Shown here: piece by piece, positions 1 to 64,000 of the stretch
Position numbering within the stretch: position 1 is the first letter of the stretch
How the letters are laid out: each line of letters opens with the position of its first letter
UHGV virus genome: UHGV-0141727
Length of the DNA stretch: 64,000 bases
From: a virus
Direction: 5' to 3' (one strand)
Notes under the pieces: model-generated
The model's input: the letters and a program-made list of their open reading frames with translations, nothing else
Databases searched by the model: none
Told to the model about the DNA's origin: nothing
Program-made: the position numbers and the translations under genes

Positions 1-90
1 TAAATCCGCCTTAAGCGGTACGGTTTGAGAGGGTATGGAGTGTGTTAATTTCGCAGAATCACACCCCGAAGGTTCTTACTCAAAAGGGGA

Positions 91-588
91 TCATGGTTGA
101 ACCTGGATAACATCACCGTTCTTAACGGTAATGATTTTGTTCAGAAGAACGATTTGCGGGAAATTTCCAGCATACCAACTGAACGAACCAATCACTTCAT
201 ACTGGCCTGGTGGTACGTTTTCGAACTCAAATTTGCCTTGAGCATCTGTCAGGACAGTTCTGTCATATTCCGCAACCCTGCCGTCGATTATTTCTAAGGT
301 CTGAGTGTCGTAATCAATTTTGGGGGTATTTTTGATATATGAAGTATACGGACGCAGTATGATATTGGAGCCAGCACCAATCTTCACATCCCCTCCGCGA
401 GTTACTCCAAATAATTCCCCCTTAACCTTACCTGTGCCTTTTTTCGGCAATGCCTGATATTCCTCGACAGGGAATGCCGGGCGTTTAACAAACTGTTTTA
501 CTTGCTGAGGCTTGTTGTATGTCTGAACCGGAGCACATCCTGATAATGCAAATGCACAAACAATAGTCGCTAATATTGCTTTTTTCAT
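91..588 (-). CDS. lipoprotein with CarboxypepD_reg-like region
   Basis: ORF 91..624; internal ATG at 588 gives MKKAILATIVCAFALSGC signal peptide with lipobox; GQYEV-type motif. Confidence 0.5.
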   Translation of the reverse strand: MKKAILATIVCAFALSGCAPVQTYNKPQQVKQFVKRPAFPVEEYQALPKKGTGKVKGELFGVTRGGDVKIGAGSNIILRPYTSYIKNTPKIDYDTQTLEIIDGRVAEYDRTVLTDAQGKFEFENVPPGQYEVIGSFSWYAGNFPQIVLLNKIITVKNGDVIQVQP

Positions 589-781
589 AACTTTCTCTTT
601 TCTCAAATAAATAACGCAAACCAATAATAACTAGTGTTATCATTAACTTAGCGCAACTTAACTTTTCTGTTAGATAATACATTGAATAAAGTTAAAGATG
701 AATGCCGTTTAATAATGTTTGGTGTAATAGAAATCACATTCTCAACATAGTTATTGCTCTTTTTTCATTCGGAGCATGATT

Positions 782-1267
782 ATGATCAATAATGAACCTC
801 GCTGGCTTATTGAAGCCCGTAAAAATATTGGAGTCACCGAAATAAAAGGAGCGAAACACAATCCTGAGATCGTCCAGTTCTGGCGGGATATTAAGCGCAG
901 CGGAATTAAAGACGACGAAACGCCGTGGTGCGCTGCATTTGTTGGTGCAATGCTGGAACGTGTAGGTATCCGCTCAACAAGATTTGAGTCGGCAAAATCC
1001 TATCTGGATTGGGGCGAGAAATTAGATACACCGGCATACGGATGTATCGTTGTATTTACTCGCGCAGGCGGTGGGCATGTAGGCTTTGTTGTCGGACGCC
1101 GCGCCAATGGCGATCTGCTTGTCTTGGGTGGGAACCAGGGGGATGCTGTTAATATTCGCGCATTCCCAACATCAAGAGTGTCTGGCTATCGCTGGCCTGC
1201 TGGCGAACCACGCAATACAGCTCTGTTACCAGTCGGAGACGCAGCAACCTCAACTAATGAGGCATAA
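782..1267 (+). CDS. cell-wall peptidase (CHAP/NlpC-P60-like Cys-His), probable endolysin-type hydrolase
   Basis: ORF 776..1267; WCAAFVG Cys and GGHVGFVV His motifs; GGAG 7 nt upstream of ATG 782. Confidence 0.5.
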   Translation: MINNEPRWLIEARKNIGVTEIKGAKHNPEIVQFWRDIKRSGIKDDETPWCAAFVGAMLERVGIRSTRFESAKSYLDWGEKLDTPAYGCIVVFTRAGGGHVGFVVGRRANGDLLVLGGNQGDAVNIRAFPTSRVSGYRWPAGEPRNTALLPVGDAATSTNEA

Positions 1268-1290
1268 AAAAGCCCCGGCCAGGCCGGGGC
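1265..1290 (-). terminator. GC-rich hairpin GCCCCGG/CCGGGGC followed by T-run on minus strand, downstream of ant fragment
   Basis: inverted repeat 1272-1290 with A6 on plus (T6 on minus). Confidence 0.5.
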
Positions 1291-1298
1291 ATCACACT

Positions 1299-2203
1299 TC
1301 AAGTTACGATCCAATCATTACCGACTGCATCCGCCGTCGATAAATCGACTTCCCGGATCTGGTATCCATTAATACAAAACCATCCAGTGGTAGAGCTATT
1401 ATCAGGCCAGACCCATACACCAACACTCCATGCTTTACGGCGGCACACTTCAGCCTGTCCTTCCCTGATTTTTTTTACCGCCTGCATGATGTCCATCACT
1501 CGCCTCCCCAACCGATTACCTGGAATTGCCCCATCCTTGGGTGATACCAGCGTTTTCCTCGGTGTTCAGCCTCCGACATCATCAGGGTAAAGGCATTCAT
1601 GAAGGGAGATAAGGCCACAATAGTACGACGCGACAATACCCCCTCTGGCGTCAAAAACTCATGCGTATCTGTGGGGATCCGGTAAGCGTTGACCAAGTTA
1701 CGGCATTTGGCTTCAGTCAGGCCGCATTTCGCCGCTAACTGGCGATAGCCAATGTAACCTTCCGGCATGTTGCCCTTCTTGATCTGCTCGACGGTTTCAG
1801 CGACCTGGCTAACCTTTGACTCAACAGCATGAAGCCGCTTTTGCTGCTGAACTGCATTCGCAGCCATTGCAGCGATCATCTCTATTTCGGTCAACGGCTG
1901 GCGTACTTGTTCTTCCAGTTCGCGCCAGCGGTCCACCAGCCGGGCGGTAAATTCGGGAGAAAGCTGCGCAACGACAATGATACTGTCACGCTTGCCTTGC
2001 TCGCCTTCGAAGAAATAGGCTTTTGTGTATTTATTAGGGCTAAGTGATTGATTATTCTCAACTGTAGCCAATGGCGTATGTTGGATAACTCCTTTAGCAA
2101 CAAGTCTTTCGATGCTGCGTTTAACATCAGAGTGACGACTTCCCACCAGTTCCGCGATCTCAATGCTGGTCATTGATGGCTTTTCGAGAATGCAGATATC
2201 CAT
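1299..2203 (-). pseudogene. Rha-family antirepressor (Ant-like) disrupted by frameshift
   Basis: ORFs 1496..2203 (Rha N-terminal domain, IAELVGSRH motif) and 1299..1511 overlap in different frames; together they align to the intact paralog 51286..52227. Confidence 0.55.
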
Positions 2204-2427
2204 CAGTGAGCCTCCGCAATGCCGGGATTGGTAATATTGCGATACCAGGGATTAGTGTTTGGTTGTGGGGAAGTAGAGAAACGACCAGTGAGAACGCCAT
2301 ACTGATCAGGGATCAGAGAACGGGCTTCTTTTTCAGTTGCGGCAATTGCGAAGTGATCACAATGTTTTTGCAGGGAGTGGAAACGCCAGATGAATTCTGG
2401 ACGTGAGCAAGGATTGGCATTAACCAT
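2203..2427 (-). CDS. icd: Icd-like host cell division inhibitor
   Basis: C-terminal part of ORF 2203..2751; internal ATG at 2427 with GAGG upstream; EFIWRFHSLQKH motif shared with paralog 52227..52442; directly precedes ant-like gene. Confidence 0.55.
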   Translation of the reverse strand: MVNANPCSRPEFIWRFHSLQKHCDHFAIAATEKEARSLIPDQYGVLTGRFSTSPQPNTNPWYRNITNPGIAEAH

Positions 2428-2583
2428 AGTTACGGCCTCATGTACAGGTTTAACAACCTGCAACCCGCTGCTAAACGGGTGGCAGGACGTGACGGGGTTA
2501 GCAGACTGGCGTACATGAAACCAGCAGGCCGAAGCCTCCCCATCACGCCCCACCATAATTTGGGCGTAACGTGGTTTACGGAC

Positions 2584-2614
2584 ACAAAAATACCGCAATA
2601 TCGGATATCTGCGG
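2584..2614 (-). terminator. hairpin plus T-tract on minus strand about 160 nt upstream of icd start
   Basis: CCGCA...TGCGG stem followed by TATTTTTGTG on minus strand; analogous element in copy 2 at 52625-52651. Confidence 0.3.
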
Positions 2615-2754
2615 TTGTCCGCATGTACATTCAGGCTGCTAAACCCGGTCGCAGAATTTGCTACGACGGCATGAATATAAGCCTGAACATTAGAAAGATC
2701 AACAGAATTTTTATCAGATGCTGTTTTTTTGTGACGATGTAAATCATACATTCC

Positions 2755-2787
2755 TGATTAGAAACATCAATTTAATTTTCTAACACA
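2755..2787. promoter_or_regulatory. operator-like inverted repeat ATTAGAAA-N12-TTTCTAAC upstream of immunity-like module 1
   Basis: member of recurring TGTTAGAAAA/TTTTCTAACA motif family seen at 7 sites. Confidence 0.4.
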
Positions 2788-2842
2788 CAATTACGAGCGA
2801 TGATTTTTCCGCCGCACGGTTATTGTACAGTCAATCGCAACA

Positions 2843-3802
2843 TCATCCCCGAAAGCCCTCCGGAATTGACCAGTCTTCCCGGTCAAATTCAGACCGATAG
2901 CCACGCTGTTTCATCTGGTCAAATGCTTCATTGATGGTTGCACATCCCTGGGAACCAGAATAATCCATAGAGAAATCCAGGGCGCTGGATCGTTTGGGCT
3001 TATTCACCGTGGTAGCACTACGTATCCATGCAAATTTTTTTGCCAGTTTTTCAGCGGTACGATACAGAGCCTGCCGTTTTGCGTACCCCTCGTCTGAACG
3101 ACGCTTTGCAGCTCTCGCTTTTGCCGCCGCCAAACAGTGGTTGGTATGTTCTTCCCTGATTACTGTTTTTTTATCCAGCAAGCCATTATCCGCTTGAGAA
3201 CTATCTGCTGGTGAAGCCTTTGGCTGAACCGCGCATGATCTTTCTCTTCTTTTGGCTATAGAGTGACTCTTATTTTCTATTGGCTGTTCATTTTGAACAT
3301 GGGGGGACTTGTTCAATTTGAACAGGGGGTGCCCAGTTTCAAAAAAATAACGAACCTTTGAAATCAACTGCTTAACCAGTTTTGTGGCGTTGGCAAATTT
3401 GATGCCCTGCTTACTCCCTATCTCCATTGCTACATGAATGAAGTGGAGAAATTGTGTTGTAAACCGGTACACGTTACACACCTGAGCATTGTTATTCGCT
3501 ACCTGATGCTGCTTAACAAGCATTCCGCACTTCGTCGCTTCGGTAAATGCCCGGCGCACAGTAGAAATACTGCGTCCTGTAATCTCGGACATATCAGCAT
3601 ATGAGCGACGGATCATGTATTCATCGGTAGCTCCTGCCAGGTTGGCGAACTCGGCAATAATGGCGCTATGTGAAGGGGAAAGAAAACCGCTATGACGAGC
3701 AAAAAAACTCAACTGATGACCTTTGATTTTTTTGTGGTATTCAGTGTTGTTTTTATACTCAGAAGTGTTGAAAGTTACTGGAACTGAATTTAAAATACTC
3801 AT
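2843..3802 (-). CDS. winged-HTH DNA-binding protein (possible replication or regulatory protein)
   Basis: ORF; HTH-like segment SEITGRSISTVRRAFTEATKCGMLV; 9-bp inverted repeat GTATAAATC/GATTTATAC in its promoter region 3828-3856. Confidence 0.35.
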   Translation of the reverse strand: MSILNSVPVTFNTSEYKNNTEYHKKIKGHQLSFFARHSGFLSPSHSAIIAEFANLAGATDEYMIRRSYADMSEITGRSISTVRRAFTEATKCGMLVKQHQVANNNAQVCNVYRFTTQFLHFIHVAMEIGSKQGIKFANATKLVKQLISKVRYFFETGHPLFKLNKSPHVQNEQPIENKSHSIAKRRERSCAVQPKASPADSSQADNGLLDKKTVIREEHTNHCLAAAKARAAKRRSDEGYAKRQALYRTAEKLAKKFAWIRSATTVNKPKRSSALDFSMDYSGSQGCATINEAFDQMKQRGYRSEFDREDWSIPEGFRG

Positions 3803-3864
3803 CAGATAGTTCCGTGAAAAATCTATCTACCGTATAAATCTATGCCAGTGGATTTATACACCCA

Positions 3865-3896
3865 AAAGCCGCTACTCAGCGGCTTTTGCTTTTTTG
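3865..3896 (+). terminator. intrinsic terminator-like hairpin AAAGCCGCT/AGCGGCTTT with T-tract on plus strand
   Basis: stem-loop followed by TTGCTTTTTTGG; no annotated plus-strand gene upstream. Confidence 0.35.
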
Positions 3897-4000
3897 GCAG
3901 TCGCTACCGGAGCAGTGACCGCGATCCTACTCGATCACGTGCCGTCGGATCAACAGTGTATAAAAACACACTGTGTTAGAAAATTAAGCTAGCTTTTAGC

Positions 4001-4999
4001 TCACATCCTCTTAGACACAAAGATCAGCGGAGTCACCGTCTTGTTCTCTTTCACCGGTATTTCTTGTTGTTTATTGGCTGATATTGGCAGACCATAAGTG
4101 GCATTAGCCCCTAGGGATTCAAGCATCGCTGCGACAATGCGTGCATCATCCTCTGACTGCATACGGCAGAGCGCCCGGCGCTGTTCTGCGCTGATAAAAA
4201 CAGGCATTTCCTGGATAGCATCACGCAAAATACGGCGGCATTTCTTCGCGTTCTCCCCCTGGCTTTCCATCATCGCGGCCTGGTCGCGTAGTTTGTCGCG
4301 AAGCTGCATATTTTCCACTTCAAGATGTATCAGTTCCGATTCCAGAGCTTCACGCTGTGCTGATTCAATCATTGCTTGTTGACTTTGCATTTGTGCAAAG
4401 TGATGAACAATATCTGTAGCCTGATTGTCAGTGAAACCTTGATCCATCAGCGACGTGTGCATAACAGCTTCACGCTCTTCAACGGACTCCATCATCGGTA
4501 TCTGTTTATCGAGGCTGATATAGTTCGGCACGGTAACGTAATCAAATCCATGAAAGGAGTTTACTATTGACACGAAAGAATCAGGTCCAATAGTCGCCCA
4601 TGACCAACCGCCAGCATTTGAGTTGATCAATCCTTGAACAATATGCCCTGTATATGAATCAAGAATTTCTTGGGTGTGCGTAATGACACCATTATCGTCA
4701 ATAGAAATATCAACTGTTCTGTTAGATGGCACATTTTCCAGAAGAAGAGGCTTACCATCCATCATAACAACGCAAACCTCTGGCAAATCTAGTGATTTAG
4801 TTTTGTTGTAATACATCGAGCGGCGACCATGACCGTAATATCCAAATAGCTCACCAAGAGCCATGCGCTCTTTAACTAGCGGTGATGTTATGGTTTTTCG
4901 CACAGCCTCAATAATGTATTTTCGGTTGTTCTGCGGTGTATGTTTGCGGATTTTCTCTACCAGGGAGAAGCGATCCGTAACGGTATTCAGTGATTGCAT
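4001..4999 (-). CDS. head morphogenesis protein (prohead protease/scaffold-like by size and position)
   Basis: ORF 332 aa immediately downstream of portal-size gene; coiled-coil C-terminal half. Confidence 0.3.
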   Translation of the reverse strand: MQSLNTVTDRFSLVEKIRKHTPQNNRKYIIEAVRKTITSPLVKERMALGELFGYYGHGRRSMYYNKTKSLDLPEVCVVMMDGKPLLLENVPSNRTVDISIDDNGVITHTQEILDSYTGHIVQGLINSNAGGWSWATIGPDSFVSIVNSFHGFDYVTVPNYISLDKQIPMMESVEEREAVMHTSLMDQGFTDNQATDIVHHFAQMQSQQAMIESAQREALESELIHLEVENMQLRDKLRDQAAMMESQGENAKKCRRILRDAIQEMPVFISAEQRRALCRMQSEDDARIVAAMLESLGANATYGLPISANKQQEIPVKENKTVTPLIFVSKRM

Positions 5000-5012
5000 T
5001 ATTTCCCTCCGG

Positions 5013-6698
5013 TTAATTATTGCTCATCACAAATTTTGCAAAGTTGATTAATTGTTCTTGCGTCCAGTTTTCCGGATCGTCACCGGACGACAACGGCGCG
5101 GATTCGTACATACCATGCTCGTTGTTTTGCTCTGATTCATTCGCCTTAAACTCTTTGATCATTACGTTGAGAGTGTCATCGTCGATACGAAGCTGTTCGG
5201 TGAACAGATAGCGCATAAACGCGTCGCTACCCGCCAGTTTCGGGTTGTTCTGGATCTGGTCCATTATTTGCGAGATGACAGCTACGAAGTTGGCGCGCGC
5301 ATCCAGCTCTCGGTTTTCCTCTTCCTGGATAGCTGTGTTCATTGAGTTGAATTGCACGTCATAAGGACGGTTTTTTTCGGTGTAAACCTTCCCGTATTTA
5401 TAAGCGAGGTGAATGTCATGAAGCCGATAAATAGTCCGCTGGGCGGCCTGTCTGATCCAGTTCGCGCGTAATGCGGCCTGGATAGCTGTTTGCTGCCAAC
5501 CGCCTTCTCCAAGCCCCCCACTCATCTGATCAGCCCAGCCAAGCATTGTTGCGTCAATGCCGAGGCTTGCCGCGAGCTGTCGGAGATGAAACATAACGTC
5601 TTCGATACCACTGATATCTGCGGGTATAGATTGCGTATCAATGGTGATCCCGTTCTTCCCATCCCCCATGACAGGTATCAGATGGTTAAGTACAGATGGG
5701 AGAGCATTAGAATTAATTGACCGTTGCGCTACGAGGTCGCTATGGCGCTTCAGTGCCTGGCTGACCCCGCGCGTATAATTCGCCGCGTTTACCGGATCTA
5801 TCGTGTTCGTTGTGAGTGCAATCAGGCGATCAATTTTTGCAGCGTTGTTTCGCGTTGCTTTCAGCGCAGCAAGCGCGGCACATAAATTCAGGTAGGGTTC
5901 ATAACTGTATTCAAGAAACGACGTACCGTAGTTCTGTGTCTCCATTAACGGCTTGTCCTGCTGTTCACTAAGCAAGGAATAGCCTGTAGTGCCGTAAGTT
6001 ACTGGCATTACTTTATGCTGAGGCGTCCAGTACGGGTTTTTCATGGAAACCAGATTCCACGGCTCGGTTATAACTCTGCGCAAAGTATGCGTGTCCAGAA
6101 TGTAATCACCGCTGAATCCGACAAGTTGGCTACCGCGATAAAACTCCTGAACGAAATGAGGGAGCGTGTAATAGCTCGACTCAATTCCAGTTATCCCCTT
6201 CCCTTGCTCTGCATATGGACGGATATACGACACACCGAAAATAGCCATGATCATGGCCCACGATGGAAGGCCATCATTAATCATTGAGCTTAAATCAGCG
6301 GTCAATTCCTCACATCGACTTACAGCCTCCTTATCCGCCCCATTTTTCGGAGCGAGAATAAATGCGAGGCCTGTTTTTTTTGATGGAGCCAGAGAATGCG
6401 CAATGTGAATGTTTAATGCTGTGGAGATAGTCGGACTTTTCGCCATCGTCTCCAGTATGTTGTATTTTTGCAGGCGGTCACTCGGTAATTCTGCCGATAT
6501 AGATACTGTATCCGCCGCGCTTGTCATTCCATCGCTATTGCTCCCCAGGATGCCTGGACGCAAGGCGGACAGGCCAGAACGAGCAACGACGCTATGCCCG
6601 CTCGCAAATACGACCGGATCGGCAGGCGTAACATCACCACCGCTGAAGGCTTTCTTCAATGCCGACAGAAAGCCCTTGTTTTTGTCTTTCGTTGCCAT
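5013..6698 (-). CDS. portal-like virion protein
   Basis: ORF 561 aa, portal-sized, first gene of head operon; assignment by size and synteny only. Confidence 0.35.
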   Translation of the reverse strand: MATKDKNKGFLSALKKAFSGGDVTPADPVVFASGHSVVARSGLSALRPGILGSNSDGMTSAADTVSISAELPSDRLQKYNILETMAKSPTISTALNIHIAHSLAPSKKTGLAFILAPKNGADKEAVSRCEELTADLSSMINDGLPSWAMIMAIFGVSYIRPYAEQGKGITGIESSYYTLPHFVQEFYRGSQLVGFSGDYILDTHTLRRVITEPWNLVSMKNPYWTPQHKVMPVTYGTTGYSLLSEQQDKPLMETQNYGTSFLEYSYEPYLNLCAALAALKATRNNAAKIDRLIALTTNTIDPVNAANYTRGVSQALKRHSDLVAQRSINSNALPSVLNHLIPVMGDGKNGITIDTQSIPADISGIEDVMFHLRQLAASLGIDATMLGWADQMSGGLGEGGWQQTAIQAALRANWIRQAAQRTIYRLHDIHLAYKYGKVYTEKNRPYDVQFNSMNTAIQEEENRELDARANFVAVISQIMDQIQNNPKLAGSDAFMRYLFTEQLRIDDDTLNVMIKEFKANESEQNNEHGMYESAPLSSGDDPENWTQEQLINFAKFVMSNN

Positions 6699-6930
6699 GA
6701 TTCACCGCAAAAGGTTTCCGATTTCGTGGCAGCTTATCCAGTGTGTGATTTCATCAGTAATTTTTCGTTGTTTTCACTATATGCTGATGTTTTTTCATAT
6801 GCGGAAATGCTTTTCCAAAAACGCAACCGCCAAACAAAGAAGTTATGTTTATAAACATTTTTGTTGTGTTTTATATCTTTTGTGTTATTATTCTTGTCGC
6901 CCATGATGGATAAATTGCATAAGGAAACTT

Positions 6931-7113
6931 GTGAAGTATTCAGAGTTCAAACGCTGGTTAATCCAGCAAGGGGCAGAGTTCAGGAAAGCGCCAGGTGGCG
7001 GCAGTCATCAGAAAGTGAACCTGAACGGAAAGCGGTCGGTTTTCCCGGACCACGGTTCAAAGGAAATGCCTGAACCGCTACGCAAGAAAATAATGAAGGA
7101 CCTGGGGCTTTAA
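6931..7113 (+). CDS. hicA: HicA toxin (mRNA interferase)
   Basis: 60-aa ORF MKYSEFKRWL...GGGSHQK; GTG start with AAGGA RBS; followed by hicB. Confidence 0.8.
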   Translation: MKYSEFKRWLIQQGAEFRKAPGGGSHQKVNLNGKRSVFPDHGSKEMPEPLRKKIMKDLGL

Positions 7114-7143
7114 GCCCCAGCCTTTTTCACTAGGAGCTTCTCT

Positions 7144-7575
7144 ATGTTTAACTATCCGGTAAAACTGGAGCGCGACGACAATACCGGCGCGTATGTCGTA
7201 TCATGCCGCGACCTACCATTGTTTAATTCCGTGGGTGACTCAGTTGAAGAAGCGTTGCTTGAGGCTGGTTATGGATTGGTCGCAGCGGTTGCGATTGAGA
7301 TTGAAGAACGCCGACCTGTTCCCACTGGTAGCGAGCCAAAAGAAGGTGAGTACGTTGTCTCTTTGCCAGTGCTACCAGCAATGAAGGCTGCACTCCACAA
7401 CGCGATGATAGAAACCGGCACACGCAAAGCAGAGTTGGCGCGCAAACTCGGAAAAAATGGAACACAGATTGATCGGCTTCTCGACGTCGAACATTCATCG
7501 AAAGTTGAAACTGTCGAGTTGGCACTGCATCAACTGAATAAAAATATCGCCGTATCTGTCACACCAATGCGGTGA
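7144..7575 (+). CDS. hicB: HicB antitoxin with C-terminal DNA-binding region
   Basis: 143-aa ORF immediately downstream of hicA. Confidence 0.8.
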   Translation: MFNYPVKLERDDNTGAYVVSCRDLPLFNSVGDSVEEALLEAGYGLVAAVAIEIEERRPVPTGSEPKEGEYVVSLPVLPAMKAALHNAMIETGTRKAELARKLGKNGTQIDRLLDVEHSSKVETVELALHQLNKNIAVSVTPMR

Positions 7576-7687
7576 CTGCTCCCCGCCCTGGCTGGGCGAG
7601 GATTTACGGGGTATTTGTTAAAAACGCTCTATTCAAAGAAGAAATACCGAATCCCCCGGAGGTTATCCGGGGTGTCCGGTCGCCAGG

Positions 7688-9073
7688 TCAGGTTTCCAGC
7701 CCAAAATCGCTTTGTTCTGTTTTGGCTTCGAACATCGTGAAGTTAAGCCCTTTCCCCTCTCCATGTTCCAGTTCAATCTCATTAGAAACAGCGGTCAAAA
7801 TACTACGTAGATCGACATCTCCACCGCCGAACATATCGCCCAACGCCTGCTGTTTATGAATCAGTTCGTCGTTGATTTTTTGTGCCATTTTTTTGAATGC
7901 AGCCCCCATGCGCTTCGCGCTTCGATTATTTGCCACGATGAATAGCGCCAACGCCTCAGCTTCCGGCGTGCTATCACCGAAGAGTCCGCGCTGGGCTATC
8001 ACCTCTTCCACTGCCTGACCGTTGTCTTTGGCTTCACGAACAAGGTTAATCGCGTCCTGGAGTGCTGCTATAGCCTGTTTATCCAGACCGTTCACCTGCT
8101 CTATACCATCAACCAGACCAGTTACAGCATCATGATGTGCATCGCCAGAAATCGACTGCATTTGCGCAAAGTCACTGGCTGCTGTATTAAGCGCGGTCAG
8201 GATATTGCGCATTTCCGGATCCGGTTCTTCCGCCACAAGCCGAACAAGTCGCTCATCCTTATAGGCTTTGGCAAAAATCGCATTCTGAATGCGATCGATA
8301 AGCTGTTTCGTTGGACGTCCATCGGCTGTAAGCAAACCTGCCGTCGCGGTATCGCCTATTTCGTGCAAAAACGCACGAATAAACGCATCATTGGACCGCG
8401 CCAGTAGATTGCCATCATCTGAAGGATTAAATAGCGCCATGACGCTCTCAGTGAGAAATTGCGCATCCGCATACGCTTTCTCACTTGCAGCCATCTCTTG
8501 CAGATCGCTGATGTTTGAGTCGCGTGCAAATTGAGCACGATCAACGTCAGTGAGGCGCTCGCGAACCAGTACAGGCATCACCATTGCCCTGACGTCTTCG
8601 GGATTAAGGCCAAACTCTTTAGCGTGATCGATAAGATATTGTCGGTAATCTTCAGCCTGCCCTTGTTCATAAGCACGCCAGATTCCCATGCTTCGACCAT
8701 TACCAGACTCAACGACATTATCCGGACCAACAATCGGGGAACCATGACTACTCATACCCGAATCAGTGAGTTGTGCCGGGCGTAAATTGGCGGCGATACG
8801 GTTAACCTGGAGCTTACTTGACAGTCGGGTGCGATCGCGAGGCTGGAGTTCCTCCGGAAATGACGGATTTATACTTCCGTCCAGGTTGTTAGAAATGATG
8901 AGCTTTTTGGCATCAATAACCTTGAACGCTGTTTTAACTTCGTCGCCTTTGCTGGTGACGACATAGCTGCTACGCCCCAACTTCGTCTCTTGCTTTTCAA
9001 GAGATGACACCACAGCGATAACCCCCTCAATGTTCGCTGCGGCTAGAAGTGCTGATGTTACGTTTTGAGTCAC
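7688..9073 (-). CDS. hypothetical virion-associated protein (last gene of Dar-like cluster)
   Basis: ORF 461 aa; position after DarA/DdrA-like genes. Confidence 0.3.
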   Translation of the reverse strand: MTQNVTSALLAAANIEGVIAVVSSLEKQETKLGRSSYVVTSKGDEVKTAFKVIDAKKLIISNNLDGSINPSFPEELQPRDRTRLSSKLQVNRIAANLRPAQLTDSGMSSHGSPIVGPDNVVESGNGRSMGIWRAYEQGQAEDYRQYLIDHAKEFGLNPEDVRAMVMPVLVRERLTDVDRAQFARDSNISDLQEMAASEKAYADAQFLTESVMALFNPSDDGNLLARSNDAFIRAFLHEIGDTATAGLLTADGRPTKQLIDRIQNAIFAKAYKDERLVRLVAEEPDPEMRNILTALNTAASDFAQMQSISGDAHHDAVTGLVDGIEQVNGLDKQAIAALQDAINLVREAKDNGQAVEEVIAQRGLFGDSTPEAEALALFIVANNRSAKRMGAAFKKMAQKINDELIHKQQALGDMFGGGDVDLRSILTAVSNEIELEHGEGKGLNFTMFEAKTEQSDFGLET

Positions 9074-9142
9074 AATTAACCACCTTTCTGTAAAAAAGGC
9101 AGTGTAAAAAGTGTGTTATTTCGCTGACTATTTTAAGAAGAA

Positions 9143-9168
9143 AGGGGCATTCTGCCCCTCTCTTTTAC
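9143..9168. terminator. hairpin AGGGGCA/TGCCCCT with flanking T-rich tracts
   Basis: stem-loop between 9165..9536 gene end and 7688..9073 gene start. Confidence 0.3.
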
Positions 9169-9536
9169 GCTGCATACCCGTTAGCTGAAACCCAGTTTAC
9201 GGTCTGTTCTTTGGCCTGGTCGAGTGTCAAAAATTCACCAATATATTGAGATATGCCTCTCAAAGCATCGATGAACTCCATTTGTGATGATTTAGTAAAT
9301 GCACCACTAAGGAAGTCAACAACAATTTTAGGCGTTTCTTGTGCCGCCGGTTGCACTTCCTCTTCTTGCTGTTGCGCTGGATTATTCGATGAACCAAGCC
9401 CCAGCTTCATCATCACTTCAACTATCCGCACGCCAATAGTGACACGTTGTACCGCAGTCGCGCTTTTTTGCGCTGACATCAGCTCAGACAGTTCTTTGCC
9501 TAAGCTAAGGCGCTCCGTTACTGATATTTTCACCAC
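9165..9536 (-). CDS. small protein, P1 DdrA-like position
   Basis: ORF 123 aa downstream of DarA-sized gene. Confidence 0.3.
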   Translation of the reverse strand: MVKISVTERLSLGKELSELMSAQKSATAVQRVTIGVRIVEVMMKLGLGSSNNPAQQQEEEVQPAAQETPKIVVDFLSGAFTKSSQMEFIDALRGISQYIGEFLTLDQAKEQTVNWVSANGYAA

Positions 9537-11482
9537 ACGCCCCCTTGTTGTATCTCTGCCAAAATGTTGATCAGGTGATCGGCTGCCGCACCAACAAGTG
9601 ACTCGTTCTCATCATATCGACCTGCGTTGATAAGAACATTAGCTGCCTCCTGAATGCGATCAAACTCCGCTCTAATCACCGTCAAATCACGGGACGTAAA
9701 CTGCAACGGCACGGATTTCAGATATTCCAGCGCACTGTCCGCCTCCTGATCAGCCTCACTAACGACTGGCCCATCTGAACCTGTATCAGACTCTTGGGGG
9801 GATTCAGGTTCAGACTCAGGTACTGGTACTGGTACTGCTTCCGGTGCCTGATCTAATGTCTGTTCAGCTTCGACTACTTCTGATTGATTCTGAAGCGCGT
9901 CATAGATATCCATTATAAAAAGGTTCTCCCCATCTCCAAGTGGATAAGCGACGTTAGGAAATGCTTTGCGGAAGAGGATTTTTATCTGCGCCTTAAAGGT
10001 TTTCAAGTCGCTTCCAAACAGATCAACATAGCCATCAATATGGTTCGACATACTGGACGCAACCAATTCGCCTGCAATCTCTTTCAATTCATCGTCACCA
10101 GGGAGATATAGCAACTCGTACTGACTGACTTCTTCGTCTGTCAGTTTGCGGTCATACGTAATGATTCCGTGACGAGCATATTCGTAATACGGATCAGCCT
10201 GATCAGGACGGTCAAGTACAGCTTTATTTCCTTCAGGAACCGCACCAACACCCGCCGGGCGAGATTGGAGCGCATAGCGATATTTACCAACCTCCAGGGG
10301 ATCAGGATGTGATTCTGGTTGTGGCTCCTGTTCAGGCTGCGGCTGATCAGTTGGCTCAGGCTGGCCCGGCAACACATCCACTTTGTATTGATCAGCATTA
10401 TGTTCACGATAGGCTTTAAGTAATTTGGTTGCAGCGTCCGCTGAACTCCCACCTTTAACAGCACTGACATCAATACTGAAATTGCCTTCTGGTGCCTCAA
10501 TCGTGACAAAGCTATCACTGCCTGACGTGACATACTTAACTACAGCACCATTATCCAGCGTTGTTTGGCCTTCTGTAGCAAGATTATGTTTTATGTGTCG
10601 CAGTTGATCATTGAAGGCACGCTCTTTAGTTCCTTGGCTCTTAGCTGACAATAAATTATCGCGTTTAGCCTGCAATTCCGCGTTAAGGGCTTTTTGTGCG
10701 TCTAATTTATTCTGCATATCATTGAGTGTTGAGCGTTTCTCTGCCAGCCCCCGCTGTGCGTCTTCAACCTGCTCAATCAGCACAGAACGTTCTTCTGCCA
10801 GCTTGTCGGCTTCATTGAGATACCCCTCAATATCAGCCTTCATTTTGTCTTGGCGCTCCTTTGCTTTTTTGAATTTTGCACTATTACGCTCAATGAGGTT
10901 AGAAAGCGCCTGGCATACCTGGCTCAGAGATACATCACGCCCACCGATTGGCGCAACAACATGCGTAACGTTTCTTTTGTTAAGAAGAAACTGAAACGCA
11001 ACCAGCTCGTCATCCCCTTTAATTCTTGTGCCGTCTGCGGTTGGAGAATGGAAAATTATGCTTGTCGTTTGCCCATCGGTTAGAGGTATTTGTGCTGTTA
11101 CAACAGGGATATTAGCAACCCGGCGCACGCGCCCAATGATTGCCCCACCGATACTATTACGTCCGTCTTCATATTCACCTGCCTCATCCGTACCCGCAGC
11201 AATGTCAGTGCCATTCAGGCCGCGATTAAGCGCCCGGACAAATGCTCGCATTGTTTGCGCTAACCGCAATTTTGTTGTGGTTATAGCTTCGAACATTGCC
11301 TCATTGGTAGTTACCAAAATTTCGTTGCCCATATAGGCCAGCTCGATATCTTCCAGCGTCGCAGGCTCGATAAGTAAATCATCCTCGGTGATATCTTCCG
11401 CCACCCAACGATTAGGCGTATATCCAGTGAGCGTATCTGCAAAAGTGGACTGGATATTTATTCGAATAGGTTTCTTTATCAT
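9530..11482 (-). CDS. large internal head/antirestriction-type protein, P1 DarA-like by size and synteny
   Basis: ORF 650 aa with central coiled coil and acidic Pro/Glu-rich linkers; follows LydA/LydB/Hdf-like genes as in the P1 darA operon. Confidence 0.35.
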   Translation of the reverse strand: MIKKPIRINIQSTFADTLTGYTPNRWVAEDITEDDLLIEPATLEDIELAYMGNEILVTTNEAMFEAITTTKLRLAQTMRAFVRALNRGLNGTDIAAGTDEAGEYEDGRNSIGGAIIGRVRRVANIPVVTAQIPLTDGQTTSIIFHSPTADGTRIKGDDELVAFQFLLNKRNVTHVVAPIGGRDVSLSQVCQALSNLIERNSAKFKKAKERQDKMKADIEGYLNEADKLAEERSVLIEQVEDAQRGLAEKRSTLNDMQNKLDAQKALNAELQAKRDNLLSAKSQGTKERAFNDQLRHIKHNLATEGQTTLDNGAVVKYVTSGSDSFVTIEAPEGNFSIDVSAVKGGSSADAATKLLKAYREHNADQYKVDVLPGQPEPTDQPQPEQEPQPESHPDPLEVGKYRYALQSRPAGVGAVPEGNKAVLDRPDQADPYYEYARHGIITYDRKLTDEEVSQYELLYLPGDDELKEIAGELVASSMSNHIDGYVDLFGSDLKTFKAQIKILFRKAFPNVAYPLGDGENLFIMDIYDALQNQSEVVEAEQTLDQAPEAVPVPVPESEPESPQESDTGSDGPVVSEADQEADSALEYLKSVPLQFTSRDLTVIRAEFDRIQEAANVLINAGRYDENESLVGAAADHLINILAEIQQGGVW

Positions 11483-12096
11483 GCATCTTCCTCCAGGCGC
11501 GCTATTTCTTCTTTCAATACGCGAGTTTTCGCCAGTTCCTGCGCCATCTCGGTTCTAATGATTTCAGTTTCTCTTGTTGCGCGGTCTGAATTACCTTGCA
11601 CCTGATTTAATTTTTCTTTGGCCCTTTCAATATCCTCGCGGATCGCATCGCGAGATTCCTTTGCCTCTGCTAGTTTCTGCGCATTGGACTTAACGCCTTT
11701 TATTTTCTTATTCCCATCATCAATATCTTTCGCCGCACGAGCTAACTTACGCGCCAATGATTTCTGAAATGATGATGCGCCTTTATTAAATAAAGCAGCC
11801 AGTGATTGCCCTAAAGCCGTCAGCGTTTTAACAGGCTTGAAAGGAACAATTTTTCCGTTCAGTTTTACACCAGAAATATCACCAGTATCATTAACCTGAA
11901 CGTCCATCGTCTGCTCATCGATTCCGATAAGGGTAAACGTGCGCGTCATGATCCCGTCTTTCTTCCTGCCATTACTGGCGGGGATCACCCTCGCTATCTT
12001 GTAGCCTCCTTTACCGATTTCTTTGACGAGTTTTGCCAGCCCCTTTTCGTTTAACTCATCATAATTAAGAAGAACATAATTAGACTTATTTGACAT
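11479..12096 (-). CDS. P1 Hdf-like protein
   Basis: ORF 11479..12120; ATG at 12096 with AAGGAG RBS; coiled-coil C-terminus. Confidence 0.3.
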   Translation of the reverse strand: MSNKSNYVLLNYDELNEKGLAKLVKEIGKGGYKIARVIPASNGRKKDGIMTRTFTLIGIDEQTMDVQVNDTGDISGVKLNGKIVPFKPVKTLTALGQSLAALFNKGASSFQKSLARKLARAAKDIDDGNKKIKGVKSNAQKLAEAKESRDAIREDIERAKEKLNQVQGNSDRATRETEIIRTEMAQELAKTRVLKEEIARLEEDA

Positions 12097-12532
12097 TCCA
12101 GTCTCCTTCACACTTTTCAATCATAAACTGGCGTTCTATGCAGTCATTGATAGGGAAAATGCGATAAAGCGGATTCAGGCGGCAATTACCGTTAGTCAAT
12201 GTGACCTTTAGATCCCACTTCGCTGGCTCAAGATATTTCGTGTCGATGAGCAAATATTCTTCTCTCTCACCGCGTTTTGATGCGTCAACTGGTCTTGTTT
12301 TCCCCGAAATAACCACAGATGGATTTTTCAAGTCCTGCAACCAATATTCGATTTGTGCATTGCTTACCCAGCTTCGCTTAACGCGAAGCGACACAGGAAA
12401 CGCTATAGCAGACTCTTTCACTACAGCTTCGCCAATGCTCAAAATATCAACACTCTTGCGACGAAATAAGAAACGGTCAATAACGGCAACAAATGCCATG
12501 ATAAAAATGAAATAATTTCCAAAGTCACCCAT
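12086..12532 (-). CDS. LydB-like antiholin
   Basis: ORF 148 aa with one N-terminal TM segment; same size as P1 LydB (147 aa) and same position after holin-like gene. Confidence 0.4.
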   Translation of the reverse strand: MGDFGNYFIFIMAFVAVIDRFLFRRKSVDILSIGEAVVKESAIAFPVSLRVKRSWVSNAQIEYWLQDLKNPSVVISGKTRPVDASKRGEREEYLLIDTKYLEPAKWDLKVTLTNGNCRLNPLYRIFPINDCIERQFMIEKCEGDWNVK

Positions 12533-12858
12533 TACTTCTCTCCACCTTTTCCCCCACTCGCTATTACGCTTAAGAGATTCAAGACGTTACTAGCTCTGGA
12601 CTTCAAGCCCTGTAAAATTTCACTTCCGTTGTTACTGGCAATCAGAACAACGCAGTAAATGATGCCTTCCGGCCATTCATAGCTATCAGCCACCCAAAAT
12701 CCCGCAAGCCCAGCAGTTACCGCAGTAAACAATTCACTCGCGAGGTTGAGCAGTGACGCAGAAATGCGCCCGTCTCTAACTCCGAGAAGGAATACGCCGG
12801 TTCCACTCAGCAGGGATGTTATGACTGCTACAGCCAGATTTTCATAATCTGCAAACAT
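12532..12858 (-). CDS. LydA-like holin
   Basis: ORF 108 aa, multi-TM small membrane protein; same size as P1 LydA. Confidence 0.45.
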   Translation of the reverse strand: MFADYENLAVAVITSLLSGTGVFLLGVRDGRISASLLNLASELFTAVTAGLAGFWVADSYEWPEGIIYCVVLIASNNGSEILQGLKSRASNVLNLLSVIASGGKGGEK

Positions 12859-12940
12859 ACCCCTCCAGAAATGACGTTTAACGCGGCTTCAACTTATCCA
12901 GTTTGTTATTTCCCGACTAAATGCCATTCACACAAAATGG

Positions 12941-13156
12941 ATGCATATGATGGCCCGGTGGTCCGTAAACCTCGTCACTCAGAGCGTGGAGGATGCCAAA
13001 TTCGCGTATCAACAAAATGGTCCAAACACGGCTTTAAAGAGAAATACGCTTGAATGCGCAAGATGTGAGCTGATTCTTGAGGACAAAATGATGACATGTG
13101 AGTCTTCACAAGCGTCATTCAGTGAATATAATACCGACTCTCTCAGATACTACTAA
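12941..13156 (+). CDS. small hypothetical protein
   Basis: ORF followed by strong terminator 13172-13207. Confidence 0.2.
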   Translation: MHMMARWSVNLVTQSVEDAKFAYQQNGPNTALKRNTLECARCELILEDKMMTCESSQASFSEYNTDSLRYY

Positions 13157-13171
13157 CTGGGTGTTCATTAT

Positions 13172-13207
13172 GCCCGCCGTCATTGACTAGACGGCGGGCT
13201 TTTTTTG
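13172..13207 (+). terminator. rho-independent terminator
   Basis: 9-bp stem GCCCGCCGT/ACGGCGGGC followed by TTTTTTTG. Confidence 0.6.
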
Positions 13208-13322
13208 TGCCGAAGGATAGCGTTGCTCAAAAAAAACACAAAACCGCACGCTAATGAAGCCCTCAACAAAAGAGGGCTTGAAATATCAAAAAAAATAGTG
13301 CTGATTGGATTGTTATGATTGT

Positions 13323-13745
13323 TTATGCAGGCATCTCAGGCCATGAGATATCTGCATCAACAGAAGTGTCAACTCTATTAAGAAGAACTCTATACCTCTT
13401 TAACTTTGTCAACATTTCTATTTCCTCATCAGTGGCAATATCCATATCAACAGCATCCTGAAGCGTTGATATTTTTATGCTCACATCATTCATAAGACTA
13501 CTTTTGGTGTTTTCAGCAATGCTGACTCTCTCCTCTAAGCTCATAGGTTGTGGGTCAGATAACATTGGATAACCATCGCCATTTGCAATTATTATTTTCC
13601 CATTGCCATACCCTGATAACAGTTCATCATATAAGTCATCAGGTATATGTACAGCATCGGACGGCCATGAACCGTTTTTATCGTAATCTTCTTTTAGTCT
13701 ATCGTCGTAGAAACCACCAGTCTCTTTGCTGTAATACTTTGCCAT
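13323..13745 (-). CDS. tail fibre assembly chaperone
   Basis: 140-aa ORF directly downstream of tail fibre gene; typical Tfa size and N-terminal region. Confidence 0.6.
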   Translation of the reverse strand: MAKYYSKETGGFYDDRLKEDYDKNGSWPSDAVHIPDDLYDELLSGYGNGKIIIANGDGYPMLSDPQPMSLEERVSIAENTKSSLMNDVSIKISTLQDAVDMDIATDEEIEMLTKLKRYRVLLNRVDTSVDADISWPEMPA

Positions 13746-13776
13746 TTAAAAACCTTCATTCTAATTAGCTATATTT

Positions 13777-16700
13777 TTAATACCCATAAGCAACATACTG
13801 TGCATATATTTTATCAGTGGAGCTACTTTTTACTGTAAAACCAGTGGCAGAGTTGTTGTATGTATAAAGAATTGCATTAACAGCATTCCCGCTATGAGGT
13901 GAAATCACAACTGCCGCACACGACTCAGGAAAAGAAGTCGGAAATTTAACTACGCTTCCTGGAGTAACAGCCGCTATAGTCCCCCACTGCATCATCACCT
14001 TAGTTGATGTATCCTTATGCCATCCATGAATGTTGGCATATGCAGTATTTTTAGCCTGATATTTCGTGTTGAAATTACTATAGTTACCAGGGGTAATCTG
14101 ACCAGCGGCAGATAAATTCCCCATAACCCTTACATGACCATCAGCACGTCCTAATTCTACGCGACCATCACCGCCATCTATCTTTAATGGAGTGTAAACG
14201 ACATCACCATTAACATTTTGCCCAGTGGTTGATATCTGGAAACTATATCCAGTATTAGTTATTAGGAATCCATAGTTATTATTATAAGTTAGGCGTATAG
14301 CATTTTGGCTGCTGGATATAATTTCACCGGTAACAGTACCACCTGTTGTTGGTAACGCACCAACATGACTTGCCGTTAATGTGATATCTGCAGAACCATC
14401 AAAAGCCACGCCACTTATTTTTCTGGCAGTTTTTAACTTTGTAGCTGTAGCTGCATTGCCACTTGTATTTTGATTCCCGGCAATATTAACGCCCGGAAGA
14501 TTGATGTTTGCTGAACCATCAAACGAAACCCCGCCTATTGTGCGTGCTGTTTGCAGTTTTGTGGCAGTTGCAGCATTGCCGGTAGTGCTCTGATTGCCTG
14601 TTTTATTCACGCCCGGCAGGTCGATGTTTGCGGTGCCATTAAATGAAACACCACCAATAGTTCTTGCCGTTTGTAATTTCGTTGCAGACGCCGCGTTTCC
14701 GGTTGTGTTCTGGTTGCCCGTGGTATTTACACCAGGGATGGAATCTTTCGATGTGTAGACCTGCGCCCACTCAGACCAACTAGCTGTATCAGTATCTCGT
14801 CGCGAACGTACATGTACAGGCGCATGAGCACCACTTGTACCGCTCCAACCTATGAACAACTCGCCTTCACCAGCGGCTGTTGCGCCCTTAAGATGAAGCA
14901 CATTCCCGTAAGCAGAAGGATAGCCGTTGTTGTACGCCTCATACATCTGCAATCCAGTGGTAGCACCTTGCGTTGTACTGGTGAGCGCAGTAACACGCCC
15001 TCTGGACGTAATTGTTGGTATCGAAATGTTCGCAGAACCATCAAACTTAACACCGTTGATTGTGCGGGCTGTTTGCAGTTTTGTAGCGGTTGCCGCATTA
15101 CCTGTTGTGTTCTGGTTACCGGCAATGTTCACACCCGGCAGGTTGATATTGGCGCTGCCATCAAATGCCACCCCGCCGATTGTGCGGGCCGTCTGAAGTT
15201 TCGTTGCGGTTGCCGCATTACCGGTTGTGCTCTGATTACCCGTTTTATTCACGCCAGGCAGGTCGATATTAGCACTGCCATCAAATGACACTCCACCGAT
15301 CGTTCGAGCTGTCTTGAGCTTTGTGGCAGTATCGGCGTTCCCGGTCAGCGTACCAGTAATCCCACCGCCAACTTTTACGCCGTTACCGATGGACACCAAC
15401 CCAGTTCTTAAGTTTATAGAAAATGGTCTTAATGGCCCGATGTCACCATTTTCACCCTCCCCTTCATTTGTCGGGATAAGATGAAGATATTCCTCGGATC
15501 TCCTGAAGATAAGGCCAAAGGCCTGGTTAAATATTCGAAGGGCATTTATTGTGCCAATTTTTAGCTGCCCCCCCATTGTGTCGCCAGAACGCTGAACGGC
15601 GTTACCAGCTTGAGAAGCAATATCCGTTAAGCCAAGATCTTCAGGGGTCAGAGTAATATCTGCCGAACCGTCAAATGCCACACCGTTAATCTTTCTGGCT
15701 GTTTTTAATTTCGTCGCAGTATCGGCGTTCCCGGTCAGCGTACCAGTGATCCCCGCGCTGAAAGTCTGGCGTGCACTCCATGTGTTAGCCGTGCTCAACA
15801 GGGGGATTTTTTCACCGCTGGTACCGAGTTCTCTTAAACCAAGGTATTGGATAACAGCCAGAGTGCTTGTTTTAGCCAGAATATCGCGACCGACTGACGT
15901 TAAATCAGTCTGGGCTACAGTGTCTGTTCCGGTAAAGTACGGTAATTTATTTGCCCCCGTCGCCAGGCCAGCGAGCGCGGTTAAGGTTGCGTCGAGAGGC
16001 TGCTTACCTGCAAGGGCATTTGTCATTGTAGTCGCAAAGTTCGGGTCATTGCCCAGTGCTGCGGCAAGCTCATTCAGGGTATCAAGAGCTTCTGGTGATG
16101 AGCCGACCAATGCAGAAATAGCGGCACGAACATAAGCGGTTGTTGCAATCTGAGTGTTGTTCGTACCTTGTGACGCCGTAGGAGCTGTTGGAACCCCCGT
16201 AAATGCCGGGCTTAATAACGGCGCTTTAAGAGCTAACGCATCATTAATCGTCTGGCTAAACTGGGGATCATTGTTTATTGCATCTGCAATTTTTTTCAGC
16301 GTATCCAACGCTGAAGGAGAACCATCAATAAGGGCGGTTATTGCGGCCTGAACAAAGGCAGTGTTTGCGATTTGTGTACTGTTTGTACCTTGTTCCGGAG
16401 TTGGAGATTTAGGTATACCAATAAACTCCGGGCTATCAACCGGAGCTTTTAGTTTGTTTAACGTGCTGATAGCAAGAGGTGTTGCGGCTTTATATTCTTC
16501 GTCACTATCCAAAGCACTGGAAAACTCAACACCAACAGCACGATTAGCACGATATTCAGTGCTAATCATATCTGCGGTAACGGCTTGAGCATTGTCAGGC
16601 ACGATCACGCGGCATAGCTCAATCTGGTTAGATGCTATTTCCTCATCAACGAGAGCAATAATTCTCGCTGCGCTAATATCCGATGAACTATCTACCTGGC

Positions 16701-17046
16701 TGGTTTTCACTCCATGTTCGTAATTAGCTTCAAGAACGATGATTGTCGTTACACCAGCTTCTACAGGAACAAGAACATCACTGACTTGCTGCACGGATAT
16801 CTGACATTTACCCACGTCAATTGAAGCCGCCCCTTTTCCCTCTGTTTTCTCGGATGTAATCCGCACAAACAGACCATCCCCTGGCACCGGGTCAAACCCA
16901 CAGTACACTCCGGGCAGAACGATATTTTTCATCTTCCTGTTTAGAGCTTCGGTGCTATACAGCTCAAAGTATTGCATGTCTGCAATTAGTGGAGCGGAAA
17001 TGTCCGAAGATAAGGTGACAATATTCTTTACTTTATCTGCGCACAT
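13777..17046 (-). CDS. tail fibre protein
   Basis: 1089-aa ORF with SPxFTGxPTAPT motifs and repeated GNxxTTGNAATATKLQTARTIGGVxFDGSANI units. Confidence 0.75.
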   Translation of the reverse strand: MCADKVKNIVTLSSDISAPLIADMQYFELYSTEALNRKMKNIVLPGVYCGFDPVPGDGLFVRITSEKTEGKGAASIDVGKCQISVQQVSDVLVPVEAGVTTIIVLEANYEHGVKTSQVDSSSDISAARIIALVDEEIASNQIELCRVIVPDNAQAVTADMISTEYRANRAVGVEFSSALDSDEEYKAATPLAISTLNKLKAPVDSPEFIGIPKSPTPEQGTNSTQIANTAFVQAAITALIDGSPSALDTLKKIADAINNDPQFSQTINDALALKAPLLSPAFTGVPTAPTASQGTNNTQIATTAYVRAAISALVGSSPEALDTLNELAAALGNDPNFATTMTNALAGKQPLDATLTALAGLATGANKLPYFTGTDTVAQTDLTSVGRDILAKTSTLAVIQYLGLRELGTSGEKIPLLSTANTWSARQTFSAGITGTLTGNADTATKLKTARKINGVAFDGSADITLTPEDLGLTDIASQAGNAVQRSGDTMGGQLKIGTINALRIFNQAFGLIFRRSEEYLHLIPTNEGEGENGDIGPLRPFSINLRTGLVSIGNGVKVGGGITGTLTGNADTATKLKTARTIGGVSFDGSANIDLPGVNKTGNQSTTGNAATATKLQTARTIGGVAFDGSANINLPGVNIAGNQNTTGNAATATKLQTARTINGVKFDGSANISIPTITSRGRVTALTSTTQGATTGLQMYEAYNNGYPSAYGNVLHLKGATAAGEGELFIGWSGTSGAHAPVHVRSRRDTDTASWSEWAQVYTSKDSIPGVNTTGNQNTTGNAASATKLQTARTIGGVSFNGTANIDLPGVNKTGNQSTTGNAATATKLQTARTIGGVSFDGSANINLPGVNIAGNQNTSGNAATATKLKTARKISGVAFDGSADITLTASHVGALPTTGGTVTGEIISSSQNAIRLTYNNNYGFLITNTGYSFQISTTGQNVNGDVVYTPLKIDGGDGRVELGRADGHVRVMGNLSAAGQITPGNYSNFNTKYQAKNTAYANIHGWHKDTSTKVMMQWGTIAAVTPGSVVKFPTSFPESCAAVVISPHSGNAVNAILYTYNNSATGFTVKSSSTDKIYAQYVAYGY
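14400..14740. repeat. tandem ~87-bp coding repeats within tail fibre gene (block 2)
   Basis: repeated DNA and peptide units; similar to block 15000-15370. Confidence 0.5.
15000..15370. repeat. tandem ~87-bp coding repeats within tail fibre gene (block 1)
   Basis: repeated DNA and peptide units. Confidence 0.5.
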
Positions 17047-17048
17047 AA

Positions 17049-17495
17049 TTATCCCTCGACCTGTTCAATGGTCATGAGCAAGCTGTATCGCTTACCTTTG
17101 AATAAGGTGTCCTGTTGAGTGCAAACAACCCCAAAAGCCTGATCCTCTGCATCTACGAGAACCAGCGTATTGAAATCGTAAGGTGTATCGTCCGGCATCG
17201 TTTCTTGTGGAAAAGCGGCATTAATCGTAATGACACCATCGAGGCTGGAAAGAATGAGATTGGATTCAGCAAAATGCTGTGCATCACTTAACTTGAAGTC
17301 GAGCGGAATATCAGAAATAGTCCAGCCACCAGCACTATTTACCGTCACAAGATCTGACTTGCACCAATAAGCCTTTGTCATAACAAAACGCTCACCCCTG
17401 CCGATTGCAGACTCTGCACGGCGAGAGTAGTAGTAAGAAAGGAGTTGCGCCTTGTAAATACTTGAATCGCTTTGAGATTTTAAAGTTTCAGCCAT
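17049..17495 (-). CDS. tail fibre/baseplate-associated protein
   Basis: ORF 148 aa immediately upstream of tail fibre gene. Confidence 0.3.
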   Translation of the reverse strand: MAETLKSQSDSSIYKAQLLSYYYSRRAESAIGRGERFVMTKAYWCKSDLVTVNSAGGWTISDIPLDFKLSDAQHFAESNLILSSLDGVITINAAFPQETMPDDTPYDFNTLVLVDAEDQAFGVVCTQQDTLFKGKRYSLLMTIEQVEG

Positions 17496-17611
17496 AAGAA
17501 CATAGCCCCTTTAACAAGCAATAAATCGAAGGGCAGTATGTTCAGTTTGTGATTTCCGGTGGTCTTCTGTTTTAAGAAATGGCCCCACCCAGTTTGGCGG
17601 GGCCTGGTTTG

Positions 17612-18454
17612 CTAAGGTGCAAAATTATAATCCAGCGCCCAGGCGTCGAGCGGGAGTTCATCGAGATGAAGCACTCTTTCCGTCGTCCGGTCTGGCCTTC
17701 CTGCGAACTGGATGCCGTCTAATTGAATGATCGTATCGCTAATAGATAGTTCATCGACCATCTCTTGCGTCGTGTACACCCCCTCAATAAAGGACACTTC
17801 CGCAGATAAGCAATTCAGGATCTCCGCCATTTCCGGCAATGTTGCGCTCAACTGGAAAGAAACACCATCAAACACGATATGCAATGGCAATAGCGGCGCT
17901 ATAACCGTATCAAAATCAGCAAGTAGCTTCTGTACAGCAACGTCTCGGTCATCGCTATCATAAGCTCGATACAGCTTATTTTGGTTGACGACAACCAGCC
18001 CTCTGGATGTCAGGAAAAACTCACCATATTGTGCCTGAGCGGTCGGTATTTCATTTGCGGTCGCGAAGAATGAACCATAGGGATGTTTTTCTGTATCGAC
18101 AGGCGCATACAAAGGTTCCCATGAGACGGGGATTGTGCCAAATTCACGCCAGAACGTTTGCTCTATCGGCCTTACTGTTCCTTTGAAGTGCACCTCATCC
18201 AGTCGTTGAGCTAATAGCATTGGCCTGCGTGTTTTGTCCGTTTCTGTGATAACAAAGAAACGACCATATTCAGCAATGCGAGTGTCCATATCCTCGCTTG
18301 CCATTGTGAAAAACGATTTACGGTTGCTTATTCGCGTGAGAATAGGTTCAACCGATTCATTCCACACGTCCTGAATCGTATCAACAAAGGCGGCCCACAA
18401 TTTAGAATCCTGTTTAAATTGCGTCAGACGCTCTTTTAGCCAGTTATTCTGCAT
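17612..18454 (-). CDS. baseplate protein (gpI-like position)
   Basis: ORF 280 aa between J-like and fibre genes. Confidence 0.35.
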   Translation of the reverse strand: MQNNWLKERLTQFKQDSKLWAAFVDTIQDVWNESVEPILTRISNRKSFFTMASEDMDTRIAEYGRFFVITETDKTRRPMLLAQRLDEVHFKGTVRPIEQTFWREFGTIPVSWEPLYAPVDTEKHPYGSFFATANEIPTAQAQYGEFFLTSRGLVVVNQNKLYRAYDSDDRDVAVQKLLADFDTVIAPLLPLHIVFDGVSFQLSATLPEMAEILNCLSAEVSFIEGVYTTQEMVDELSISDTIIQLDGIQFAGRPDRTTERVLHLDELPLDAWALDYNFAP

Positions 18455-18463
18455 TGTGACCTC

Positions 18464-19894
18464 TTACGGATAGGTTATGCTGAACGTTGATGATTCCACG
18501 TCCAGATAAACAAAATCATTAAAGTACACAGCTTCTTTCATGTTCTGCGTAGCCACGTCATAAGACAGGAACATATCCAGCGATTCGATTACTCGCCAGA
18601 TATCTTTTACTTTGACCTGTGCATAACATTGCTGTGAGTCGTCATCACTCTGCAATAGCTGGCTAAATGACATGGAGTCTTTACCGAAGTTCTCCTCCAG
18701 TGCCGCTTTAATTGCAGTTAGCGCGTCATCCACCAGCACACTCTTTTTTACGATACCGGTAAATTTGATGTTGAACGGCTGTTCATTGGTGGCGACGTAT
18801 TCGAACTTCTTATTCAGCTCATTAGGGATACTCTCAAGGGCTGATAATATCTCTGTTTTCAGAGCTTCCTGTGTTACGCCGGGCTTATGCCCACAAAAGA
18901 AAATTTTGTTGATATTACGCACATCAAAGCCCGTTATTTTCTCCTGTAGCGCCTCCCCCCACACGTTAAGCCATGACGTGCCACTGACCACGTTCTGAAT
19001 GAACTGGCGGTAATCACCGCCCCAAACAACCTGCTCATCGTAGGCCACATAATACTGCGCCCTGTTTCGGGTTTCCTCGGTAGTTTCCATGCCACCACCG
19101 CCAGAAATGATCGAATCGGTTTTTACTTCCAGTGATTCGACATACCCGGAGATGTTCCCTGCTGGTTCAAGTTTCTGGCCTTCAGCCAGCGTGTAATCAC
19201 CGAGGCTTGCCATAATATCAATGCGTACCTGACTCCCTGCCGCTGGCATCATCCCCATTGATCCATCACCGAAGCGCACGCCGATCTGTTCTGTCGGCTT
19301 ATAAACCAACACATAATGTTTACTGTTATCCCTGGACATGCGGAATAGGGGGTTATGTGTCCATTTTTCCTCGACACCATTAGTTATCACGACAACTTCC
19401 AGGCTGGCGACTTCTGCTGTTAACTCACGGGAAAGTAACAACGTCAGGAATGGTGTTTCTTGCACCACGTCGAACGTTATGCTGACTGCTTCATGCTGTT
19501 TTACTTCTATGCCGGATACTGTTTCACCAGCAGGGATAACAACACTACTGCTTGTTGCAATTGGTGTCTGGTCGCTTGTCAGTAATTCAGCCCCTCCGGG
19601 TAGCGTAATATCCCTGTCGGTTTTGTTGGTGATGGAAACAGTGCCGTATGACGCATCGACCAAACGACCGACATAGCCACGGTCTTCCGCTGCCGCGAGA
19701 ATACTTGCTCTGCGCGTCGCGGTGGAAATGAATCCTTCTGTAAGTGCACGGCTTGCAAATGTACGCGCAATATAAACAATCTGCGCGCCCAAAACGGACT
19801 GCATTTGAATAAACTGGCTGTTTACAAATCGCGCCCACCAGGGGTTTTCGTTCAGCTTGGCATTAAACTTGTCCAGTAATTCGGTAATACTCAC
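18464..19894 (-). CDS. baseplate J-like protein
   Basis: ORF 476 aa following W/gp25-like gene. Confidence 0.45.
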   Translation of the reverse strand: MSITELLDKFNAKLNENPWWARFVNSQFIQMQSVLGAQIVYIARTFASRALTEGFISTATRRASILAAAEDRGYVGRLVDASYGTVSITNKTDRDITLPGGAELLTSDQTPIATSSSVVIPAGETVSGIEVKQHEAVSITFDVVQETPFLTLLLSRELTAEVASLEVVVITNGVEEKWTHNPLFRMSRDNSKHYVLVYKPTEQIGVRFGDGSMGMMPAAGSQVRIDIMASLGDYTLAEGQKLEPAGNISGYVESLEVKTDSIISGGGGMETTEETRNRAQYYVAYDEQVVWGGDYRQFIQNVVSGTSWLNVWGEALQEKITGFDVRNINKIFFCGHKPGVTQEALKTEILSALESIPNELNKKFEYVATNEQPFNIKFTGIVKKSVLVDDALTAIKAALEENFGKDSMSFSQLLQSDDDSQQCYAQVKVKDIWRVIESLDMFLSYDVATQNMKEAVYFNDFVYLDVESSTFSITYP

Positions 19895-20265
19895 GCTGTA
19901 TCTCCGCTATCTTTCTGCATAACAACATTCACGGTGCCTCCTTTTGCCTGGAAGCTAATTAGTAACTGGTCTTCAGAGACAGTCGCGCAGCGGATCGCCT
20001 GGAGTCCAAGCCCTGGTAAGTCCTGCTGTAGCTTCGTCATCATTCGCGCTTCAATCGCCACTTCAACAATGTGTGACGTATCAGAACCGAAGGGTTCGTG
20101 TTTGAACTCCTCCATCGGATTCCCCCATGACGGCAATCCGTAAACGCTGCCATTTGGTGTCCGTAGCCATTCATCGAGTCGGGCTATCCAGGCGTTTGTG
20201 TCGCCTTCAGCGATCACCACCCCGCTCTCGTTTGTCTGAAGGCGGGCATCAATCTCATAAAGCAT
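19891..20265 (-). CDS. baseplate wedge protein (gpW/gp25-like)
   Basis: ORF 124 aa directly after the tape-measure-like gene. Confidence 0.45.
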   Translation of the reverse strand: MLYEIDARLQTNESGVVIAEGDTNAWIARLDEWLRTPNGSVYGLPSWGNPMEEFKHEPFGSDTSHIVEVAIEARMMTKLQQDLPGLGLQAIRCATVSEDQLLISFQAKGGTVNVVMQKDSGDTA

Positions 20266-20270
20266 CGGTC

Positions 20271-23200
20271 TTAATCCTCCAGTAATTTGTCAAGAGATGG
20301 GTCATTGATAGTCGTGCTGGCACGCTGACGAGGTTGTGGTTGTGATGTGTTCACAACTTTGTCCTGATCGCCTTTGCGGTTGTCTTTGCTTACGCCAAGA
20401 ATCTCTTTGAGAACGGAATAAACGTTCTCCAGTGCTTTCAACATAGCCGGATCGTTATTTGCGGTATCTGTTGTTAGCATCTGCCTTATTCCGCTTCGAG
20501 CGAGGTCCGTGACGGTTGGTAGCTGAGGAGGCATTGCAAGGAACGGTTCTTTAGCAGCCACGCCCGAAGCAAACAGGCTTTGATTGATTGCGCCAGTCGT
20601 GTCCCTGATCGTATCCGCCGTTTTCTGTATGCCACCATTCAGCCAGCCGCCAACACTTCTTGTTAACGGACTAATAGCGCGAGCAACATCGGTATTCTGT
20701 CCAGAGGACTGCAATACAAAGTCATTTAACATTCCGGTGCTATCGATACCGCCAACAAGTCGCGAGAGGTTATCTCCAACGGCGGGGAGGACGGCGGAGC
20801 CTACCTGTTTAAGCCCTGACACCGTTGAATCAAATAGCGAGCCAAAGAAGCCCCTGTCCTCACCTTCAACCACCTTGTAGCCGTTGTCGTAAATCTGCAC
20901 ACCCGCCGGTGTCGATGTGGCACGCTTCCCGCTGATGGTTGCCGGACTCTCCGGAAGCAGGTCAATGGTTTCTGTATCGCGGTTAACGTTGCGCTTTTGC
21001 TGTATAGCCGTAGTGATATCGGCGATCTGTTCCGCCTTCTGGAAACTAAAGTTTTTGCCCGTTGCTCTGGATATTTTTTCAACAAGGAACTTATCCAATT
21101 GCTTGGCTTTTGCTGCTAACGAGGACATCTCTTCCGGAGAACTGACAGGGCCGAGATTTAGCCCCATATTGGGATCTCCCCCAACTATCCCGGCGATGAC
21201 GCCCCCAACACCGTCTGCACTCATTAACCGATCCGTCAATCCGGCTGCGGCGGAAGAGTTGCCACTAGCTTTCGCGTGGCTGATCGCCTGGGCATTTTCC
21301 TGTTGAGCCGCCTTCGGTTTTTTAGCTGCCTGTGCGTGTTGAACCACATCAGTAGGGGTAGGCATTACAGCCTGGGCTACGCTTGACGCAGGAATAGCAG
21401 AAGATGAGCCATTGGCGTATTTGACTTTGCTACCGACACTATATTGGGAGTTGCGAGCGATTAGAGGACCGCCCTTTTCCTTCTGGATTTTATTAATGTG
21501 TTCCAGCGTTTCATCATTGAATTGCCCTTCCCAACGCCCAGTTTTAGCGTTGAATGAACCAAGAGCTGTTTTGATGAAATTGTTGTTAACCGCCGGGTTC
21601 CCCCCCTCCTTCGTCGCAATAGCGCGAACAAGGTGCGTCATAACTTCAGGGTTACTAACGTCTATTTTATCGTTGGGGGATACCCCTAGATATTTGCTGA
21701 CGTTTTCAATGTACTGATTGGTGTTGTTCTCTGTTGGTGGTGCCCATTTTGAAATGATGCTGGATACTGTTTGCAGCTTCTGATACCCGGCGGCAGCACT
21801 TGTACCGTTGTAATAACTCGATACCTGGTTTGCCAATGCCCGAATCCCTTCTTCGGGCGTATTAAACCGCGCAAAACGCTGTTCGCCTTTCGCGTTCGGC
21901 GCTTCCAGTACCGCCCCCTCCTGATTTGCAAAAACCAGGTTCCCCAGGTTGTTATTCCGGTAATTCCTGTTCTTGGCGTTGCTTCCGCCTATATTCAGAT
22001 CAGCCGTTATTGTATTTTTTTCAGGCGCTTTAAATTCGTCTGGCGATTTGTAGCCGTGTTCACCCACGCCATCCTCACCTCTGCGCCCGCCCTGTAGCTG
22101 TCGGGCCAGATCATTAATTGCGGCTACCGTTTGCTTGGTGCCATCTTCAACGGCTTTCTTAACCTGCGCAGTGCCTTCGCTGCTTGATGAGAACGATTCT
22201 TTTAGGCTGCTGAATGCGTTCTTCGACGCGTCGATAGAACTATTTATGCCGCGAGCGATATTGCTGGTATCAAGACTCTGAAGTTTTTGTCCGACACCTT
22301 CAAAGCCTAGCGCGGACATCCCCTCGCCAATGAGGTTAGCCGCTCCCGTCACCAGACCGCCCATATCCAGGACGTTAGCAGCGGCGTAGGCGCTCTTTTG
22401 CTGTGTTGTAACGTCCTGCCCTTCCTTCAGGTTATAAGTCGCCCTCTGCGCTTCTGTGTCGCTGTAGCCGTCTACGGCATCATAACCAACCATAGCCACC
22501 TGGCCGATGACTGGAATCGCCCTGAATCCGGCCCTTGCGGCAACACCTCCGGCAGCTTTGAGAGCCACTTTTCCAGCTTCTTTTTTCGCGATGTTTTCAC
22601 CAGTGGCAACGGCAACCTTACCCGCCTCTTTCCTGGTAAGGCTTTCCCCAGCGGAAGTTGCCGCTTTACCAGCGTCTTTCCCTGCCGCTCCACCAGCCGC
22701 CGTTTTGGCTACGCTTTCTTCAGTGACCTTACCTGCTCTGGTTTTAACTGAAGATTTATCACCCGATGATTTTGGTGAGGTACTACCCTCGTTCCCACCA
22801 GCATTTTTTGTCCGATTTTTTTCCTCGCCCGCACTGTTGTTTTTGCCTGGCTGATTTTTTTTCCCCTCTTTGCCTTCCTGACTCCTGCCCGTCTCAGTAG
22901 GTTTGCTGGTGTTTTTTCCCTTCTTGCCCTTGTTTTCTTTACTGTCTCCAGTGCGGCCCGTGTTGCCACCACGTGCACTGCTACGACCGCGTGTAGGGGA
23001 TATTTTGGAACGTAATCTGCCACCGCCGAGGAGGTCGCTCAGTTTTAGCCCACTCTCCTGCGACTTTCGTAGTTTCCGGATCTCTTCGGATACAGTTTCC
23101 AGCTCATCAATTATCTGGCTGTCGTTGCGTTGAAGAACTTTCGTTTGTTCTTCGATCGCACGTACAGATTTTTCTTTAACGGCTTCAGTAAATGCCTTTG

Positions 23201-24134
23201 CTGAACCGGGCGCGTTATCTGGAGTCTTCCTTTCATTGTCAGGTGCCGGGTAAGTAATGGCGGGGGCTTTTGCGACCACCGGTGCGCCAGCCGCCTTGTC
23301 GTTGCCATTATCTATCCATTCTTTCAATGATTTAGCCTTACCAGTAATCTCGCGGCTGATATCAAATACGCCCCGTGCTGCCATCCATAGTGGACCACCA
23401 GCCCCTACCCCGGCAGCATCGGTTACAGCTCCATCGTCGGCTTTCCCTGAACCATCAACCCCCATAATGGAACCGAGTTTTCGCAGGAACCCAACCTGTA
23501 GTTTTGCCTGTGCGCGTAGCTCATTCTGGCGTGCGAGATCCTCGTTTTTTTTCTGAGAGGCAAATCGTCCGTTGCTATCCCGTAACGGTGCACCAGAGGT
23601 GCTCTGGCTTTCTCTAACTGGTTGTTCTTGCCTTGCAGGCTGAATGTCAGGAGTGAGCAACTGAATGCGCTCTGGCGATGACTTCGTGGCTTTGCCTTCA
23701 GCCAGTGGTGCTGTTTTTGATTCCGAATGAGCGGTGCGGTGATCTGCTGCTGCTTTTTGCGGATTATCTATCTCGCTAGTGTTGTTTATACGTAATCTCT
23801 GTTTCCTGGTAGGGAGCCGGTCTTTATACGGCCCCTGTGTGAAACTGTTGCGTTGCGCCCCTGCTTTCCCTGTTCGGGCCAAGCGACGACTTACGCGTCC
23901 TTGTGGTGCGTCGCTGGTATCAGGATTGCGTCCGTAAGACTCAAGTGCTTTTTTTATTTCTGAAAGCGCAGCTAGCTCTTTCGCGTTTGCCGTTTGTATT
24001 GCGTCGATTATCGCTATTCGGTCTTTTTTATCGTTCAAAATAACCTCACTTACATCGGCGGTGATCACCCTGTTTTTTTGGCGTGGGCTTTGTATTTCTC
24101 TTCCAGTGCTTTTTCCATATGGAGTGCCCGCCAC
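20271..24134 (-). CDS. tape-measure/Sit-like tail protein
   Basis: 1287-aa ORF with Gly/Ser/Lys-rich low-complexity segments, upstream of baseplate genes. Confidence 0.55.
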   Translation of the reverse strand: MAGTPYGKSTGREIQSPRQKNRVITADVSEVILNDKKDRIAIIDAIQTANAKELAALSEIKKALESYGRNPDTSDAPQGRVSRRLARTGKAGAQRNSFTQGPYKDRLPTRKQRLRINNTSEIDNPQKAAADHRTAHSESKTAPLAEGKATKSSPERIQLLTPDIQPARQEQPVRESQSTSGAPLRDSNGRFASQKKNEDLARQNELRAQAKLQVGFLRKLGSIMGVDGSGKADDGAVTDAAGVGAGGPLWMAARGVFDISREITGKAKSLKEWIDNGNDKAAGAPVVAKAPAITYPAPDNERKTPDNAPGSAKAFTEAVKEKSVRAIEEQTKVLQRNDSQIIDELETVSEEIRKLRKSQESGLKLSDLLGGGRLRSKISPTRGRSSARGGNTGRTGDSKENKGKKGKNTSKPTETGRSQEGKEGKKNQPGKNNSAGEEKNRTKNAGGNEGSTSPKSSGDKSSVKTRAGKVTEESVAKTAAGGAAGKDAGKAATSAGESLTRKEAGKVAVATGENIAKKEAGKVALKAAGGVAARAGFRAIPVIGQVAMVGYDAVDGYSDTEAQRATYNLKEGQDVTTQQKSAYAAANVLDMGGLVTGAANLIGEGMSALGFEGVGQKLQSLDTSNIARGINSSIDASKNAFSSLKESFSSSSEGTAQVKKAVEDGTKQTVAAINDLARQLQGGRRGEDGVGEHGYKSPDEFKAPEKNTITADLNIGGSNAKNRNYRNNNLGNLVFANQEGAVLEAPNAKGEQRFARFNTPEEGIRALANQVSSYYNGTSAAAGYQKLQTVSSIISKWAPPTENNTNQYIENVSKYLGVSPNDKIDVSNPEVMTHLVRAIATKEGGNPAVNNNFIKTALGSFNAKTGRWEGQFNDETLEHINKIQKEKGGPLIARNSQYSVGSKVKYANGSSSAIPASSVAQAVMPTPTDVVQHAQAAKKPKAAQQENAQAISHAKASGNSSAAAGLTDRLMSADGVGGVIAGIVGGDPNMGLNLGPVSSPEEMSSLAAKAKQLDKFLVEKISRATGKNFSFQKAEQIADITTAIQQKRNVNRDTETIDLLPESPATISGKRATSTPAGVQIYDNGYKVVEGEDRGFFGSLFDSTVSGLKQVGSAVLPAVGDNLSRLVGGIDSTGMLNDFVLQSSGQNTDVARAISPLTRSVGGWLNGGIQKTADTIRDTTGAINQSLFASGVAAKEPFLAMPPQLPTVTDLARSGIRQMLTTDTANNDPAMLKALENVYSVLKEILGVSKDNRKGDQDKVVNTSQPQPRQRASTTINDPSLDKLLED

Positions 24135-24188
24135 TGCGGTAATTGTTCAACGTCACTAACTGGCTGGTAGCCGTATAACGTCAGGTTA

Positions 24189-24869
24189 TTAATAATGGTT
24201 AGCCATCCATTCAGATCTAATTGATGGGATAAACTCTCTATTGAGAAATGGGGCGTACAGCGTGGTAGTCACGTCTGCACCCTCCTTAGCGTTTTTGCAG
24301 CGTTGTGGCGGTAGGATCAGGCGGCTTGTGCCTCGTTCAATAGCCATTTTTAAGCCGTGGCGAAGGTCTTTCTGCATGAGCTGAATGCGAGCTACCAGAG
24401 GGGTAAACTCGGTTTCCAGTGCCATGTTTTCAATGATATCGAATCGTCTGTTTGCAGCTTGTGTGAAGTCTTCTGGATCGTCGTTCAGAGATGTACACAA
24501 GGCCAACTCAGCTATGCGGAGACGAGCAACCTCAGCACTGTACTCTGGAGTTTTCATATCAGGCAAAGTGGCGCGCATACGTTCAAGCAATTCAGCGCCT
24601 TTCCCTGTTAATGGTTTAAGCGTCCACTCGGTTGGTACTCCGTTTATAGGGACCATAGTTTTAATAAACGGCGGGACAGTCAGGATTTCTACCGTTTCGG
24701 CAAGGTCTGAAAGGTTAATATCTGCGTGATGAACGTTTCCACAGTGACCACACTCGTATGAGTAAGTCATTACGGCATCTGGTCTGGAATTGACAAAGAT
24801 CCACCAAAGCGCGGTTCTGCGATCCTGAACTGTCCAGTTTGAGCTGTCGTTAATTTCGCCGTCTTGCAT
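24189..24869 (-). CDS. hypothetical protein upstream of tape-measure gene (start uncertain)
   Basis: ORF 24189..25136 extends into the origin region; first ATG at 24869. Confidence 0.3.
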   Translation of the reverse strand: MQDGEINDSSNWTVQDRRTALWWIFVNSRPDAVMTYSYECGHCGNVHHADINLSDLAETVEILTVPPFIKTMVPINGVPTEWTLKPLTGKGAELLERMRATLPDMKTPEYSAEVARLRIAELALCTSLNDDPEDFTQAANRRFDIIENMALETEFTPLVARIQLMQKDLRHGLKMAIERGTSRLILPPQRCKNAKEGADVTTTLYAPFLNREFIPSIRSEWMANHY

Positions 24870-25081
24870 GGCGTTGAGGTATTCTGTTGTGGTTGCCTCG
24901 TCTTCTGCCGGATTGATGTCTGAATATTTCAGGGCATCTTTCACAGTAGGTGCATGAAACTGAATTTCTATTTCAGGCTGTGAAGGCAATGGGAATTTGG
25001 GAATGTTCAAGGATTCCTCCAGAAAAGTCGGTACTCGTTTGGCTGGAGGATAGGGAGTGTGTGATTTTGACTTTAACCTAT

Positions 25082-25190
25082 TTATCCACAGGGTAGATCC
25101 AATAAATAGATCCCAAAGAGAACCAGTAAGATCCAAAGAAGATCCCGGATCGCTGCGAGCCGCGCCATCACTGGCCTAAATGGAGATCAA
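25082..25190. promoter_or_regulatory. origin-proximal region: DnaA box TTATCCACA plus cluster of six GATC sites
   Basis: perfect DnaA box at 25082-25090; GATC sites within ~100 bp upstream of iterons. Confidence 0.55.
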
Positions 25191-25295
25191 CATTGACTAT
25201 GTGCGATTTAATGTTGACTATGTGCGATTTTATGTTGACTGTACGCGATTTAATGTTGACTATATGCGATATAAACATTGACTGTATGCGATAAT
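25191..25295. repeat. five direct ~19-bp iterons at ~21-bp spacing upstream of repA
   Basis: units (C/A)(A/T)TTGACT(A/G)T(G/A)(T/C)GCGAT repeated 5 times. Confidence 0.75.
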
Positions 25296-25372
25296 TCTCT
25301 CAGCCCTCAGACGGCTGTGGATAAGTATCTTTCATTTGGCTATAAAGCCCCGTCAATCAAGGAAATAACAGG

Positions 25373-26257
25373 ATGGTAGATGACAAAAAAGGCTTTCTGA
25401 ACGTTGAGGAAATATCAGGGAATACCGGAGAAATCCACAGCTTAAAGCCTAACAATAATAGCACTATTCAGCCGATAGCTTTGTTGCGGCTTGGGGTGTT
25501 TGTTCCCACATTGAAATCTACCAGTGTTGCTTTACGTCGCAAGAACGCCGGTTTAACTAACTCCACTGATGCGACAGAAGAACTGTCCAGCCTGAAGATT
25601 GTAGAGCAGGAAGGGTATCAGGGTATTGAGATTCATGGGCCACGTCTGGATATGGATACTGATTTTAAGGTGTGGATAGGCATTACATCTGCATTGTTTG
25701 ACTATAAACCAGATAATGATGGTGTGATCACCCTGACATTCTCTGAATTTGTGGATCGTTGCGGTTATCCAAGGAAGCGGCTGTCCAAGGCTTTTCGCAA
25801 GAGCATTGGCGACTCTCTAACGCGTATTCAGCAGACGTTGCTGAAGTTCAACTTGCCCACCAGCAAAGAACATGTTCGTTATATCCAGATGAATTTATTG
25901 GCATTTAGTGAACTTGATACTGAAAATGACATTATAAGAATCCAACCGCAGAAGCAGTTGTCTGAGTTGTATTACGTTGACTATAAGCGAATATTGAAGC
26001 TCAAAATGCTCGATAAACTTGGCAGGAAAGAGACAGCCAAGGTGCTTTATACGTTTTTCGAAGCGTTACCTTCAAACCCTGCGCCAGTGAGTATTGAGCG
26101 CCTTCGCGCCAGATTGAACCTCAAATCATCGGTTAGCGTTCAGAACAGTGTGATTCGTAAAGCCATGAAAGACTTGGAAGCTGTTGAATATCTTAAATTT
26201 TCAGAGATAAAGAATGGTCGGAAAATAGGTTTCCAGATCCATAAACGAAATCCATAA
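25373..26257 (+). CDS. repA: replication initiator RepA (P1 RepA-like)
   Basis: 294-aa ORF recalled to resemble P1 RepA in conserved blocks (VQPxAL(L/M)RLGVFVP, GPRLDMDTDFK, YTFxExLP) (recalled from memory, not searched); flanked by iterons. Confidence 0.8.
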   Translation: MVDDKKGFLNVEEISGNTGEIHSLKPNNNSTIQPIALLRLGVFVPTLKSTSVALRRKNAGLTNSTDATEELSSLKIVEQEGYQGIEIHGPRLDMDTDFKVWIGITSALFDYKPDNDGVITLTFSEFVDRCGYPRKRLSKAFRKSIGDSLTRIQQTLLKFNLPTSKEHVRYIQMNLLAFSELDTENDIIRIQPQKQLSELYYVDYKRILKLKMLDKLGRKETAKVLYTFFEALPSNPAPVSIERLRARLNLKSSVSVQNSVIRKAMKDLEAVEYLKFSEIKNGRKIGFQIHKRNP

Positions 26258-26487
26258 CATTGACTGTGTGCGATTCCAAGCGTTGACTATACGCGACAAA
26301 CATTGACGCTGGCGGATTTAGTTATTAACTTTTTCACATGATCAATGGATAAACCAGCTATTTCATTGAGTATTTGTCGCTTATAGTCAATCTTTCCTCA
26401 TTTCTTGTCGTGTGTAGTCAATGTTTTGTGATCGGGATCGAGTACAGTCAACATTAGTTGTAAGCCATTTCGCCTATAGTCAACATT
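26258..26487. repeat. downstream iteron array (three direct, four inverted copies)
   Basis: TTGACT/AGTCAA cores of the same iteron family in both orientations. Confidence 0.6.
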
Positions 26488-26504
26488 TCTCCATCAGCAG
26501 TCTT

Positions 26505-26795
26505 AAGGGCAATTTCTACACCTCTCTGTAGGTGTAGGATTTGCCCTTAAAGATGGGAGATTGAGGGCAATTCTTACACCATTAGTGAGTTGGTTGGAGC
26601 TTTAACGGCTAACATCATTTGTAATTTATTGATTAATAAGTAATGTGTAAAAATCACCCTCAGATAGCATCGTATGTTATAGCTATTTTTATAGCACACC
26701 TGTTAAGTGTTTTTTGAATGTAACTCATTGATTTTGTTGTGATGTGTAAAAAATGCCATCATTGACGTAAACAGCAGGTGTAGAAATTGCCCTCA
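26505..26795. repeat. four copies of a 16-bp motif GGGCAA(T/A)T(T/C)(C/T)TACACC in alternating orientation around an AT-rich spacer
   Basis: copies at 26505-26522, 26531-26548 (inverted), 26563-26580, 26778-26795 (inverted). Confidence 0.4.
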
Positions 26796-26837
26796 AGTTT
26801 GCCCCTTCCCCACCTTCTCGCACTTTAATATTGCATT

Positions 26838-27575
26838 TCAAAACTTGATCACGTTGCTGGCGGCGCTTTTAAGTGCGCTTGTTGCTAAACCAGCAGCTCC
26901 ATTGACTAATGCGGACAGGCCGGAACCAGCAGATGTGTATCGCTGGAACGTGATCGGATAGGACAAGAATTCGGACACCTGATCACGTGAGCGGCTGATC
27001 TCTCCTATCTGAGTAGGAAATACACGCATTTCCTCTTCCAGCTCTTTCCCGCCTTCCTGTGTAACGCGGTATAGCCTGATATTCATGAGATAATCTGGCG
27101 GCAGGTTTAGCGTACCATCGCTATTGGTTACACGGGCGCGGCGCTCCTTGAACCAATTCATTATTTTGCCGTCTTCTGTGTCTCTGACCGTCATTGTTAC
27201 CGGTCCGGCGGTTACGTGCGTTGGCTTATTGAACTCGACGCTACCAATGATTTTGCTTTCTGTTTCAATATTCCCGCTACTGTAAGTTATGTCCTTAACG
27301 AACATATCAAAGCCGCTTAATCCGTCTACATCTACCGTCCACTGCCAGCCCTGGGCATAGCGGATACGCATAGCCGTAGCAACTACGTTCTTTCCGTAAG
27401 CGATGTCATTGCCATAGCTCCCACTAACGCCACTGCCAGACACCGCTCTATCCAGAATGTCGCTGATAAGGTTGCTGGTGAATGATTTCGCGCTAAACGA
27501 TACCGCACTGGCTAGCGTTTGCGTTGCAGCACTAAAAATACTCACGTAGCCCTCCGTGTTAAAAAATGGTAGCAC
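26838..27575 (-). CDS. hypothetical virion protein
   Basis: ORF 245 aa in tail/head gene block. Confidence 0.3.
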   Translation of the reverse strand: MLPFFNTEGYVSIFSAATQTLASAVSFSAKSFTSNLISDILDRAVSGSGVSGSYGNDIAYGKNVVATAMRIRYAQGWQWTVDVDGLSGFDMFVKDITYSSGNIETESKIIGSVEFNKPTHVTAGPVTMTVRDTEDGKIMNWFKERRARVTNSDGTLNLPPDYLMNIRLYRVTQEGGKELEEEMRVFPTQIGEISRSRDQVSEFLSYPITFQRYTSAGSGLSALVNGAAGLATSALKSAASNVIKF

Positions 27576-28110
27576 CAGGGATAATGGCCCGGTTGGCTGC
27601 CATTTTTTCTTCTATCTCCTGAACACGCGCGTAGAGCGTCGCCTCATCAGGAAGATCGGAGTAATCAAACTTGCCATCAATTGACGCCCTTCGCTGGCGG
27701 GCAACGTTGCGGACATTGATAAGTGCTTCAAGATATTCCTCAAGCATTCCGATAATCGCAGGTGGCACTTGCCACTCATCCAGGTTGCGATCGCGGAGAT
27801 TTACAAGGTATTGCATCTTGAAAGGCCAGCGTTCAGAACCGGTAAGCTCAAGTTCGACAAAACCGGCAATCTCGTCGGCGTAAACCAGAAGTCCGTTGTG
27901 GTCAGTGACGTGGACCAGAGACAGATAATCATCCGGAACAGGGATCGCCGTACCGTCTGCTTTCTCCAGCTTTAATGCCTTCACTACTCCCGCTCTGTCC
28001 TGGTAAGTAGTCAATGCTTTGATCAGGAATGCTTTCAGTGTCTCCTCTTCCCGTACAAGAAGAGGATTGAATCGCGCTTTAACGCTTTCTAATAGTTCAG
28101 AAGGTGTCAT
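27559..28110 (-). CDS. hypothetical virion protein
   Basis: ORF 183 aa. Confidence 0.3.
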   Translation of the reverse strand: MTPSELLESVKARFNPLLVREEETLKAFLIKALTTYQDRAGVVKALKLEKADGTAIPVPDDYLSLVHVTDHNGLLVYADEIAGFVELELTGSERWPFKMQYLVNLRDRNLDEWQVPPAIIGMLEEYLEALINVRNVARQRRASIDGKFDYSDLPDEATLYARVQEIEEKMAANRAIIPGATIF

Positions 28111-28161
28111 AGATGCTCCGGACGGAGGGGGATAACCCCGCTCTTTTGAGCGGGATCGGTA

Positions 28162-28653
28162 TTACTCAACCCAGTTGTACACAATACGCAGGGTCGGTCT
28201 GACAACCGCCGTTACATCTTCTGATGAGAAATCAACGGCATCGGAATACACTTTGCAGTGTGAGTAAGTACGTGACAGACCTTTGCTGTCACCGCTGTTA
28301 GATTCAGCGGCAGCCTGGAAAGAGATATCCAGATATTTCTTCTCATAAACCATCTCTTTGACGGCAGCGAGTACAACACCTTCAATCGTCTCCGCACAGG
28401 TAACCTGAAATTCACCTGAGTTACGCAGCGGACCGTGTTGGTTGAACTTCATACCGCCTGGTGCGTAGTCTTCTACGTCTTCACGCGTCATTTCCGGTAA
28501 CTGCGCAGTGCGGATCAGCACTGACAGATTTTCGTATCCCTTAATGGTCATCCAGTATTCAGTGCCAATTAATTTTTCGCCTGCTGCCAGGTTCTTGTTG
28601 AATCTGGCTTTCAGGAAGGCGAGATCGGCTTTTGTGTTTGAAAAACCGGCCAT
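28162..28653 (-). CDS. tail tube-like protein
   Basis: ORF 163 aa; size and C-terminal YNWVE end reminiscent of myovirus tube proteins; low certainty. Confidence 0.3.
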   Translation of the reverse strand: MAGFSNTKADLAFLKARFNKNLAAGEKLIGTEYWMTIKGYENLSVLIRTAQLPEMTREDVEDYAPGGMKFNQHGPLRNSGEFQVTCAETIEGVVLAAVKEMVYEKKYLDISFQAAAESNSGDSKGLSRTYSHCKVYSDAVDFSSEDVTAVVRPTLRIVYNWVE

Positions 28654-28661
28654 AATTACTC

Positions 28662-29279
28662 CTAAACAAAAACAGATGAGATATTGCTGCGGTTAATAGA
28701 TGTGTTACCACTGCATTGCAGAGTGACCGTGTTGTGGGTGAAATAGCCTTCCGATGTGCGCGGGGCGTCAAGCTGATAGCTGACGCTTTTGATCACAACG
28801 TTCGTTAACATCACGTTTCTGCCGATATTTATCGTTACGGCTTCCGGGATTCGACCAAAAAGAGCAACGTCGTTTAGTTCTGGCGATGCCATTTTCAGCA
28901 ACGTCGTTATGGCGTCGTTTACCTCAGTTTTTGCGTTGGACATCGCTAAAAAATCCAGCACCAGGGTAAACTCCGGCGGCTGCTGCCCTTCCCACACAAG
29001 GGTGGAGTTGAGGCGGCTTTTGGTTGTGCGCCCGCTTATCACCTGTGCCACGCCAGTAAGAGCTGACGTCGCCTCGCTGATAGCGCCTAACACACTGCCC
29101 ATTGCCTTATCTTCGAACGGCGACTGCCACAGAGACGTTAATTCGGCAGAGGAACCTTCGCCGATATATCCGATGACCATATCCTCGCTTGATATGATGT
29201 ATGCTTTCATTAGCGGACTGATTCCGTCCGCAACGTTAGCGCCGCAAATCACTGCTATTTCTCCCAAACAGGCCACCAT
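28662..29279 (-). CDS. hypothetical virion protein
   Basis: ORF 205 aa. Confidence 0.3.
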   Translation of the reverse strand: MVACLGEIAVICGANVADGISPLMKAYIISSEDMVIGYIGEGSSAELTSLWQSPFEDKAMGSVLGAISEATSALTGVAQVISGRTTKSRLNSTLVWEGQQPPEFTLVLDFLAMSNAKTEVNDAITTLLKMASPELNDVALFGRIPEAVTINIGRNVMLTNVVIKSVSYQLDAPRTSEGYFTHNTVTLQCSGNTSINRSNISSVFV

Positions 29280-29297
29280 TACAGGTGGCTTACATCA

Positions 29298-30044
29298 TTA
29301 CAGACCGCGTTTTTTGCGAATGCGGATAGACTTACGGCGGCGAGTGTTAGCTATCGACGTATGTGCCTTACGGCGAGCTTTTTTCAGCGCCTGCTTTTGT
29401 AAGGACGTCATGCGACGCGGGCGCGGGCGTTTGCGGATGATAGTAACCTTGCCATCACGAACGACTTTTTTGCTGACAGCTTCGAGCATTGCGGCATTGC
29501 CACCAGCAACGGTGTAAATCGCAATGGCTTCTTCCATCATTTCACTATCGCTTTCTGACAGTGCGTCAAATACGCGTTCTGCTGCCGCGTCATCTTCGTC
29601 ATCGATCATCTCGGTGACGTCGTCCTGATCAGCGCCCAGGGCCACAGCCGCGTTAGCCAACGCCGCGAGTGCGTCGTTATATGCGTCAACCTGTTCGTCG
29701 GTCAGTTCCGTGTCTTCGTCAATGTCGGCCAGGCCAGCCATTGTGATTGCCAGCGCATCAAATGAATCCGCTTCAGGGTCGCCATCTTCTACCCAGCTCG
29801 CCAGCATTGAAGCTGCCAGACTGCGGATGTCACTTAGTGCACGGGATTCCACCGCTTCCATCATTGCGGCTTCGATATCCGCGCCATCGGTTCCATTCTT
29901 GGCACTTTCCAGGATGGCGTTATCGCCACTTTCAAAACAACCAGAATCTTTGGCGCTTTCCAGTATGGCTGTATCTGCGTTACCGGCTGTTTTGCCTGCA
30001 AATAGCGCGCGCATGAATGGATCAACAACAGAATAGTTTTTCAT
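29298..30044 (-). CDS. acidic Ala-rich protein with basic Arg/Lys C-terminal tail
   Basis: ORF 248 aa; acidic body, RKRPRPRR...RRRKSIRIRKKRGL tail. Confidence 0.3.
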   Translation of the reverse strand: MKNYSVVDPFMRALFAGKTAGNADTAILESAKDSGCFESGDNAILESAKNGTDGADIEAAMMEAVESRALSDIRSLAASMLASWVEDGDPEADSFDALAITMAGLADIDEDTELTDEQVDAYNDALAALANAAVALGADQDDVTEMIDDEDDAAAERVFDALSESDSEMMEEAIAIYTVAGGNAAMLEAVSKKVVRDGKVTIIRKRPRPRRMTSLQKQALKKARRKAHTSIANTRRRKSIRIRKKRGL

Positions 30045-30087
30045 TAGGAAACCTCATTCATCCCCGCGTTTCAGCGGGGAAGATAAA

Positions 30088-31743
30088 TCAACGCATCAGG
30101 ATTGGTTTGCCGAGGATTCGACGAGCAGTGCCTGTTGGACACACGGACCATTCCACTTCCCACAAGTCGATGTCTTTTTGAGTTACCTTGACCACATAAG
30201 GGTCAGAACCTTGAGATTCATCGCGTGGTGTAACCAGCGCACCAGCCGCATAAAAACGGTCCAGAAGATCTGTCAGTGCGTTAGTCAGACTTTCCTGCGT
30301 TACGCCATCAGGTTCATGCTTGATTGCCTGAGCAACTTCATAGAAATTGCGGGCAATTGCATTCATCAGTGATGAAACGTGCTGGAATCGCAGATAGTTA
30401 TTTTTGCTGTATGTCGTCAGGGAGTCGTCGATGTAGACAGAACCATCCGCTGCAACGCTTACTGGGTTAATACGAGCGGTCACATACGCTTCACGATCGA
30501 TTGTGCCAATCCCGGAGAGTCTGGTGATGTTCTGGCGATCAATGATTGCGCGAGACAGACCAGCCGGGGCGTAATGCCAGCCGCCTACATCAGACACAAG
30601 CGCAACGCCTTTAGCTTTTGCCACAAATGCGTCGCAACTGATTCCGTAAACCACATTCATACCGCTGAAAGTGTCACGGCATGAGTACGGGAAGTGATAA
30701 CGTGCAGCCTGGTGGGATTTGCCGAAACCATGTGATTTAGCTTCCGCGATAGCGTTATCACCAGTCTGAGCACATTTCAGGTCGTAGAACATATCCACGC
30801 GAACGTCTTCTGCCAGCGAATTAATTTTTGCCAGCACGGATGCGTCGTAGCAGCCCATAGAAAGCAGCGCGGTATAATTAACTTCTGACGCTTCGAGAAC
30901 CTCTAACGCTTTCAGATAATCATCAGTGTCAATTGAGGACAGATCGCCATCTGTACCGCCTTCAAACGCTACATCTTCGAAAGTCAGCAAGTGAGCGGAG
31001 TCTTCGGCACCATCAGCCAGTACAGCTCCAAGCCTGGTGGACTGACTTTCTAACAACGCAGGAATCCATGCTGGCTGGCCCATATCGTTCGTTGCATCCG
31101 GATCGAAAGAAACCTGGTAGCTTTCCAGCGTTTCTACAGAACCATCGGTCTGTGTCTCTTTCAGTTCCAGAGTGAACAGGTCATTTTCTTCGTCCTCACG
31201 GGTCAGTGATAACGTGCGGTTTGTCGAAGCATCACCGTCCTTTATGTAGAAAATAGCCAGTTCACTGCCGGAAATTTCAGGTGTTTCGCTTGCAGCGAAA
31301 GTTACCGGAGAAGTGGCTCCAGAAACGGCACGAACGGTCAGTGTATCGCCGATATTTACCGTTGCTTCGGTCGGAGCAATTTGCAGAGTTTTTGCTGACT
31401 TGGTGCTTTTCGACCTGGCCTGAACAGAAACGGCAATGCCCGGTACTTTCATGTCTTTTGCGCATACGCGAACCACATAACCGGTGCCGCCTTTTACTGC
31501 GCGTTCAACGTGGCGATATGGTTCAAATGCGGCCCCGGTGCGCGGGTGAAGAGGTGAACCTAACACGCTCTGATAGTTGGCTGCTGTAACCTGCAAAACC
31601 TTGCCTGGTGCCCCTCTGCGGGAAATAACCAACCCGGCAAAGACGGAAGCACCGCCAGATGTGTTGGACAGGGTAGCATCGGCATTTACGTCCGCTACCG
31701 CAACGCCCGCCGCCTGACCAACAGAAAAACCAATTTTATTCAT
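30088..31743 (-). CDS. major virion structural protein (sheath-size, P1 gp22-like position)
   Basis: ORF 551 aa adjacent to capsid-size gene; assignment by size and synteny. Confidence 0.35.
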   Translation of the reverse strand: MNKIGFSVGQAAGVAVADVNADATLSNTSGGASVFAGLVISRRGAPGKVLQVTAANYQSVLGSPLHPRTGAAFEPYRHVERAVKGGTGYVVRVCAKDMKVPGIAVSVQARSKSTKSAKTLQIAPTEATVNIGDTLTVRAVSGATSPVTFAASETPEISGSELAIFYIKDGDASTNRTLSLTREDEENDLFTLELKETQTDGSVETLESYQVSFDPDATNDMGQPAWIPALLESQSTRLGAVLADGAEDSAHLLTFEDVAFEGGTDGDLSSIDTDDYLKALEVLEASEVNYTALLSMGCYDASVLAKINSLAEDVRVDMFYDLKCAQTGDNAIAEAKSHGFGKSHQAARYHFPYSCRDTFSGMNVVYGISCDAFVAKAKGVALVSDVGGWHYAPAGLSRAIIDRQNITRLSGIGTIDREAYVTARINPVSVAADGSVYIDDSLTTYSKNNYLRFQHVSSLMNAIARNFYEVAQAIKHEPDGVTQESLTNALTDLLDRFYAAGALVTPRDESQGSDPYVVKVTQKDIDLWEVEWSVCPTGTARRILGKPILMR

Positions 31744-31778
31744 GCTGCTCTTTTCCTCTTTATCGAGCGGATTAGAGA

Positions 31779-31804
31779 AGTCTCCCCATTTGCATGGGGA
31801 GACT
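31779..31804. terminator. perfect 11-bp stem hairpin AGTCTCCCCAT/ATGGGGAGACT between Ig-like ORF and next gene
   Basis: stem-loop with TTTTATC on plus side. Confidence 0.35.
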
Positions 31805-31808
31805 TTTA

Positions 31809-32087
31809 TCAGGCTTCGCCGACCGTGAAGCTGTCACCTACCGTCACTTCTTTGGTTGACGGTTCAACGCTGACGGCGCTTACGCTCTTTGGGGCTTCAT
31901 TAACCGTTACGGTGCATGTTGCCGTTTTATTGCCATCGGTGGTTTTGATAGTGAGCACTGCCTGACCTGCTTTAAGTGCGGTACAGGTTTTGCCATCTAC
32001 GCTCACAATTTCCGGATGATCTGACTCGATAGTGAAAGATTTATCTGTCGCATCGGAAGGTGTAATAGTTACCTGAATATCAGCCAT
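31809..32087 (-). CDS. Ig-like (Big_2-type) domain protein fragment
   Basis: ORF 31809..32099; second ATG at 32087 has GGAGG RBS; contains the distal two-thirds of one Big_2-like domain and the start of a second. Confidence 0.45.
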   Translation of the reverse strand: MADIQVTITPSDATDKSFTIESDHPEIVSVDGKTCTALKAGQAVLTIKTTDGNKTATCTVTVNEAPKSVSAVSVEPSTKEVTVGDSFTVGEA

Positions 32088-32124
32088 TTTTTCCTCCATA
32101 TAGCCCCTTATTCAGGGGCTGGTC

Positions 32125-32240
32125 TTACTTCTTTTTGGGTGTTTTTCGTGTCTTTGAAGTGCTCGCGGCGATAGTTTCACCTTCGTTTACTTCAATTGCC
32201 GTTGGTGAAACTGACACGTTCGCCACTGCTACTTTTTTTC
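32125..32240 (-). other. candidate programmed -1 frameshift site (A AAA AAG at 32232-32238) and 35-codon extension carrying the start of an Ig-like domain
   Basis: slippery heptamer overlaps the stop codon of the 565-aa gene; 9-bp stem 32173-32181/32203-32211 downstream; -1 frame reads VAVANVSVSPTAIEVNEGET... Confidence 0.4.
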
Positions 32241-33926
32241 GTTGATTTGCCCGCTCAACATGTCAATCGCACCTTCTTTCGAACGTGTCAGGCGAAGGCG
32301 AGTGAAATAGTTCTCACCGTTGCGCGGATGCACATCGTTGATTGCTTTGCCCCAAAAAGTGGTGCGGTTCACTAGGGCTGGATTTGTTTCGTGGACATAC
32401 GGAATAGCAGGCACAGCATCACCTGCGACCAGGCCTGCTTTACCAATGCCTTCGCCACGACCATAGAAATAGATGTCGTCCAGGCCGAAGTCGTAGCCAT
32501 ATTTCTGGAATTGTTTGCAGATAGGCTTCGGCACTTCGTAGATACGAATGGAACCAAACAGGGTGCCGATGTATTGAATGTACGGCGACTGTACATAGCC
32601 CGGTGCCAACTGGAAGTGCTGCGGCGGTAAGGAACGCAGGAAGTTAGCAGCATCGCCACCAGCAAAGCCACCACGGATACCGGTGGTCAGGGTGCGGTCA
32701 GCCATCTCCTGTGACAGCGCGTTCACAACATGGCGAATTAAACCAACCCACGACTCGTAGTTCTGCGCTTCTGGCAGTGCCACATCAAATTCACGACCGT
32801 AAACGGTGTGGAATACCAGAGTGCGCAGGCGCATCATATCGATTTCGTGGGAAATCCAGTTGCGCATTGCAGAGAATTGCAATGCTGCCAGTTCGAGTCC
32901 GTGTTCACGGCTCAGGTCAGATGCAGCCATAACCGTATGTTCGGATGCGATCACGTACTCCGACGGGCGCAGGGCGTAATTGCGCATGGACTGGTTAATG
33001 ACTGGTATCAGGTTCGGATTGCGTTCAATGTTGATTTCAACCTGAACAGCGATTTCAGTGCCTTCTGCTGGTGCTTCATTAAAGGTGATATCGATAACGC
33101 CGGTATCGTATCGAACCTTTGCCGTCACAGAGAAAGAGTTGCCGTTGACGTCTTTGTCGTTGAAATACAGGTTGCCGTCACCATCATCTACTTTGGACGG
33201 TTTGCGGTTAATCAGCAGTTTGTTGTAGCCCTGGCGCAGCGGGCAGGCCTGGCCTTCGAAGTTCTGGATATCAAACTGGAAGGTGGTTTTTCTGCCATCG
33301 CCTTTTTCGGTCAGGATGTACAGGCGTTTCATCTGCGAATACACGCCAGCAGACTGCATGTTCAGTTCATCGCCCTGCTCGAATGTACCGAATTTTGTAC
33401 CAGCAACGTTGGTCAGCTCGTAAATATTGGTTTCATCACGATCACAAGGGATAAACGTACATGCGTCGCTGGTGGCTGCGCCGAGAGAAGCAGGCAGGAT
33501 CAGTGCGGCATATTGTGCAACCTTCATTACACCATCGGAGGTGCGCATGTCCTTGGCTACTGATTCAAACATGGCTTTGCCAGCGCCTTCATGCGTCTCT
33601 TTAGCGGACTCCATCATCAGGCGCTCAAGTGCCACATGGGCGTTGGCTAATACATCGCTTGCCGGATAATGCCCATACTGGCGTTTGTATTCATGAATAG
33701 ACATGGCCCAGCTACCAATGATCTGGCGAGCTGCTTCTGGTTCAACGCCTTCAAACATAGGCTCTTTCTGGATAGCTTTTTCCAGGTTAGCCATCATCAC
33801 TTCGTTGTCGGCAATCATGTTACCGGCAGCATCAGTGGTTGGATCGACGGTCATAGCCATGACGCTTGCCGCCCGATTCATAATCTCGCGCTCGCGCTTA
33901 CGAGCTGGCTCAATGTTCTTGTTCAC
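32229..33926 (-). CDS. major capsid-size structural protein (P1 gp23-like position)
   Basis: ORF 565 aa; ends GAA AAA AAG TAG; Ig-like domain sequence downstream. Confidence 0.4.
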   Translation of the reverse strand: MNKNIEPARKREREIMNRAASVMAMTVDPTTDAAGNMIADNEVMMANLEKAIQKEPMFEGVEPEAARQIIGSWAMSIHEYKRQYGHYPASDVLANAHVALERLMMESAKETHEGAGKAMFESVAKDMRTSDGVMKVAQYAALILPASLGAATSDACTFIPCDRDETNIYELTNVAGTKFGTFEQGDELNMQSAGVYSQMKRLYILTEKGDGRKTTFQFDIQNFEGQACPLRQGYNKLLINRKPSKVDDGDGNLYFNDKDVNGNSFSVTAKVRYDTGVIDITFNEAPAEGTEIAVQVEINIERNPNLIPVINQSMRNYALRPSEYVIASEHTVMAASDLSREHGLELAALQFSAMRNWISHEIDMMRLRTLVFHTVYGREFDVALPEAQNYESWVGLIRHVVNALSQEMADRTLTTGIRGGFAGGDAANFLRSLPPQHFQLAPGYVQSPYIQYIGTLFGSIRIYEVPKPICKQFQKYGYDFGLDDIYFYGRGEGIGKAGLVAGDAVPAIPYVHETNPALVNRTTFWGKAINDVHPRNGENYFTRLRLTRSKEGAIDMLSGQINEKK

Positions 33927-34036
33927 GGTTAAACCCTAAATTCGGGCGCGGCGTGAAGATTCTTTTGACGAGGTGACAATACTCACTTTGTTATTTAGTC
34001 AATAGCATTAGAAAAATAATTTTCGTTAACAATCTT

Positions 34037-34084
34037 GTGTTAGTATGGTTTAATCTTAATTTTCTAACATAAAACATTAGAACA
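34037..34084. promoter_or_regulatory. operator-like site with TGTTAG/TTTTCTAACA/CATTAGAACA half-sites
   Basis: recurring motif family, directly upstream of plus-strand gene 34085. Confidence 0.4.
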
Positions 34085-34477
34085 ATGGCGTACAAGATCT
34101 TCGTTTCATACAAAAATGGTGCTAAAAGCCATTCTCTGAACACAAGCAGCAGATGCCTTGTAGAAGCTCAACTGTCATCAATCCTTACTGAAAGAGACAT
34201 TCTTTCCTTGGCTGAACGAATCGTGATTCTCCATTCAGGTAAGGCTATTCTTAATGTTCCTGCGCTTACCCCGCCTTCTGACGTTTTGGCATCTGTTAAG
34301 TGGCCTCAAATCGGCACACCTGTAAGAGTGGAAGATCCTGTAACCACCACTCTTTATATGCCGAAGTCAGTAAGGGATTGGCTTGCTGCGGTTGGTAATG
34401 GGAAGGTCAGCGCGGGGCTTCGGAAGTTAGTGGAAATGGCTGATATTCCGGAGCTGAAAAATGCATGGAGACAGTGA
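34085..34477 (+). CDS. hypothetical protein with C-terminal ribbon-helix-helix-like segment
   Basis: ORF 130 aa on opposite strand to virion genes; C-terminus TTLYMPKSVRDWLAAVGNGKVSAGLRKLVEMA. Confidence 0.35.
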   Translation: MAYKIFVSYKNGAKSHSLNTSSRCLVEAQLSSILTERDILSLAERIVILHSGKAILNVPALTPPSDVLASVKWPQIGTPVRVEDPVTTTLYMPKSVRDWLAAVGNGKVSAGLRKLVEMADIPELKNAWRQ

Positions 34478-34488
34478 GCAGAGGACAC

Positions 34489-34947
34489 ATGAGTCACGCG
34501 AACCCATCGAAAACACAATATCGTTTAATGCTGGCTATCGCGTCAGCTATACCAACCAGCCTGAATCCACCCGCTGGCTATCCCGCTATTGTTGATGATT
34601 GTTTTCAGTATTACGGAGAAGACATCCTGAGCCAGTCCAAAGCGCTCAAGCAGTTATGTAAGGCAGGTATTCTTCACTGTATCGGAGATCCGGACGATTT
34701 TGTTGTTATGCTGGCGGATCGTGACTCTTTTCTGCTGTCATGGAAAGCCGGGGCGCGCGAAGCGCGTTTGGGCAATGGTATTGGCTACATCGACTATAGC
34801 GATTGTCCGCTGGCATTTGCTGGTGGATATATGCATTGGCATGAGCGAAATAGAGGCCGTCAGCGCCAGTATCGCTTGAGTGACTTTAACGTCTGTCACG
34901 GTTTCGAAGAAGCTGACAGCCAGGACATCTGGCTTCAGGAGCCTTAA
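34489..34947 (+). CDS. hypothetical protein
   Basis: ORF 34465..34947; ATG 34489 with AGAGGA RBS immediately after upstream stop. Confidence 0.35.
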   Translation: MSHANPSKTQYRLMLAIASAIPTSLNPPAGYPAIVDDCFQYYGEDILSQSKALKQLCKAGILHCIGDPDDFVVMLADRDSFLLSWKAGAREARLGNGIGYIDYSDCPLAFAGGYMHWHERNRGRQRQYRLSDFNVCHGFEEADSQDIWLQEP

Positions 34948-35267
34948 CCCCCCTTCCCTTCCCAAATCTCCCTATTCCTTTGGTTATTCAGTACGTTTCG
35001 TTGGTTGCATTCATCGATAGTGCTGAATAACTGTTCAGTGTATGCCGGATACTTGTTTAACAGCACAGGCGTGTCCTCTGGCACTATGCAAGGGGTATAA
35101 TCAATCAGATTTCCCTGCGGTTTGCTGGTGGCTTCTACGGTAATTTGCATTGGCACGCTGATTGATTTCTTTTGCCCGTTCCCGCTGCATCCTGATAACG
35201 TCATCAGGCACACGCACATCATTAACCCCAGCATTGCGTAAAGCAGTTTCAAGACGAGTAATTTCAT
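34944..35267 (-). CDS. outer-membrane spanin (o-spanin, lipoprotein)
   Basis: 107-aa ORF with lipobox LSGC; overlaps the i-spanin gene in another frame. Confidence 0.55.
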   Translation of the reverse strand: MKLLVLKLLYAMLGLMMCVCLMTLSGCSGNGQKKSISVPMQITVEATSKPQGNLIDYTPCIVPEDTPVLLNKYPAYTEQLFSTIDECNQRNVLNNQRNREIWEGKGG

Positions 35268-35559
35268 TCTGGCTTTCCTCCCGTTGTTTGATCAGGCTGG
35301 TATTCAGTTCTGCTGTTTTGCGCTGGTACTCCTTCTCCAGTGTTTTAATTCTTTCGTTTTCAGCCATCATGGCAGATCGCGATTTTTCACTTAACTGCAA
35401 TGCGGTAGAAAGCGTGTTGTTCTCGCTTTCAAGTTGTGATTTTGAGTCTTCCAGGGAACGGATATACCTGATGTGATCGATAACTGCCGCCGTAGTACGG
35501 TAAATTCCATAAATGGCTAAAAGCGCAACTACTATCAAAATTATCTTTTTCAAAACCAT
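35101..35559 (-). CDS. inner-membrane spanin (i-spanin, Rz-like)
   Basis: 152-aa ORF with N-terminal TM segment and coiled-coil periplasmic domain. Confidence 0.55.
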   Translation of the reverse strand: MVLKKIILIVVALLAIYGIYRTTAAVIDHIRYIRSLEDSKSQLESENNTLSTALQLSEKSRSAMMAENERIKTLEKEYQRKTAELNTSLIKQREESQNEITRLETALRNAGVNDVRVPDDVIRMQRERAKEINQRANANYRRSHQQTAGKSD

Positions 35560-35629
35560 CCTCTTCAGATTTTTTGTTGGTGTGATATGTGTACCAATTT
35601 GTAACCATTTATGGGCTTAAATGGTGTGG

Positions 35630-36424
35630 TTATGGTTCCTTTTTAGTGTTGCTTTGGAGCGCATCGATTACACCTTGTGGCATGATCAAACTGATTGCCG
35701 GACTCATTACTTCATCGCCCAGTAGAGAACCGGTTAACGTAATAGCTACAGCATTTTCCAGTCCCTGTTTGGCTTTTCCGGTAGAGTCCTTAACTTGCTG
35801 TGCAAGTGTTGAGAGACTACTGCTCGTGTTGTTTATTGCATTTATTTGTTCTGTTGCTGCTTCCACAGCGTCTTTTAGTGCTTTGATCTCTTCTTCTGTT
35901 AGTGCTGGTTGCTGTGTTGTTCCGGTGGAACTTCCGTTGCCTGAAGCCTCCTCGCTTGACGCCTGAACTTTTGCATTTATAGCGGTCATAGCTGAAGTGA
36001 TTGGCACCAGTTCAAATGCTGCCAACGCGTCAATAAGCGATTGCGGATGCAGGGTATCTCCCATAACTGTTACGAGAGCAAATTCTGGCGCAGGAGATAA
36101 CTCATTACCTTTGACGTAACATTCCCAGCCAATTTTCATCTGAAGTAATTCAGTTGGCGAAGTATACGGAGACAGCGAGTCGGCTAAATGGGTTGCTTCT
36201 GCACTGACAGTTTTCAGTTGTTCTGAAAAGACAGAAAGCTGATTGACCCATGAAACCACCGACGCCGGGTATGCTTTATCCTTCAGGATAAGAGCCTGGA
36301 TATTCTCTTCCAGAGAACTGGCATTGGATGACGCTGTTTTACTTAGCGTGATAGATGCAGGCGTAGTTGTGCCTGATGCATTTAGAATTTTGAATGCGTT
36401 AACTTCAGCGATTGAATCAAGCAT
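35630..36424 (-). CDS. Ala/Ser/Thr-rich hypothetical protein downstream of PAAR gene
   Basis: ORF 264 aa. Confidence 0.3.
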   Translation of the reverse strand: MLDSIAEVNAFKILNASGTTTPASITLSKTASSNASSLEENIQALILKDKAYPASVVSWVNQLSVFSEQLKTVSAEATHLADSLSPYTSPTELLQMKIGWECYVKGNELSPAPEFALVTVMGDTLHPQSLIDALAAFELVPITSAMTAINAKVQASSEEASGNGSSTGTTQQPALTEEEIKALKDAVEAATEQINAINNTSSSLSTLAQQVKDSTGKAKQGLENAVAITLTGSLLGDEVMSPAISLIMPQGVIDALQSNTKKEP

Positions 36425-36708
36425 TATGACACCTGAAAAATTGCCTCACCATTAGCGATGACTGAGCCACAAGAAAGGGGATCTCCCACACAAACAACTC
36501 CTTTCCCGCCTATTACAAACCATGAGCGCGTCGATACGGCTGATCCGGGGTGCGCGCTATTTCCGTCTGTATGGCTGGGGAACGCTCCCCCATCTACAAC
36601 CACTGGCTTTCCATTTACGGTAAACCAGGAAACTGTTTCTGCTACAGGTCGCGGAGGGAATCCTCCATGACCAGAACAAACTGTGTCACTGGTCGCAATT
36701 GCACTCAT
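36424..36708 (-). CDS. PAAR-domain spike-tip protein
   Basis: 94-aa ORF with CSGHGG, VNGKPVVVDG and CVGDPLSCG motifs. Confidence 0.55.
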   Translation of the reverse strand: MSAIATSDTVCSGHGGFPPRPVAETVSWFTVNGKPVVVDGGAFPSHTDGNSAHPGSAVSTRSWFVIGGKGVVCVGDPLSCGSVIANGEAIFQVS

Positions 36709-36777
36709 CTAACACCTCCTTTTTCTTAAATCTTCTCCACTTTGTGATTTTCACTCTTCAGATTTCTTACTTCTCAT

Positions 36778-36957
36778 ATTTGTCTCTGATTTGTCTCAAA
36801 AGGGTATCATTGGTACATCATGTATCATCTAAGTCTCTTTTGTGTCTCTTTTGTGTCTCTAGTTTGATGCTTTTTACGCTATCTAACTTCTGGTCTTATT
36901 TTGTTTTCTCATATAAAATTCAATTCTTTCTCAAATGTGTCTCAGAAGTGGAGCAAT
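36778..36957. repeat. parC-like centromere/promoter repeats (TTTGTCTC and TTTTGTGTCTC units)
   Basis: at least five copies of TGTCTC-containing unit upstream of parM. Confidence 0.5.
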
Positions 36958-37917
36958 ATGATGCGCATTTTTATCGACGATGGTTCTACCAATATCAAAA
37001 TGCTGTGGGAACAAGACGGGGAAACTCGAACCCATATCTGTCCGAACAGTTTTAAACGTGGATGGTCCGCCACATTTGGCGCAGGAAAGCCGTTTAACTA
37101 CATCATTGATGACGAAAAATATTCATATGACTTGATCTCGCCGGATGTGCTGCCGACGAATAACGTTGAATGGCAATACAGCCCGCTTAATGTGCTTGCT
37201 GTTCATCATGCCCTGCTTACAAGTGGCATTGAGCCTCAAGAAGTGGAAATAGTTGTCACGTTGCCACTGGCAGAGTTTTATGACGACGACGCACAATACA
37301 ACATGAAAAATATTGAGCGGAAAAAGGCCAGCCTGATGCGACCAGTCACCCTTAACAAAGGTCAGGTTTTTACTATCAAAAAAGTGACTGTGCGCCCGGA
37401 GTCAATACCCGCAGGGATCGGTCTGTGCGACAGCCTTGTGCCAGCGCATTCTGTGCTTATTGTTGATCTTGGTGGGACTACTCTGGATGTGTCGATGGTC
37501 GCCGGGCAAATGACCGCCGTTTCTCGCGTATTTGGCGATTCTAATCTCGGCGTTTCGCTGGTAACTAAAGAGGTCAGACAGGCACTTGCAAAAGCGAATA
37601 CCGAAACCTCTAATTATAATGTCGATCAATTAATCATTAATCGTGATGATGAGGATTATTTGACCGACAATATTAACGATCCGTCTGCTATTGATGATGT
37701 TAAGAAAGCCATTTCGTCAAGCATAGAACGACTCCGTACACGCGTACTGGATGTGATCAGTGATTTCAAAGGATACACGCATGTTATGGTCATTGGTGGC
37801 GGCGCGCCGCTTGTTGCTGATGCTATCCGTGAGCAGGTAAACATTCGTGACGATAGGTTTTTCGTTGCTGATGATCCACAACTTGCTCTTGTCTATGGTC
37901 TAAAATCTATCGGTTGA
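36958..37917 (+). CDS. parM: actin-like plasmid segregation ATPase ParM (StbA)
   Basis: ORF 36901..37917; ATG 36958 with GGAG RBS; recalled resemblance to R1 ParM in N-terminal blocks (FIDDGSTNIK, ICPNSFKR, VIGGGA) (recalled from memory, not searched). Confidence 0.8.
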   Translation: MMRIFIDDGSTNIKMLWEQDGETRTHICPNSFKRGWSATFGAGKPFNYIIDDEKYSYDLISPDVLPTNNVEWQYSPLNVLAVHHALLTSGIEPQEVEIVVTLPLAEFYDDDAQYNMKNIERKKASLMRPVTLNKGQVFTIKKVTVRPESIPAGIGLCDSLVPAHSVLIVDLGGTTLDVSMVAGQMTAVSRVFGDSNLGVSLVTKEVRQALAKANTETSNYNVDQLIINRDDEDYLTDNINDPSAIDDVKKAISSSIERLRTRVLDVISDFKGYTHVMVIGGGAPLVADAIREQVNIRDDRFFVADDPQLALVYGLKSIG

Positions 37918-37927
37918 TGAGGTTGCC

Positions 37928-38293
37928 ATGTCTCAGGAACGTCGAAAAGTATTGTTTTATCTTCGTCCTGGTCTTAACGCCAGTGAGCAATATGCTGATG
38001 CAAAACTTGAGGGCCATCCATTAAGAGATCGCAATGATATGGCGCGCACAGCGATGCTTGCAGGTATCGCTCTTGGCGAGGTTGATAGCAGATTACCTCC
38101 CATGTTGGCATCGCTTTTATCCGGTGATAATAGCCCTGAAGTGATCAGAAAAATGCTGGTTTCATTTCTTGAAATTTCGCCTGAAGTTCGGGAAGCCTCT
38201 GAAGGAAACACCTCTGTCTCAGAGGATGTAAAAAAACCAGGCGTTCCGAAAAGCCGCTCTGCACAGAATTTGGCAAACTCACTCCCTGATTAA
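37928..38293 (+). CDS. parR: ParR (StbB)-like centromere-binding adaptor
   Basis: 121-aa ORF immediately downstream of parM. Confidence 0.55.
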   Translation: MSQERRKVLFYLRPGLNASEQYADAKLEGHPLRDRNDMARTAMLAGIALGEVDSRLPPMLASLLSGDNSPEVIRKMLVSFLEISPEVREASEGNTSVSEDVKKPGVPKSRSAQNLANSLPD

Positions 38294-38329
38294 CCAATCT
38301 ACATCTTCAAAGGCTGCAATTTGCAGCCT

Positions 38330-38578
38330 TTTTTATACCGTTATGGTTCTGGTTTGGTGCTCTTTTAGTACCAAAACGGTGTTGTTATGGTGCTGCTTTG
38401 TATCTGGTTCCACTTTGGGGCTGATTTCGTGTTAAACAGGATGCAACAGAGGGCAAATTTAGAGTGTTTAGTGTTATACTTTTGCAAAGCATAGTGACTC
38501 CACTATAGAGCCAAAACCGCATCAATAAGGCTTCTGTTTGGAACCAGTTTGATACCAAAATAACACCGAGGAACGGAT
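38330..38578. repeat. centromere-like repeats (ACGGTGTT(A/G)TT units) upstream of parA
   Basis: multiple direct and inverted copies of AACGGTG/GGTGTT motif. Confidence 0.45.
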
Positions 38579-39220
38579 ATGATTATATTGGTAGTCAGCC
38601 AAAAAGGTGGCTGTGGAAAATCAACCACAAGCGTAAACATCTGTGCGGAGCTTGCCCGCGAAAATAAGGATGTAGTGTTACTAGATGCAGACAAGCAAGG
38701 AACAGCTGCCCGCTGGGCAGCTGACCGTAACACGGCAGAGGTTTCTCCTGTAATTCATTGTGTCCAGAAGTTTGGTAATATTCGAGAAACACTTCTCGAT
38801 CTGGATAAGCGTTATGAATTTGTAGTTGTTGATACAGCCGGGCGCGATAGCAAAGAGATGCGTACAGGCATAACCGCTGCAGATATTGTGTTGGTCCCAT
38901 TCAGACCATCTCAACCAGATTTAGACACGCTGGCACACTTTGTTGAAGTGTTTGAAGAGGCTTTGGACCTGATGCCTAATCCTAGCATTAAGGCGTTCGC
39001 AGTCTTAACAATGGCCCCATCCAATCCGGTTGTGAATGAAACCAATGAGGCCAAAGAGTACCTAGCTGAATATCCGCAACTGAAGTTGCTGAAAACCATC
39101 ATTCGTGATCGTAAGGTTTACCGCGATTGCATGGCTGAAGGGAAGGGCGTTGTTGAGATGGACAACGGGAAAGCTAAAGGTGAAATCCAGATGTTGGTTA
39201 AGGAGTTATTAAGTGATTAA
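38579..39220 (+). CDS. parA: small Walker-type partition ATPase ParA (type Ib)
   Basis: 213-aa ORF with deviant Walker A KGGCGKST. Confidence 0.7.
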   Translation: MIILVVSQKGGCGKSTTSVNICAELARENKDVVLLDADKQGTAARWAADRNTAEVSPVIHCVQKFGNIRETLLDLDKRYEFVVVDTAGRDSKEMRTGITAADIVLVPFRPSQPDLDTLAHFVEVFEEALDLMPNPSIKAFAVLTMAPSNPVVNETNEAKEYLAEYPQLKLLKTIIRDRKVYRDCMAEGKGVVEMDNGKAKGEIQMLVKELLSD

Positions 39221-39500
39221 GCCTCGTAAATCGGTAAAAGCCCCCGAAGTAAAAGACCCCGATCTTGAACGCCGAATTGAGGATTTTGCCAGTAAGGCTG
39301 ATTTGGTGCCGGGTGAGCAACCAGAAGACAACAAAGTGCTCGATAAGGACGCCCCACGTGATTTTAAATCCATTCGTGTTGGCTTCAATGAATACGAGTA
39401 CCAGGTACTTGATGCGTTAAGCAAAAAGCATAATCGCAGCAAATTGAATATGATCCGCCATGCTATTCTCATGCTTGCAGAGTCTGAGGATACAAAATGA
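39213..39500 (+). CDS. ParG-like RHH centromere-binding protein
   Basis: 95-aa ORF overlapping parA stop; C-terminal RHH-like segment. Confidence 0.45.
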   Translation: MIKPRKSVKAPEVKDPDLERRIEDFASKADLVPGEQPEDNKVLDKDAPRDFKSIRVGFNEYEYQVLDALSKKHNRSKLNMIRHAILMLAESEDTK

Positions 39501-39506
39501 CGCCGG

Positions 39507-39610
39507 AATAACACCGTTTTGGTTCCATGTGTTATTTTGAAGCTATTTTGATGCCTTTTTAGTACCAGAATGGTGTTATTAGTGTACCGTAACGGTGCTT
39601 GTTTGATGTT
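39507..39610. repeat. centromere-like repeats downstream of partition operon
   Basis: AATAACACCGTTTTGG, AATGGTGTTATTAG and AACGGTG copies related to the upstream set. Confidence 0.4.
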
Positions 39611-39635
39611 ATAAAAGCCCCATATGGGGCTTTTC

Positions 39636-40478
39636 TTAATTAAGCGTGGCTATAATGTCGTTAGCTATCATTCGCGTTGATGCTTTACAGGATACAGAGC
39701 GACGGGATGGCATAGGATACACCTTGAAGCCATTGCCAACGTAAAGTTCGCGAATGTTAGGCGCTCCACTGTTTGTTATCACAATTTTCGCCCCGCGTCT
39801 GTGAGCATCTACCAGCAGCGACACCAGCCGTTGTTGATCTTCAAACCTAAAGCTATGCCCTGAGTAATTTGTAAATCCGGTAGTGTCGGGCAATGGTTCA
39901 TAGGGGGGATCGCAGAAAATCACATCATCATTCCCGGCAGCCTCAATTACACCAGCAAAATCGCCGGACACAAATTCCGAATACTTTGAAATATCGTCAG
40001 CCAGGAACGCCTCCATTTCCGCGAGAGGGAAGTGGGGTGATTTCTGCTTTCCATATCCGACGTTGAACTCTCCTTTACGGTTATAGCGAGTGACGCCATT
40101 AAAACAATGACGATTGAGATACAGGAACGCCGCTGCATGGTGAAGGGAATCATAAGCACCATTGTTGAATGCATTGCGAACATTCAAAAATGCATCAGCA
40201 GAGTTGTAATCCTGAAAAAAACGATATGCCAGTGTGATAAGAGAATGCCCTTCACGCTGCAATGTCTGATAGAAGTTAATCAGGTCATTATTGATATCGT
40301 TCAGCAGGTTGCTTTTAAATCCGGCATTAGTGAAAACAGCGCCACCTCCAACGAAAGGTTCTATCAACCGTTTTCCGTGGGGCAGGTGTTCGAAGATAAT
40401 GGGCAGTGCAGAAAATTTGCCGCCGACCCACTTAAAGACTGGGCGATCAAATTCGTCCTCCGAGCGAATACGTCGCAT
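39636..40478 (-). CDS. dam: Dam-like DNA adenine (N6) methyltransferase
   Basis: ORF 39636..40670; FKWVGGK, FLYLNR...RYNRKGEFNV and DPPY motifs; ATG 40478 places motif I near the N-terminus. Confidence 0.75.
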   Translation of the reverse strand: MRRIRSEDEFDRPVFKWVGGKFSALPIIFEHLPHGKRLIEPFVGGGAVFTNAGFKSNLLNDINNDLINFYQTLQREGHSLITLAYRFFQDYNSADAFLNVRNAFNNGAYDSLHHAAAFLYLNRHCFNGVTRYNRKGEFNVGYGKQKSPHFPLAEMEAFLADDISKYSEFVSGDFAGVIEAAGNDDVIFCDPPYEPLPDTTGFTNYSGHSFRFEDQQRLVSLLVDAHRRGAKIVITNSGAPNIRELYVGNGFKVYPMPSRRSVSCKASTRMIANDIIATLN

Positions 40479-40545
40479 ATGGCTGATAGTGGCTTCCGCC
40501 GCAGGACGATGATTGTCGCTATAAGAAATAAATTTAGCACCAATA

Positions 40546-41226
40546 TCAGCCACGGATTCCCTCCTTATTTGCTTCAAATACAGCTCTTGCAAAACCGTAA
40601 GGTGTCGCGCTACGAAAATTCGCTCTTTCAGGTCCTGGCGGTGCCTTGTGTATTCGGTTATCTGGATCACCTAACGACTCGTCGATTCGCGGAGTTGGCA
40701 TGATGAATCCTTGTCCGCTCCACAGGCATGTTTTTTTGGTGTAATTGTCTTCCTTGCAATATGCAGTGAAGTGATAAGGATGGAATATGTGGTCAGGTTT
40801 ACGCCAGAATGTCGATATTTGGCTGACCGGGTTTTCAATCATGTACGGGCAACCAATCATCTTTGCAATGTCGTAACACTGCCAGACAACCTGCATTGCT
40901 TTGAACTGGAAAACCGGATCTTTTTTCGCTTTATCTGCGAACCAGCGTGCGCCAGATACAGCCAGGTCAGTACATGGAGGGAAACCGGCTAAAAATACAA
41001 CTCTGTGCAAATTTTTCCGAAGGAAATTGTAGACCTCATCACTGTCAATAATTGCGCTGATACGTGTGAGTACAGCACCTGACTCCATCAATTGGCTGCC
41101 GGACTCCTGGTGTTGCGGATCGACAATGACTGCATCAATGCCGTGTTCCAGCCAGGGGGAAACCATATTCCCTGTATAATCACAAAGACTCACCGCCAGC
41201 GGTCGGTTATTAATGCTCTGCTTCAC
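40546..41226 (-). CDS. short C5-cytosine methyltransferase-like protein (motifs I, IV, VI present; no obvious target-recognition domain)
   Basis: ORF 40546..41352; GFPPC and ENP motifs; GTG 41226 with GGAGG RBS overlapping rdgC end. Confidence 0.4.
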   Translation of the reverse strand: MKQSINNRPLAVSLCDYTGNMVSPWLEHGIDAVIVDPQHQESGSQLMESGAVLTRISAIIDSDEVYNFLRKNLHRVVFLAGFPPCTDLAVSGARWFADKAKKDPVFQFKAMQVVWQCYDIAKMIGCPYMIENPVSQISTFWRKPDHIFHPYHFTAYCKEDNYTKKTCLWSGQGFIMPTPRIDESLGDPDNRIHKAPPGPERANFRSATPYGFARAVFEANKEGIRG

Positions 41227-42115
41227 CGCCAATGGCCTCCACCAGCGAGCTAAACATCGCGGATAATTCGCTTGTGAACAGAATGAAGTCAGCATCAAAT
41301 CGCTGGGCAACATCTTCACGGTCGATGTCATCGTTCTGGTCATAGAGATCATCGCAAAACGTCAGTGCTTTGATGCTCATGTCATCGTTTAACCTGAAGG
41401 TCGCGCGGTCCTGCCAGTTGATTGCAACTGTTGTTGCAACTTTTCCGGCTTCAATATGAGTCATTATTTCCTCTGACTGTAGGTCTACTTTCTTGCAACG
41501 AACTGCGCCGCCGTCATCGAACAGAGATTTCAATATGGCTTCTTCGCCTGCTTTAAAGCCTTGAGGAAATGTTGACTTGAACCATTCGGTCATAGTCATT
41601 TCGAGCGGTTCTATCGGCGTGAATGGAATCACCGGAAGGCTGCCAAGTGATTTACGTAAGAGCGCCAGCATTTCTTCTGCTTTTCTGGCGCTGGAAGCTT
41701 CTACGAAGACCAGATAGTTGTCGCGATCAATAAGGATTCGCGACAATGATTTGCGAGTGAATGCGCGAGGCAACAAAGAGTGGAGAACTTCATCCTTCAG
41801 GGTGTTTTTTTCCGACTTCTTCAGCTTACGGGATTGCTCATTTTCGAGCTTTTCCACTTTTTTCTGCACTTCCTCCTTAATGACATGAGAGGGCAGGAGC
41901 TTAATTTCTCGCTGTTGCTGGAGAAGTAGAAAACCGTGGTATTCATGGATCAGGTTGTCAGCCAGAACCGGCACCCATCCGACTTTTGCCATTTCTTGTG
42001 ATGCGCATGGAGTGAATGTGAATTGGCTTAAGGCATCACTAACGGTGGTTGAGTCCAGTTTAATTTCGCGGGCAAGGCGATAGACGTATATGTTTTTAAA
42101 TGCGACCAATCTCAT
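41210..42115 (-). CDS. rdgC: recombination-associated protein RdgC (P1 HrdC-like)
   Basis: 301-aa ORF recalled to resemble E. coli RdgC along its length (recalled from memory, not searched). Confidence 0.8.
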   Translation of the reverse strand: MRLVAFKNIYVYRLAREIKLDSTTVSDALSQFTFTPCASQEMAKVGWVPVLADNLIHEYHGFLLLQQQREIKLLPSHVIKEEVQKKVEKLENEQSRKLKKSEKNTLKDEVLHSLLPRAFTRKSLSRILIDRDNYLVFVEASSARKAEEMLALLRKSLGSLPVIPFTPIEPLEMTMTEWFKSTFPQGFKAGEEAILKSLFDDGGAVRCKKVDLQSEEIMTHIEAGKVATTVAINWQDRATFRLNDDMSIKALTFCDDLYDQNDDIDREDVAQRFDADFILFTSELSAMFSSLVEAIGGEAEH

Positions 42116-42123
42116 ATTTCGTA

Positions 42124-42165
42124 AAACTGTGTTAGAAAATAAAACTCAATTATCTAACACAGTTT
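42124..42165. promoter_or_regulatory. perfect 13-bp inverted repeat AAACTGTGTTAGA/TCTAACACAGTTT operator-like site upstream of rdgC operon
   Basis: member of TGTTAGAA motif family. Confidence 0.45.
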
Positions 42166-42174
42166 TGTATTTTT

Positions 42175-42852
42175 CTATCCCTTCACAAAGGAGAAATTGC
42201 TCGCTGTTGCTTTTAGCGCGCCACCAGCGTTCAGGGCTATATCACCATCAGCGGCGACGGTTACATTGCTGCCTTTTACATTAACGTCTCCATCGGAGGA
42301 TACATTGGTTTTGCTGCTTGATTTGACGTTAACCTCACCTCCAGCATTAAGCACTATATTCGCCGGGCCGATTATGTAAATCTGGCCGGATTCGTTCATC
42401 CCTATCCTTGATCCTGCGGCGGTGTTTGCTATTTCATAGCCACCGCCAGCCGTTCTGACCTCAAGGATATTGTTTCGGTGAATAACAAAATCTTCAGTCG
42501 CCGAAAACTGGGGGCGGGCAGGAGCACCATCAACTTCTTCTGGCGACCATCCGTTTCCTTGTCCGGAGGCTTCCGGAGGCACATTTGGTACGCCTCCTGG
42601 GGCATCCTGCGCCGCGCCAACGATTAAAGGTCGGCGCGTGTCTATCCTGCCTTTAGCATCCAGATAAGGAAATTCGACCCAGACTAAATCGCCGCTGACT
42701 GTAGGTGTAAAGGCGTTACCGATAGGCATTTGATACTCTGCCCATGGGAGGTCTTCATCCGGTACACCGTTCCAGTCAGGCAGTATGCGGACCTGCGCTC
42801 GCATAAGTCCGGCAGGGTGTTTGGTCCCTACGATTTGCGCTCTGCGTTTCAC
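42175..42852 (-). CDS. baseplate central spike protein (gpV/gp5-like)
   Basis: 225-aa ORF with Gly-rich beta-helix-like C-terminus. Confidence 0.5.
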   Translation of the reverse strand: MKRRAQIVGTKHPAGLMRAQVRILPDWNGVPDEDLPWAEYQMPIGNAFTPTVSGDLVWVEFPYLDAKGRIDTRRPLIVGAAQDAPGGVPNVPPEASGQGNGWSPEEVDGAPARPQFSATEDFVIHRNNILEVRTAGGGYEIANTAAGSRIGMNESGQIYIIGPANIVLNAGGEVNVKSSSKTNVSSDGDVNVKGSNVTVAADGDIALNAGGALKATASNFSFVKG

Positions 42853-43829
42853 TGGTTGGGTACTCCTAATATCATTCGTGTTGTATAGCCGATCCGGTCT
42901 TCAAAATGGGCTACGTTTTTCACCAGCAGCTTACGAGGCAACGATTCGTCCAGCTTATTTTCCTGGTCGTAACGATACACGAGGATCTCAATAACCATTC
43001 CCGGCGTGATGTCGGGATTACCCGCGACCTCAATATCCATTTTGGGTACGAGCGACAATTGCATATTGCGCAGAGTTTCCATATCCGGATCGGATATATA
43101 GCGTATTGGAAGTGAGCTATCGCCATATTCGACATAGCCTTCAGTCATTGAATAGCCGGTAAATCGATACTGAGTATTTGCCGTAACGGCATACTCTTGC
43201 TGTATAAGCCTCATTTTTGAAATCGTGTATTCCGCCCTGGGGTTGTTCCCTTCATAGGTGAATGATGGTTTGGCTTTCATAAGGTCAGCTAATGTATAAA
43301 AGTTAAACTGACCACGGCAGGCCCAGCATAAAGCGCCTTTGTCGCGGGCCATTTCAGATAGCATTTTGGAGGGTTTTTCCCCGGCGGAAAGATGGTACGT
43401 ACAGCTTCGTTTCAATGCGCTGGAGGCGATTTTCAGTGTACCGGTATACGTCTTGAAGATGGTATCAGGCGTTTTATTTGTATGCAGGTTAGCCCGTAGA
43501 GCGGGGATCTTAAATATCCGAACGTCTTCACTGACTGCAATGACCGTAATGACATCACCAGCCAGCACCGCAGATGTTACGAAAAAAGTTGTTTTAAACG
43601 TACCTGAATTGCCTTGTGGATCACCCATCTCTGCAACCAGTGCTGCGCCGTATTTTGTTTTCCAGTCATCAATTATGGTGCCGGTAATGTCGTGAATTTC
43701 CAGTTTCAGCAATGGTGCTCGCAGGTTTGCCTTTTCCACATATACGGCAGTGAATATCCACTCCCTGGGCACTTTGTTTCCGTTGATGGTAATGGACTGT
43801 AGAAAGTATTGCTGTAGCTCCTGGGACAT
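42849..43829 (-). CDS. baseplate hub-like protein
   Basis: 326-aa ORF immediately upstream of spike gene. Confidence 0.3.
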   Translation of the reverse strand: MSQELQQYFLQSITINGNKVPREWIFTAVYVEKANLRAPLLKLEIHDITGTIIDDWKTKYGAALVAEMGDPQGNSGTFKTTFFVTSAVLAGDVITVIAVSEDVRIFKIPALRANLHTNKTPDTIFKTYTGTLKIASSALKRSCTYHLSAGEKPSKMLSEMARDKGALCWACRGQFNFYTLADLMKAKPSFTYEGNNPRAEYTISKMRLIQQEYAVTANTQYRFTGYSMTEGYVEYGDSSLPIRYISDPDMETLRNMQLSLVPKMDIEVAGNPDITPGMVIEILVYRYDQENKLDESLPRKLLVKNVAHFEDRIGYTTRMILGVPNQ

Positions 43830-43832
43830 GGC

Positions 43833-44600
43833 TTACCCCATTCTCAGAGAGGTTTCAGTAATAATTCGTTTCGCGTCCAGCTCCCAGGCGGTGATCACGT
43901 CTGCTATAACACTAATTGCCGTTTGTGCAGCATAAATACGCTCTTCCCCAATTGGGGCTGAAACATCAGTAAAACTGATGTCTTTAGCATCCTGAATCGC
44001 GCAAATTAGCGGGACGGGTACTCGTACCAGCGGGGTTGTTGCTTCAAACTGCGTTCCTGCCATCAAGCGAAGACGTGCTCCTAGCGAATTACACATCAGA
44101 CTCATGGTCGCCTTATCCGTCGCCATTAACGTAACGTCATACGTCAGATTTGCCTGGGTGTATTCCAGGGCTACTAAAGGCATACCGCTGCCAGGTTCGC
44201 AGAAGTGATCACAGCTTTTGCGGTCTATCTGCTGGTCATTGTTGATATAGCTGATATCCATTGAGCGCGAGATATTAATCAGAGGGAGCGCATCGCGATT
44301 AATGTTCGGATTCTCTGGCTTTCTCCCTTGCCCTGCATTAGCACGGCGAACCGCTTTAAGGAACTCGACCGCGTTATCAAAACGGGCAACATAAACACGC
44401 TCCGCTGGTGGGCGACTCAGGAATGATGCAAAGCGCCTTTCTTCTTTTGCTGGTTCCACCAGCGTTACGTCAGAAAAAATGTCGCTGATTAGCGTAGCAA
44501 AAGCGTTATCCACTCTTTCCAGACCAGTTGTCTGGAATTTTCCAGTACGCGTTGTCTGCCACTCGCCAATGCGGGACAGTAGAGTTTTGTTAGGTGTCAT
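43833..44600 (-). CDS. hypothetical virion protein
   Basis: ORF 255 aa. Confidence 0.3.
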   Translation of the reverse strand: MTPNKTLLSRIGEWQTTRTGKFQTTGLERVDNAFATLISDIFSDVTLVEPAKEERRFASFLSRPPAERVYVARFDNAVEFLKAVRRANAGQGRKPENPNINRDALPLINISRSMDISYINNDQQIDRKSCDHFCEPGSGMPLVALEYTQANLTYDVTLMATDKATMSLMCNSLGARLRLMAGTQFEATTPLVRVPVPLICAIQDAKDISFTDVSAPIGEERIYAAQTAISVIADVITAWELDAKRIITETSLRMG

Positions 44601-45403
44601 TCGATCACTCCGTTTTGAGTGGTATCAAAGTTCCTGGCCGGGATGCAGTAATAAAGGGAACCAACGTGTTGTGTTCCGTAGCTGAAGATTCGATGCACGT
44701 ACCACCAGCGGCGGGCGAGGCCATTCGCCATTTCTTCGTTCCATTCCAGGATTGAACCAACAGGTACGTTGTTTGCAGCAATACGCAGGATTAGCACTTC
44801 ATCAGCAAGACCATCCTGTTCTCCATCGGCATCAATGGCATGAAACGAATCCCTTCCGTCCGGGTTATCTAGGACGTATACGATTTCCGGTTCCAGATAG
44901 GTAAGCTCACGCTGGTTGTTGTCCAGTTGCGTGAAAGACTCTTCACCTGTTTCATCGTTTACGACGCCATAGGTGCCATCAGCCGGGCGATATAAAAGCG
45001 CCTCGAATGCGTCAGGGCTTGATTCAATAATAAGCATCCAATCGGCGCGGATCTGGTCGTTGAACGCTTTGTGTCCGTTATATCGGGTTTTAAGCTGCTG
45101 GTTTGGTTCTCTGTTTGCGAGCGATGCCGGTAGGGGAGCGATGTCAGGTTCAATCACTTCCGTAACAGAGTCACCAGCATTATCAGGCCAATTATCATGG
45201 CGGCTATCTGCTTCGGTGGCAGCGCGTTCTTCCAGAATACTGAATGGCCCTGTACTGACCTTCCCATTTTCCGTTGTGCTTCCTTCATTCGCTTCAACCG
45301 TCGTTGTCTCTTCTCTCTGCGTGCTGTCATGTTCTGTTCCCTTTCTCATCAGGCTTGCATCATCAGCAAGCCATTCATCAAAACGGCCCATAAGCGTCCT
45401 CAA
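44597..45403 (-). CDS. hypothetical acidic protein
   Basis: ORF 268 aa. Confidence 0.3.
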   Translation of the reverse strand: MRTLMGRFDEWLADDASLMRKGTEHDSTQREETTTVEANEGSTTENGKVSTGPFSILEERAATEADSRHDNWPDNAGDSVTEVIEPDIAPLPASLANREPNQQLKTRYNGHKAFNDQIRADWMLIIESSPDAFEALLYRPADGTYGVVNDETGEESFTQLDNNQRELTYLEPEIVYVLDNPDGRDSFHAIDADGEQDGLADEVLILRIAANNVPVGSILEWNEEMANGLARRWWYVHRIFSYGTQHVGSLYYCIPARNFDTTQNGVIE

Positions 45404-45540
45404 AGGTCGATTTATCAGGTATAGAGGGGAATTGTCTGGAGATTGTGATTTGTTTGTCGCCAGGTAATTTCTTTAGATTGATGAGGCGAAATCTATCGGA
45501 GGTGCGGTATCATTGTTCGGTCAGAACTTAAGGAGAAACA

Positions 45541-46080
45541 GTGAGTCAGGAAGTTGAAAAGTGGCGAGCATTTGAACACCCTGATGGTGTTATTCGTGAT
45601 TTGTCATTTCTTGACGCTCATCAGGCTGTGTTTGTTCAGCAACAAGAAGGAAAGCAACCGATAGAGTATCGCTTTTGGGTTACGTACTCTTTTCACTGCT
45701 TCACAAAAGACTATGCACACCAGACTGAGGAAGAGAAACTGGCGTTAATGTACCACGCCCCTAAAGAGTCTCGTCCATTTTGTGAGCGTCGCTATAATCT
45801 TGCCAAACTTCACTTAAAAGAGGCAATTCTGTCATTGTCGGAAGGTAAGGTGATCCATGCCGGATACGGAAGCTATGCCGTTATTGAGGTAAATATTGGG
45901 GAGGGTAACAAGGAGTATTATTTTGTTGCGTTTAAGGCTTTCAGGGAAAAGAAAAAGTTGCGGTTACACATCACTAGCGCCTACCCGGTATCAGAAAAAC
46001 CAAATGGCAGGTCAGTGAAGTTTTTCGCAATCGCATACAATCTGTTAAGGAACAAACCGCTTCCTAAGCCACCAAAATAA
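45541..46080 (+). CDS. orphan opposite-strand protein of unknown function
   Basis: 179-aa ORF, GTG start with AAGGAG RBS, own terminator. Confidence 0.4.
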   Translation: MSQEVEKWRAFEHPDGVIRDLSFLDAHQAVFVQQQEGKQPIEYRFWVTYSFHCFTKDYAHQTEEEKLALMYHAPKESRPFCERRYNLAKLHLKEAILSLSEGKVIHAGYGSYAVIEVNIGEGNKEYYFVAFKAFREKKKLRLHITSAYPVSEKPNGRSVKFFAIAYNLLRNKPLPKPPK

Positions 46081-46082
46081 CA

Positions 46083-46104
46083 AAGCCCACCTTAAGGTGG
46101 GCTT
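46083..46104. terminator. hairpin AAGCCCACC/GGTGGGCTT directly after 45541..46080
   Basis: 9-bp stem; T-tract on minus side. Confidence 0.45.
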
Positions 46105-46305
46105 CGCCAGAAATTATTTTCTGGTATTCAGAACGCCATTACCGGACTTTGCCTTGACCAAGTATCACAACTGGTTTGACCTGTTATGATAGCTGGTTGC
46201 GGGATGTCTGAATTTCTTCAGTCTGCTGCATCCTCGAAGGTTTGGTTCAACATGTACCATTCCTTCACCGTCATAATAGTGTACTATTCACGTCCTTGCA
46301 AACAC

Positions 46306-47511
46306 TTATACATTTTTTACGTTGTTCTTCACATACGCCATGAACATCTTTTCGGCTTGTGCTGGTGGTGTTCCTGCCATAACAAGCGCATCAATGAACG
46401 CCTGCTTCTTCAGTGCGAACTGATCAGCAAGGCGTTGCTGAAGTTCCTTGTTTTTCTGCTTCTCCCGTTGCAAAGCTGCTTCTTTTGCCGCTGCCCGTTT
46501 TTTCTGTGCGTCGGATAACTTTCTGGCCCTGGTCAGTTGGTCACGCAGCTTGTCGATCTTACCGTTGTCCTTTGCCAGTTTTGAGCTTAAAGCGGCCTGG
46601 CGTTTCTGATAGAGCTTCCATTCACGTTTAGCTGCCTCAACATTCGTTTTGCTGCTACGGTTTCGATTGAACGCCTTCTCGTCTTCTTTTGTGAAGTGTT
46701 TTGTCGTGCGGCGGCGATCGTCACCAAAGGCAACTTGCTTTGCAGCTTTTTGCAGGGCGCGAGCAATACTCATCTGCCAACTGGCAGACTGTAGTCGTGT
46801 CATTGAGTGGATCACATGTTTACAGGCGACGCCTTGCAGCTTAGGGTTGCGAACTTTTGGATAGGCGTATTCTTTTGGCGGGGCCAGGGCAAAGTTACCC
46901 GCAGTGGCGATGTAGCGATACCAGTATTGATGGCGACCGCAGTCACAGTCGAAAGACACTCGCCCGGCACACAGTGATTTTGTGACTTTCAGGGCTGATT
47001 TATCGTCTTCTGCGATGTCATCGACCATCTGATCCCATTCTTCAAAACGTACCCGGACAATGTGGTGCTGGTGAACGGATATATCGGACGCTTCCACGCG
47101 GATATTAATCACATTGTGACGAAGAGATACGGGCGTAGCTCTTTTGATACCAGAACCGTCGTCTACGGCGTTATTTGCTCGCTTAATATCGATAGCCTGG
47201 CTGGACGCTACCAGTTGTGCGTATGTGATGCCAGCCGTCTTGCTGTCATATTTTTCGCGTGCTTTGCTTCGCAGCTTTTCGAAGCCTTTCAGATCGTCAC
47301 GCGTAAAGAACGTGCCGCCTTTCTTTTTCCCCAGCTTAAGAATGTCTTCGGCTGATTTATTCCTAAGCCTGCCCGGCGTGAGTGTCCTGTGCGCCTGGCG
47401 GCGTTTGCGGTTTTGCTCTTTCCTGATGAGTTCAAATACGCGTGTGAAATCCTTAGAGGACAGACCGTTAGTGATATATCGCCCGTCCTGATTTTTCAGG
47501 AAGTCAGGCAT
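46306..47511 (-). CDS. SWIM-type zinc-finger protein with basic coiled-coil C-terminus
   Basis: 401-aa ORF; CxC...CxH pattern in FDCDCGRHQYW...ACKHV. Confidence 0.35.
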   Translation of the reverse strand: MPDFLKNQDGRYITNGLSSKDFTRVFELIRKEQNRKRRQAHRTLTPGRLRNKSAEDILKLGKKKGGTFFTRDDLKGFEKLRSKAREKYDSKTAGITYAQLVASSQAIDIKRANNAVDDGSGIKRATPVSLRHNVINIRVEASDISVHQHHIVRVRFEEWDQMVDDIAEDDKSALKVTKSLCAGRVSFDCDCGRHQYWYRYIATAGNFALAPPKEYAYPKVRNPKLQGVACKHVIHSMTRLQSASWQMSIARALQKAAKQVAFGDDRRRTTKHFTKEDEKAFNRNRSSKTNVEAAKREWKLYQKRQAALSSKLAKDNGKIDKLRDQLTRARKLSDAQKKRAAAKEAALQREKQKNKELQQRLADQFALKKQAFIDALVMAGTPPAQAEKMFMAYVKNNVKNV

Positions 47512-47833
47512 TTTCTATCTCCGGTGCCGAGCCAGCGTAATCGCGAATCTTGTTTCTTAGCCATGCTGCGTCAGGAAGAGTTAACGTTGTCCCTACCGGC
47601 ATTTCTTCCATTTCTGACTCATGGCCCACCAGCACGCGAAATACCCAGCGCAAATCAGCATTGCCATAGGCGCGATAGGCCGCCAGGTCTGAGCGATAAA
47701 CCTCATCAATTTTTATCGTGTACTGGAAATTATCGGAGTGATACTCCGATACCCGCTTGATCATCTCCTGATGGAATAGTGCGCGCAGCACATCGTCTTC
47801 AATGCATCGATCGTCGAGCCTGCTGTAACTCAT
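47504..47833 (-). CDS. hypothetical protein
   Basis: ORF 109 aa. Confidence 0.3.
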   Translation of the reverse strand: MSYSRLDDRCIEDDVLRALFHQEMIKRVSEYHSDNFQYTIKIDEVYRSDLAAYRAYGNADLRWVFRVLVGHESEMEEMPVGTTLTLPDAAWLRNKIRDYAGSAPEIENA

Positions 47834-47890
47834 AACAGTTCCTCACAGTCATAACCTGTGGGGAACTGTATGCAGGGTGTGAAATGCGGG

Positions 47891-47913
47891 AAAGCAGCGT
47901 CACCTGGCCTGGT
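47891..47913 (-). terminator. hairpin GCGTCACC/GGTGACGC downstream of higA-like gene
   Basis: 8-bp inverted repeat. Confidence 0.3.
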
Positions 47914-47925
47914 GACGCTGTAAAA

Positions 47926-48207
47926 TTATGCGTGGGAAAATAATGGACGGATGTTTGGGCGAGCGGTTTGCGAAGCAACCCAAAGCTCATACTGGGATTG
48001 CATACCGGTCCACATTTCGGCACTGGTTCCAAGAGCGGACTCCAGACGAAGTGCCATATCAGCAGAAATACCTGTTTTTTCGTTCAGAATTCGGGAAAGT
48101 GCCGTGCGAGTAATGCCTAATGCAGCAGCTGCGTCTGTGACTGACATGTCTCCCAAATATTCACGAAGAACCGCGCCTGGATGCGCGGGATTATGCATAC
48201 GACTCAT
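47926..48207 (-). CDS. HigA/VapI-like HTH antitoxin
   Basis: 93-aa [14 protein letters not shown]...DMALRL. Confidence 0.55.
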
Positions 48208-48503
48208 ATGTGGAAAGCAACCCGTTTACCGGTTGGCAATTCAACGTCCAGACTCAACTTTCCACCCATAGCCTCAACGTAACGTTTAAGCGTTGCTACT
48301 TTCAAGTCATTGCCTCGTTGTTCAAGTTTTGTGATGGCTGGTTGACTAATTCCCATCGCATCGGCAACTGTTTTTTGTGATAACTGAAGCTCCTCTCTCA
48401 ACATCTGCAATCCGACTTCCAGAATCATTTCATCAGCCTGCTCTTTGATACGAGCTTGGCTTTCAGGGGATTGCGCAGCAATAACTTCTCTTAGAGTTCT
48501 CAT
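48204..48503 (-). CDS. XRE-type HTH antitoxin-like protein
   Basis: 99-aa ORF with HTH, immediately downstream of RelE/HigB-like gene. Confidence 0.5.
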
Positions 48504-48850
48504 TATTTTTTCTCAAGTTCTGCAAGATGGTTGGAAAATTCGTCGTCTGCAATCCGTATCATTCTTTCGTAGAACTTTTTATCGTTACTCTTATCTCCGG
48601 CGCACAGGATTATGGCTTGCCTTACCGGATCAAATGCGAAGAATGCTCTGATAGGGCGACCAGCGTACTGAATCCGTAACTCCTTCATGTTTTTATGGCG
48701 TGAGCCTTTAACTGTGTCGGCATATGGCCTTGATAATGAAGGGCCATATGTTTCCAGATTGATCAGGTCAACCAGGATTTTTTCTTTTAATGCAGGTTCC
48801 TGTTCCTGGAACCATTCATCAAAAATTTTTCCAAAATAAATTTGCCACAT
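48503..48850 (-). CDS. RelE/HigB-like addiction-module toxin
   Basis: 115-aa ORF; ELRI...GDKS motif pattern; precedes two HTH genes. Confidence 0.5.
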   Translation of the reverse strand: MWQIYFGKIFDEWFQEQEPALKEKILVDLINLETYGPSLSRPYADTVKGSRHKNMKELRIQYAGRPIRAFFAFDPVRQAIILCAGDKSNDKKFYERMIRIADDEFSNHLAELEKK

Positions 48851-48885
48851 AGTTATTCAAAATCCTTTTTAATAAACTACATGTT

Positions 48886-48922
48886 ATAAACTACAGGTTA
48901 TATCATATAACCTGTAGTTTAT
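48886..48922. promoter_or_regulatory. 37-bp perfect palindrome in promoter region of toxin-antitoxin operon (candidate operator)
   Basis: ATAAACTACAGGTTATAT C ATATAACCTGTAGTTTAT. Confidence 0.5.
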
Positions 48923-48955
48923 ATTTTCAAGGCCATTTTTTATTCGATTTAGCAT

Positions 48956-49609
48956 TTAAAGTATCACGGTATCCTCATCAACTTCTTTCCCTGCCAGTGA
49001 CTTTGGCTGGGAGGCTGCTGCTTTAACCTTCTCATGCCCAATAATGGACAGGAACGAGGCCATTATCCCTGCTTTGTTTTCTTTCTCTACCGCTCCTGTC
49101 ATTTGTTTCAGGTAATCCGCGCTGGCAACATTGTGGTATACCGTTGCATAGCAGCACAGAATCATCAGGATGTGCTCTGGTCGGATATCTTGCCAGTTAA
49201 CTCGATAAACCTCTTCACCGTTGCCGTTGTATTCGGTATCGACGATAGAGTCGGGGATCTCAAATGCCCCTTTGTTCTTGTCAGGCAGGGATAGCAGCCT
49301 TTGTAGTTTCAGCTCCCGGTATCTTTCCATGCCGACAATGATCGCCGCTCTGCCGTCGGCGTGCCGTGTTTTTAATGTTACCTGACTGGCACCTGTACCG
49401 GCTGAAATGGTTGGCGTGATTTCGTCAACCAGCACCTTAAATTCACTTTTACGCAGCTCGGCAATTGCTGGTGGAATTTTTCGTTTTTGTTCAATAGCAG
49501 ATGCAGGGAGCGGCTTTACTTTGTCAATTACAAGCGCGCCGTCTTTCAGGACTGCCGTAGCCATCAGCGGCTTGTTAGTCGAAAGGCTGAATATTGCGAT
49601 CTTTTGCAT
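48956..49609 (-). CDS. hypothetical protein
   Basis: ORF 217 aa. Confidence 0.3.
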   Translation of the reverse strand: MQKIAIFSLSTNKPLMATAVLKDGALVIDKVKPLPASAIEQKRKIPPAIAELRKSEFKVLVDEITPTISAGTGASQVTLKTRHADGRAAIIVGMERYRELKLQRLLSLPDKNKGAFEIPDSIVDTEYNGNGEEVYRVNWQDIRPEHILMILCCYATVYHNVASADYLKQMTGAVEKENKAGIMASFLSIIGHEKVKAAASQPKSLAGKEVDEDTVIL

Positions 49610-49635
49610 GGCTTTTACTCCACGATAGCAGGCAC

Positions 49636-49659
49636 AAAAAAAGGCCGCACATGGCGGCC
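49636..49659 (-). terminator. hairpin GGCCGC/GCGGCC followed by T7 on minus strand
   Basis: stem-loop plus T-tract about 30 nt upstream of the 48956..49609 start. Confidence 0.4.
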
Positions 49660-49889
49660 TGCTTTGGCGTTATGACTCCCTACCGCGCATCGGCTGAAAG
49701 TTAGTCGTCAAAAGAACCTTCAACGGGAGCCGTTTGCGTAATGGATTTTGTCCAGATTGTGATTTCCAGAATAGTGTCAACAATTTTTTTGAATTTTTTA
49801 TTCGCTCTGAATTTGGCCTAGGTCATTTTGGCGTAGATGTTTGCTTTTGTAACATAAAGCTTCAGTTTGTTTACATGAAGGATGGTTTT

Positions 49890-50498
49890 GTGAAGTTAAG
49901 GGTTTTGGGAGCAGTGCTCGCGGTTATATTGGGGGGAGTTTCTCTTAATGCTGCCTATGCAGGCGCGTTACCTGCAAAGTATGAGGCTGGGCTGAAGGTG
50001 TTACGAAACGCCAAAACAAACTATACGCCTGATGAAGTTTCAAACTATTGCCAGAAAGAAAATATCCCACTGAAACCTGTAGAGCCATTCTTTAAAAGCA
50101 ACATAGAGTTCTGTGTATTTGCGTATGCAGCAGATGAAACAGGAAAGGCCATACAAAAGACAGGGTATTCCACCAAAGACACAATGTCAGTGTTAAGTAA
50201 CGGCGTGTTGCAGTTTGAGCTTTATCGTCAGCAAGGAATGGGAGATCTATTGCAGCCTTTGTATGGTCTAGCATTGGTGCCGGAAGGTCAGCAGTTTCTG
50301 ATCAAAAAAGGCCTCATGAGGCAGGAAGATGTAGCTGGTTTCGATGCCATCGTTGCCTATGAAAAACAACTCAAGGAACAGCGCAATAAAAAACCATCTG
50401 CCTCATGCGTGCAAAGCAAAACAGCAGAATACAGCGCAGTGGCTGGGCCTTTAGCCCCACAAATGGCAGAGCAATGGTGTAAACAATACGGGCAATAA
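49890..50498 (+). CDS. secreted protein of unknown function
   Basis: ORF 49734..50498; GTG 49890 with AAGGA RBS yields signal peptide MKLRVLGAVLAVILGGVSLNAAYA. Confidence 0.4.
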   Translation: MKLRVLGAVLAVILGGVSLNAAYAGALPAKYEAGLKVLRNAKTNYTPDEVSNYCQKENIPLKPVEPFFKSNIEFCVFAYAADETGKAIQKTGYSTKDTMSVLSNGVLQFELYRQQGMGDLLQPLYGLALVPEGQQFLIKKGLMRQEDVAGFDAIVAYEKQLKEQRNKKPSASCVQSKTAEYSAVAGPLAPQMAEQWCKQYGQ

Positions 50499-50518
50499 GT
50501 TACGCAGCGGAGGCAGAA

Positions 50519-50911
50519 TTGAAAAGATTAGCTATTGCTTTATTGGCAGCTTTCCCTTTGATCGCTCACGCCGGGAATTTACAAGTGAAGTGCGGTAGGT
50601 TTGATATAAAAATCTATCCGAACGCCATATTTCTGAATGGGAATAAGGTCGATAACGCGCACCGGAAAACTGAATCTGACGTAATGAGCTATGTGTTCCA
50701 GGAGTATGCCGAGATGGGGGGAACTTACACGTTGTACTCGCTGGATGTTCCATCTCGCGGTGATATGACGTTATCTCATCAATGGCAGAACGCCGATGGC
50801 GAAGCTCTGCGCGAGGTTAAAACAGAAAAATGTGGCACTTTCCATTCTTTTAAAGGGAAAGCGCCCAATGTTAAATCTACGCTTGAAAAACAGCGTGCTG
50901 GTGAGCTTTAA
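50519..50911 (+). CDS. secreted protein of unknown function
   Basis: 130-aa ORF with signal peptide MKRLAIALLAAFPLIAHA; GGAGG RBS. Confidence 0.4.
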   Translation: MKRLAIALLAAFPLIAHAGNLQVKCGRFDIKIYPNAIFLNGNKVDNAHRKTESDVMSYVFQEYAEMGGTYTLYSLDVPSRGDMTLSHQWQNADGEALREVKTEKCGTFHSFKGKAPNVKSTLEKQRAGEL

Positions 50912-51246
50912 ACCCCTTTAATCACGGAGATTTCGTTTCCCGCACGATAGCGGCGGGGAACGGAACTCTCCATCAGGTCACGAATTACTCCCGCTTCACG
51001 CAGTTCCTCTGTCTCCCAGTATCTGTTTGTCACCAGGTCAAGGCTGGCAATGACTTTATGCCGGTCATTCGGCATTGCTTCTTTTTCAGCCATTATCATC
51101 AGTGAGAACTCTTCATCCAGTAGAATTTGATACCAGACTTTTGACAGTTCCAACTCTCTAATGAGGGTGAAGCGCCGCTCAATTGTGGCAGCAGAATAAG
51201 TGAAATCTATTTTTTTGGTGGCATACATTTTGCTGTGTCCGGTCAC
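50908..51246 (-). CDS. hypothetical protein
   Basis: ORF 112 aa. Confidence 0.3.
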   Translation of the reverse strand: MTGHSKMYATKKIDFTYSAATIERRFTLIRELELSKVWYQILLDEEFSLMIMAEKEAMPNDRHKVIASLDLVTNRYWETEELREAGVIRDLMESSVPRRYRAGNEISVIKGV

Positions 51247-51258
51247 TTAGTAGTTAAA

Positions 51259-51277
51259 GCCCCGGCATGACCGGGGC
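51259..51277. terminator. hairpin GCCCCGG/CCGGGGC downstream of ant copy 2 (same stem as at 1272-1290)
   Basis: inverted repeat. Confidence 0.35.
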
Positions 51278-51285
51278 AAAAGCTA

Positions 51286-52227
51286 TTAACTAATAATCCA
51301 GTCGGTTGCTGCTACATCTTCTGGCTGCAAATCAATCGCACAGATCTTACCGTCGCGAATGGTGCGCCAGTTTTTCCGTGAGCCTCTTTCGGGCCATACC
51401 CAGACACTTTCAGGCCAGGATGCTCGACGGCATACGGTTGCATACCCTGTTTTAATCTTCTCTCTGGCGGTATGCAACGACAGGTTTGCCTTTGGACTTT
51501 CAGGCACAGGATGGTGAATGGCCTGAAATAGCCCCATCTTGGGATGATACCAGCGTTTGTTACGTGGTTCTGCCTCCGACATAACCTGCTTAAAGGCTTT
51601 CCGGAAGGGGGCCAGGGCCACAATGGAACGTCGCGCAAGCAAACCGTCGGGAGTTAAAAACTCATGCGTATCAGTGGGTATCCGGTAAGCGTTGACCAGG
51701 TTACGGCATTTGGCTTCAGTCAGGCCACATTTCGCCGCCAACTGGCGGTAGCCAATGTAGCCTTCCGGAATATTGCCTTTCTTGATCTGCTCGACGGTTT
51801 CAGCGACTTTGGACACTTGTGCCGATACTTCGGCTACCTGGGCATTAACGGCGTTGATCCGGCGTTCATGCTCAAGATGCATTTGCGCCATTTCAGCCAG
51901 AATTTCGGCTTTTGATTTTAACTGTGCCCGGGCATTCTCCAGTTCGCGCCAGCGGTCCACCAGCCGGGCGGTGAATTCGGGAGAGAGCTGCGCGACGACA
52001 ATAATGCTGTCTCGTTTGCCTTGCTCGCCTTCAAAGACATAGACCGGATCTTTGACAACCTTCCCTAAGTTATTGATTCTTTCGACGAACTCATTTTGAG
52101 TTTCTCGGATGACACCGCTCGCCATCATATTGCGAATGGTACGTAAAACGTTGCCATGACGACTACCAACTAACTCTGCAATATCCAGGCTATTCATTGT
52201 AGCTTTTTGGGTGATAGACAGATTCAT
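51286..52227 (-). CDS. Rha-family antirepressor (Ant-like), intact copy
   Basis: 313-aa ORF with Rha N-terminal motif; paralog of frameshifted 1299..2203. Confidence 0.65.
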   Translation of the reverse strand: MNLSITQKATMNSLDIAELVGSRHGNVLRTIRNMMASGVIRETQNEFVERINNLGKVVKDPVYVFEGEQGKRDSIIVVAQLSPEFTARLVDRWRELENARAQLKSKAEILAEMAQMHLEHERRINAVNAQVAEVSAQVSKVAETVEQIKKGNIPEGYIGYRQLAAKCGLTEAKCRNLVNAYRIPTDTHEFLTPDGLLARRSIVALAPFRKAFKQVMSEAEPRNKRWYHPKMGLFQAIHHPVPESPKANLSLHTAREKIKTGYATVCRRASWPESVWVWPERGSRKNWRTIRDGKICAIDLQPEDVAATDWIIS

Positions 52228-52442
52228 CAGTGCACCTCCACGCAGTTCATTGGTAGATTCCAGTAATTGAGGATCTCCATCGCATCAAGAGTGAAGCGTG
52301 CGGCAAAAATGCAGGGTTCTTCGGGAAGGTATGAGCGCGCCTCTGCTTCGGTAGCAGCCATTACGCAGATATAGAGGTGTTTTTGGCAGGAATAGAAACG
52401 CCAGATAAATTCAGAATGAGTTGGGGTAGGGATAGTAGCCAT
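52227..52442 (-). CDS. icd: Icd-like host cell division inhibitor
   Basis: 71-aa ORF, AAGGAGG RBS, EFIWRFYSCQKH motif; precedes ant. Confidence 0.6.
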   Translation of the reverse strand: MATIPTPTHSEFIWRFYSCQKHLYICVMAATEAEARSYLPEEPCIFAARFTLDAMEILNYWNLPMNCVEVH

Positions 52443-52459
52443 ATTGGCAGCCTCCTTTG

Positions 52460-52620
52460 ACTAAGTTAAGGAGCTACCGCGTGAGGTTCCAATCTCAATG
52501 GCGGTAGCACTGACTGGGTTGGAACTACCGGCGTCAAAGGGAACCGGCCTGCCTTTCGGCAGCCCAGCCAGCACTACCATTGATCTCTGAGCTAAACGCT
52601 ACGTATGGCTGTGCGATGGC
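52460..52620 (-). ncRNA. candidate c4-like antisense/leader RNA region upstream of icd (inference only)
   Basis: ORF-free structured region between a terminator and icd; position analogous to P1 c4. Confidence 0.2.
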
Positions 52621-52624
52621 ATGA

Positions 52625-52651
52625 CACAAAAAAAGACGCTTTCGGCGTCTG
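52625..52651 (-). terminator. intrinsic terminator AGACGC/GCGTCT plus T7 on minus strand
   Basis: hairpin immediately followed by TTTTTTTGTG. Confidence 0.55.
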
Positions 52652-52755
52652 TGTCGCCTTTGACATTATCCGGGGTTCCAATCCCGGCACCCGTTTTTCT
52701 AAGGTGCCGTAGAAATATACCCCACGATAATGCCAGGGCGCAACTGTGTGTTTTC

Positions 52756-52923
52756 TTATGCTTTTCTTTTCTTCTTTTGGGCTTGCTTGCAAGCGTAGGC
52801 CATTGCTTTAGCTTTCACTTCATCCAGCTTCCCGGTGATCACTTCTTTTCCAAGAGTGACAAACCAATCATAGCAACCGCCAGTGATGTTCTGGATTTGA
52901 AAGTTGAGGTAGCGAACGGTCAT
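52756..52923 (-). CDS. small basic protein (55 aa), not in supplied ORF track
   Basis: manual translation MTVRYLNFQIQNITGGCYDWFVTLGKEV...KKKRKA. Confidence 0.25.
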   Translation of the reverse strand: MTVRYLNFQIQNITGGCYDWFVTLGKEVITGKLDEVKAKAMAYACKQAQKKKRKA

Positions 52924-53254
52924 TTTGACACCCCCAGCGCGAGTAAAGAATGCAGATTATCGCGTGAGTGGCGGACAACGAGTGATGGGAAAAGACAGTA
53001 GCTGTTCATAGTGTAGTGACTCCTTGCTTTTGGAGCCGCCATCGACTGTTCCACGGTCTGGTGGCGGCGCAATAAAGGTTGGAACACCGTGAGTCAACGG
53101 GGGCTTTTCAGCCACCTATATTGCACCGCCATTGGTATGGCGGCGGCAATCATACGAAAAACCAAACGGTTTGTCTCAAAAAGTTGACCGGTGTACCAAT
53201 CGGTTGTGAATGTACAACGGTGAATTTCACAATTCAACTTAAAATGTTAGAAAA

Positions 53255-53830
53255 CTAATTTATTAATTCAGTCACCATCTGATACAACGTCATTTCATCG
53301 GCATTGTGCCGCCTGAAATCTGCTTTGCCGCCTATTTTTCCATCAGCATGAACAGGGACCAACCAGGGGTATTGCTCGCGTATCTCTGCTGGCGCTGCGT
53401 GTTGATGGTGCCATTTACACAAAGGGAGAACGTATTTATGCGCGTTCTCTGCCGTTCTCCCGAAGATGTGGTGCAGGGATACCACAGGGCTATGCTGTCC
53501 GTGCATATGGCAGGCAATGCAGGGGAGAGCACCGATGGCAGTTTGTATCCGGCGCTCATCTGCTGTGAGCGTTCTGCCTTTCAGGCCACGTGACGTGCGC
53601 GTTTTTTTGACTGGAGCAGAAGCGGCCTTCTCTTTTCTTCGCTGTTCATATTGCTTCGCTTTTTCAATTTTCTTTTGCCGATATTCAGGCGATGCAGCCT
53701 TTTCTCGCGCACGCTGCTGCTGGCGTTGAGCTTGCTGAAGACGCTTTGCCCTTTGTTCCTCCCGCCATTTCGGATCAGCCAGTTTTTTCAGGGCTTTTTG
53801 CGTCTGTTTCTCCCAATAGCTTTGCTTCAT
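53255..53830 (-). CDS. Ref-like HNH-type nuclease (P1 recombination enhancement function-like)
   Basis: ORF 53255..53872; Lys/Arg/Gln-rich N-terminus, C-terminal Cys/His cluster CIACHMHG...HHIFG...PLCKWHH. Confidence 0.45.
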   Translation of the reverse strand: MKQSYWEKQTQKALKKLADPKWREEQRAKRLQQAQRQQQRAREKAASPEYRQKKIEKAKQYEQRRKEKAASAPVKKTRTSRGLKGRTLTADERRIQTAIGALPCIACHMHGQHSPVVSLHHIFGRTAENAHKYVLPLCKWHHQHAAPAEIREQYPWLVPVHADGKIGGKADFRRHNADEMTLYQMVTELIN

Positions 53831-53872
53831 AGAAATACCCGGTTTGTCTACATCGCCGCTATGGTTGATCAA

Positions 53873-53911
53873 ATGTGTTAGAAAATCAAAATTGATTTTC
53901 TAACACAAAAT
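53873..53911. promoter_or_regulatory. near-perfect 34-bp palindrome TGTGTTAGAAAATCAA AA TTGATTTTCTAACACA in divergent promoter region
   Basis: strongest member of the recurring operator-like motif family. Confidence 0.5.
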
Positions 53912-53946
53912 GAAGATACTTTTTTCGGACGCTATATCAGGAGGTC

Positions 53947-54102
53947 ATGATGCTTGTCGCAATAAGTGCAATCCACCAGCAATCCGGTACAGAAATTGGG
54001 TTGCTATATGCCCTGTTTTTCACTGTCCTGGCGTTGTTTGAGCTGGGTATTGAACTCTTTGCTCTCATTAACTTTTGCGTAACGTTCCTGGGGAAACTTT
54101 GA
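53947..54102 (+). CDS. small hydrophobic peptide (51 aa), not in supplied ORF track
   Basis: AGGAGG RBS; MMLVAISAIHQQSGTEIGLLYALFFTVLALFELGIELFALINFCVTFLGKL; stop overlaps next start (TGATG). Confidence 0.35.
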   Translation: MMLVAISAIHQQSGTEIGLLYALFFTVLALFELGIELFALINFCVTFLGKL

Positions 54103-54713
54103 TGGCTATACGCATTATGAAAATTTACATCGCGGGTCCGATGACTGGTTATCCCGACTACAACCGCACAGCGTTTTTTTCGAAAGCAAAAGAGCTGATG
54201 GAGGAAGGGCATATTGTTCTGAATCCGGCGCTGTTACCTGCTGGCCTCTGCCAGAGCGAATACATGGATATTTGCCTTGCTATGGTGCGTTCGGCTAATG
54301 CGGTCTATTTGCTCAAGGGGTGGGAGGAATCAGTTGGCGCTCGTGCAGAGCACGAGCTGGCTCAAAAGCTGGGGCTGAATGTAATTTATGAGTCACCAAC
54401 CAACATTGAATGCCAGGTTGCTCCGCATATTTACCGGGAACTGGTCAATGCACTGCGTGATATCGCTGCTGTATATCACGGCACAGAACAGCTTCGTGAG
54501 CGTTTAGCCCATACCATTTCCTATTACCTGTCTGCATCTCATGAGCACAAGCTCCGTCAGAAGGTAATGATCAAATTTATCATGAGGTTATCGAAATCCC
54601 TGGCAAACGCCGATCCAAAGAATCCATTACCGAAAGTGGCAATGAATTACCTGAAGTCCTGCAACATTGTTTCTGAAGATGGCGTTCTTTTGGTTAGAAG
54701 GAGTTCTGCGTGA
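54102..54713 (+). CDS. DUF4406-like (nucleoside 2-deoxyribosyltransferase-like fold) protein with extra C-terminal region
   Basis: ORF 54075..54713; MKIYIAGPMTGYPDYN N-terminal signature. Confidence 0.5.
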   Translation: MAIRIMKIYIAGPMTGYPDYNRTAFFSKAKELMEEGHIVLNPALLPAGLCQSEYMDICLAMVRSANAVYLLKGWEESVGARAEHELAQKLGLNVIYESPTNIECQVAPHIYRELVNALRDIAAVYHGTEQLRERLAHTISYYLSASHEHKLRQKVMIKFIMRLSKSLANADPKNPLPKVAMNYLKSCNIVSEDGVLLVRRSSA

Positions 54714-55027
54714 GCTGGCGGGGATGGGGAAGGGCAGAAATCATGATACTCCGCCAGTGCGCCGGGACTATGACAGTCGAGGGTATTGGGAGACTGATCG
54801 GGCGTACCGGTGGTGCTGTCAGGACTAAAGCGCGGCAATTGCGGATCAGCATGATTCTGAAAGGTGACTTTCACCAGTCAGCCAAATACCGGCAGAGCGA
54901 TATAGAGCTGGCGCGGCAGCTTCATCAGTGTGGCGTTCCCCGCCGTGAGATCGCAGAAAAACTCGAAATGCCCTTGGGCATGATTAATCAGTACGTTTAT
55001 TTCGAAAGGAGAGTGCATGAAGTCTGA
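54710..55027 (+). CDS. putative HTH regulator
   Basis: 105-aa ORF, GTG start with AAGGAG RBS; HTH-like ELARQLHQCGVPRREIAEKL. Confidence 0.35.
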   Translation: MSWRGWGRAEIMILRQCAGTMTVEGIGRLIGRTGGAVRTKARQLRISMILKGDFHQSAKYRQSDIELARQLHQCGVPRREIAEKLEMPLGMINQYVYFERRVHEV

Positions 55028-55520
55028 AGGTTTAACGCCCGCACAACTGGCAGAGCGTAACGCTGAGTATGTAACGGAAATTTCCCGACTTGAGAAAGAG
55101 CGCGCGGCGCTGGCGGCGGAGAATGCACTTGCTCGTAAAGCTGTTCAGGCATTCTGTGATGTTGTTGGCGACAACACTGAGATTATCTCCGAGTTGGTTG
55201 GGCGAGATGGCGTTCTGGTTATTTTGGAGGCCATGAAAGTAACAGGAAATATGCCAGCCACCGACGCTTTCCTGGCTGAAATACGTGCGGAGGCACGCAA
55301 CGAGGGGATTAACTACACCGCAAGCCGCCTTGCTGCCGCTTTCAACCACGGATTTATCAATAAGTCTTTACGTGAAGTTTTCGACGTTACACGCATGATT
55401 CTGTCAGCGAAAGAAGAGTTGGCTAATGAACCGCACCCAATTGATGGCCTGTCCGGTGAATATGCGGAGAAATCCCTTGAAGAATGGGCGGAACAGATTC
55501 GCAAAGGAGTTCAGTCATGA
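55017..55520 (+). CDS. Ea22-like protein
   Basis: [12 protein letters not shown] motif shared with 56701..57411. Confidence 0.5.
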   Translation: MKSEGLTPAQLAERNAEYVTEISRLEKERAALAAENALARKAVQAFCDVVGDNTEIISELVGRDGVLVILEAMKVTGNMPATDAFLAEIRAEARNEGINYTASRLAAAFNHGFINKSLREVFDVTRMILSAKEELANEPHPIDGLSGEYAEKSLEEWAEQIRKGVQS

Positions 55521-55750
55521 GCATCCGAACTGAACATGGATTTGGTCCGTCAACGGTCGAAGTCGAATGGCTTGATGATTGCCCTAAGTGCCAGCACGGC
55601 AAAGCCAAGGTAACAGGATGGTCGGTAACCAAAGATTCTTTGTGGGCGGGTGATGAGGCCGTCTGTTCCAAATGCGGTCACAAAGGCGAAATCGATGCTG
55701 ATGGAGAGAATGCCTGGGTGGAATGGGACGAAATCGAGGAGGCACAATGA
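55517..55750 (+). CDS. small zinc-ribbon protein
   Basis: ORF 55484..55750; ATG 55517 with AAGGAG RBS; CPKCQHG...CSKCGH. Confidence 0.4.
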   Translation: MSIRTEHGFGPSTVEVEWLDDCPKCQHGKAKVTGWSVTKDSLWAGDEAVCSKCGHKGEIDADGENAWVEWDEIEEAQ

Positions 55751-56379
55751 GCAATATCGACACACTGGCGCTGCGTGAGGCGGCAGAACGTGCAATTCCG
55801 GCAATGGAACGCCTGTTAATGTTGCCAGTTGATGATGATCTGATAAGTGAACAGGAACTTAAAGATTACGGTGTGGATATTGATGCGCTCAACGCCTTCA
55901 AATTTCTGGCCGGACCAGAAACCGTGCTGGCACTACTGGATGAACGGGAAAGAAACCAGCAATACATCAAACGCCGTGACCAGGAGAACGAGGATATTGC
56001 GCTAACGGTAGGGAAGCTGCGTGTTGAGCTTGAGGAAGCAAAATCAAAACTCAACGAGCAACGCGAGTATTACGAAGGTGTTATCTCGGATGGGAGTAAG
56101 CGTATTGCAGAACTGGAAGCACGGGAAATAAAACCAGCCAAAGGTGAAGTTCTTGTCGTTGTTTCTGGTTTTACTGGTTGCGGAAAAAGCGCCATTGCCG
56201 GGGAAATAGAAATCGCGATGAAGGCTATTGGTGTACCGGTTCAGTGGACTAATGGCGATGCGGAAAAGCGCATGACAGGAGCTGACTGGCTGACAGCAAT
56301 TGAGATGTACAAACCAACTGTGCGCATCGTGGAAGTTAATGTGCCACGCGCCCCTGGCATTCGCATCAAAGGAGAGTGA
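55747..56379 (+). CDS. Ea22-like protein with Walker A-like C-terminal region
   Basis: N-terminal [10 protein letters not shown]...KDYGVDID module shared with 60980..61732; GFTGCGKS motif. Confidence 0.5.
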
Positions 56380-56380
56380 G

Positions 56381-56704
56381 ATGACCACATCGCATTCTGC
56401 AATCACCCAGGAAAAAGTATTTCGCTTGCTCGAACGTCTGGAGGCGCTCGCCACGGAGGAGGATATATCCCCGGAGATGCTGGTCGAGTGCAGCCGTGTG
56501 ATATTGCGTCGCAAGAACGACATCGCGCGGCTGACATCCGGCGCACCATCCGTATCAGCCAGTCCAACGCTTTATTGCAGCTTCTGCAACAAATCCCAGC
56601 ACACCGTTAAAAAGTTAATTGCCGGTGACAACGTTTTCATCTGCAACGAGTGCGTGAAAGATTGCAACAACATTATCCAGGAAGAGCAAAGGGAATCAGC
56701 ATGA
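56381..56704 (+). CDS. protein with ClpX-type C4 zinc-finger domain
   Basis: ORF 56300..56704; ATG 56381 with GGAG RBS; [36 protein letters not shown] matches the ClpX N-terminal zinc-binding domain as recalled from memory. Confidence 0.55.
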
Positions 56705-57411
56705 AATTTTCCAAATTTTCTGAGTTGGTGAATCGTATTTTGTCCAACAACCACAGCCATCGTCGCGATATGGATGTAACAATCGTTATTCATTCGCCTG
56801 GCAGCATTGGTTCAACACCTTCAGTTGAGGTTCAGTCAATTCACGCTGGTTTTGATTGGGATTCCGGGAAAGTGCTGATTTTCCCAGCACAGCCACTGAC
56901 CGCGCTAACACCAGAACAGATTACTGATATCACGGATAGTGTGCGCAAAGGTCAGTCTTGGCACGCATATCAGGAATACAAGAAGCATAAAGAGCAGTTG
57001 GAAAAATTGTCGATTGAACTTGATGCTGCAAGACGGCGCATTACAGAACTGGAGAGCGAACGCGCGGTGCTGGCGGCGGAGAATGCGGATCTGAAGTCTG
57101 TGCACCCTCAACCATTCGGAGCTGAGATGATGAAGGCTCTTGATGCGTATGAGAAGCATCAGGATGAAGTGCCAGAGACTGGAATGCTCAATGCATTTTT
57201 CATCTTGCGCGACAGTATCCGTGTTGACACCCCAGCCACCGATGCTTTCCTGGCTGAAGTACGTGCGCAGGGCGTGGATATGGCTCGTAACGCGATGATT
57301 GATTTTGTCGATGGTGAAGTTGGTCCAAACAAGAATGTTCCGGGGCTGATTAGAGGCGCAGAGATATGCGTAAGTATTGCTGAACAGCTTCGCAAAGGAG
57401 GCAGCCAGTGA
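56701..57411 (+). CDS. Ea22-like protein
   Basis: ORF 56650..57411; ATG 56701; [12 protein letters not shown] motif. Confidence 0.5.
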
Positions 57412-57683
57412 ATATCGACACGACAATAACGATCGATACGCTCCTAAATTCCGGTCTGGCACTTCTCGGTTGGCTTTACATCATGTCCCGTACATGGCGA
57501 TGGCTGGGTTCCATTTTCCTGAAACAGTGGAAAAAACGGCGCAAACATGAACTACGCCAGAAGGCATTAGAAGCGTTCTATGACGCATTTGAACTTGGCA
57601 GCATTGAACCAGGCACAACAGCGAGGATAGCGACAAAAGGCGACCTGATGATAGTGATGTTCAGACAGGAGAAAACAAAATGA
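57408..57683 (+). CDS. small membrane protein
   Basis: GTG start with AAAGGAGG RBS; one TM segment. Confidence 0.35.
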   Translation: MNIDTTITIDTLLNSGLALLGWLYIMSRTWRWLGSIFLKQWKKRRKHELRQKALEAFYDAFELGSIEPGTTARIATKGDLMIVMFRQEKTK

Positions 57684-57904
57684 CAGAACAGACGATGACA
57701 AATCGCGAACTTGTTGATGCCGCGATTGAACTTGCTGGCGATTTTTATTCCATGATGGGTTACGAACATCGTCCTGGTTTTAAGTATTGGGAGTCACCGC
57801 ATCCGCAAGAACAACAGGTGTTTGAAATGGCCTGCCGTGCTTTTGAGGTTATTCGCGGTTCTGATGTGATGGAGGCCGTTGCCGACTTGGAGGATGAAGA
57901 GTGA
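57680..57904 (+). CDS. hypothetical protein
   Basis: ORF 74 aa. Confidence 0.3.
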   Translation: MTEQTMTNRELVDAAIELAGDFYSMMGYEHRPGFKYWESPHPQEQQVFEMACRAFEVIRGSDVMEAVADLEDEE

Positions 57905-58212
57905 GCATCATTGTAGAAATGCCGGTAGAACGTGATGAATATGGCTGCTGGACACATCCGGAGTATGAAAAGTTTTGCGCAGGTCGTGAATATATATCCA
58001 CTGAGGAATTTGACGCCTGGATGAAGGAAAATAATCTTCAGTGGACTATTCGCAGTATGGATGAAGATGATTTTAATCTGGACGCAGATGGCCCCGATAT
58101 TGCCGCCTGGGAACCAGAGCGACCAGAGGGCGAAGGCTGGTTTGTTGGCTCTATTCATGACACTGAAGATGGTCCGGTTTGTATCTGGCTGCGGGAGAAG
58201 GTTGCCGCATGA
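57901..58212 (+). CDS. hypothetical acidic protein
   Basis: ORF 103 aa. Confidence 0.3.
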
Positions 58213-58895
58213 CCCAGGTGCTGCATGAAGTGAATTTATATAGCCGTATTGATGGTTCAGGCTACAGAAACATATGGGTTGTTGGTGATTTGCACGGTTG
58301 CTACACCCTACTTATGAATGAACTCCATCGTGTGGATTTTGACCCTACACAGGATTTACTGATATCGGTTGGCGACCTTATCGATCGCGGCACCGAAAAT
58401 GTTGAATGCCTGGAGCTATTGCAGATGCCCTGGTTTCGGTCGGTTATGGGAAACCACGAGCGATTAATGATCGATGCGTTAAGTCCCGCAGGCAACGTGA
58501 ATAACTGGCTAATGAATGGTGGTCAATGGTTCTTCATGCTGGACGCTGATCGGGAAATATTAGCCAGGGCGCTGGTGGAGCTGGTAAGACGTTTGCCCTA
58601 TATCATTGAGCTGAACACCGGGCATGAAACTATCGTTATAGCCCATGCCGACTATCCTGATAACGAATACCAGTTTGGTAAACCTGTTAGCGATCTCAAT
58701 GTTACCTAGCGGCGTGAGCGATTTTATGACGCGGTTGATGGTGTTGGTGGAATAATCACTGGTGCAGATAGCTTTATTTTCGGGCATACGCCAGTAAGCA
58801 GCCCGAAATCTTTCTGGAACCAGCACTACATAGACACTGGTGCGGTTTTTTGCGGAAATCTGACGCTAAAGCAGGTGAAGGTAGGGCAGTCGTAA
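58209..58895 (+). pseudogene. lambda-type Ser/Thr protein phosphatase interrupted by in-frame amber codon at 58707-58709
   Basis: GDLHG, GDLIDRG, GNHE motifs before the TAG; GHTP and IDTGAVF motifs continue in frame after it. Confidence 0.6.
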
Positions 58896-58925
58896 TCCTG
58901 AACACATCGTTTATGCACTCAAAAT

Positions 58926-58960
58926 GATGTTAGAATATTGATTTTAATTTTCTAACAGAT
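58926..58960. promoter_or_regulatory. operator-like inverted repeat TGTTAGAA-N14-TTCTAACA upstream of 59000 gene
   Basis: member of recurring motif family. Confidence 0.4.
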
Positions 58961-58999
58961 TATTTTACCGCTCGGAACAAAACAGAGTCGGTATACATT

Positions 59000-59995
59000 A
59001 TGAGTGCAATAATCACACCTCATTTCGTAAACGGAGCTGGTGTGGCTGTCTTTCCGGTAGACAAGCCCACCAGTAACTACATTGGCGCAGGTCGCCGTTT
59101 CATTATCTCTCCACTTCCGCGTGAACAGGCTGAAAACACGCCAGATGGCGTAGTGGATCTGAATTATTCGCTGGTTGCCAACCAGTCTCTGAAACCGTTT
59201 TTTCAAAGCGAGCGCGTATTTAACGCGTTGGGCGGTGAAGATTCGCTTGTTCATTGGGTAAGTTCCAATATCCACGATTGCCAGGCGCACGATAAGCGCG
59301 ATTGCAGCCACCAGCTAACCACTCATTTCTATAACGGCTCTGCCGTTCGCCTGTGCTGGAAGCATGATGCGGAATACATGATGAAGGGGTACAGCAAGCT
59401 GGACGACCAGTTATCCCTGAATCGTGCCAACTGGGTTATGAACTGGGCTGCGAGCGAGTTAAAACTACCGCCAGAACGCGATCTGAGCATGGTTGAACTC
59501 ACTTTTTGGGCCATTCGCCGAAATCTTAAAGACGAGCTGCCAGATGAAGCCGGTCGCATTGCATTTTGTCAGCCAAAACAGGAAATCCCTACCGGCACAC
59601 TGAAAGAATCGGATATCACCTGGGAGCACAGCACCCGTGAGCTGGTGGACATAACCGCAGAGCAGATCGTCAACCTGTCTGTAGATGAGGATTCCGGCCT
59701 GCTGTATATGCGCCGACCAAAAGCGGTTCTCGGTAAAAGCCCGACTTATCTCCGGTTTGTGATTTCTCGTCCGTGCATCGGATGCGGTGGCAAAGTTAAT
59801 CACCCGTTCATGTACCGCGCCCGCTCGTTAAACGAACACGATCGCTGGGCCGTTCCTCTTTGCGATGAATGCGCCAGAAGCGCAGAAAACGATGTCCGTG
59901 CATGGGAAAAAGCACATGGCATACGCCTTTACGTAGCCGCTAACCAGCTTTTCGACTTCGCCATCGAGCGCGGAGTGATCACGTTCAATAACTGA
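59000..59995 (+). CDS. hypothetical protein with C-terminal Ref-like Cys/His cluster
   Basis: 331-aa ORF; PCIGCGG...H...VPLCDEC resembles the C-terminus of 53255..53830. Confidence 0.35.
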   Translation: MSAIITPHFVNGAGVAVFPVDKPTSNYIGAGRRFIISPLPREQAENTPDGVVDLNYSLVANQSLKPFFQSERVFNALGGEDSLVHWVSSNIHDCQAHDKRDCSHQLTTHFYNGSAVRLCWKHDAEYMMKGYSKLDDQLSLNRANWVMNWAASELKLPPERDLSMVELTFWAIRRNLKDELPDEAGRIAFCQPKQEIPTGTLKESDITWEHSTRELVDITAEQIVNLSVDEDSGLLYMRRPKAVLGKSPTYLRFVISRPCIGCGGKVNHPFMYRARSLNEHDRWAVPLCDECARSAENDVRAWEKAHGIRLYVAANQLFDFAIERGVITFNN

Positions 59996-60011
59996 TGGAG
60001 TGGATCAAAAA

Positions 60012-60734
60012 ATGAAAGAACGCGGGATGATTTTTAACGATGAAATGGTCCGGGCCATCCTCGAAGGAAGAAAAACGCAGACTCGCCGACCTGTAAAAAA
60101 TGTCAGGGCCGATAACTGCCTAGTTATCCGTAAACCGACAAAGAAACGCAATGGTGTCTATACCCACGTTATGGATGCACCTGAACATGGTTTATGCCCG
60201 TTCGGTAACGTTGGTGATCGCATATGGGTCCGTGAAGCGTGGGCGATATTAGGCAATGAGGATGGTTGCAGTGTGGACTGGAACGACAACCTTTGTCGTG
60301 GCGATGAGAAGAACGCAGCAAGGATTTATCGGGCCAGTTGCGAGCAAAAGCCTGGTGATTACGGCTTATGGTCGATACCCGATGATGCCGACTGGAAACC
60401 TCACACTGTGAATGAAAAGTTTGATGGCGGGTGGTGTCCATCAATTCACATGCCGCGATGGGCATCACGCATTCTGTTGGAGATTACCAACGTGCGCGTT
60501 GAGCGGTTGAACGATATCAGCGAATGCGATGCAGGGGCTGAGGGCGTTCCGCCTGCTGGAAGTTTGCTTCCTGATTACCCGGAAACATTCCTTACTCCCA
60601 AGGGGGATTTCGCAATGGCCAAGGTTGCGTTCCAGCGTCTGTGGGAATCCATCTATGGTGAAGAAAGCTGGAACACTAATCCCTGGGTATGGGTAATCGA
60701 GTTTAAGCGTATTCAGGGGGCAACCTGTGAGTGA
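60012..60734 (+). CDS. hypothetical prophage early-region protein
   Basis: ORF 60000..60734; ATG 60012; MIFNDEMVRAILEGRKTQTRR N-terminus. Confidence 0.35.
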   Translation: MKERGMIFNDEMVRAILEGRKTQTRRPVKNVRADNCLVIRKPTKKRNGVYTHVMDAPEHGLCPFGNVGDRIWVREAWAILGNEDGCSVDWNDNLCRGDEKNAARIYRASCEQKPGDYGLWSIPDDADWKPHTVNEKFDGGWCPSIHMPRWASRILLEITNVRVERLNDISECDAGAEGVPPAGSLLPDYPETFLTPKGDFAMAKVAFQRLWESIYGEESWNTNPWVWVIEFKRIQGATCE

Positions 60735-60993
60735 GTCAAAATGCCAAATTAATGGCAACAAGATAGAACCGTGCGCGGCGTTGGCACAATCCCTGGAGCA
60801 TGACGCTGAATACACGACGCGAAAAGGTCTGCTGAAATACAAAATCTATAACCATGCATTAATTCATTCACAAGACCTGATCATGCTGCGGTCAGGCGAG
60901 TTTTCTAAATCGCCTATTCGAGTTTCATTTTGCCCATTCTGTGGTGAAAGTCTGAAAACGTGGGAAGCGGAGGCAGCCAGTGAGCAAAATTAA
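60727..60993 (+). CDS. small Cys-containing protein
   Basis: ORF 88 aa; CPFCGE motif. Confidence 0.25.
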   Translation: MSESKCQINGNKIEPCAALAQSLEHDAEYTTRKGLLKYKIYNHALIHSQDLIMLRSGEFSKSPIRVSFCPFCGESLKTWEAEAASEQN

Positions 60994-61732
60994 CTATCAA
61001 GAACTGCGTGAGGCAGCAGAACGTGCAATTCCAGAAATGGAGCTACTGACGCTTCCATTTGATGCTTGGTTAAGCAAACAGGAGCTTAAAGACTACGGTG
61101 TGGATATTGATGTCATCAACACCTTCAGGCTTCTGGCTGGACCGGAAACCATGCTGGAACTGCTGGATGAAATTAAGCGCCAGGAAGACACAAATATTGA
61201 TGCCACGTGCCGAATTTCAGAGCTTGAGACTATTCTAGCGACGCTGGTGGCAGAGAACGCCGGGCTGAGACACGTAATGACCACCTCCATTGAGCATGAG
61301 AATGTGGAGATTGAGCAAACGGCAGGTTGCCCACGTTTTAAGCTGAAAGGCAAAGACAGACTGATTGCAGATCTTAGAAAGCAACGTGCCGAATGGATAC
61401 GGAAAGCATTGCGTTACTCTGAAGAACGCGCAGCATTGGCTAAACGAATCGAAGAGATGGAGCAGGCCAACACAAGACAGGACGCCAATATAAACCACCA
61501 GCAGGAGGGCGTGACCCAATCAGTCACCCGATACATATATCACTACAACGCAGTGAATGGTTCTGACTCTATGTCTGGAATTGCGCGGTTAAGTTTCATG
61601 ATCAAATCACAATCTGACCTTGAAGAACTTAAAAGCGCGCTTAGGAATATTGGTGGTTTCCGTGCGAAAGCAATTACATCTCTTTCATATCTTGGGCGTG
61701 AGGAAGAAGGGCAAAACGATGAAAAACCGTAA
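60980..61732 (+). CDS. Ea22-like protein
   Basis: GTG start with GGAGG RBS; N-terminal module shared with 55747..56379. Confidence 0.5.
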   Translation: MSKINYQELREAAERAIPEMELLTLPFDAWLSKQELKDYGVDIDVINTFRLLAGPETMLELLDEIKRQEDTNIDATCRISELETILATLVAENAGLRHVMTTSIEHENVEIEQTAGCPRFKLKGKDRLIADLRKQRAEWIRKALRYSEERAALAKRIEEMEQANTRQDANINHQQEGVTQSVTRYIYHYNAVNGSDSMSGIARLSFMIKSQSDLEELKSALRNIGGFRAKAITSLSYLGREEEGQNDEKP

Positions 61733-61895
61733 AGCAAAATTACTTCTTTTATCGCGTTCGACGGGGTACGAGAAGCTACCAATCAGCAATCACAAACGGG
61801 CGGTGATCGGCATGTTTGGTAGGGTGGTATTCGCATTTAACTATAAACCCACCGCGTCGCGGAACAGACGAGAGAAGGGGTACGCAGTGCGATGA
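61719..61895 (+). CDS. small basic protein (MKNRKAK family, copy 1)
   Basis: internal ATG of ORF 61620..61895; paralog of next ORF. Confidence 0.25.
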   Translation: MKNRKAKLLLLSRSTGYEKLPISNHKRAVIGMFGRVVFAFNYKPTASRNRREKGYAVR

Positions 61896-62083
61896 AAAAC
61901 CGTAAGGCAAAGATGCTGATAGCAAAGCCCGGGCAGCGTATCCGTATCTCAAATCGGCTTGTTATTTACTATAGATATCTGGGTTTTAGGGGGTGTTCCT
62001 CTATTCGTTTTTACGGTGTCTGGCGGAGCAGAAGCGCGGCGCAAAACCGCTGGAAAAACCACTTGCGCACTAAAGGAGAGTGA
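61892..62083 (+). CDS. small basic protein (MKNRKAK family, copy 2)
   Basis: ORF 63 aa; overlapping ATGA junction. Confidence 0.25.
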   Translation: MKNRKAKMLIAKPGQRIRISNRLVIYYRYLGFRGCSSIRFYGVWRSRSAAQNRWKNHLRTKGE

Positions 62084-62303
62084 GGTGCCTACACTATTCA
62101 GGAAAAACTATCCGCGAAAGAGTAGAGCAATAGAATTGCTGTTTATCATTCTGTTTTTCGTGTTGCTGATACCAATAGCCTCAATATTAGTGACTGTTCT
62201 AATGGGGAGAGTATTTGAACCGTTAGTTGAACTGTATATCGATATAGTGTGGACCCCATTCAGGAAGCTACACAATAAAATTAACCCACATAAGGAAACA
62301 GAT

Positions 62304-62540
62304 ATGGCAACTTTGACAAAAGAAGATCGTTTTACCAAAAAACAAATCGCCGAGGCAAAAATCCTCGATAACAACGGAACCTACTTCATCAACGGTTCCA
62401 TTCTTCCTGTTTATATCAATGAAGATGGAGACACTTACCTTATTGAAGAGTACGAAAAAGGCGAGCCGAGCGAACACCTCATTAAAGATTTGTTCGCGGA
62501 TGGCGTTATTGTTGCTGTTAATCCGATTGGCTACAACTAA
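62304..62540 (+). CDS. small hypothetical protein
   Basis: C-terminal part of ORF 61959..62540; ATG 62304 with AAGGAAA RBS; in-frame GTG at 62085 would add a TM segment. Confidence 0.3.
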   Translation: MATLTKEDRFTKKQIAEAKILDNNGTYFINGSILPVYINEDGDTYLIEEYEKGEPSEHLIKDLFADGVIVAVNPIGYN

Positions 62541-62550
62541 AGCATAAATT

Positions 62551-63063
62551 ATGACCAGTATTACCAGAGAACAGGCCAAGAAAATTATTGAAGCTGCCGA
62601 TGAGGTTATTAGTGCGCTTGCCGGAACTAACGAGGATGTTCACCCTGGTAGCGATAACATGCTACGTCTGTGGGATGACCTGAATGACCGTTACGCGCCG
62701 CCGGAAGTTGTGCGTGAGCTGGCGCGTATCGTGCTGGCATCGCTGGAAGCGGAGCCTGTAGCGTGGCGATATCGCTACGTGAAAAAAAGCGTTACGGACT
62801 CTCAGGGGGAGCCGTGGGTTGGTGACTGGAAATATGTACCGACAAAAGAGGATTGCAACGACAGGCCGAGCTATGAGATTCAGGCCTTATTCACTGCCCC
62901 GCCAGTCCCGGTGACATCAGAAGGACTGGTTAAAGCCGTGCGTTTCTATGAACAAGTTAAGCGTGAAAATCCGCCAGTCGAAACCGGAGCATGGAAAGAC
63001 GCGGTTGACTGGGTGCTCAAAGAGGCCTGCCAGGTTGTAAACACTGGCATCAAAGGAGACTGA
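62551..63063 (+). CDS. hypothetical prophage early-region protein
   Basis: ORF 170 aa; ASLEAEPVAW motif shared with next-but-one ORF. Confidence 0.35.
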   Translation: MTSITREQAKKIIEAADEVISALAGTNEDVHPGSDNMLRLWDDLNDRYAPPEVVRELARIVLASLEAEPVAWRYRYVKKSVTDSQGEPWVGDWKYVPTKEDCNDRPSYEIQALFTAPPVPVTSEGLVKAVRFYEQVKRENPPVETGAWKDAVDWVLKEACQVVNTGIKGD

Positions 63064-63064
63064 T

Positions 63065-63274
63065 ATGGCTATTGCCGCAAGTTACACCATGCATCTCTAT
63101 TGTGATTGCCTCCAGTGTACAGATGGCAAATATAAGTCGCCAGACTTCGGTGAGTATATCGGTACGTCATGGGCTGGCTGTGCAAAAGAGGCGCGCAAGG
63201 ATGGCTGGCGAATAAGCAAAGACAAAACACGTGCTTTTGCGCCCGGGCATAAAGTTTTGAGGATTAACAAATGA
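63065..63274 (+). CDS. small Cys-rich protein
   Basis: ORF 69 aa. Confidence 0.3.
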   Translation: MAIAASYTMHLYCDCLQCTDGKYKSPDFGEYIGTSWAGCAKEARKDGWRISKDKTRAFAPGHKVLRINK

Positions 63275-64000
63275 CCACTGTAACCGACAAAGAACTGATT
63301 AAAGAAATCAAAGAGCGCATAGGCAGCCTGGACGTGCGAGACAATATTGAGCGCCGGGCTTATGAAATAGCGTTAGCCTCGCTGGAAGCTGAACCGGTGG
63401 CATGGCAGGTCACAATCACAAAAGACGGTCAGGACTCAGCCTCTATTATTTACCGTGACTGTGCAGAGAAAGACACATGGGTTCGGATACATGAGACACT
63501 TGGTTCTGTCGTACATGTCACTCCGCTTTACATGGCACCGCCAGCGCCGGTAACACAGGCTGATGTCGCGCAAGCAATTGAAAATCTCAGGCAGAAGTTA
63601 GTGGAATGCAATCGCTATAACTACTGCGCAGATGCAGTTAAGGGCGTAGAGGATGCCTGCCACGCTACCATGCTTCAGGGTAGCCAACCTGTAAGCCAAA
63701 CTTACAACTTGCCAGAATTAATCGAAGGGATGGAAGTTTCCATTGATGTAAGCACTTGTGATGCTGATTTAGGTAATCGCTATTTCGGCACCGTCACCGA
63801 GGCGTTAGAACTTGATACAGCCAAGAATGGTTACATCCTCCTGGTTCAGGACGCAGAGCCAAACTTCGATGTAAATGGCAACTCTCCGGGAACTCCGGAT
63901 AGTTGGATAAGCTGTAGTGAGCGAATGCCAGATGATGGTCAGCACGTAATTATTTTATGTGATGGCGCATTCGTTCTTTATGCGCAATATCGAGACGGAG
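63271..64000 (+). CDS. DUF551-like protein (3' partial, runs off window)
   Basis: ATG 63271; open to end of window; SWISCSERMPDDGQHVII motif. Confidence 0.4.
   Translation, partial: MTTVTDKELIKEIKERIGSLDVRDNIERRAYEIALASLEAEPVAWQVTITKDGQDSASIIYRDCAEKDTWVRIHETLGSVVHVTPLYMAPPAPVTQADVAQAIENLRQKLVECNRYNYCADAVKGVEDACHATMLQGSQPVSQTYNLPELIEGMEVSIDVSTCDADLGNRYFGTVTEALELDTAKNGYILLVQDAEPNFDVNGNSPGTPDSWISCSERMPDDGQHVIILCDGAFVLYAQYRDG

Follow-up and report, generated by a model that had tools for sequence, protein, structure and literature searches.

Phage P1 carries an RdgC homologue, hrdC, followed by dmt, which encodes a single bifunctional methyltransferase. In the 64,000-nt stretch of the virus genome UHGV-0141727 analyzed here (hereafter, the window), rdgC is also followed by methylase genes, and these are two ORFs that do not share a frame: dam is read at +1 with respect to the short ORF that precedes it. 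What is the short ORF? The initial annotation, which correctly noted both the two frames and the likeness to P1 (the P1 record lists hrdC and then a 754-aa Dmt), proposed a degenerate domain, a partner subunit or a non-methylating DNA-binding protein, and considered a frameshift between 40478 and 40670. All the elements that it described lie where it placed them, on the minus strand.

The region is likely the early operon, under repressor control and consisting of rdgC, a minimal C5-methyltransferase gene, and dam, of an E. coli phage-plasmid that is D6-like and belongs to the P1 family. The window is 99.8% identical to pEC361_3. Its nucleotide identity to phage D6 is ~74%, and it therefore represents a separate lineage. 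Both relatives carry the same three genes in identical order. The arrangement is thus ordinary and already catalogued: the GenBank record of D6 (MF356679) names orf65 as an RdgC-family protein (D6_65, 'similar to P1 gene hrdC'), orf64 as a 'putative DNA-cytosine methylase', and orf63 as a 'site-specific DNA-adenine methylase'. The genes, order, strand, overlaps, and upstream palindromic half-sites of D6 are as in the window, and so are the neighbors: baseplate gene 5 flanks one side, and a parA-like gene and orf61 flank the other. Identity is 84% for the short proteins and 71% for the Dam proteins. The two differ in that dam starts with ATG in D6 and with GTG in the window, and in that glnS lies between orf61 and dam in D6 and is absent from the window.

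The first gene, rdgC (41210–42115, minus strand), encodes a 301-aa homologue of P1 hrdC. The matches to Pfam RdgC (PF04381; E 1.2e-100, residues 6–298 of 301) and NCBIfam NF001462 (375.6 bits, cut-off 330) are full-length and above the curated cut-off, placing the protein in the RdgC family; it also matches phrog_724. The last gene, dam (39636–40553, minus strand, GTG start at 40553), encodes a 305-aa N6-adenine methyltransferase. The protein scores above the cut-offs of Pfam MethyltransfD12 (PF02086; E 2e-53, 182 bits, cut-off 22) and TIGR00571 (231 bits, cut-off 114.85) and contains the sequence FCDPPYEP with the DPPY catalytic motif, indicating that it is the canonical, D12-class Dam it was taken for. 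The ORF extends back to GTG 40670, 39 codons before the real start, and the PGAP annotation of pEC361_3 uses the same start as we do. Window Dam is 69% identical to residues 471–753 of P1 Dmt and, judged by this similarity, probably methylates GATC, like the Dam domain of P1 Dmt.

Between them lies a short stand-alone gene (40546–41226, minus strand). Its ORF is open from 41352, and the real start is GTG 41226. The gene was recognized from the outset, with a product of ~227 aa; the length is 226 aa instead. The gene overlaps the 3' end of rdgC by 17 nt and dam by 8 nt. A GGAGG is located 9 nt upstream of its start (GGAGG-N9-GTG), and an AAGGAGG is located 6 nt upstream of the dam start (AAGGAGG-N6-GTG), which overlaps the stop of the short gene (GTGGCTGA). 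The corresponding junction of D6 has an analogous start/stop overlap, ATGAGTAA, with ATG and TAA. Because each start overlaps the end of the preceding gene and follows a Shine-Dalgarno sequence of its own, translation of the three genes would be coupled. The layout suggests that the genes are cotranscribed, and a single mRNA would run from rdgC through the short methyltransferase gene to dam upon induction or infection. The two methylases together would mark replicating phage DNA, which may protect it from restriction and provide GATC methylation for P1-type processes.

Upstream of rdgC lies an inverted repeat with arms of 18 nt (42123–42140 and 42149–42166; 94% complementary). A perfect 13-bp inverted repeat had been reported here; the repeat is present, and its perfect outer stretch is 14 nt rather than 13. 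The repeat contains a bivalent palindromic operator-like site, TGTGTTAGAAAAT-N8-ATTATCTAACACA (42128–42161). The 34-bp pattern TGTGTTAGAAAAT-N8-ATTTTCTAACACA has two copies in the window, at 42128–42161 and 53874–53907, and none in 100 shuffles; exact 13-mer half-sites are also found at 2775 and 3972. Both half-sites are kept in D6 although the flanks have diverged. In D6, the half-site TGTGTTAGAAAAT is positioned upstream of c1, lpa, ref, and rdgC, so that a conserved site recurs at promoters of known C1-controlled genes. Operators are assigned here from GenBank annotation and from our own site mapping. The P1 uhr-hrdC-dmt operon is preceded, at the place equivalent to the window palindrome, by the C1 operator Odmt (Op68) with the promoter Pdmt. 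The P1 operator is a monovalent 17-bp site, ATTGCTCTAATAAATAT, whereas the window palindrome is bivalent with a related but different half-site. As the initial annotation proposed, the palindrome is, by its sequence, a member of a real operator-like family, whose sites in D6 lie where P1 has C1 operators. It takes the TGTGTTAGAAAAT half-site together with the 34-bp palindrome to make the family clear. A 12-mer, AACTGTGTTAGA, was also considered as a family signature and rejected, since its count is at chance level.

A sigma-70-like promoter candidate (42149–42177, minus strand) overlaps the palindrome. Its −35 element TAGAAA (42177–42172) and −10 element GATAAT (42154–42149) are separated by a 17-nt spacer, and the −10 element is inside the first operator half-site. 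The consensus scan gives 9 of 12 matches, which is weak, and the promoter is therefore putative. In the lysogen, the palindrome would be bound by the C1-type repressor of the plasmid. Since this site spans both the −10 region and the probable start of transcription, predicted near 42142, its occupation would keep the operon off. At the other end, a perfect G+C-cored palindrome, AAAAGCCCCATATGGGGCTTTT (39613–39634), one base after the dam stop and with T/A runs on both sides, is a candidate bidirectional intrinsic terminator that would end the operon. It is 100% conserved in a plasmid of E. marmotae.

The repeat upstream of rdgC could instead serve mainly as terminator or attenuator of the upstream baseplate gene, with rdgC, the short gene, and dam transcribed by read-through from the late tail operon. 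The repeat begins 9 nt past the stop of that gene (which ends at 42175), and its RNA would form a hairpin of −18.5 kcal/mol (z −4.2) ending in UUUU. However, the stem is A+U-rich, and the terminator scan made no call. The same 34-bp palindrome lies between divergent genes at 53874–53907 and therefore cannot be a terminator only. Moreover, single half-sites occupy promoter-type positions upstream of c1, lpa, and ref in D6, and the half-site equals the P1 C1 operator Odmt at 10 of 17 positions. We regard this explanation as improbable, and terminator and operator roles are in any case not mutually exclusive.

The short protein carries the C5-methyltransferase motifs I, IV, and VI that the initial annotation had pointed out: LCDYTG (residues 14–19), FPPC (residues 82–85), and ENP (residues 131–133). 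Among 97 diverse homologues (34–51% identity), residues C85, E131, P133, K164, T166, and W169 are invariant, and F82, P83, and N132 are at least 90% conserved. The Pro-Cys of motif IV with its catalytic cysteine and the glutamate of motif VI are thus both in place. In the region of motif VIII, KK (invariant K164, and K165) replaces the arginines of RxR. Only ~35 residues (172–205) separate the motif-VIII-like KK from a motif-X-like helix, and it is here that family members carry insertions. The target-recognition domain of typical bacterial C5 enzymes comprises 80 or more residues, and it was fair of the initial annotation to call the protein too short for one of the canonical kind.

Compared with canonical C5-methyltransferases (PF00145; M.HhaI and the catalytic domains of DNMT3A/B), the short protein shares the linear order of LCDxTG, FPPC, ENP, and the C-terminal motif-X-like helix. 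It differs in an additional proline in motif IV, in having KK rather than RxR at motif VIII, and in having the variable region of ~35 residues rather than a large target-recognition domain. It also lies below detection by sequence models. The methyltransferase models of Pfam (PF00145; E ≤ 0.1), NCBIfam (E ≤ 1), and PADLOC (E ≤ 0.01) do not match it, whereas the N-terminal domain of P1 Dmt scores 1.6e-35 against PF00145 in the same test. Sequence and profile searches of the PDB return nothing meaningful, with ornithine decarboxylase as the best match (E 0.27). The predicted structural model has a class I S-adenosylmethionine (SAM)-methyltransferase fold closest to solved C5-methyltransferases. 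The Foldseek matches in the PDB are weak (best E 1e-3), FtsJ/Spb1-type RNA methyltransferases rank beside DNMT1, and the catalytic loop (residues 86–94) has pLDDT below 50.

The protein belongs to the phage short 'Dcm' family, phrog_757, which it matches over its full length (residues 3–223, E 3.1e-78) and which includes a member of the characterized type. It has more than 7600 homologues, the family comprises at least 2481 clusters at 50% identity, and a tblastn match has an E of 1e-33. One family member bears an intein; inteins usually sit within active enzymes. One metagenomic protein of 563 aa joins a short-Dcm domain to a Dam domain. It comes from a single 2-kb Logan contig, in which an assembly error is possible; a search of genome contigs found no relatives of the fusion, and the fragment upstream of its gene is not RdgC.

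Activity has been reported within this family. The Dcm of phage K42 is reported to raise 5-methylcytosine in vivo unless Cys82, Glu128, Lys175, and Lys176 are mutated; the increase in msDNA was detected by LC-MS, and the quadruple mutant gave none (preprint, bioRxiv 10.1101/2023.08.16.553469). The CCWGG specificity of the enzyme was assumed, not mapped, in that study, which also reports that Dcm of the K42/KarlJaspers type (Drexlerviridae) triggers the retron Ec86 and that K42 Dcm overexpression is toxic (bioRxiv 10.1101/2023.08.16.553469). Over its full length, the short protein is 40% identical to a Warwickvirus protein of 236 aa. The gene of the latter has the length (711 bp), and its residues have the numbering (C82, E128, K175, and K176), published for K42 Dcm. 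These two matches, both in a related phage, and not the K42 sequence itself, connect the short protein with K42 Dcm. The K42-type protein is of the same family and size class, and its C82, E128, K175, and K176 correspond to C85, E131, K164, and K165 of the window protein. It differs in a 14-residue insertion before the KK motif, in the loop that follows, and in context, since it is encoded in a lytic siphovirus with no rdgC or dam next to it.

The short protein is most likely an active minimal C5-methyltransferase and neither a degenerate domain nor a Dam subunit. The 226-aa protein would act alone, using S-adenosylmethionine, with Cys85 of FPPC as the nucleophile and Glu131 of ENP protonating N3, and the ~35-residue loop would stand in for the large recognition domain.

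One alternative, close to those raised at the outset, is that the protein is catalytically inactive, serving in DNA binding or regulation, or as a specificity or partner subunit of the adjacent Dam. The absence of a canonical target-recognition domain, the failure of the curated methyltransferase models, the tight coupling of its translation to that of dam, and the 563-aa fusion all speak for this alternative. Against it, the catalytic cysteine and glutamate, together with Lys164, are invariant among the 97 homologues. In four other genomes examined, the homologues stand alone and lack a Dam gene in the vicinity, and the K42 member alone is reported to raise 5-methylcytosine and to lose activity upon active-site mutation. 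The intein-bearing member of the family points the same way. We therefore think an inactive or subunit role very unlikely. We give equally little credence to a protein with the fold and chemistry of a C5-methyltransferase and another product or substrate, such as a non-methyl group, single-stranded or hairpin DNA, or RNA. RNA 2'-O-methyltransferases do rank as high as DNMT1 in Foldseek, and the sole reported substrate of the family is the retron msDNA hairpin. However, 5-methylcytosine itself was detected by LC-MS in the K42 study, no carboxy-SAM synthase or further modification gene was identified in the operon, and a sister plasmid has an ordinary PF00145 domain in place of the short gene.

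Beyond an active enzyme, we tentatively suggest that the ~220-aa family is a distinct minimal class of C5-methyltransferases that recognizes DNA without a canonical target-recognition domain; this is a possible reading rather than a probable one. Recognition of this kind could entail very short, relaxed or structure-dependent specificity. If so, phages and phage-plasmids would gain broad protection from restriction through the family. The placement of the short gene behind a repressor operator in the lysogen would then be accounted for by the toxicity of methylation in McrBC+ hosts, and D6-like phage-plasmids would also act in nature as triggers of defences that sense methylation, such as the retron Ec86. 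The reported toxicity of K42 Dcm is compatible with a minimal class and is not evidence for it.

The relation to P1 is that of a shared plan with different parts. In the P1 operon, as in the window, the RdgC homologue precedes cytosine-type and then adenine-type methyltransferase functions, and P1 has the extra gene uhr. P1 Dmt is one protein, and its N-terminal half is a canonical PF00145 C5-methyltransferase. The window instead has an independent gene for a 226-aa protein from a different family, in which no sequence similarity to that half is detectable. When the short ORF is aligned with the C5 domain of Dmt, the check proposed by the initial annotation, BLASTP finds no similarity, and hhalign gives E values of 0.25 and 0.23 with profiles of 20 and 97 sequences, respectively, which are not significant; the sole hhalign alignment, itself not significant, pairs FPPC...ENP with TPCQ...ENV. 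Only the Dam half is homologous. A large protein search seeded with the Dmt N-terminal domain, with the aim of building a diverse PF00145 profile, returned close Dmt relatives only and was no help for remote homology.

That a sequencing error or recent frameshift has divided a P1-type dmt into the two ORFs, leaving a pseudogene, is scarcely credible: the dam-frame ORF does extend 39 codons upstream into the short ORF, and P1 and the E. marmotae sister plasmid do have a single fused gene at this position, but the short ORF lacks any similarity to the Dmt C5 domain, D6 has the same two genes at ~74% identity with an ATG start for dam, the window and D6 show no protein-level conservation of the dam-frame extension (40554–40670), each start follows a strong Shine-Dalgarno sequence, and a 750-bp cassette has a match of exactly 750 bases in each of the eight near-identical plasmids listed. 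The cassette is 99.5–99.7% identical in these eight plasmids and thus free of indels; it is carried by 16 E. coli genomes at ≥99% and by 89 genomes in all. As the two genes lie in separate frames, each with its own start, and the first is not PF00145, they do not make a P1-type bifunctional Dmt.

A programmed +1 frameshift that would yield a fusion was likewise rejected. A slippery codon is absent, as GGC UGA would need re-pairing as GCU. The distance from that codon to the Shine-Dalgarno-like element is 8 nt, compared with roughly 3 nt in the prfB frameshift, and the element is spaced right for initiation at GTG 40553. The junction sequence differs in D6, in which the start/stop overlap is kept.

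In the E. marmotae plasmid, the flanks are 98.8% and 93.5% identical to the window, and a PF00145 domain fused to Dam replaces window positions 40459–41208. The short gene thus lies exactly where P1 and the sister plasmid have the PF00145 C5 domain of their fused Dmt, which argues for non-orthologous replacement of the module. Near-identical backbones have, as alternatives, the mini-enzyme with Dam and a P1-type C5-Dam fusion; this is evidence that the two are functionally equivalent and a clean natural case of such a replacement. The value of the locus is mostly for annotation and evolution. If members of the family are probable active C5-methyltransferases, predictions of phage-plasmid methylomes, of restriction evasion, and of the triggering of retrons and type IV restriction need revision. 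At least 2481 clusters at 50% identity are without a Pfam, NCBIfam, or PADLOC model. Genes of the family are present in more than 1500 phage records, with 'hypothetical protein' as the label in the records listed. In pEC361_3, the annotated start of the short gene (an ATG at window position 41166) removes the conserved motif I.

Three consecutive minus-strand genes, rdgC, a short C5-methyltransferase-like gene, and dam, are located at 39636-42166 together with an upstream inverted repeat, confirming the arrangement described in the initial annotation. Judged by sequence, the element belongs to the P1 family of phage-plasmids and is D6-like; the region shares 99.8% identity with the E. coli plasmid pEC361_3 (NZ_AP027414.1) and ~74% with phage D6 (MF356679). 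The same arrangement is already annotated in D6, as 'recombination associated protein of RdgC family', 'putative DNA-cytosine methylase', and 'site-specific DNA-adenine methylase'.

The rdgC gene (42115-41210) encodes 301 residues (Pfam RdgC, E 1.2e-100; NCBIfam NF001462, 375.6 bits, cut-off 330). The short gene (41226-40546; 226 aa, the length of D6_64 in D6) lies in an ORF open from 41352. Its GTG start at 41226, with GGAGG 9 nt upstream and a 17-nt overlap with the 3' end of rdgC, is assigned because it is the sole start retaining the N-terminal LCDxTG, which is conserved in homologues. RefSeq/PGAP begins the gene of NZ_AP027414.1 at an internal ATG (4045-4665, corresponding to 40546-41166; 206 aa), so that the conserved motif-I-like LCDYTG segment is lost. 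The dam reading frame stays open as far upstream as 40670; its start, GTG 40553, lies 6 nt downstream of AAGGAGG, and the short gene's stop codon overlaps it (GTGGCTGA). PGAP picks the identical start in the 99.8% identical plasmid, and the 39-codon extension of the dam frame upstream of it is non-coding because protein-level conservation with D6 is absent. The D6 junction differs in sequence but retains the design, an ATG overlapping TAA. A perfect palindrome, AAAAGCCCCATATGGGGCTTTT (39613-39634), begins one base past the dam stop. In D6, orf61 and dam are separated by a glutaminyl-tRNA synthetase gene (D6 1278-2939), where the window has ~135 bp of intergenic sequence alone (39501-39635).

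The arms of the repeat upstream of rdgC (42123-42140 and 42149-42166) form 14 perfect outer base pairs. A second, perfect copy of the core, TGTGTTAGAAAAT-N8-ATTATCTAACACA, lies at 53874-53907 in the space separating divergent ref-like and orf88-like genes; shuffled sequences gave 0 matches. Further half-site copies, exact at 2775-2787 and 3972-3984, near-exact at 34059-34071 and 58947, and including two 34-bp palindromes (53874-53907 and 58926-58959), probably mark other repressor-controlled promoters of the element. In D6, both half-sites upstream of rdgC are kept within diverged flanks, and copies also precede c1, lpa, and ref, which are C1-controlled genes in P1. The P1 record annotates a C1 operator, Odmt, and a promoter, Pdmt, ahead of uhr-hrdC-dmt; the half-site agrees with Odmt at 10 of 17 positions. 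The -10 element (GATAAT, 42154-42149) of a weak sigma-70-like promoter candidate falls within the first half-site. The recurrent core, its conservation and placement in D6, the likeness to Odmt, and the position of this -10 element together suggest that the repeat is a putative bivalent C1-type operator. Because its RNA folds into a hairpin of -18.5 kcal/mol, weak termination behind the baseplate gene upstream could be a second role. At 48885-48923, two perfectly matched 19-bp arms separated by 1 nt (TATAAACTACAGGTTATAT / ATATAACCTGTAGTTTATA) form an inverted repeat unrelated to this operator family.

The short protein has no match among Pfam, NCBIfam, and PADLOC models, and PDB sequence and profile searches are empty. 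It matches phrog_757 ('DNA methyltransferase') with an E-value of 3e-78 and has homologues in 1571 phage records and >7600 homologous proteins in a large protein collection; an exhaustive profile search gives 2481 clusters at 50% identity. Among the best 120 of the >7600 homologues, all but one are 179-267 aa long, and the part corresponding to the short protein lacks a precomputed Pfam domain in 120 of 120. Across 97 aligned, diverse members (34-51% identical to the window protein), C85, E131, P133, K164, T166, and W169 are invariant, in accordance with the FPPC (motif IV) and ENP (motif VI) motifs noted initially; conservation reaches at least 90% at F82, P83, and N132 and along an RS-TP-GF segment. 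The conserved positions also take in a KK pair and a motif-X-like helix at the C-terminus. Foldseek support for the assignment is weak.

One activity is reported for the family, in a preprint on retron Ec86. The 711-bp 'Dcm' gene of phage K42 (Drexlerviridae), expressed alone, raises 5-methylcytosine in msDNA (measured by LC-MS) and triggers retron Ec86, and the C82A/E128A/K175A/K176A mutant does neither; its CCWGG specificity is an assumption from E. coli Dcm rather than a mapping result (bioRxiv 10.1101/2023.08.16.553469). K42 Dcm is linked to the window family through the gene length and residue numbering of a MartyMcPhage (Warwickvirus) gene, which is also 711 bp and whose product carries C82, E128, K175, and K176. 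Aligned from end to end, the MartyMcPhage protein is 40% identical to the window protein, and these residues fall opposite C85, E131, K164, and K165. The family is missing from annotation-library models, and the probable enzyme lacks a canonical target-recognition domain.

The short protein could instead be a partner subunit of Dam. In one 563-aa protein (P0121, L008:218-1909), encoded on a single 2-kb metagenomic contig, its domain is indeed fused to a Dam domain. This reading is disfavoured, because no Dam gene lies near the homologues in the four genomes examined (Pseudomonas, Cedecea, and Agrobacterium prophages and a Warwickvirus genome). The other rare architectures, found among P0224 and P0171, are a Hint/LAGLIDADG intein interrupting one member and a C-terminal HNH nuclease domain in one. 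These architectures fit an autonomous enzyme that is occasionally joined to Dam rather than one depending on it as a subunit. In the Agrobacterium prophage (L011), the homologue lies ~3 kb downstream of a gene in which an RdgC domain is joined to an FtsK-gamma domain (1-742, 4001-4708), a hint that RdgC and the methylase are associated beyond the P1 family as well; a RecA-dependent nuclease gene is also nearby.

The short ORF is not a fragment of Dmt, the bifunctional P1 protein (754 aa; N-terminal PF00145 C5-methyltransferase domain, C-terminal Dam domain). The window Dam and Dmt residues 471-753 share 69% identity, and the sole hhalign alignment to the N-domain profile sets FPPC...ENP in register with TPCQ...ENV, but this alignment is non-significant, and similarity to the N-domain is absent by BLASTP and hhalign. 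The parallel with P1 hrdC-dmt thus holds for gene order and Dam, and the initial interpretation was partly right, in these and in the motifs; the cytosine-type module belongs to a different family from the Dmt C5 domain. A split of dmt by sequencing frameshift is excluded, because the 750-bp cassette aligns over exactly 750 bases, without indels, in eight of the eight records listed (99.5-99.7% identity).

In the Escherichia marmotae plasmid NZ_CP056699.1 (637-2925), rdgC and the upstream region are 98.8% identical to the window and the dam core 93.5%, but window 40459-41208, covering the short gene and the beginning of dam, gives way to ~1.45 kb in which a PF00145 domain is joined in frame to Dam. 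The 762-aa product is 67% identical to P1 Dmt; one breakpoint coincides with the rdgC stop and the other falls ~30 codons inside dam. One slot is thus filled by either the mini-enzyme or the canonical C5 domain, which is indirect evidence that their function is the same.

Of 5426 complete E. coli genomes, 89 contain the cassette, every copy on a plasmid (at least 99% identity in 16). Its gene is a 'hypothetical protein' in NZ_AP027414.1 and in the eight E. coli rows listed, whereas distant homologues on Pseudomonas/Acinetobacter plasmids (~200 aa, ~30% identity) are called 'DNA cytosine methyltransferase'; annotation of the family is thus inconsistent. Of all 229 matching plasmids, mobility typing assigns 52 as mobilizable and 27 as conjugative.

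Gene content, start-codon overlaps, conservation of the catalytic residues, the family of operator sites, and the module exchange are observed directly; the mechanism that follows is proposed. In the lysogen, C1 would hold the operon off. Upon induction or infection, RdgC, the mini C5-methyltransferase, and Dam would be translated in a coupled way from one transcript, and replicating phage DNA would be methylated at cytosine C5 and GATC, the likely benefits being restriction protection and a supply of GATC methylation. The plasmid replication origin (25083-25300) contains, in this order, a DnaA box (TTATCCACA), five GATC sites in ~60 bp, and five ~20-bp direct-repeat iterons (ATGTTGACTATGTGCGATTTA-like); directly after them comes a 294-aa ORF (25373-26257, plus strand), by its position a candidate repA. 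This layout resembles that of P1 oriR, which is methylation-dependent, and may link the origin to dam.

Follow-up and report, generated by a model that had tools for sequence, protein, structure and literature searches.

In a 64,000-nt stretch of viral DNA, which we refer to as the window, the genes yjaZ and sroH appear to form a mobile cassette in which the small RNA SroH would be the obligate partner of the protein YjaZ, and which most likely acts as an addiction or toxin-antitoxin-like module; we assign this reading a probability of roughly 0.55. The proposed cassette measures ~0.8 kb (roughly 45453-46302) and would consist of the gene for a basic 179-aa YjaZ/HtrC protein and a convergent, structured SroH of ~125-190 nt. 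SroH would be transcribed from its own promoter, and its terminator would abut and overlap the yjaZ stop codon. Both families are known, and what is new here is that, on sequence evidence, they form one conserved mobile protein-RNA unit that contains a multi-helix RNA and spans phyla. In E. coli, yjaZ and sroH have been annotated and studied separately throughout, and both are listed as uncharacterised. No paper linking the two was found in the literature searched, the coverage of which was incomplete, and an earlier description elsewhere is possible.

An earlier sequence-only reading of this region had described a 179-aa open reading frame on the plus strand with a GTG start, situated between minus-strand structural genes and preceded by an AAGGAG ribosome-binding site. 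Both the reading frame and the Shine-Dalgarno motif were confirmed (Table 1), and the chromosomal yjaZ of E. coli carries TAAGGA at the equivalent upstream position. The same reading had recognised no family for the product, an assessment that had to be revised. The protein matched the NCBIfam equivalog NF007263, titled 'stationary phase growth adaptation protein YjaZ', with 332.9 bits against a cutoff of 324 over residues 1-179 of 179, and PF27200 (YjaZ) was present in all 120 homologues among the matches listed (146 homologues). The local Pfam copy returned no match to the window protein because PF27200 is newer than this copy. In an alignment of 40 sequences, the family-invariant columns (e.g., Y49, H52, C53, F54, R141, H143, S146 and A147) were all satisfied by window YjaZ, and Y148 was nearly invariant across the family. 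By sequence, the window gene is a full-length member of the YjaZ/HtrC family. The encoded protein is basic, with a predicted pI of 9.3, and shares ~75% protein identity and ~76% nucleotide identity with its chromosomal counterpart in E. coli (yjaZ, also named htrC), which is located between rpoC and thiH. Matches to yjaZ were found in 3,739 of 5,426 complete E. coli genomes (~69%), with ~80% identity over the aligned stretch. PADLOC and PHROGs gave no match for window YjaZ, a tblastn search of 50,697 phage records found nothing, and a profile search of PDB sequences yielded chance matches only.

The strong hairpin that had been noted past the stop codon is real. It is a perfect 11+11 nt palindrome (AAGCCCACCTT/AAGGTGGGCTT) at 46083-46104, beginning 2 nt past the yjaZ stop, and together with the next hairpin it folds with -25.8 kcal/mol (z = -7.2 versus shuffles). 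Its interpretation as the terminator of yjaZ itself did not stand: the plus strand of the hairpin has no T-run, and the terminator scan scored the structure on the minus strand only (46109..46078, tail TTTTGGTGGC). On this strand, Rfam identified an RNA of the SroH family, and our own covariance model R1 located the window RNA at 46273..46077 with 121.8 bits. The U-tract of SroH overlaps the yjaZ stop codon. The hairpin is the predicted intrinsic terminator at the 3′ end of the convergent SroH, and the putative RNA has the hallmarks of SroH, namely a score above the gathering score over the whole model, a convergent position abutting yjaZ and a minus-strand terminator. Since the promoter-like site of SroH lies at 46302-46273, the unit reaches ~200 nt beyond the end given in the sequence-only reading. 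On the plus strand, the promoter scan detected no sigma-70-like promoter upstream of the yjaZ reading frame at its threshold.

Table 1 Features of the yjaZ-sroH region (positions refer to the window)
Feature	Position	Strand	Basis and remarks
Left edge of variable cargo slot	45438..45452		Alignment of the window with D6, a Raoultella phage-plasmid and an IMG/VR relative
Shine-Dalgarno AAGGAG of yjaZ	45530..45535	+	Read from sequence; 5 nt ahead of GTG
yjaZ/htrC-family gene	45541..46080	+	Open reading frame list and translation; 179 aa, GTG start
Helix P5, extended SroH terminator stem (CGAAG-CCCAC...GUGGG-CUUUG)	46081..46106	-	Corresponds to the hairpin noted earlier; ten pairs, all kept in 46 sequences, six compensatory
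SroH-family structured small RNA, convergent with yjaZ	46082..46267	-	Rfam RF00372, 113 bits versus gathering score 80, E 1.2e-25, model positions 1-161 of 161
Helix P4, hairpin (CCAGAAA...UUUCUGG)	46107..46124	-	Seven pairs, six with compensatory changes
Helix Px, long-range (CGC.ACC ... GGU....GCG)	46134..46201	-	Six pairs; encloses variable hairpin P3 and conserved UCGAGG / CCGGUAA
Helix P1 (GGAUG/CAUCC)	46202..46233	-	Encloses near-invariant CAGCAGA and hairpin P2 (CUGAA-GAAA-UUCAG)
Sigma-70-like promoter of SroH (TTGCAA, 17 nt, TATTAT)	46273..46302	-	Promoter scan; directly past the stop of the gene 25-like tail gene

Several further candidate features of the locus were discarded. A small peptide encoded inside SroH was rejected, as judged by eye, given that the short reading frames of the window are not retained in E. 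coli or other lineages. A 15-nt inverted repeat between the yjaZ coding sequence and sroH was dismissed as a pairing signal because it renders the two RNAs alike and not complementary. A resemblance of SroH junction strings to the 530 loop of 16S rRNA was dropped, two shared 6-mers being expected by chance according to our estimate. The locus contained no tandem repeats, and the flanks of the cassette showed neither meaningful direct repeats nor any that would point to a site-specific element.

The window represents a D6-like phage-plasmid and relative of P1; over the 4 kb queried, its identity was 83.7% to phage D6 and 99.4% to the E. coli plasmid pEC361_3. The minus-strand genes flanking yjaZ (44597-45403 and 46306-47511) match genes of phage D6 that resemble the P1 tail/baseplate genes 7 and 25. 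Homology among D6-like elements extends from the start of the gene 7-like gene to GGGAGATTGTGATTT and ends there, which places the left junction of a variable slot at ~45452. In D6 and most relatives, this slot between the two tail genes holds a RelE/HigB toxin gene, HigA antitoxin genes and a hypothetical gene. The slot of a Raoultella relative contains yjaZ-sroH together with umuDC, and one IMG/VR relative carries both cargo sets, the yjaZ cassette as well as the HigB/HigA set. Among the complete E. coli genomes, only five of 121 related phage-plasmid matches to this region possess yjaZ. The pair is accessory cargo within the virion gene block, variably present at one and the same site as is typical of morons. 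A comparison of related elements for presence or absence of the gene, as proposed in the sequence-only reading, revealed a patchy distribution and not the universal conservation of a component with a structural role. A function in defence, exclusion or addiction would fit this genomic context.

Mobility of the pair is not confined to phage-plasmids. A tblastn search detected YjaZ relatives in 557 PLSDB plasmid records, ~43 of them with at least 50% identity and the rest mostly a distant Klebsiella paralogue. On ColE1 plasmids of 2462 bp, the yjaZ-sroH pair is the main cargo, and a published ColE1 survey lists htrC among the genes that such plasmids have captured. Of 11 enterobacterial loci compared with Rfam, from chromosomes as well as plasmids, 10 have sroH directly past a yjaZ homologue, among them that of a 2462-bp ColE1 plasmid. 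The Raoultella locus remained below the Rfam threshold because its RNA carries an insertion, and its SroH was recovered both by an nhmmer profile and by our own covariance model.

With the nhmmer profile built from the enterobacterial matches, an SroH-like element was found to adjoin yjaZ in 85 of 85 scored loci, which came from viral collections and from collections with one genome per species. The RNA begins 2-44 nt past the yjaZ stop on the opposite strand in 83 of these loci. The element is located 159 nt from yjaZ in one locus, and in another, from a metagenome-assembled genome of Thiomargarita, the RNA lies upstream of yjaZ and in tandem with it. A single-copy, convergent RNA was present in 84 of the 85 loci. 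Hosts of the coupled pair comprise Enterobacterales, Aeromonas, Pseudomonas, Actinobacillus, Psychrobacter, Glaciecola, many cyanobacteria, Deinococcales, Planctomycetota and Woeseiaceae, and the YjaZ proteins of the distant hosts outside Enterobacterales are only 42-50% identical to the window protein. Even the Klebsiella paralogue carried by IncF plasmids, 26% identical, showed a full-length covariance-model match 5 nt past its stop (18 bits, rough E 5e-4). When reading frames within 4 kb of yjaZ were clustered for 88 loci and the 135 nearest neighbours were compared with Pfam, no conserved protein-coding neighbour emerged, nor were the neighbours in these 88 loci clearly genes of defence islands. 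The distribution shows that yjaZ and sroH are passed on to descendants, and spread horizontally, as a single unit.

The RNA itself proved to be more elaborate than its database model. RNAalifold applied to 46 non-redundant elements predicted seven helices with 33 pairs, in agreement with the helices read by eye. In this fold, 98.8% of cells were paired, compared with 84.3% for column shuffles and 32-43% when the partners were slid. Compensatory changes occurred in 22 of the 33 pairs, and none of 500 shuffles reached any observed measure. The fit was better on the SroH strand (98.8%) than on the opposite strand (94.1%), and one G.U pair of the terminator stem P5 was kept in 44 of 46 sequences. 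Covariation extended well beyond this stem: all three outer pairs of the long-range helix Px covary (CGU/ACG, CGC/GCG, CAC/GUG, CAU/AUG, AGU/ACU), and compensatory changes were observed in three of five pairs of P1 and four of five pairs of P2. The helices are joined by nearly invariant strings (CAGCAGA, GACAUCCCG, UCGAGG, CCGGUAA, UUCUGAAUACC and GGCGAAG). Upstream of P1, a promoter-like site was present in 36 of the 46 elements, with a mean best score of 9.3 versus 7.3 for shuffles. When the window was aligned to the E. coli chromosome and the Raoultella phage-plasmid, the 3′ flank proved much better conserved than the yjaZ coding sequence; in nine nucleotide comparisons, identity to the window amounted to 77-89% for the RNA versus 56-76% for the coding sequence. 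The comparisons show SroH to be under stronger constraint than the YjaZ protein and to retain a conserved multi-helix fold. The Rfam model RF00372 annotates the terminator stem only, and no other Rfam family covers the SroH-like copies of cyanobacteria. The view of SroH conveyed by Rfam, that of an enterobacterial small RNA represented by a terminator stem alone, is corrected here to that of a multi-helix RNA found across phyla.

Sampling from the RNA side revealed an asymmetry between the partners. An exact core pattern was searched in viral and metagenome collections, which gave 84 loci. An adjacent YjaZ was encoded in 65 of these, ~7 of which were frameshifted or truncated, where frameshifts in metagenome copies may be assembly errors. 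Fourteen loci had no adjacent YjaZ despite sufficient room on the contig (two of them have YjaZ 1.3 kb away), in four the RNA lay at the contig end, and one gave no RNA match by profile. In about a quarter of RNA-first loci, yjaZ was truncated or absent. Four of the 14 loci without YjaZ carry a RelB plus RelE/ParE pair at the yjaZ position, and one carries a DUF433 plus DUF5615 pair. E. coli O157:H7 likewise has an intact sroH next to a yjaZ that is missing the conserved KKKLRLHxTSAYP strand. The converse, YjaZ without an SroH-like RNA, was not seen among the 85 protein-first loci, which were found via intact protein motifs and are biased against decayed yjaZ copies. Persistence of the RNA alongside decay of the protein is circumstantial evidence, being the pattern expected if YjaZ were harmful without SroH.

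We infer that SroH is an obligate partner of YjaZ and that the pair most likely functions as an addiction or toxin-antitoxin-like module complete in itself, which would help its carrier replicon to persist and may exclude phages. Control of YjaZ could proceed by either of two routes. SroH might bind YjaZ directly, in the manner of the RNA antitoxins of type III systems, or it might pair with yjaZ mRNA whose transcription continues past the shared hairpin, as happens in 3′-overlapping type I systems. In favour of direct binding are the intricate fold and its invariant junction nucleotides, the tandem variant, and the fact that no pairing with the 5′ region of yjaZ stood out; the near-universal convergent overlap at the yjaZ stop codon speaks for the antisense route. 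Predicted pairing of SroH with this 5′ region did not exceed that of shuffled controls, a weak negative given that the duplex tool produced unrealistically long duplexes, and the single tandem arrangement in Thiomargarita argues against a purely cis-antisense mechanism. Deletions in E. coli K-12 bear on this point as well. Strains lacking either yjaZ, which the literature mentions mainly as a linked marker, or sroH have been described as viable. SroH thus cannot be an antitoxin that cells require in laboratory culture, and the viability of both deletion strains counts against a strict toxin-antitoxin reading.

The predicted structure of YjaZ provided a possible link to known toxins. An AlphaFold2 model of the window protein reached a pLDDT of 90 and a pTM of 0.86, and the best Foldseek match of this model was HigB2 (E 0.034), with scores in the twilight zone. 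For window YjaZ and for each of 40 family members, Pfam, and with it the RelE/ParE profiles, gave no match at E values as high as 10, and no protein antitoxin gene was found conserved next to yjaZ in the 88 loci. The model gives a faint hint that YjaZ may be a RelE-like RNase with the conserved residues H52, R141, H143, S146 and Y148 as its putative active site. We tentatively entertain a more specific version of the toxin-antitoxin reading, according to which YjaZ-SroH might be an unrecognised, phylum-spanning two-part selfish or defence module whose RNA directly neutralises or guides a RelE-like RNase. If true, this would provide a function for two long-standing orphans of E. coli (htrC/yjaZ and sroH), introduce a new RNA-antitoxin architecture and explain the carriage of the pair by ColE1 plasmids, IncF plasmids and P1/D6-like phage-plasmids.

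A serious rival to the toxin-antitoxin reading, if a rather unlikely one in our estimation, is a non-toxic ribonucleoprotein or regulatory pair. YjaZ would then bind, stabilise or process SroH, and the pair would adjust host physiology, e.g., the response to envelope or stationary-phase stress, to the benefit of its carrier; FinO with FinP and Ro with Y RNA offer loose comparisons. The coupling and the RNA structure are accounted for equally by this explanation, with which the basic character of YjaZ (pI 9.3) and the viability of the single deletions also agree, and the tandem order in Thiomargarita suggests a partnership acting in trans. SroH is a detected E. coli transcript that has been described as of unknown function, and it has been reported to be polyadenylated and bound by PNPase. 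Deletion of sroH in K-12 was reported to cause sensitivity to envelope stress, and binding of SroH to kbl mRNA has been observed in vitro, both of which lend support to a regulatory pair. What such a pair does not readily explain is its position as main cargo on ColE1 plasmids of 2.4 kb, nor does it account for the alternation with toxin-antitoxin genes in the phage-plasmid slot or for decay of the protein with persistence of the RNA. Furthermore, transfer between phyla would hardly be expected of a pair that acts on a host-specific regulatory target.

It is improbable that the two genes are independent neighbours, YjaZ being a stress protein and SroH an unrelated envelope-stress RNA that share a bidirectional terminator and hitch-hike together. 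The historical names ('heat shock', 'stationary phase adaptation') and the annotations would agree with such a view, and reported SroH phenotypes make no mention of yjaZ. However, the heat-shock designation originally given to htrC was retracted, as stated in a review of the y-ome, and mere neighbourhood is at odds with adjacency in 85 of 85 loci across phyla in which no other neighbour is conserved, with joint transfer onto plasmids and phage-plasmids, and with the divergent partner RNA that accompanies even the 26%-identical paralogue.

Still less probable is the version put forward in the sequence-only reading, a stand-alone moron with its own ribosome-binding site and terminator that encodes a superinfection-exclusion, defence or counter-defence protein. 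Its accessory character, evident from the five of 121 related elements, was borne out by the distribution in the slot, and the ribosome-binding site is present. The notion of an isolated gene was not: the hairpin is part of the convergent SroH and lacks a T-run on the plus strand, yjaZ never occurred without the RNA in the sampled loci, and neither PADLOC and PHROGs nor the 50,697 phage records contained a match. At the threshold of the promoter and terminator scan of the window region, yjaZ also lacked the promoter and terminator of its own that characterise a moron. Finally, the idea that the 3′ element acts as DNA, i.e., as a recombination or mobilisation site, or as the 3′ UTR of yjaZ would fit its constant position at the gene end and the mobility of the cassette, but it is hardly tenable in view of covariation that preserves pairs and not sequence, G.U pairs that fit the SroH strand only, a promoter-like site on this strand in most lineages, the detection of SroH as a transcript in E. 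coli, and the absence of flanking repeats suggestive of a site-specific element.

The cassette adds a new kind of cargo to the variable slot of P1/D6-like phage-plasmids, alongside the classical HigBA modules, and its recognition as a unit allows both orphan annotations to be tested under a single hypothesis, that of a toxin or ribonucleoprotein with an RNA partner. The closest counterpart of the window cassette is the yjaZ-sroH locus of E. coli K-12, where the same two families converge and the RNA likewise starts 2 nt past the stop, with ~75% identity for the protein and ~89% for the RNA. The window copy differs from it in being placed within the tail/baseplate block of a D6-like phage-plasmid, in its GTG instead of ATG start and in a longer P3 region of the RNA.

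Among systems with RNA antitoxins, type I modules with convergent, 3′-overlapping genes are exemplified by TxpA/RatA and BsrG/SR4 of B. subtilis. The yjaZ-sroH pair resembles them in the convergence of a protein gene and a small RNA with overlapping 3′ ends, and in being a mobile, patchily distributed pair whose protein partner decays while the RNA persists. In contrast to the short hydrophobic peptides that serve as toxins there, YjaZ is a soluble, basic protein of 179 aa. Only around the stop codon and the terminator is an overlap between yjaZ and SroH assured, conserved junction nucleotides and long-range helices give SroH more structure than antisense pairing calls for, and in one YjaZ lineage the RNA is arranged in tandem instead of convergently.

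Type III systems such as ToxIN, CptIN and TenpIN would share the proposed logic, in which a protein of ~170-180 aa, possibly with an RNase fold, is neutralised directly by its structured RNA partner. They are also plasmid-borne and able to act as abortive-infection or addiction modules. Unlike their antitoxins, which are repeat RNAs encoded upstream on the same strand, SroH has no tandem-repeat array, is single-copy, has a putative promoter of its own and is usually convergent; moreover, YjaZ has no sequence match to the PADLOC models.

With regard to the RelE/ParE/HigB/YoeB superfamily, YjaZ is set apart by an extra N-terminal half of ~80 aa, by the lack of a profile match and by the lack of an adjoining protein antitoxin. 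The modelled fold may follow a similar plan, a helix followed by an antiparallel sheet with conserved Arg, His and Tyr on the last strand, and it is HigB/RelE genes that occupy the yjaZ slot in related phage-plasmids.

The order of yjaZ and its neighbouring RNA was rearranged in a single one of the 85 YjaZ loci scored for an adjoining SroH-like RNA, that of a Thiomargarita metagenome-assembled genome, where the RNA precedes yjaZ and shares its strand rather than being convergent to it. SroH-like RNAs were also found convergent with other gene pairs at loci lacking YjaZ, namely with a RelB and RelE/ParE pair at four loci (L107, L126, L165 and L179) and with a DUF433 and DUF5615 (PIN-like) pair at a fifth (L102). 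When the window was searched with a SroH covariance model, a second full-length match was returned with a score of only 13.5 bits (rough E 0.016), which is probably noise. The coordinates of these and the following features are collected in the table.

Coordinates of features in the window and in records from other genomes
Feature	Record	Position	Strand	Remark
SroH-like RNA	L089, Thiomargarita	5720-5863	+	tandem with yjaZ
yjaZ	L089, Thiomargarita	5905-6525	+	
RelB + RelE/ParE pair with SroH-like RNA	L107	13455-14316		
DUF433 + DUF5615 pair with SroH-like RNA	L102	4384-5293		
'Protein HtrC' + sroH	L095, E. coli O157:H7 chromosome	2101-2741		
Region of the 26%-identical YjaZ paralogue	L097, Klebsiella pneumoniae IncFIB/IncFII plasmid	4983-5726		
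Phage-plasmid slot region	L003, Raoultella ornithinolytica	8001-13394		same tail-gene slot as in window
Weak SroH match	window	3863-3994	-	full length
Last block conserved among D6-like elements	window	45438-45452		GGGAGATTGTGATTT; cargo diverges after it
Tandem HTH_3 (HigA-like) ORFs	window	47926-48503	-	93 + 99 aa
C4 / isrK-like / c4-a1b1 RNA elements	window	52497-52584, 52629-52707, 2475-2560, 2628-2680	-	RNA family matches

Truncated and divergent copies of YjaZ were encountered as well. The 'protein HtrC' of E. coli O157:H7 comprises 147 aa; its C-terminus is missing, as is the conserved strand KKKLRLHxTSAYP, and the adjoining sroH scored equal to the K-12 copy. A paralogue with only 26% identity, carried by most of the ~370 matching Klebsiella plasmid records in PLSDB, retained the HCF and RxH..SA motifs. 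It was followed by a divergent SroH-like element, which was detected by the covariance model alone, and in L097 the paralogue is flanked by an element of the IS5 family and part of a restriction-endonuclease gene. The ColE1-type plasmid pB1022 of Proteus mirabilis (L092, 2462 bp) consists of little else than yjaZ-sroH, with the gene split into two fragments by the annotation, and the RNAI origin region; ColE1-type plasmids of identical length and similarly sparse content were found in E. coli and Klebsiella.

The slot of the Raoultella phage-plasmid contains, in order, yjaZ, SroH, umuD/umuC-like genes and an HTH gene, while a HicA/HicB pair is located farther along, outside the bounding tail genes. 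Its SroH carries an insertion of ~90 nt in the P3 region and scored below the Rfam threshold, being detected by nhmmer and by R1, the covariance model built here. In the window, the conserved block preceding the cargo may represent a promoter or regulatory element of the minus-strand gene 7-like tail gene. Just past the slot, both tandem ORFs scored as HTH_3, whereas the closest plasmid, pEC361_3, has an annotated RelE/ParE toxin in place of the second; the window thus departs here from its nearest relative.

An RNA family scan of the window matched C4 antisense RNA at two distinct sites (77 and 72 bits); an isrK-like RNA adjoins the first of these elements or the second, and a c4-a1b1 target element adjoins the remaining one. 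The 64-kb window thus appears to contain a pair of immunity loci of the P1 type (immI-like).

Follow-up and report, generated by a model that had tools for sequence, protein, structure and literature searches.

Judged from its sequence, the operon described here is composite and is carried by a D6-like (P1-type) phage-plasmid of E. coli, and it probably (at roughly 0.8) records one addiction module displacing another: an autoregulated Gp49/XRE addiction module would have displaced higB and inherited higA, the antitoxin gene of the older module. The locus lies within a 64-kb stretch of DNA (the window). The toxin-antitoxin (TA) module itself is ordinary and a member of a well-known family; what is modestly new is the composite architecture together with its clean natural history. 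Plasmid-competition and anti-addiction theories predict that addiction modules give way to modules that remain protected against the old toxin, and natural examples in which ancestor and descendant are both visible at one site are rare. The site described here gives the full series (empty, higBA, and Gp49-XRE-higA), with base-exact junctions, a known cognate toxin and about 250 carriers.

The operon comprises three open reading frames that are encoded head to tail on the minus strand (Table 1) and joined by overlapping stop and start codons. The sequence TAATG holds the stop codon of the toxin gene and the start codon of the XRE gene, and ATGA the stop codon of the XRE gene and the start codon of higA. 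An earlier note, made from the sequence of the window, had described a RelE/HigB-like toxin followed by an XRE-type HTH gene and then a HigA-like gene. The three open reading frames were found at that place and in that toxin-antitoxin-antitoxin order, and their identities were borne out by matches to PF05973, HTH_3/HTH_37 and TIGR02607, respectively. The operon is flanked by mat on one side and by the baseplate gene 26 on the other. The strong stem-loop just past the higA stop codon is probably a terminator or a stabiliser of the 3' end of the transcript, and it is common to the higBA allele, as the homology with the sibling plasmid pEC361_3 (L002) spans it. A second, terminator-like match inside higA (48171-48188) was rejected, as it folds no better than shuffled sequences (z = -1.4).

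Table 1. Features of the composite operon and its flanks, in window coordinates
Feature	Position	Strand	Remarks
Baseplate gene 26	47504-47833		Flanks the operon on the side opposite mat
Strong stem-loop	47895-47920	-	5 nt past the higA stop; -19.4 kcal/mol, z = -5.55
HigA antitoxin	47926-48207	-	93 aa; TIGR02607; probable relic of the displaced higBA module
XRE/HTH_37 antitoxin	48204-48503	-	99 aa; cognate to the Gp49 toxin; presumed autorepressor
Toxin	48503-48850	-	115 aa; Gp49 family of the RelE/ParE superfamily
Incoming cassette (promoter, operators, toxin, XRE)	48209-48955	-	747 bp; from the alignment to L002
Putative operator unit O3, ATAAACTACATGTTAT	48872-48887	.	One mismatch; overlaps O2 by 2 bp
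Perfect palindrome, 19+1+19	48885-48923	.	Units O1 and O2 in mirror orientation
Putative operator unit O2	48886-48901		16 bp; O1 to O2 21 bp centre to centre
Putative operator unit O1	48907-48922		16 bp
Sigma-70-type promoter, TTGAAA-17-TATGAT	48902-48930	-	-35 at 48930-48925, 17-bp spacer, -10 at 48907-48902
mat	48956-49609		Stop codon 48956-48958; flanks the operon

Comparison with PLSDB showed that the site is the intergenic region between mat and gene 26 of D6-like phage-plasmids, and that it exists in three states. It is empty in phage D6 and in L004, it holds a higB-higA pair in pEC361_3, in L003 and in 15 further PLSDB records, and it has the Gp49-XRE-higA form in the window. Between positions 47400 and 48208 the window is 99.4% identical to pEC361_3, the whole of higA and the hairpin trailing it included, which implies that the event that separates the two forms was recent. 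This identity stops at the higA ATG (48205-48207) and returns at the mat stop codon, at position 48956. The cassette between these two points stands in place of the original intergenic sequence, which L002 and L004 still have, and of higB and the hig promoter, which contains the TGTGTATACACA palindrome. Searches for a donor of the cassette gave a best DNA identity of 75% in PLSDB, no match in 5,426 complete E. coli genomes, and at most 77% identity for the toxin and 88% for XRE among the GTDB species representatives.

The last gene of the operon encodes a full-length match to TIGR02607 (antidote_HigA) at equivalog level (97.9 bits, cutoff 47.7), and the protein also matches solved HigA/GraA structures in PDB (E=2e-13). 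It is 100% identical to the HigA encoded at the same site in pEC361_3, where the toxin next to higA is PF05015 HigB-like. In this respect it resembles the HigBA modules of the Rts1/P. vulgaris, GraTA and P. aeruginosa type (PF05015 with TIGR02607), whose HigA is likewise a full-length TIGR02607 protein. Unlike in these modules, and unlike in the siblings L002 and L003, the gene upstream of higA in the window is the XRE antitoxin gene, and higA is without HigB, without the hig promoter and operator (TGTGTATACACA is absent) and without its own GAGGA Shine-Dalgarno sequence. No match to HigB was obtained by tblastn in the 64-kb window (E>0.7), and HigB was also absent from 17.6 kb of flanking DNA on contigs matching the window ends at 99.98-100% identity; through these near-identical contigs the search reached 81.6 of the approximately 92 kb of the plasmid, with about 11 kb outside. 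The HigB (WP_032323275.1) that is paired with this HigA at the same site in the siblings was found on 388 contigs. The earlier note had suggested that the extra HigA-like gene may be an orphan antitoxin, and this description holds: the protein is identical to a HigB-paired HigA, the sequence breaks at its start codon, and the searched DNA contains no HigB.

Since the Shine-Dalgarno sequence is lost, ribosomes would have to reinitiate behind the XRE gene to translate higA, possibly at a low level. The hig promoter of L002 contains the operator-like palindrome TGTGTATACACA; a search of the window for similar sequences did no better than chance, so that HigA has no evident DNA target in the window. 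The gene is intact in 30 of 30 loci, without a frameshift or stop codon, and the only variant allele differs by two non-synonymous and four synonymous nucleotide changes. This variation is compatible with purifying selection, for which it is weak evidence. The carriers are clonal, so that the intactness of higA carries little weight, and its persistence may reflect recency and clonal descent, not selection.

The first gene of the operon matches the Pfam family Gp49 (PF05973) over residues 12-105 of the protein (E=1.3e-21, 76.9 bits, cutoff 23.9). The toxin has 1361 homologs; PF05973 was detected in 120 of the 120 that were listed, and the closest homolog among the matches listed shows 83% protein identity. 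An AF2 model built on 32 homologs (pLDDT 90.1, pTM 0.81) has a beta-alpha-alpha-beta4-alpha topology. Using Foldseek against PDB, this model was matched to E. coli RelE (4fxe_E, TMt 0.85), V. cholerae HigB2 (8a0x/5ja8) and T. thermophilus RelE, while the best query-normalised TM-score (0.69) was obtained with M. tuberculosis HigB1 (7awk). Neither the toxin sequence nor the 32-sequence profile matched any PDB chain even at E up to 10, and the assignment of the RelE fold therefore rests on the predicted model. The absence of this fold was one of the observations that the earlier note had named as speaking against its reading; in the model, the fold is present.

Members of the Gp49 family have been described as ribosome-dependent mRNases encoded in toxin-first order (PMC11980606), and Gp49-family modules as autorepressed by the antitoxin (PMC5906591). 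We predict that the toxin of the window is a ribosome-dependent mRNA endonuclease. The operon is toxin-first as well: the HTH antitoxin gene adjoins the toxin gene through the TAATG overlap, and the same pairing was found in all 80 homologous loci compared.

The second protein contains an HTH_3/HTH_37 domain over residues 32-88, preceded by a 31-residue N-terminal segment, and shows weak matches to HigA3/HigA2 of M. tuberculosis and HigA of S. pneumoniae. A single-sequence AF2 model was too poor for use (pLDDT 57). The C-terminus of the protein, VAFHI, is the native end of the family and was kept at the junction, where the TGA stop codon is formed with the ATG of higA. Among the homologous loci of other species, 80 of 80 have an XRE homolog immediately behind the toxin gene and 0 of 80 have a HigA homolog downstream; in the plasmid homologs a terminator is found immediately after the XRE gene. 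Because the modules have two genes in 80 of 80 loci, the HigA of the window appears to be left over from an older module rather than to belong to this one as a third component.

The promoter of the operon matches the consensus at 10 of 12 positions, and its -10 hexamer is placed on the centre of a palindrome; plasmid homologs (L005-L007) have the same TTGAAA -35 hexamer and the same layout. The palindrome covers the spacer of the promoter, its -10 hexamer and the probable start of transcription. No other perfect inverted repeat in the 64-kb window comes near it in length, and ten shuffles gave arms of only 8-11 nt. The earlier note had reported a perfect palindrome of 18+1+18 in the promoter region plus an upstream half-site copy. 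The palindrome is indeed perfect and in the promoter region, but each arm is 19 nt long; the extra copy is real, but it is upstream only in plus-strand coordinates, since in the direction of the operon it comes after the promoter, in the part of the 5' leader that separates the palindrome from the ribosome-binding site. The whole is better read as three copies of a 16-bp unit (O1 to O3) that is conserved in the family. The window contains no further copy of this 16-mer at up to two mismatches, and the observed count was reached in 0 of 100 shuffles.

Promoters were compared across 80 homologous toxin loci from other species and three plasmid homologs. The 16-bp unit, ATAA-N8-TTAT, was identified in 64 of 84 Gp49-family promoters, and its consensus in these promoters, ATAAGCTnnAGCTTAT, is itself palindromic. 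Two units are present in 41 promoters, typically flanking the -10 hexamer, and three units in 3 promoters. In the window, O1 and O2 are exact mirror images of each other 21 bp apart, and it is this arrangement that generates the long palindrome; equally long mirror pairs, with arms of 16-19 nt, have arisen independently in other loci (L042, L092/L093, L038, and L105). In the sibling L022, positions 48890 and 48918 are both substituted, in keeping with the dyad symmetry, whereas L020 has only one of the two changes; this natural A-to-C variant renders each unit internally perfect (ATAACCT-N2-AGGTTAT). The palindrome is unlikely to act as an RNA hairpin, given that the transcript would begin within its downstream arm and that the leader folds no better than shuffled sequences; thus the palindrome is best regarded as a feature of the DNA. 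The array is likely to be a set of binding sites for the XRE antitoxin dimer, and binding of antitoxin dimers to such operators has been shown experimentally for related modules (PMC5906591; HigA2, PMC11006873). The putative palindromic operators that overlap the promoter are those expected, at the level of sequence, of an autoregulated type II TA module.

According to the displacement reading that we favour, the core of the operon would be a 'reverse-order' type II module in which a Gp49 toxin that cleaves mRNA on the ribosome is followed by its XRE antitoxin. The antitoxin may neutralise the toxin via its N-terminal segment, and its dimer, bound to the three ATAA-N8-TTAT units that extend over the spacer, the -10 hexamer, the start and the leader, would repress its own operon. 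The ancestral site would have held a higB-higA module, as it still does in the siblings. In one recombination event, everything between the mat stop codon and the ATG of higA would have been exchanged for a foreign promoter-toxin-XRE cassette. From then on, higA would have been transcribed from the new promoter, and its translation would have been linked to the stop codon of the XRE gene. Possibly only such recombinants survive, because loss of HigA while the HigB protein persists would kill the cell, and in a toxin-first module the removal of the toxin gene would take the promoter of the antitoxin too. A need for higA under the incoming promoter could thus explain the breakpoint at the start codon, alongside the survivorship of breaks at gene boundaries in phage mosaics. 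In the resulting plasmid, the new toxin would addict the host, and HigA, if still made, would protect the plasmid against HigB from ancestral-type siblings and from chromosomal higBA copies. The sequence comparisons show the gene families, the predicted toxin fold, the junctions, the states of the site, the operator family and how common the allele is; toxicity, repression, expression of HigA and a competitive benefit are what we infer. The displacement idea is directly testable with simple genetics.

We found the exact proteins in draft assemblies and metagenomes on 251 (toxin), 266 (XRE) and 246 (HigA) contigs. The same three genes were present at 30 of the 30 places inspected, on contigs of approximately 64-137 kb, most of them near 92 kb. 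All 20 contigs found via the toxin or XRE protein aligned without gaps across both junctions (98.6-100%), and the 10 contigs found via HigA are 97.9-100% identical on both sides of the junction. One junction is thus shared across the aligned contigs, which argues for a single origin of the allele. The flanks of the carriers are likewise similar (mat 98-100% and gene 26 99-100% identical). A spread of the three-gene allele across diverged backbones, a 'sweep by recombination', was rejected, as all carriers share closely related flanks; the alignments indicate that the allele marks one closely related backbone sublineage.

An independent instance of the same pattern was detected at a second locus, located approximately 2 kb away, beyond gene 25, in sibling plasmids, where two arrangements exist. 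The first (L008) consists of a PF09907 HigB and a 119-aa K-12-type HigA (PDB 5ifg/5ycl, E=2e-8). The second (L009) corresponds to phage D6 orf70-72, annotated as RelE-family toxin, HigA and HigA, and consists of a PF05015 HigB, a TIGR02607 HigA and the same 119-aa HigA. Homology between the two arrangements sets in precisely at the retained antitoxin's ATG. Sequence comparison therefore indicates that a swap from T1-A1 to T2-A2-A1 occurred at the second locus, so that this kind of swap is recurrent in the D6-like family. The D6 genes share their T2-A2-A1 architecture and their phage-plasmid family with the operon of the window, but there the PF05015 HigB and TIGR02607 HigA displaced a PF09907 HigB, and A2 is separated from the retained A1 by a terminator-like hairpin and a 56-bp gap where the window has the ATGA overlap. 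This hairpin fits poorly with an obligatory capture into the operon, which is less clear at the second locus than in the window.

A broader proposal is that antitoxin-capturing displacement (T1-A1 to T2-A2-A1) is a recurrent and selected turnover route in phage-plasmids, viable only when A1 is expressed. If so, the product of a swap would out-compete its ancestors, as it would resist their toxin but they would not resist the new one, and the two D6-like cases, both breaking at the start codon of A1, would be footprints of a ratchet. We consider this generalisation less likely than not.

Whether HigA still serves the plasmid is a matter on which two readings differ. The first extends the displacement history and is compatible with it: HigA made from the new operon would neutralise the HigB of ancestral-type D6-like plasmids or of chromosomal higBA copies, so that those elements could be lost safely or their hosts infected by the phage, while the Gp49 toxin would still punish loss of the plasmid. 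This anti-addiction role gives specific form to a suggestion of the earlier note, and we give it a chance somewhat short of even. The toxin that HigA would counteract is known and is still found at this site in sibling plasmids; the HigB of L002 and L003 is on the contigs counted above, and related HigA variants are present on more than 1,000 contigs, some of them chromosomal (the longest being 4.9 Mb). Compared with the HigB-paired copy, the HigA protein has not changed, the ATGA coupling places the intact gene in an operon that is predicted to be expressed, and retention of an antitoxin happened twice. The underlying concepts are also established, from the plasmid competition of Cooper & Heinemann and from the ccd case (reviewed in PMC7354431 and PMC12548467). 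These points are weakened by the loss of the HigA Shine-Dalgarno sequence and by the clonality of the carriers, and the variant higA allele may be a recombination import from higBA plasmids. Like the orphan and anti-addiction cases described for the chromosomal ccd of Erwinia chrysanthemi, the Bartonella pVbh orphans and phage T4 Dmd, the window has an antitoxin without its toxin that could neutralise a foreign one; unlike in those cases, HigA is encoded on a mobile element whose competitors carry the cognate toxin, its gene forms part of the operon of the displacing module, and the ancestral state is still visible at the same site.

The second reading, which we hold possible but well below an even chance, is that HigA was needed at most at the time of the swap and is now hitch-hiking towards decay. 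This would agree with one origin on a closely related backbone, with the recency implied by the identity to the higBA sibling, and with the loss of the promoter, operator and Shine-Dalgarno sequence of higA, and orphan antitoxins are commonly taken as remnants of degraded modules (PMC7354431). A neutral relic is less easily reconciled with the finding that 0 of 30 loci have a frameshift or stop codon despite a locus divergence of up to 1.4%, with the precise junction at which the reading frame is preserved and translation is coupled, and with the repetition of the pattern at the second locus.

Known tripartite modules include M. tuberculosis HigB1-HigA1-SecB (TAC) and paaR-paaA-parE. TAC is a tripartite system within the Gp49 family, the HigB1 structure is among the fold matches of our toxin, and the three cistrons of the window are coupled behind one promoter; still, it appears very unlikely that HigA acts on the Gp49 toxin as a further antitoxin or co-regulator in a true three-component system, as the third HTH gene is missing from every one of the 80 homologous modules, an identical HigA is paired elsewhere with a toxin of another family, the sequence breaks exactly at the higA ATG, and the window is without a HigA-type operator. 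Tripartite TA systems (TAC, paaR-paaA-parE, and omega-epsilon-zeta) likewise have three genes in one operon, but their third gene is a conserved chaperone or regulator of the same toxin, whereas that of the window is the antitoxin of another system. For annotation, a 'toxin, antitoxin, antitoxin' triplet can thus be a displacement scar and is not necessarily a three-component system.

Apart from its third cistron, the operon of the window resembles other Gp49/HTH_37 modules, such as phage N15 gp49, Tad-Ata, A. baumannii HigBA2 and the gp49-HTH pairs of the Tn3 family, which are likewise toxin-first. It shares with them the Gp49 domain and a RelE fold (here predicted) with a long C-terminal helix, an antitoxin of approximately 100 aa with an N-terminal segment ahead of its XRE HTH, and putative palindromic operators that overlap the promoter. 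It differs in the third cistron fused to the stop codon of the antitoxin and in having three operator units instead of the usual two. The closest structural analogue of the Gp49/XRE pair is probably V. cholerae HigB2-HigA2, of which HigB2 is filed in another Pfam family, PF06296 (PMC11980606).

When the window is compared with L003, a plasmid like D6 proper with higB-higA at the same site, the higA/terminator segment (higA region 47834-48208) shows 96% identity, whereas the neighbouring mat and gene 26 reach only 80-86%. This difference in sequence identity suggests that the higBA cassette itself has moved between diverged backbones at the mat / gene 26 site. The 6-nt loop of the hairpin located 3' of higA reads AGGCCA in the window; several siblings have TGGCCT there, the reverse complement, which amounts to a small inversion of the loop between the two arms.

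The operator palindrome at the toxin promoter also differs among siblings, with variant positions at 48890 and 48918 (L020 and L022), 48903 (L009, L011 and L019) and 48899 (L013). In L022, a dyad-symmetric double change at 48890/48918 preserves the perfect palindrome, and each 16-bp unit becomes symmetric within itself; only one of these two changes is found in L020. The L020 and L022 variants suggest that one arm has been corrected using the other as template, or that operator strength is under selection.

Beyond gene 25 lies a second toxin-antitoxin (TA) hot spot of the sibling phage-plasmids, which is occupied by either a PF09907 HigB with a 119-aa HigA or a PF05015 HigB with a 112-aa HigA and the same 119-aa HigA. 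The ATG of this retained antitoxin is the exact homology break between the two arrangements. In the window, a YjaZ-like gene stands there instead of TA genes, directly adjoined by a match to sroH, a chromosomal sRNA. Together they look like a chromosomal gene-plus-sRNA cassette taken up by the phage-plasmid.

Present in the window and in L123 and missing from the sibling L124, the hicA-hicB pair is a further TA insertion polymorphism within the same plasmid family. A phd-doc module is encoded just beyond the window, at 15332-15933 of the near-identical contig L122.

The window has C4 antisense RNA loci (Rfam RF01695) in two separate places, scoring 71.7 and 77.1 bits. Beside one of them are c4 a1/b1 target sites, and beside the second is an isrK-like RNA; two such loci imply two immunity (immI-type) regions in the window.

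Coordinates of the features in the window and in related loci
Feature	Position	Strand	Remark
C4 RNA loci and adjoining elements	2475-2560, 2628-2680, 52497-52584, 52629-52707
hicA-hicB toxin-antitoxin pair	6931-7113 and 7144-7575	+
YjaZ-like gene	45541-46080		179 aa, 'stationary phase growth adaptation protein'
sroH match	46082-46267		Full-length; Rfam RF00372, 113 bits
Loop variants of post-higA hairpin	47905 and 47910		Seen in L008, L014, L022, L024, L026
Second TA site	L008 7369-8034; L009 6571-7699; L001 (phage D6) 1-1094		Window counterpart 45541-46080

Follow-up and report, generated by a model that had tools for sequence, protein, structure and literature searches.

The window analysed here is a 64,000-nt stretch of a D6-like, P1-family plasmid prophage (phage-plasmid). 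It carries two immunity-like modules in one element, as an earlier note on this DNA had recognised; a second c4-icd region has already been published for D6-like plasmids (PMC6799933), and P1-like plasmids with additional ant modules have been described (PMC6906374). The second module (copy 2; 51259-53266) includes an icd-like gene (52442-52227, minus strand; 71 aa), which matched NF033153 at 49.4 bits (cut-off 25) as well as phrog_1426 and shares 64% identity with P7 Icd. The strong ribosome-binding site that had been read from the sequence is present, with AAGGAGG at 52457-52451 (-), 8 nt ahead of the ATG. The icd stop codon overlaps the start codon of the following gene (TGATG, common base 52227), whose intact ORF encodes a 313-aa protein of the Rha family (52227-51286, minus strand; "Ant"). 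Downstream, a hairpin found by eye (GCCCCGG-TCATG-CCGGGGC; 51277-51259, minus strand) has the same GCCCCGG...CCGGGGC stem as the copy 1 terminator (1290-1272, minus strand). The proposal of one hairpin behind both ant genes holds for the stem but not for what follows it, as a T-run is found in copy 1 only; the copy 2 hairpin is followed by TTTAA only and was not flagged by the terminator scan.

The covariance-model check suggested for the regions ahead of the two icd genes (52443-52760 and 2428-2750) returned C4 and isrK/c4-a1b1 matches above cut-offs in both leaders. For copy 2, the isrK model (Rfam RF01394; two 5' hairpins and a Rho-independent terminator, cut-off 50 bits) was matched over its full length at 52707-52629 (-) with 62.7 bits, and the C4 model (RF01695; cut-off 45 bits) matched an 88-nt RNA at 52584-52497 (-) with 77.1 bits and a fold z of -5.0 versus shuffles. 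The description of this leader as structured and ORF-free stands with regard to structure (Rfam) and to credible ORFs, although mechanical ORFs do overlap the RNAs. Candidate promoter hexamers seen by eye (TTGCGC at 52743-38 and TATATT at 52719-14, minus strand, 18-nt spacer) lie 6-7 nt ahead of where the isrK match begins; they are weak and were not flagged in the promoter scan, and a scan of the window for the 11-nt motif described below found no operator-like site near them. Within the leader lie a1 (TTGGAAC, 52681-75, minus strand), in the loop of hairpin 2, and b1 (GTCAAAGG, 52664-57, minus strand). These are followed by the strong minus-strand terminator that had been predicted, found by pattern as AGACGCCGAAAGCGTCT at 52650-52634 (-) and then T7 (U7). 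The isrK element of copy 2 is the a1/b1 target leader itself, together with its intrinsic terminator, an identity that is newly recognised here. The two C4 loops, b' CCUUUGAC (52540-33, minus strand) and a' GUUCCAA (52525-19, minus strand), are exact complements of GTCAAAGG and TTGGAAC on both sides of C4, the downstream targets being a2 (TTGGAAC, 52492-86, minus strand) and b2 (GTCAAAGG, 52461-54, minus strand), which overlaps the icd Shine-Dalgarno sequence (AAGGAGG, 52457-51). Across the 64 kb, the copy 2 a..b motif occurs at the two expected sites only, versus 0.02 occurrences expected by chance.

Copy 1 is built along the same lines. Its control region (2586-2785) holds an operator-like ATTTTCTAACA at 2775-85 (+) and, within a 23-nt direct repeat, two promoter-like sites on the minus strand (TTGATG..TATGAT, 2770-43; TTGATC..TATATT, 2702-2674). 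The leader matched Rfam c4-a1b1 above the cut-off (53.9 bits; 2680-2628, minus strand), and the isrK model was also matched in full, at 46.3 bits (cut-off 50; 2667-2586, minus strand), giving the same overlap of isrK and a1b1 leader as in copy 2. The sites a1 (TTAGCAG, 2642-36) and b1 (GTACATG, 2628-22), both on the minus strand, precede a terminator-like hairpin, which is followed by C4 (2560-2475, minus strand; 71.7 bits, cut-off 45), a2 (TTAGCAG, 2474-68, minus strand) and b2 (GTACATGA, 2445-38, minus strand), the last overlapping a Shine-Dalgarno GAGG. Here the C4 loops (U)CAUGUAC and CUGCUAA are exact complements of GTACATG(A) and TTAGCAG, and the a..b target motif is again confined to its expected sites (0.01-0.02 expected). 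Three minus-strand genes follow: icd (2427-2203; NF033153, 40 bits; 59% identical to P7 Icd), a 235-aa Ant (2203-1496) and a 65-aa ORF (1496-1299) that overlaps Ant by TGATG and forms its own family, phrog_7385. The c4-icd DNA of copy 1 is 88% identical to that of P1/P7. Between the copies, the proteins are clearly paralogous (Ant 63% and Icd 45% identical) while the leaders are divergent (roughly 45% identical alignment columns), both as had been described. The implication that copy 2 is the intact copy and copy 1 a broken one was rejected, since D6 annotates the same split into Ant and small ORF (orf18/orf17).

We compared the predicted antisense pairing of the two copies, as had also been suggested. 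Each C4 has exact 7-8-nt loop/target pairs twice upstream and twice downstream, and no loop complementarity was found between copies 1 and 2. Cognate duplexes ranged from -26 to -34 kcal/mol versus -16 to -20 kcal/mol for non-cognate ones between the copies, the cognate energy being the strongest in each row and column of a comparison that is crude in that loops were taken outside their structural context; the possible cross-talk that appeared was between C4u, the third C4-like RNA described below, and the copy 2 leader (-21.9 kcal/mol). Among the C4 loops from 86 sources, 10 variants were distinguished, each of which is matched by both target pairs (one class by way of G-U wobbles). In relatives, each of the b sequences GTCAAAGG and GCAAAAGG occurs with each of the a sequences TTGGAAC and TTGAGAC, so that all four combinations are represented. 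In the C4 family alignment, both partners have changed in 15 of the 23 base pairs, and the share of paired cells is 97.7% versus 32-54% in slid controls, on an alignment that was fitted to the model and so favours the structure. Minimum-free-energy folds likewise gave the C4 shape, a long closing stem with two hairpins, for all three C4 RNAs (z ~ -5), and the overlap of b2 with the Shine-Dalgarno sequence recurs in each of the three cassettes and in each relative that was examined. RNA family matches, folds, complementarities and covariation were in this way all observed directly. Because loops and targets differ between copies 1 and 2, the two cassettes should be orthogonal, each conferring immunity to a different specificity class. 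The sequence data support the earlier expectation of a separate antisense specificity for each copy, comparable to P1 versus P7, and loops and targets co-vary across relatives.

The same reasoning extends to D6 itself (NC_050154), which has the same two modules at the same positions with about 90-91% DNA identity, and all three C4-like RNAs, although none of these RNAs is annotated in its record. The copy 2 sites are GTCAAAGG/TTGGAAC in the window versus GCAAAAGG/TTGAGAC in D6, and those of copy 1 are GTACATG/TTAGCAG versus ACTTACG/TTGACAG. Since the loops differ in both modules, the window element and D6 should be heteroimmune at both. The D6-like plasmid prophages include pYU39_89 (PMC6799933). 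The isrK/C4 elements of the window are also present in D6, RCS47, JL22 and P7; in RCS47 and JL22, which are without the third cassette, an isrK-C4-ant insert lies between pacB and c1, and a second ant module has been described for P1-like RCS47/pTZ20_1P (PMC6906374).

Taken together, the region 51259-53266 very probably constitutes a working secondary-immunity unit of the C4/P4-CI/IsrK antisense-RNA class. The copy 2 switch belongs, with good support, to the known C4/IsrK type rather than to a novel class, and would guard a cell-division inhibitor (icd) and a putative antirepressor. With the immI region of P1/P7 it shares the a1/b1 leader, C4, a2/b2 at the icd ribosome-binding site, icd and an overlapping distal gene, as well as a specificity set by a pair of short loops, the feature that distinguishes P1 from P7. 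It differs in that the distal protein belongs to the Rha family and is not an Ant1/Ant2 homologue, in that copy 2 is flanked by ref and pmgF-like genes and does not lie by repL, in that no P1-type C1 operator was found in the window (within 3 mismatches) and another operator-like motif lies upstream of the extra cassette, and in that the leader of copy 2 is matched by the isrK model and has a strong terminator.

The isrK-orf45 (STnc1160)-anrP region of Gifsy-1 in Salmonella resembles copy 2 in having an IsrK leader and terminator followed, after ~25-45 nt, by a C4-family RNA and a gene for a regulatory protein. In Gifsy-1, isrK overlaps c4-a1b1 and C4 (69 bits) begins 25 nt downstream. Members of the isrK family are expressed both as a short sRNA that binds Hfq and as the 5' portion of a longer mRNA. 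Read-through of the IsrK terminator there yields a ~80-nt processed RNA complementary to IsrK, and IsrK has been called a homologue of P4 SeqA (PMC4825925). In contrast to the window, however, Gifsy-1 is an integrated lambdoid prophage and not a plasmid prophage, is without icd, encodes an AnrP that is unrelated to the window protein, and has a published model that stresses trans-activation by IsrK on the mRNA (PMC4825925). In satellite P4 (seqA-timm-CI RNA-seqC), complementary sites likewise flank an antisense RNA, a terminator separates the upstream site from that RNA, and the cI region aligns to the copy 2 leader with 72.6% identity over about 145 nt. Primary immunity in P4 is due to the CI RNA, through premature termination of the replication operon (references 45-47 in PMC4825925), whereas the target in the window is a ribosome-binding site and a P1-type protein-repressor system is presumably primary.

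For this element we infer expression, processing, repression and termination control, and also antirepressor activity, along the following lines. A promoter free of an operator (about 52743-52714) would start the copy 2 transcript, the first 80 nt of which would form an IsrK-type leader with decoy sites a1/b1 that ends at the intrinsic terminator. Read-through RNA would carry the 88-nt C4, excised and stable by analogy with P1 and P4; in the P1/P7 immI operon it is RNase P that frees C4 from the transcript. The two exposed C4 loops would pair with a2 and b2 on the mRNA of their own operon (the P1 C4 mechanism is summarised in PMC8198154), and with b2 covering the icd ribosome-binding site, icd would stay untranslated. 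The Rha-family "Ant", with its start codon overlapping the stop codon of icd, would remain off. When C4 pairs with a1/b1 on a leader that is still being transcribed, termination is probably favoured, a feedback as in P4, and the free short leader RNA may titrate C4, comparable to the behaviour of IsrK in Gifsy-1.

It is possible, though we hold it to be the less probable view, that control is mainly of this P4 type rather than a P1-like translational block, such that C4 on nascent a1/b1 decides whether polymerase stops at 52650-52634 and a short IsrK-like RNA sequesters C4 and serves as the trans-activator. The strong intrinsic terminator between a1/b1 and C4 argues for it, as does the recurrence of the layout in copy 1 (sub-threshold), in Gifsy-1 and in P4, whose cI region aligns; moreover, IsrK in trans raises downstream translation >100-fold, and a CI-like control of termination has been discussed (PMC4825925). 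Nonetheless, the position of b2 over the icd Shine-Dalgarno sequence in all cassettes and relatives examined points to translational occlusion as in P1, and constitutive STnc1160 failed to prevent IsrK-mediated growth arrest in Gifsy-1 (PMC4825925). The two modes are not mutually exclusive.

With regard to the distal protein of copy 2, described previously as a Rha/Ant-like antirepressor, the intact 313-aa ORF and a Rha N-terminus (Phage_pRha PF09669, E 3.7e-9) were found. It also matched phrog_63, "anti-repressor Ant" (E 6e-61). Its Pfam matches are Phage_pRha and HTH only, with no ANT domain in that search, and BLASTP against P7 Ant1 gave E 0.017 and no meaningful alignment. Homology to P1 Ant1/2 was not found, nor was there significant similarity to the second Ant of RCS47 or to Gifsy-1 AnrP. 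Given that there is no homology to P1/P7 Ant1, the label of antirepressor is not established and the role is at most putative; considering also RCS47 Ant, AnrP and the missing ANT domain, the output of the copy 2 switch may be something other than an antirepressor. The C-terminal ~65 aa of Ant form a separate domain that is 38% identical to the small ORF of copy 1. The window sequences gave weak, full-length matches to the Tad2-like PF11195 (DUF2829; 16.1 and 11.1 bits, cut-off 25), and the homologue P0008 scored 23.9 bits against the same cut-off. An AF2 model tested for a Tad2-like fold (pLDDT 78) had SPO1 Tad2 (8sme_B) as its top Foldseek match in the PDB (prob 0.80, TM 0.52, E 0.42).

These matches lend some appeal to the idea, which we nonetheless regard as unlikely, that the cassette moves horizontally and serves as a "payload switch" for conflicts with other phages or host defences, outside the lysis-lysogeny decision of the element itself. 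The same IsrK-C4 unit would then be attached to varied effectors, here a fusion of a Rha-family protein with a Tad2-like domain, which may act on other prophages by inducing or disarming them, or may sequester a defence signal. The RNA unit does precede unrelated proteins, namely a P1 Ant1-like protein in RCS47, a 215-aa protein with a Rha N-terminus in Stx phage F039, AnrP in Gifsy-1 and other genes in P4; it occurs in 58 phage records, many of them Stx phages. The weak, full-length PF11195 matches of both the C-terminal domain of Ant and the separate copy 1 ORF paralogous to it, the SPO1 Tad2 fold match and the IsrK promoter free of an operator-like site are in line with this idea. However, all Tad2 matches fall short of their thresholds, both icd and the order of the genes follow P1 immI, with copy 1 at the P1 immI position beside repL, and the cassette is closely preceded by an operator-like site and the C1-type promoter of ref. 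It would alter the role of the output and leave the antisense-RNA mechanism unchanged.

The operator-family half-site reported earlier for copy 2, GTTTTCTAACA at 53255-53245 (-), directly follows the stop codon of ref and agrees at 10 of 11 positions with the 11-nt motif ATTTTCTAACA, which is perfect at this position in several relatives. The motif occurs 13 times in the window versus 1.72 expected, a count reached in 0 of 100 shuffles, and this enriched 11-mer, which is not of the P1 type, is located at the copy 1 promoter, ref, repL and upstream of C4u. It may be bound by the C1 repressor of the element. As a search of the 64-kb window gave neither a C1 homologue nor, within 3 mismatches, a P1 consensus operator, control of the cassettes by C1 is suggested by analogy only.

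Downstream of this site we found a third C4-like RNA, unannotated so far and newly recognised here (C4u; 53136-53057, minus strand). It scored 42.3 bits against Rfam C4, 2.7 bits short of the cut-off of 45, with E 1e-6 in a local search, and 43.2 bits (E 1e-7) against the purpose-built model R1; it folds into the C4 shape (-36.5 kcal/mol, z -5.3) with a shortened hairpin 2. C4u is present in D6, where it is unannotated, and in >26 D6-like contigs. Exact 6-7-nt complements of its loops lie downstream at offsets of +4 and +35, which fit those of the other two cassettes (+5/+36 and +1/+30): a2 (TGGAACA, 53053-47, minus strand) and b2 (GAGTCA, 53022-17, minus strand), the latter within a Shine-Dalgarno AAGGAG (53025-20). 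Promoter-like hexamers seen by eye (TTGAAT at 53237-32, TACATT at 53214-09, minus strand, 17-nt spacer) fall below the 9/12 threshold of the promoter scan; in 28 variant sequences they are nearly invariant (one base of the first hexamer changed in two divergent variants) with a variable spacer. A second candidate, GAGACA-17-TATGAT (53177-53149, minus strand), was flagged by the scan. Between promoter and C4u lies a weak IsrK-like leader (53204-53157, minus strand) with an a1-like TGGTACA in a hairpin (53198-92, minus strand; imperfect, with a central mismatch), a complementary b1-like GTCAAC (53188-83, minus strand) and a hairpin AAACC-GTTT-GGTTT (53172-59, minus strand) followed by a U-run. 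The stem of that hairpin stays paired through compensatory changes in variants (AAACTGTTTAGTTT, AAATCCTCAAGGATTT), and the leader fold as a whole is no better than shuffles (z 0.18).

C4u is followed by two coupled ORFs on the minus strand. The first, of 29 codons (MNSYCLFPSLVVRHSRDNLHSLLALGVSK; 53009-52920), is open in all variants but is without codon-position bias (8/9/11), and on these grounds behaves like a leader peptide. Its stop overlaps the start (ATGA) of the second, the 55-aa basic ORF (52923-52756; phrog_7786, E 9e-42), which had been called unannotated: it exists, has a basic C-terminus and is conserved, with 20 of 35 variable sites at third codon positions, but is annotated in D6 as orf85. 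It was found in D6-like plasmids of about 90 kb only, and its AF2 model (pLDDT 83; four strands and one helix) had no fold match in the PDB. Judged by sequence, this third cassette appears weaker but otherwise of the same build as the others, in the order operator-like site, promoter, leader, C4u and a2/b2 at a Shine-Dalgarno sequence, and C4u most likely represses the 29-codon leader ORF and the coupled 55-aa protein.

That C4u is instead a decaying, functionless relic of a duplicated cassette, with the two ORFs independent of it if they are expressed, seems to us improbable. The sub-threshold Rfam score, the shortened hairpin 2, the imperfect a1 and a leader fold no better than that of shuffles would be expected of such a relic; C4u is also confined to one plasmid lineage, and its loops are without variation, so that they give no covariation signal with the targets. 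Yet conservation between ref and the IsrK leader is highest in C4u (11% variable columns versus 44% upstream), and its stem differences among variants are compensatory (T-T to C-G). Furthermore, a2 and b2 are invariant in the 28 variants at family-typical offsets, with b2 inside the Shine-Dalgarno sequence, and both ORFs are open with the ATGA overlap in 27 of the 28.

Neither C4u nor the identity of the isrK element as the a1/b1 leader had been noticed in the earlier note. In public records, some CDSs that lie over these RNAs are likely spurious, namely D6 orf84 and the "ash family protein" called by PGAP.

Rfam covariance models matched C4-type RNA elements in the leaders of both immunity-like modules. 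In the copy 2 module (52707-51259, minus strand), isrK scored 62.7 bits at 52707-52629 (-) and C4 scored 77.1 bits at 52584-52497 (-); in the paralogous c4-icd-ant module, copy 1 (~1272-2785), c4-a1b1 scored 53.9 bits at 2680-2628 (-) and C4 scored 71.7 bits at 2560-2475 (-). All four matches were at or above the curated thresholds, so the search that the earlier note had proposed gave matches in both leaders. The same Rfam pattern recurs in D6, RCS47, JL22, and P7.

The two Rfam leader names, isrK and c4-a1b1, describe one leader element. The copy 2 isrK match spans a hairpin, a second hairpin with the a1 loop, the b1 site (a1 and b1 being the sites upstream of C4), and the terminator, in that order. 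The leader of copy 1, matched by c4-a1b1, also fits the entire isrK model with its terminator-like hairpin included (46.3 bits; cut-off 50). In Gifsy-1 (NC_010392; 34131-34329, minus strand), the original isrK is overlapped by a c4-a1b1 match, and as judged from this overlap the two Rfam families are one leader element. A 69-bit Rfam C4 match lies 25 nt downstream of the Gifsy-1 isrK, just upstream of STM2616, which is the position of 'orf45' and of the ~80-nt processed RNA STnc1160, complementary to IsrK (PMC4825925). A C4 RNA thus sits inside the 'orf45' region of a well-studied locus. IsrK has been called a homologue of P4 SeqA (PMC4825925), and the copy 2 leader can be aligned with the cI region of P4. 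Given the isrK/C4 layout and this likeness to Gifsy-1 and P4, copy 2 is, on sequence grounds, a standard C4 / P4-CI / IsrK cassette, with a single architecture in both copies. A candidate anti-terminator pairing in the IsrK leader (GGCG/CGCC), judged by eye, was too weak to claim.

Every feature that the earlier note had listed for copy 2 was found. The intact 313-aa ORF at 52227-51286 (-) carries Phage_pRha at its N-terminus, with a match to phrog_63 ('anti-repressor Ant'). The NCBIfam Icd-like model recognises the 71-aa ORF at 52442-52227, which shares 64% identity with P7 Icd and is preceded by a strong ribosome-binding site (AAGGAGG, 8 nt 5' of the ATG). The minus-strand terminator is a clean stem-loop with T7 at 52650-52634. 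The hairpin said to follow both ant genes has GCCCCGG/CCGGGGC in both copies, with a T-run only at copy 1. The view of copy 1 as a damaged copy, a frameshifted pseudogene, was ruled out since D6 annotates the same two-ORF layout, a 235-aa Ant and a 65-aa ORF with a TGATG overlap.

We also examined whether each copy has its own antisense specificity, as had been proposed by comparison with P1 and P7. In copy 2, the C4 loop b' CCUUUGAC is complementary to GTCAAAGG at 52664-57 and 52461-54, and loop a' GUUCCAA to TTGGAAC at 52681-75 and 52492-86. In copy 1, loop b' (U)CAUGUAC is complementary to GTACATG(A) at 2628-22 and 2445-38, and loop a' CUGCUAA to TTAGCAG at 2642-36 and 2474-68. In both copies, the b site downstream of C4 overlaps the Shine-Dalgarno of icd, and the combined a..b motif is absent elsewhere in the 64 kb (0.01-0.02 expected). 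No loop complementarity was found between copies 1 and 2, and a crude estimate of loop-target duplex energies gave the strongest values for cognate pairs.

A covariance model built from seven C4 sequences was then used to search 86 sources, among which C4 differences were concentrated in the two loops. Ten loop variants were detected, each with both target pairs matching (one via G-U wobbles), and the C4 stems showed abundant compensatory change. This co-variation of loops with targets, together with the compensated stems, supports the reading that each copy has its own specificity. All four combinations of two b variants with two a variants were found, which suggests that loop and target variants reassort. 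Since the C4 loops of the window differ from those of D6 in both modules, we predict heteroimmunity between the two elements at each module.

For the copy 2 cassette, we infer a mechanism in which a promoter without an operator would drive transcription of the IsrK-like leader, the terminator would halt most transcripts, and read-through would supply C4 and the icd-ant mRNA. C4 would occlude the ribosome-binding site of icd, and ant, which is coupled to icd, would stay off, as in the P1 model (PMC8198154). Pairing at a1/b1 would probably tune termination and C4 availability, following the P4 and Gifsy-1 models (PMC4825925).

A third C4-like RNA (C4u) was identified at 53136-53057 (-), upstream of a 29-codon ORF and a 55-aa ORF. 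It scored 43 bits with the covariance model built from seven C4 sequences and 42.3 bits with Rfam C4 (under the cut-off of 45; E 1e-6 in a local search), and its fold is that of a C4 in which the second hairpin is short (z -5.3). Between ref and the IsrK leader, conservation is highest in C4u, stem differences between its variants are compensatory, and it was found in D6 and >26 D6-like contigs; the cassette is absent from RCS47 and JL22. Its loops are complementary to TGGAACA (offset +4) and GAGTCA (offset +35), the latter within the AAGGAG of the 29-codon ORF; these target sites are invariant and their offsets equal those of the other cassettes. Upstream of C4u lie an operator-like site, promoter-like hexamers that are nearly invariant around a variable spacer, a loop that resembles a1 with one mismatch, GTCAAC as a b1-like site, and a small hairpin showing compensatory changes. 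In the window element, the a' loop core GUUCCA is common to C4u and the copy 2 C4; apart from this core, the three cassettes appear orthogonal.

In the 29-codon ORF, the reading frame remains open and sequence change shows no codon bias; the stop of this ORF and the start of the 55-aa ORF overlap. The 55-aa ORF pointed out in the earlier note (52923-52756) is present, conserved, and biased at third codon positions. Its homologues, all without names, are confined to D6-like plasmids. Pfam gave only a weak DUF3319 match, NCBIfam and PADLOC searches gave none, no similarity to P1-type Coi was found, and the AF2 model had no fold match in the PDB.

The operator half-site described for copy 2 matches 10/11 positions of ATTTTCTAACA, an 11-mer that occurs 13 times in the window (1.7 expected). 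Its sites include 2775-85(+), 3974-84(-), 34059-69(+), 42130-40(-), 42149-59(+), 53876-86(-), 53895-905(+), 58928-38(-), and 58947-57(+), among others. They often form inverted pairs in intergenic stretches ahead of ref, repL, and immI-like genes; one such pair precedes ref, and further copies precede repL and lie at the promoter of copy 1. In P1, C1 operators occupy the ref, repL, and immI-promoter positions, and ATTTTCTAACA is probably their equivalent in D6-type elements. The consensus operator of P1, ATTGCTCTAATAAATTT, had no match in the window at up to three mismatches, and its core occurred there at chance level; the ATTTTCTAACA family took its place in our analysis. An operator guess from the copy 1 repeat, TTGATSTTTCTAATS, was not enriched. 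Neither C1 nor Coi was found by tblastn within the window. At copy 1, a 23-nt direct repeat (2689-2711 / 2757-2779; 83% identical, 68 nt apart) spans the -35 regions of two promoter-like sites, an arrangement that we take to resemble the paired P51a/P51b promoters of P1.

The two Ant proteins are 63% identical to each other. No significant similarity was found to P7 Ant1, the second Ant of RCS47, or Gifsy-1 AnrP, and similarity to a Stx-phage ORF was limited to the Rha N-terminus. Since they do not resemble these known proteins, we infer antirepressor activity only from position and family labels. The body of Ant had no sequence relative in the PDB, and its PADLOC matches were noise. The 65-aa ORF of copy 1 (1299-1496, -) belongs to a separate family, phrog_7385, and in copy 2 a ~65-aa unit with 38% identity to it is fused to Ant (residues ~249-313 of ORF 51286-52227, -). 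This unit gave weak full-length matches, below threshold, to the Pfam Tad2-like family PF11195 (DUF2829, Thoeris anti-defence), and its top PDB fold match was SPO1 Tad2 (non-significant); an exhaustive protein search returned 8 relatives, too few for a profile. A Tad2-like identity for the Ant C-terminal domain and the small copy 1 ORF is consistent with these sub-threshold matches, and we treat it as a lead rather than a finding.

A joint reading, which we regard as rather unlikely, is that D6-like phage-plasmids have a three-tier C4-type antisense network, in which the unannotated C4u would act under an operator-like site, control the lineage-specific 55-aa protein, and cross-talk with the downstream icd-ant. 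The tandem cassettes would then form a graded or hierarchical immunity timer and not independent duplicates, and 'Ant' would have a Tad2-like anti-defence domain.

The copy 2 region and its counterpart at 1-4500 are ~90-91% identical to phage D6 (NC_050154), and both reach up to 97% identity to dozens of ~90-kb E. coli and Salmonella plasmids. Both modules also occur in D6, with the neighbours that they have in the window, one (orf17-19) beside repL and head genes and the other (orf82-87) between ref and a pmgF-like gene. Given these matches and the shared module placement, we identify the window as a D6-like, P1-family plasmid prophage. An sroH Rfam match (full-length; 46082-46267, -; 113 bits, cut-off 80) lies distant from the immunity modules.

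In E. coli and Salmonella, resistance genes are spread by P1-family phage-plasmids, and the relatives that these elements exclude, or that induce them, depend on immunity specificity. Here, elements that are otherwise ~90% identical differ by mix-and-match swaps of a few loop bases together with their targets, and one element can carry two or three orthogonal cassettes, which would widen or partition its immunity range. Current models are not overturned; the gain lies in testable targets (loop swaps) and a candidate extra RNA. The kind of cassette seen at copy 2 is already known: PMC6799933 notes a second c4-icd region in D6-like plasmids, PMC6906374 notes extra ant inserts in P1-like plasmids, and some Stx-phage records annotate the isrK and C4 pair. 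We found no description of the third C4-like cassette, the combinatorial loop classes, or the equivalence of isrK and a1b1 in the searchable literature, a scope outside which the D6 genome paper lies.

The copy 2 leader, described earlier as ORF-free, has no credible ORFs, but public records do have CDS calls over it. D6 orf84 (equivalent to window 52498-52797 (+); opposite strand in D6) covers the C4/IsrK RNAs, and a CDS that PGAP calls 'ash family protein', listed with the features under the plasmid matches, is possibly another such call. These CDSs (probably including the PGAP one) are most likely artefacts of RNA genes, comparable to the historical 'cI protein' CDS of P4. Stretches of the P1-like phages RCS47 (2920-3402) and JL22 (2690-3198) hold an insert of isrK, C4 (with an icd-like ORF), and ant between pacB and c1, besides the canonical immI; the insert RNAs are unannotated in both records, as is the RCS47 icd-like ORF. 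In one IMG/VR contig, two identical C4 matches (1859-1946 and 3425-3512, both +) stand 1.57 kb apart, which may reflect a tandem cassette duplication.
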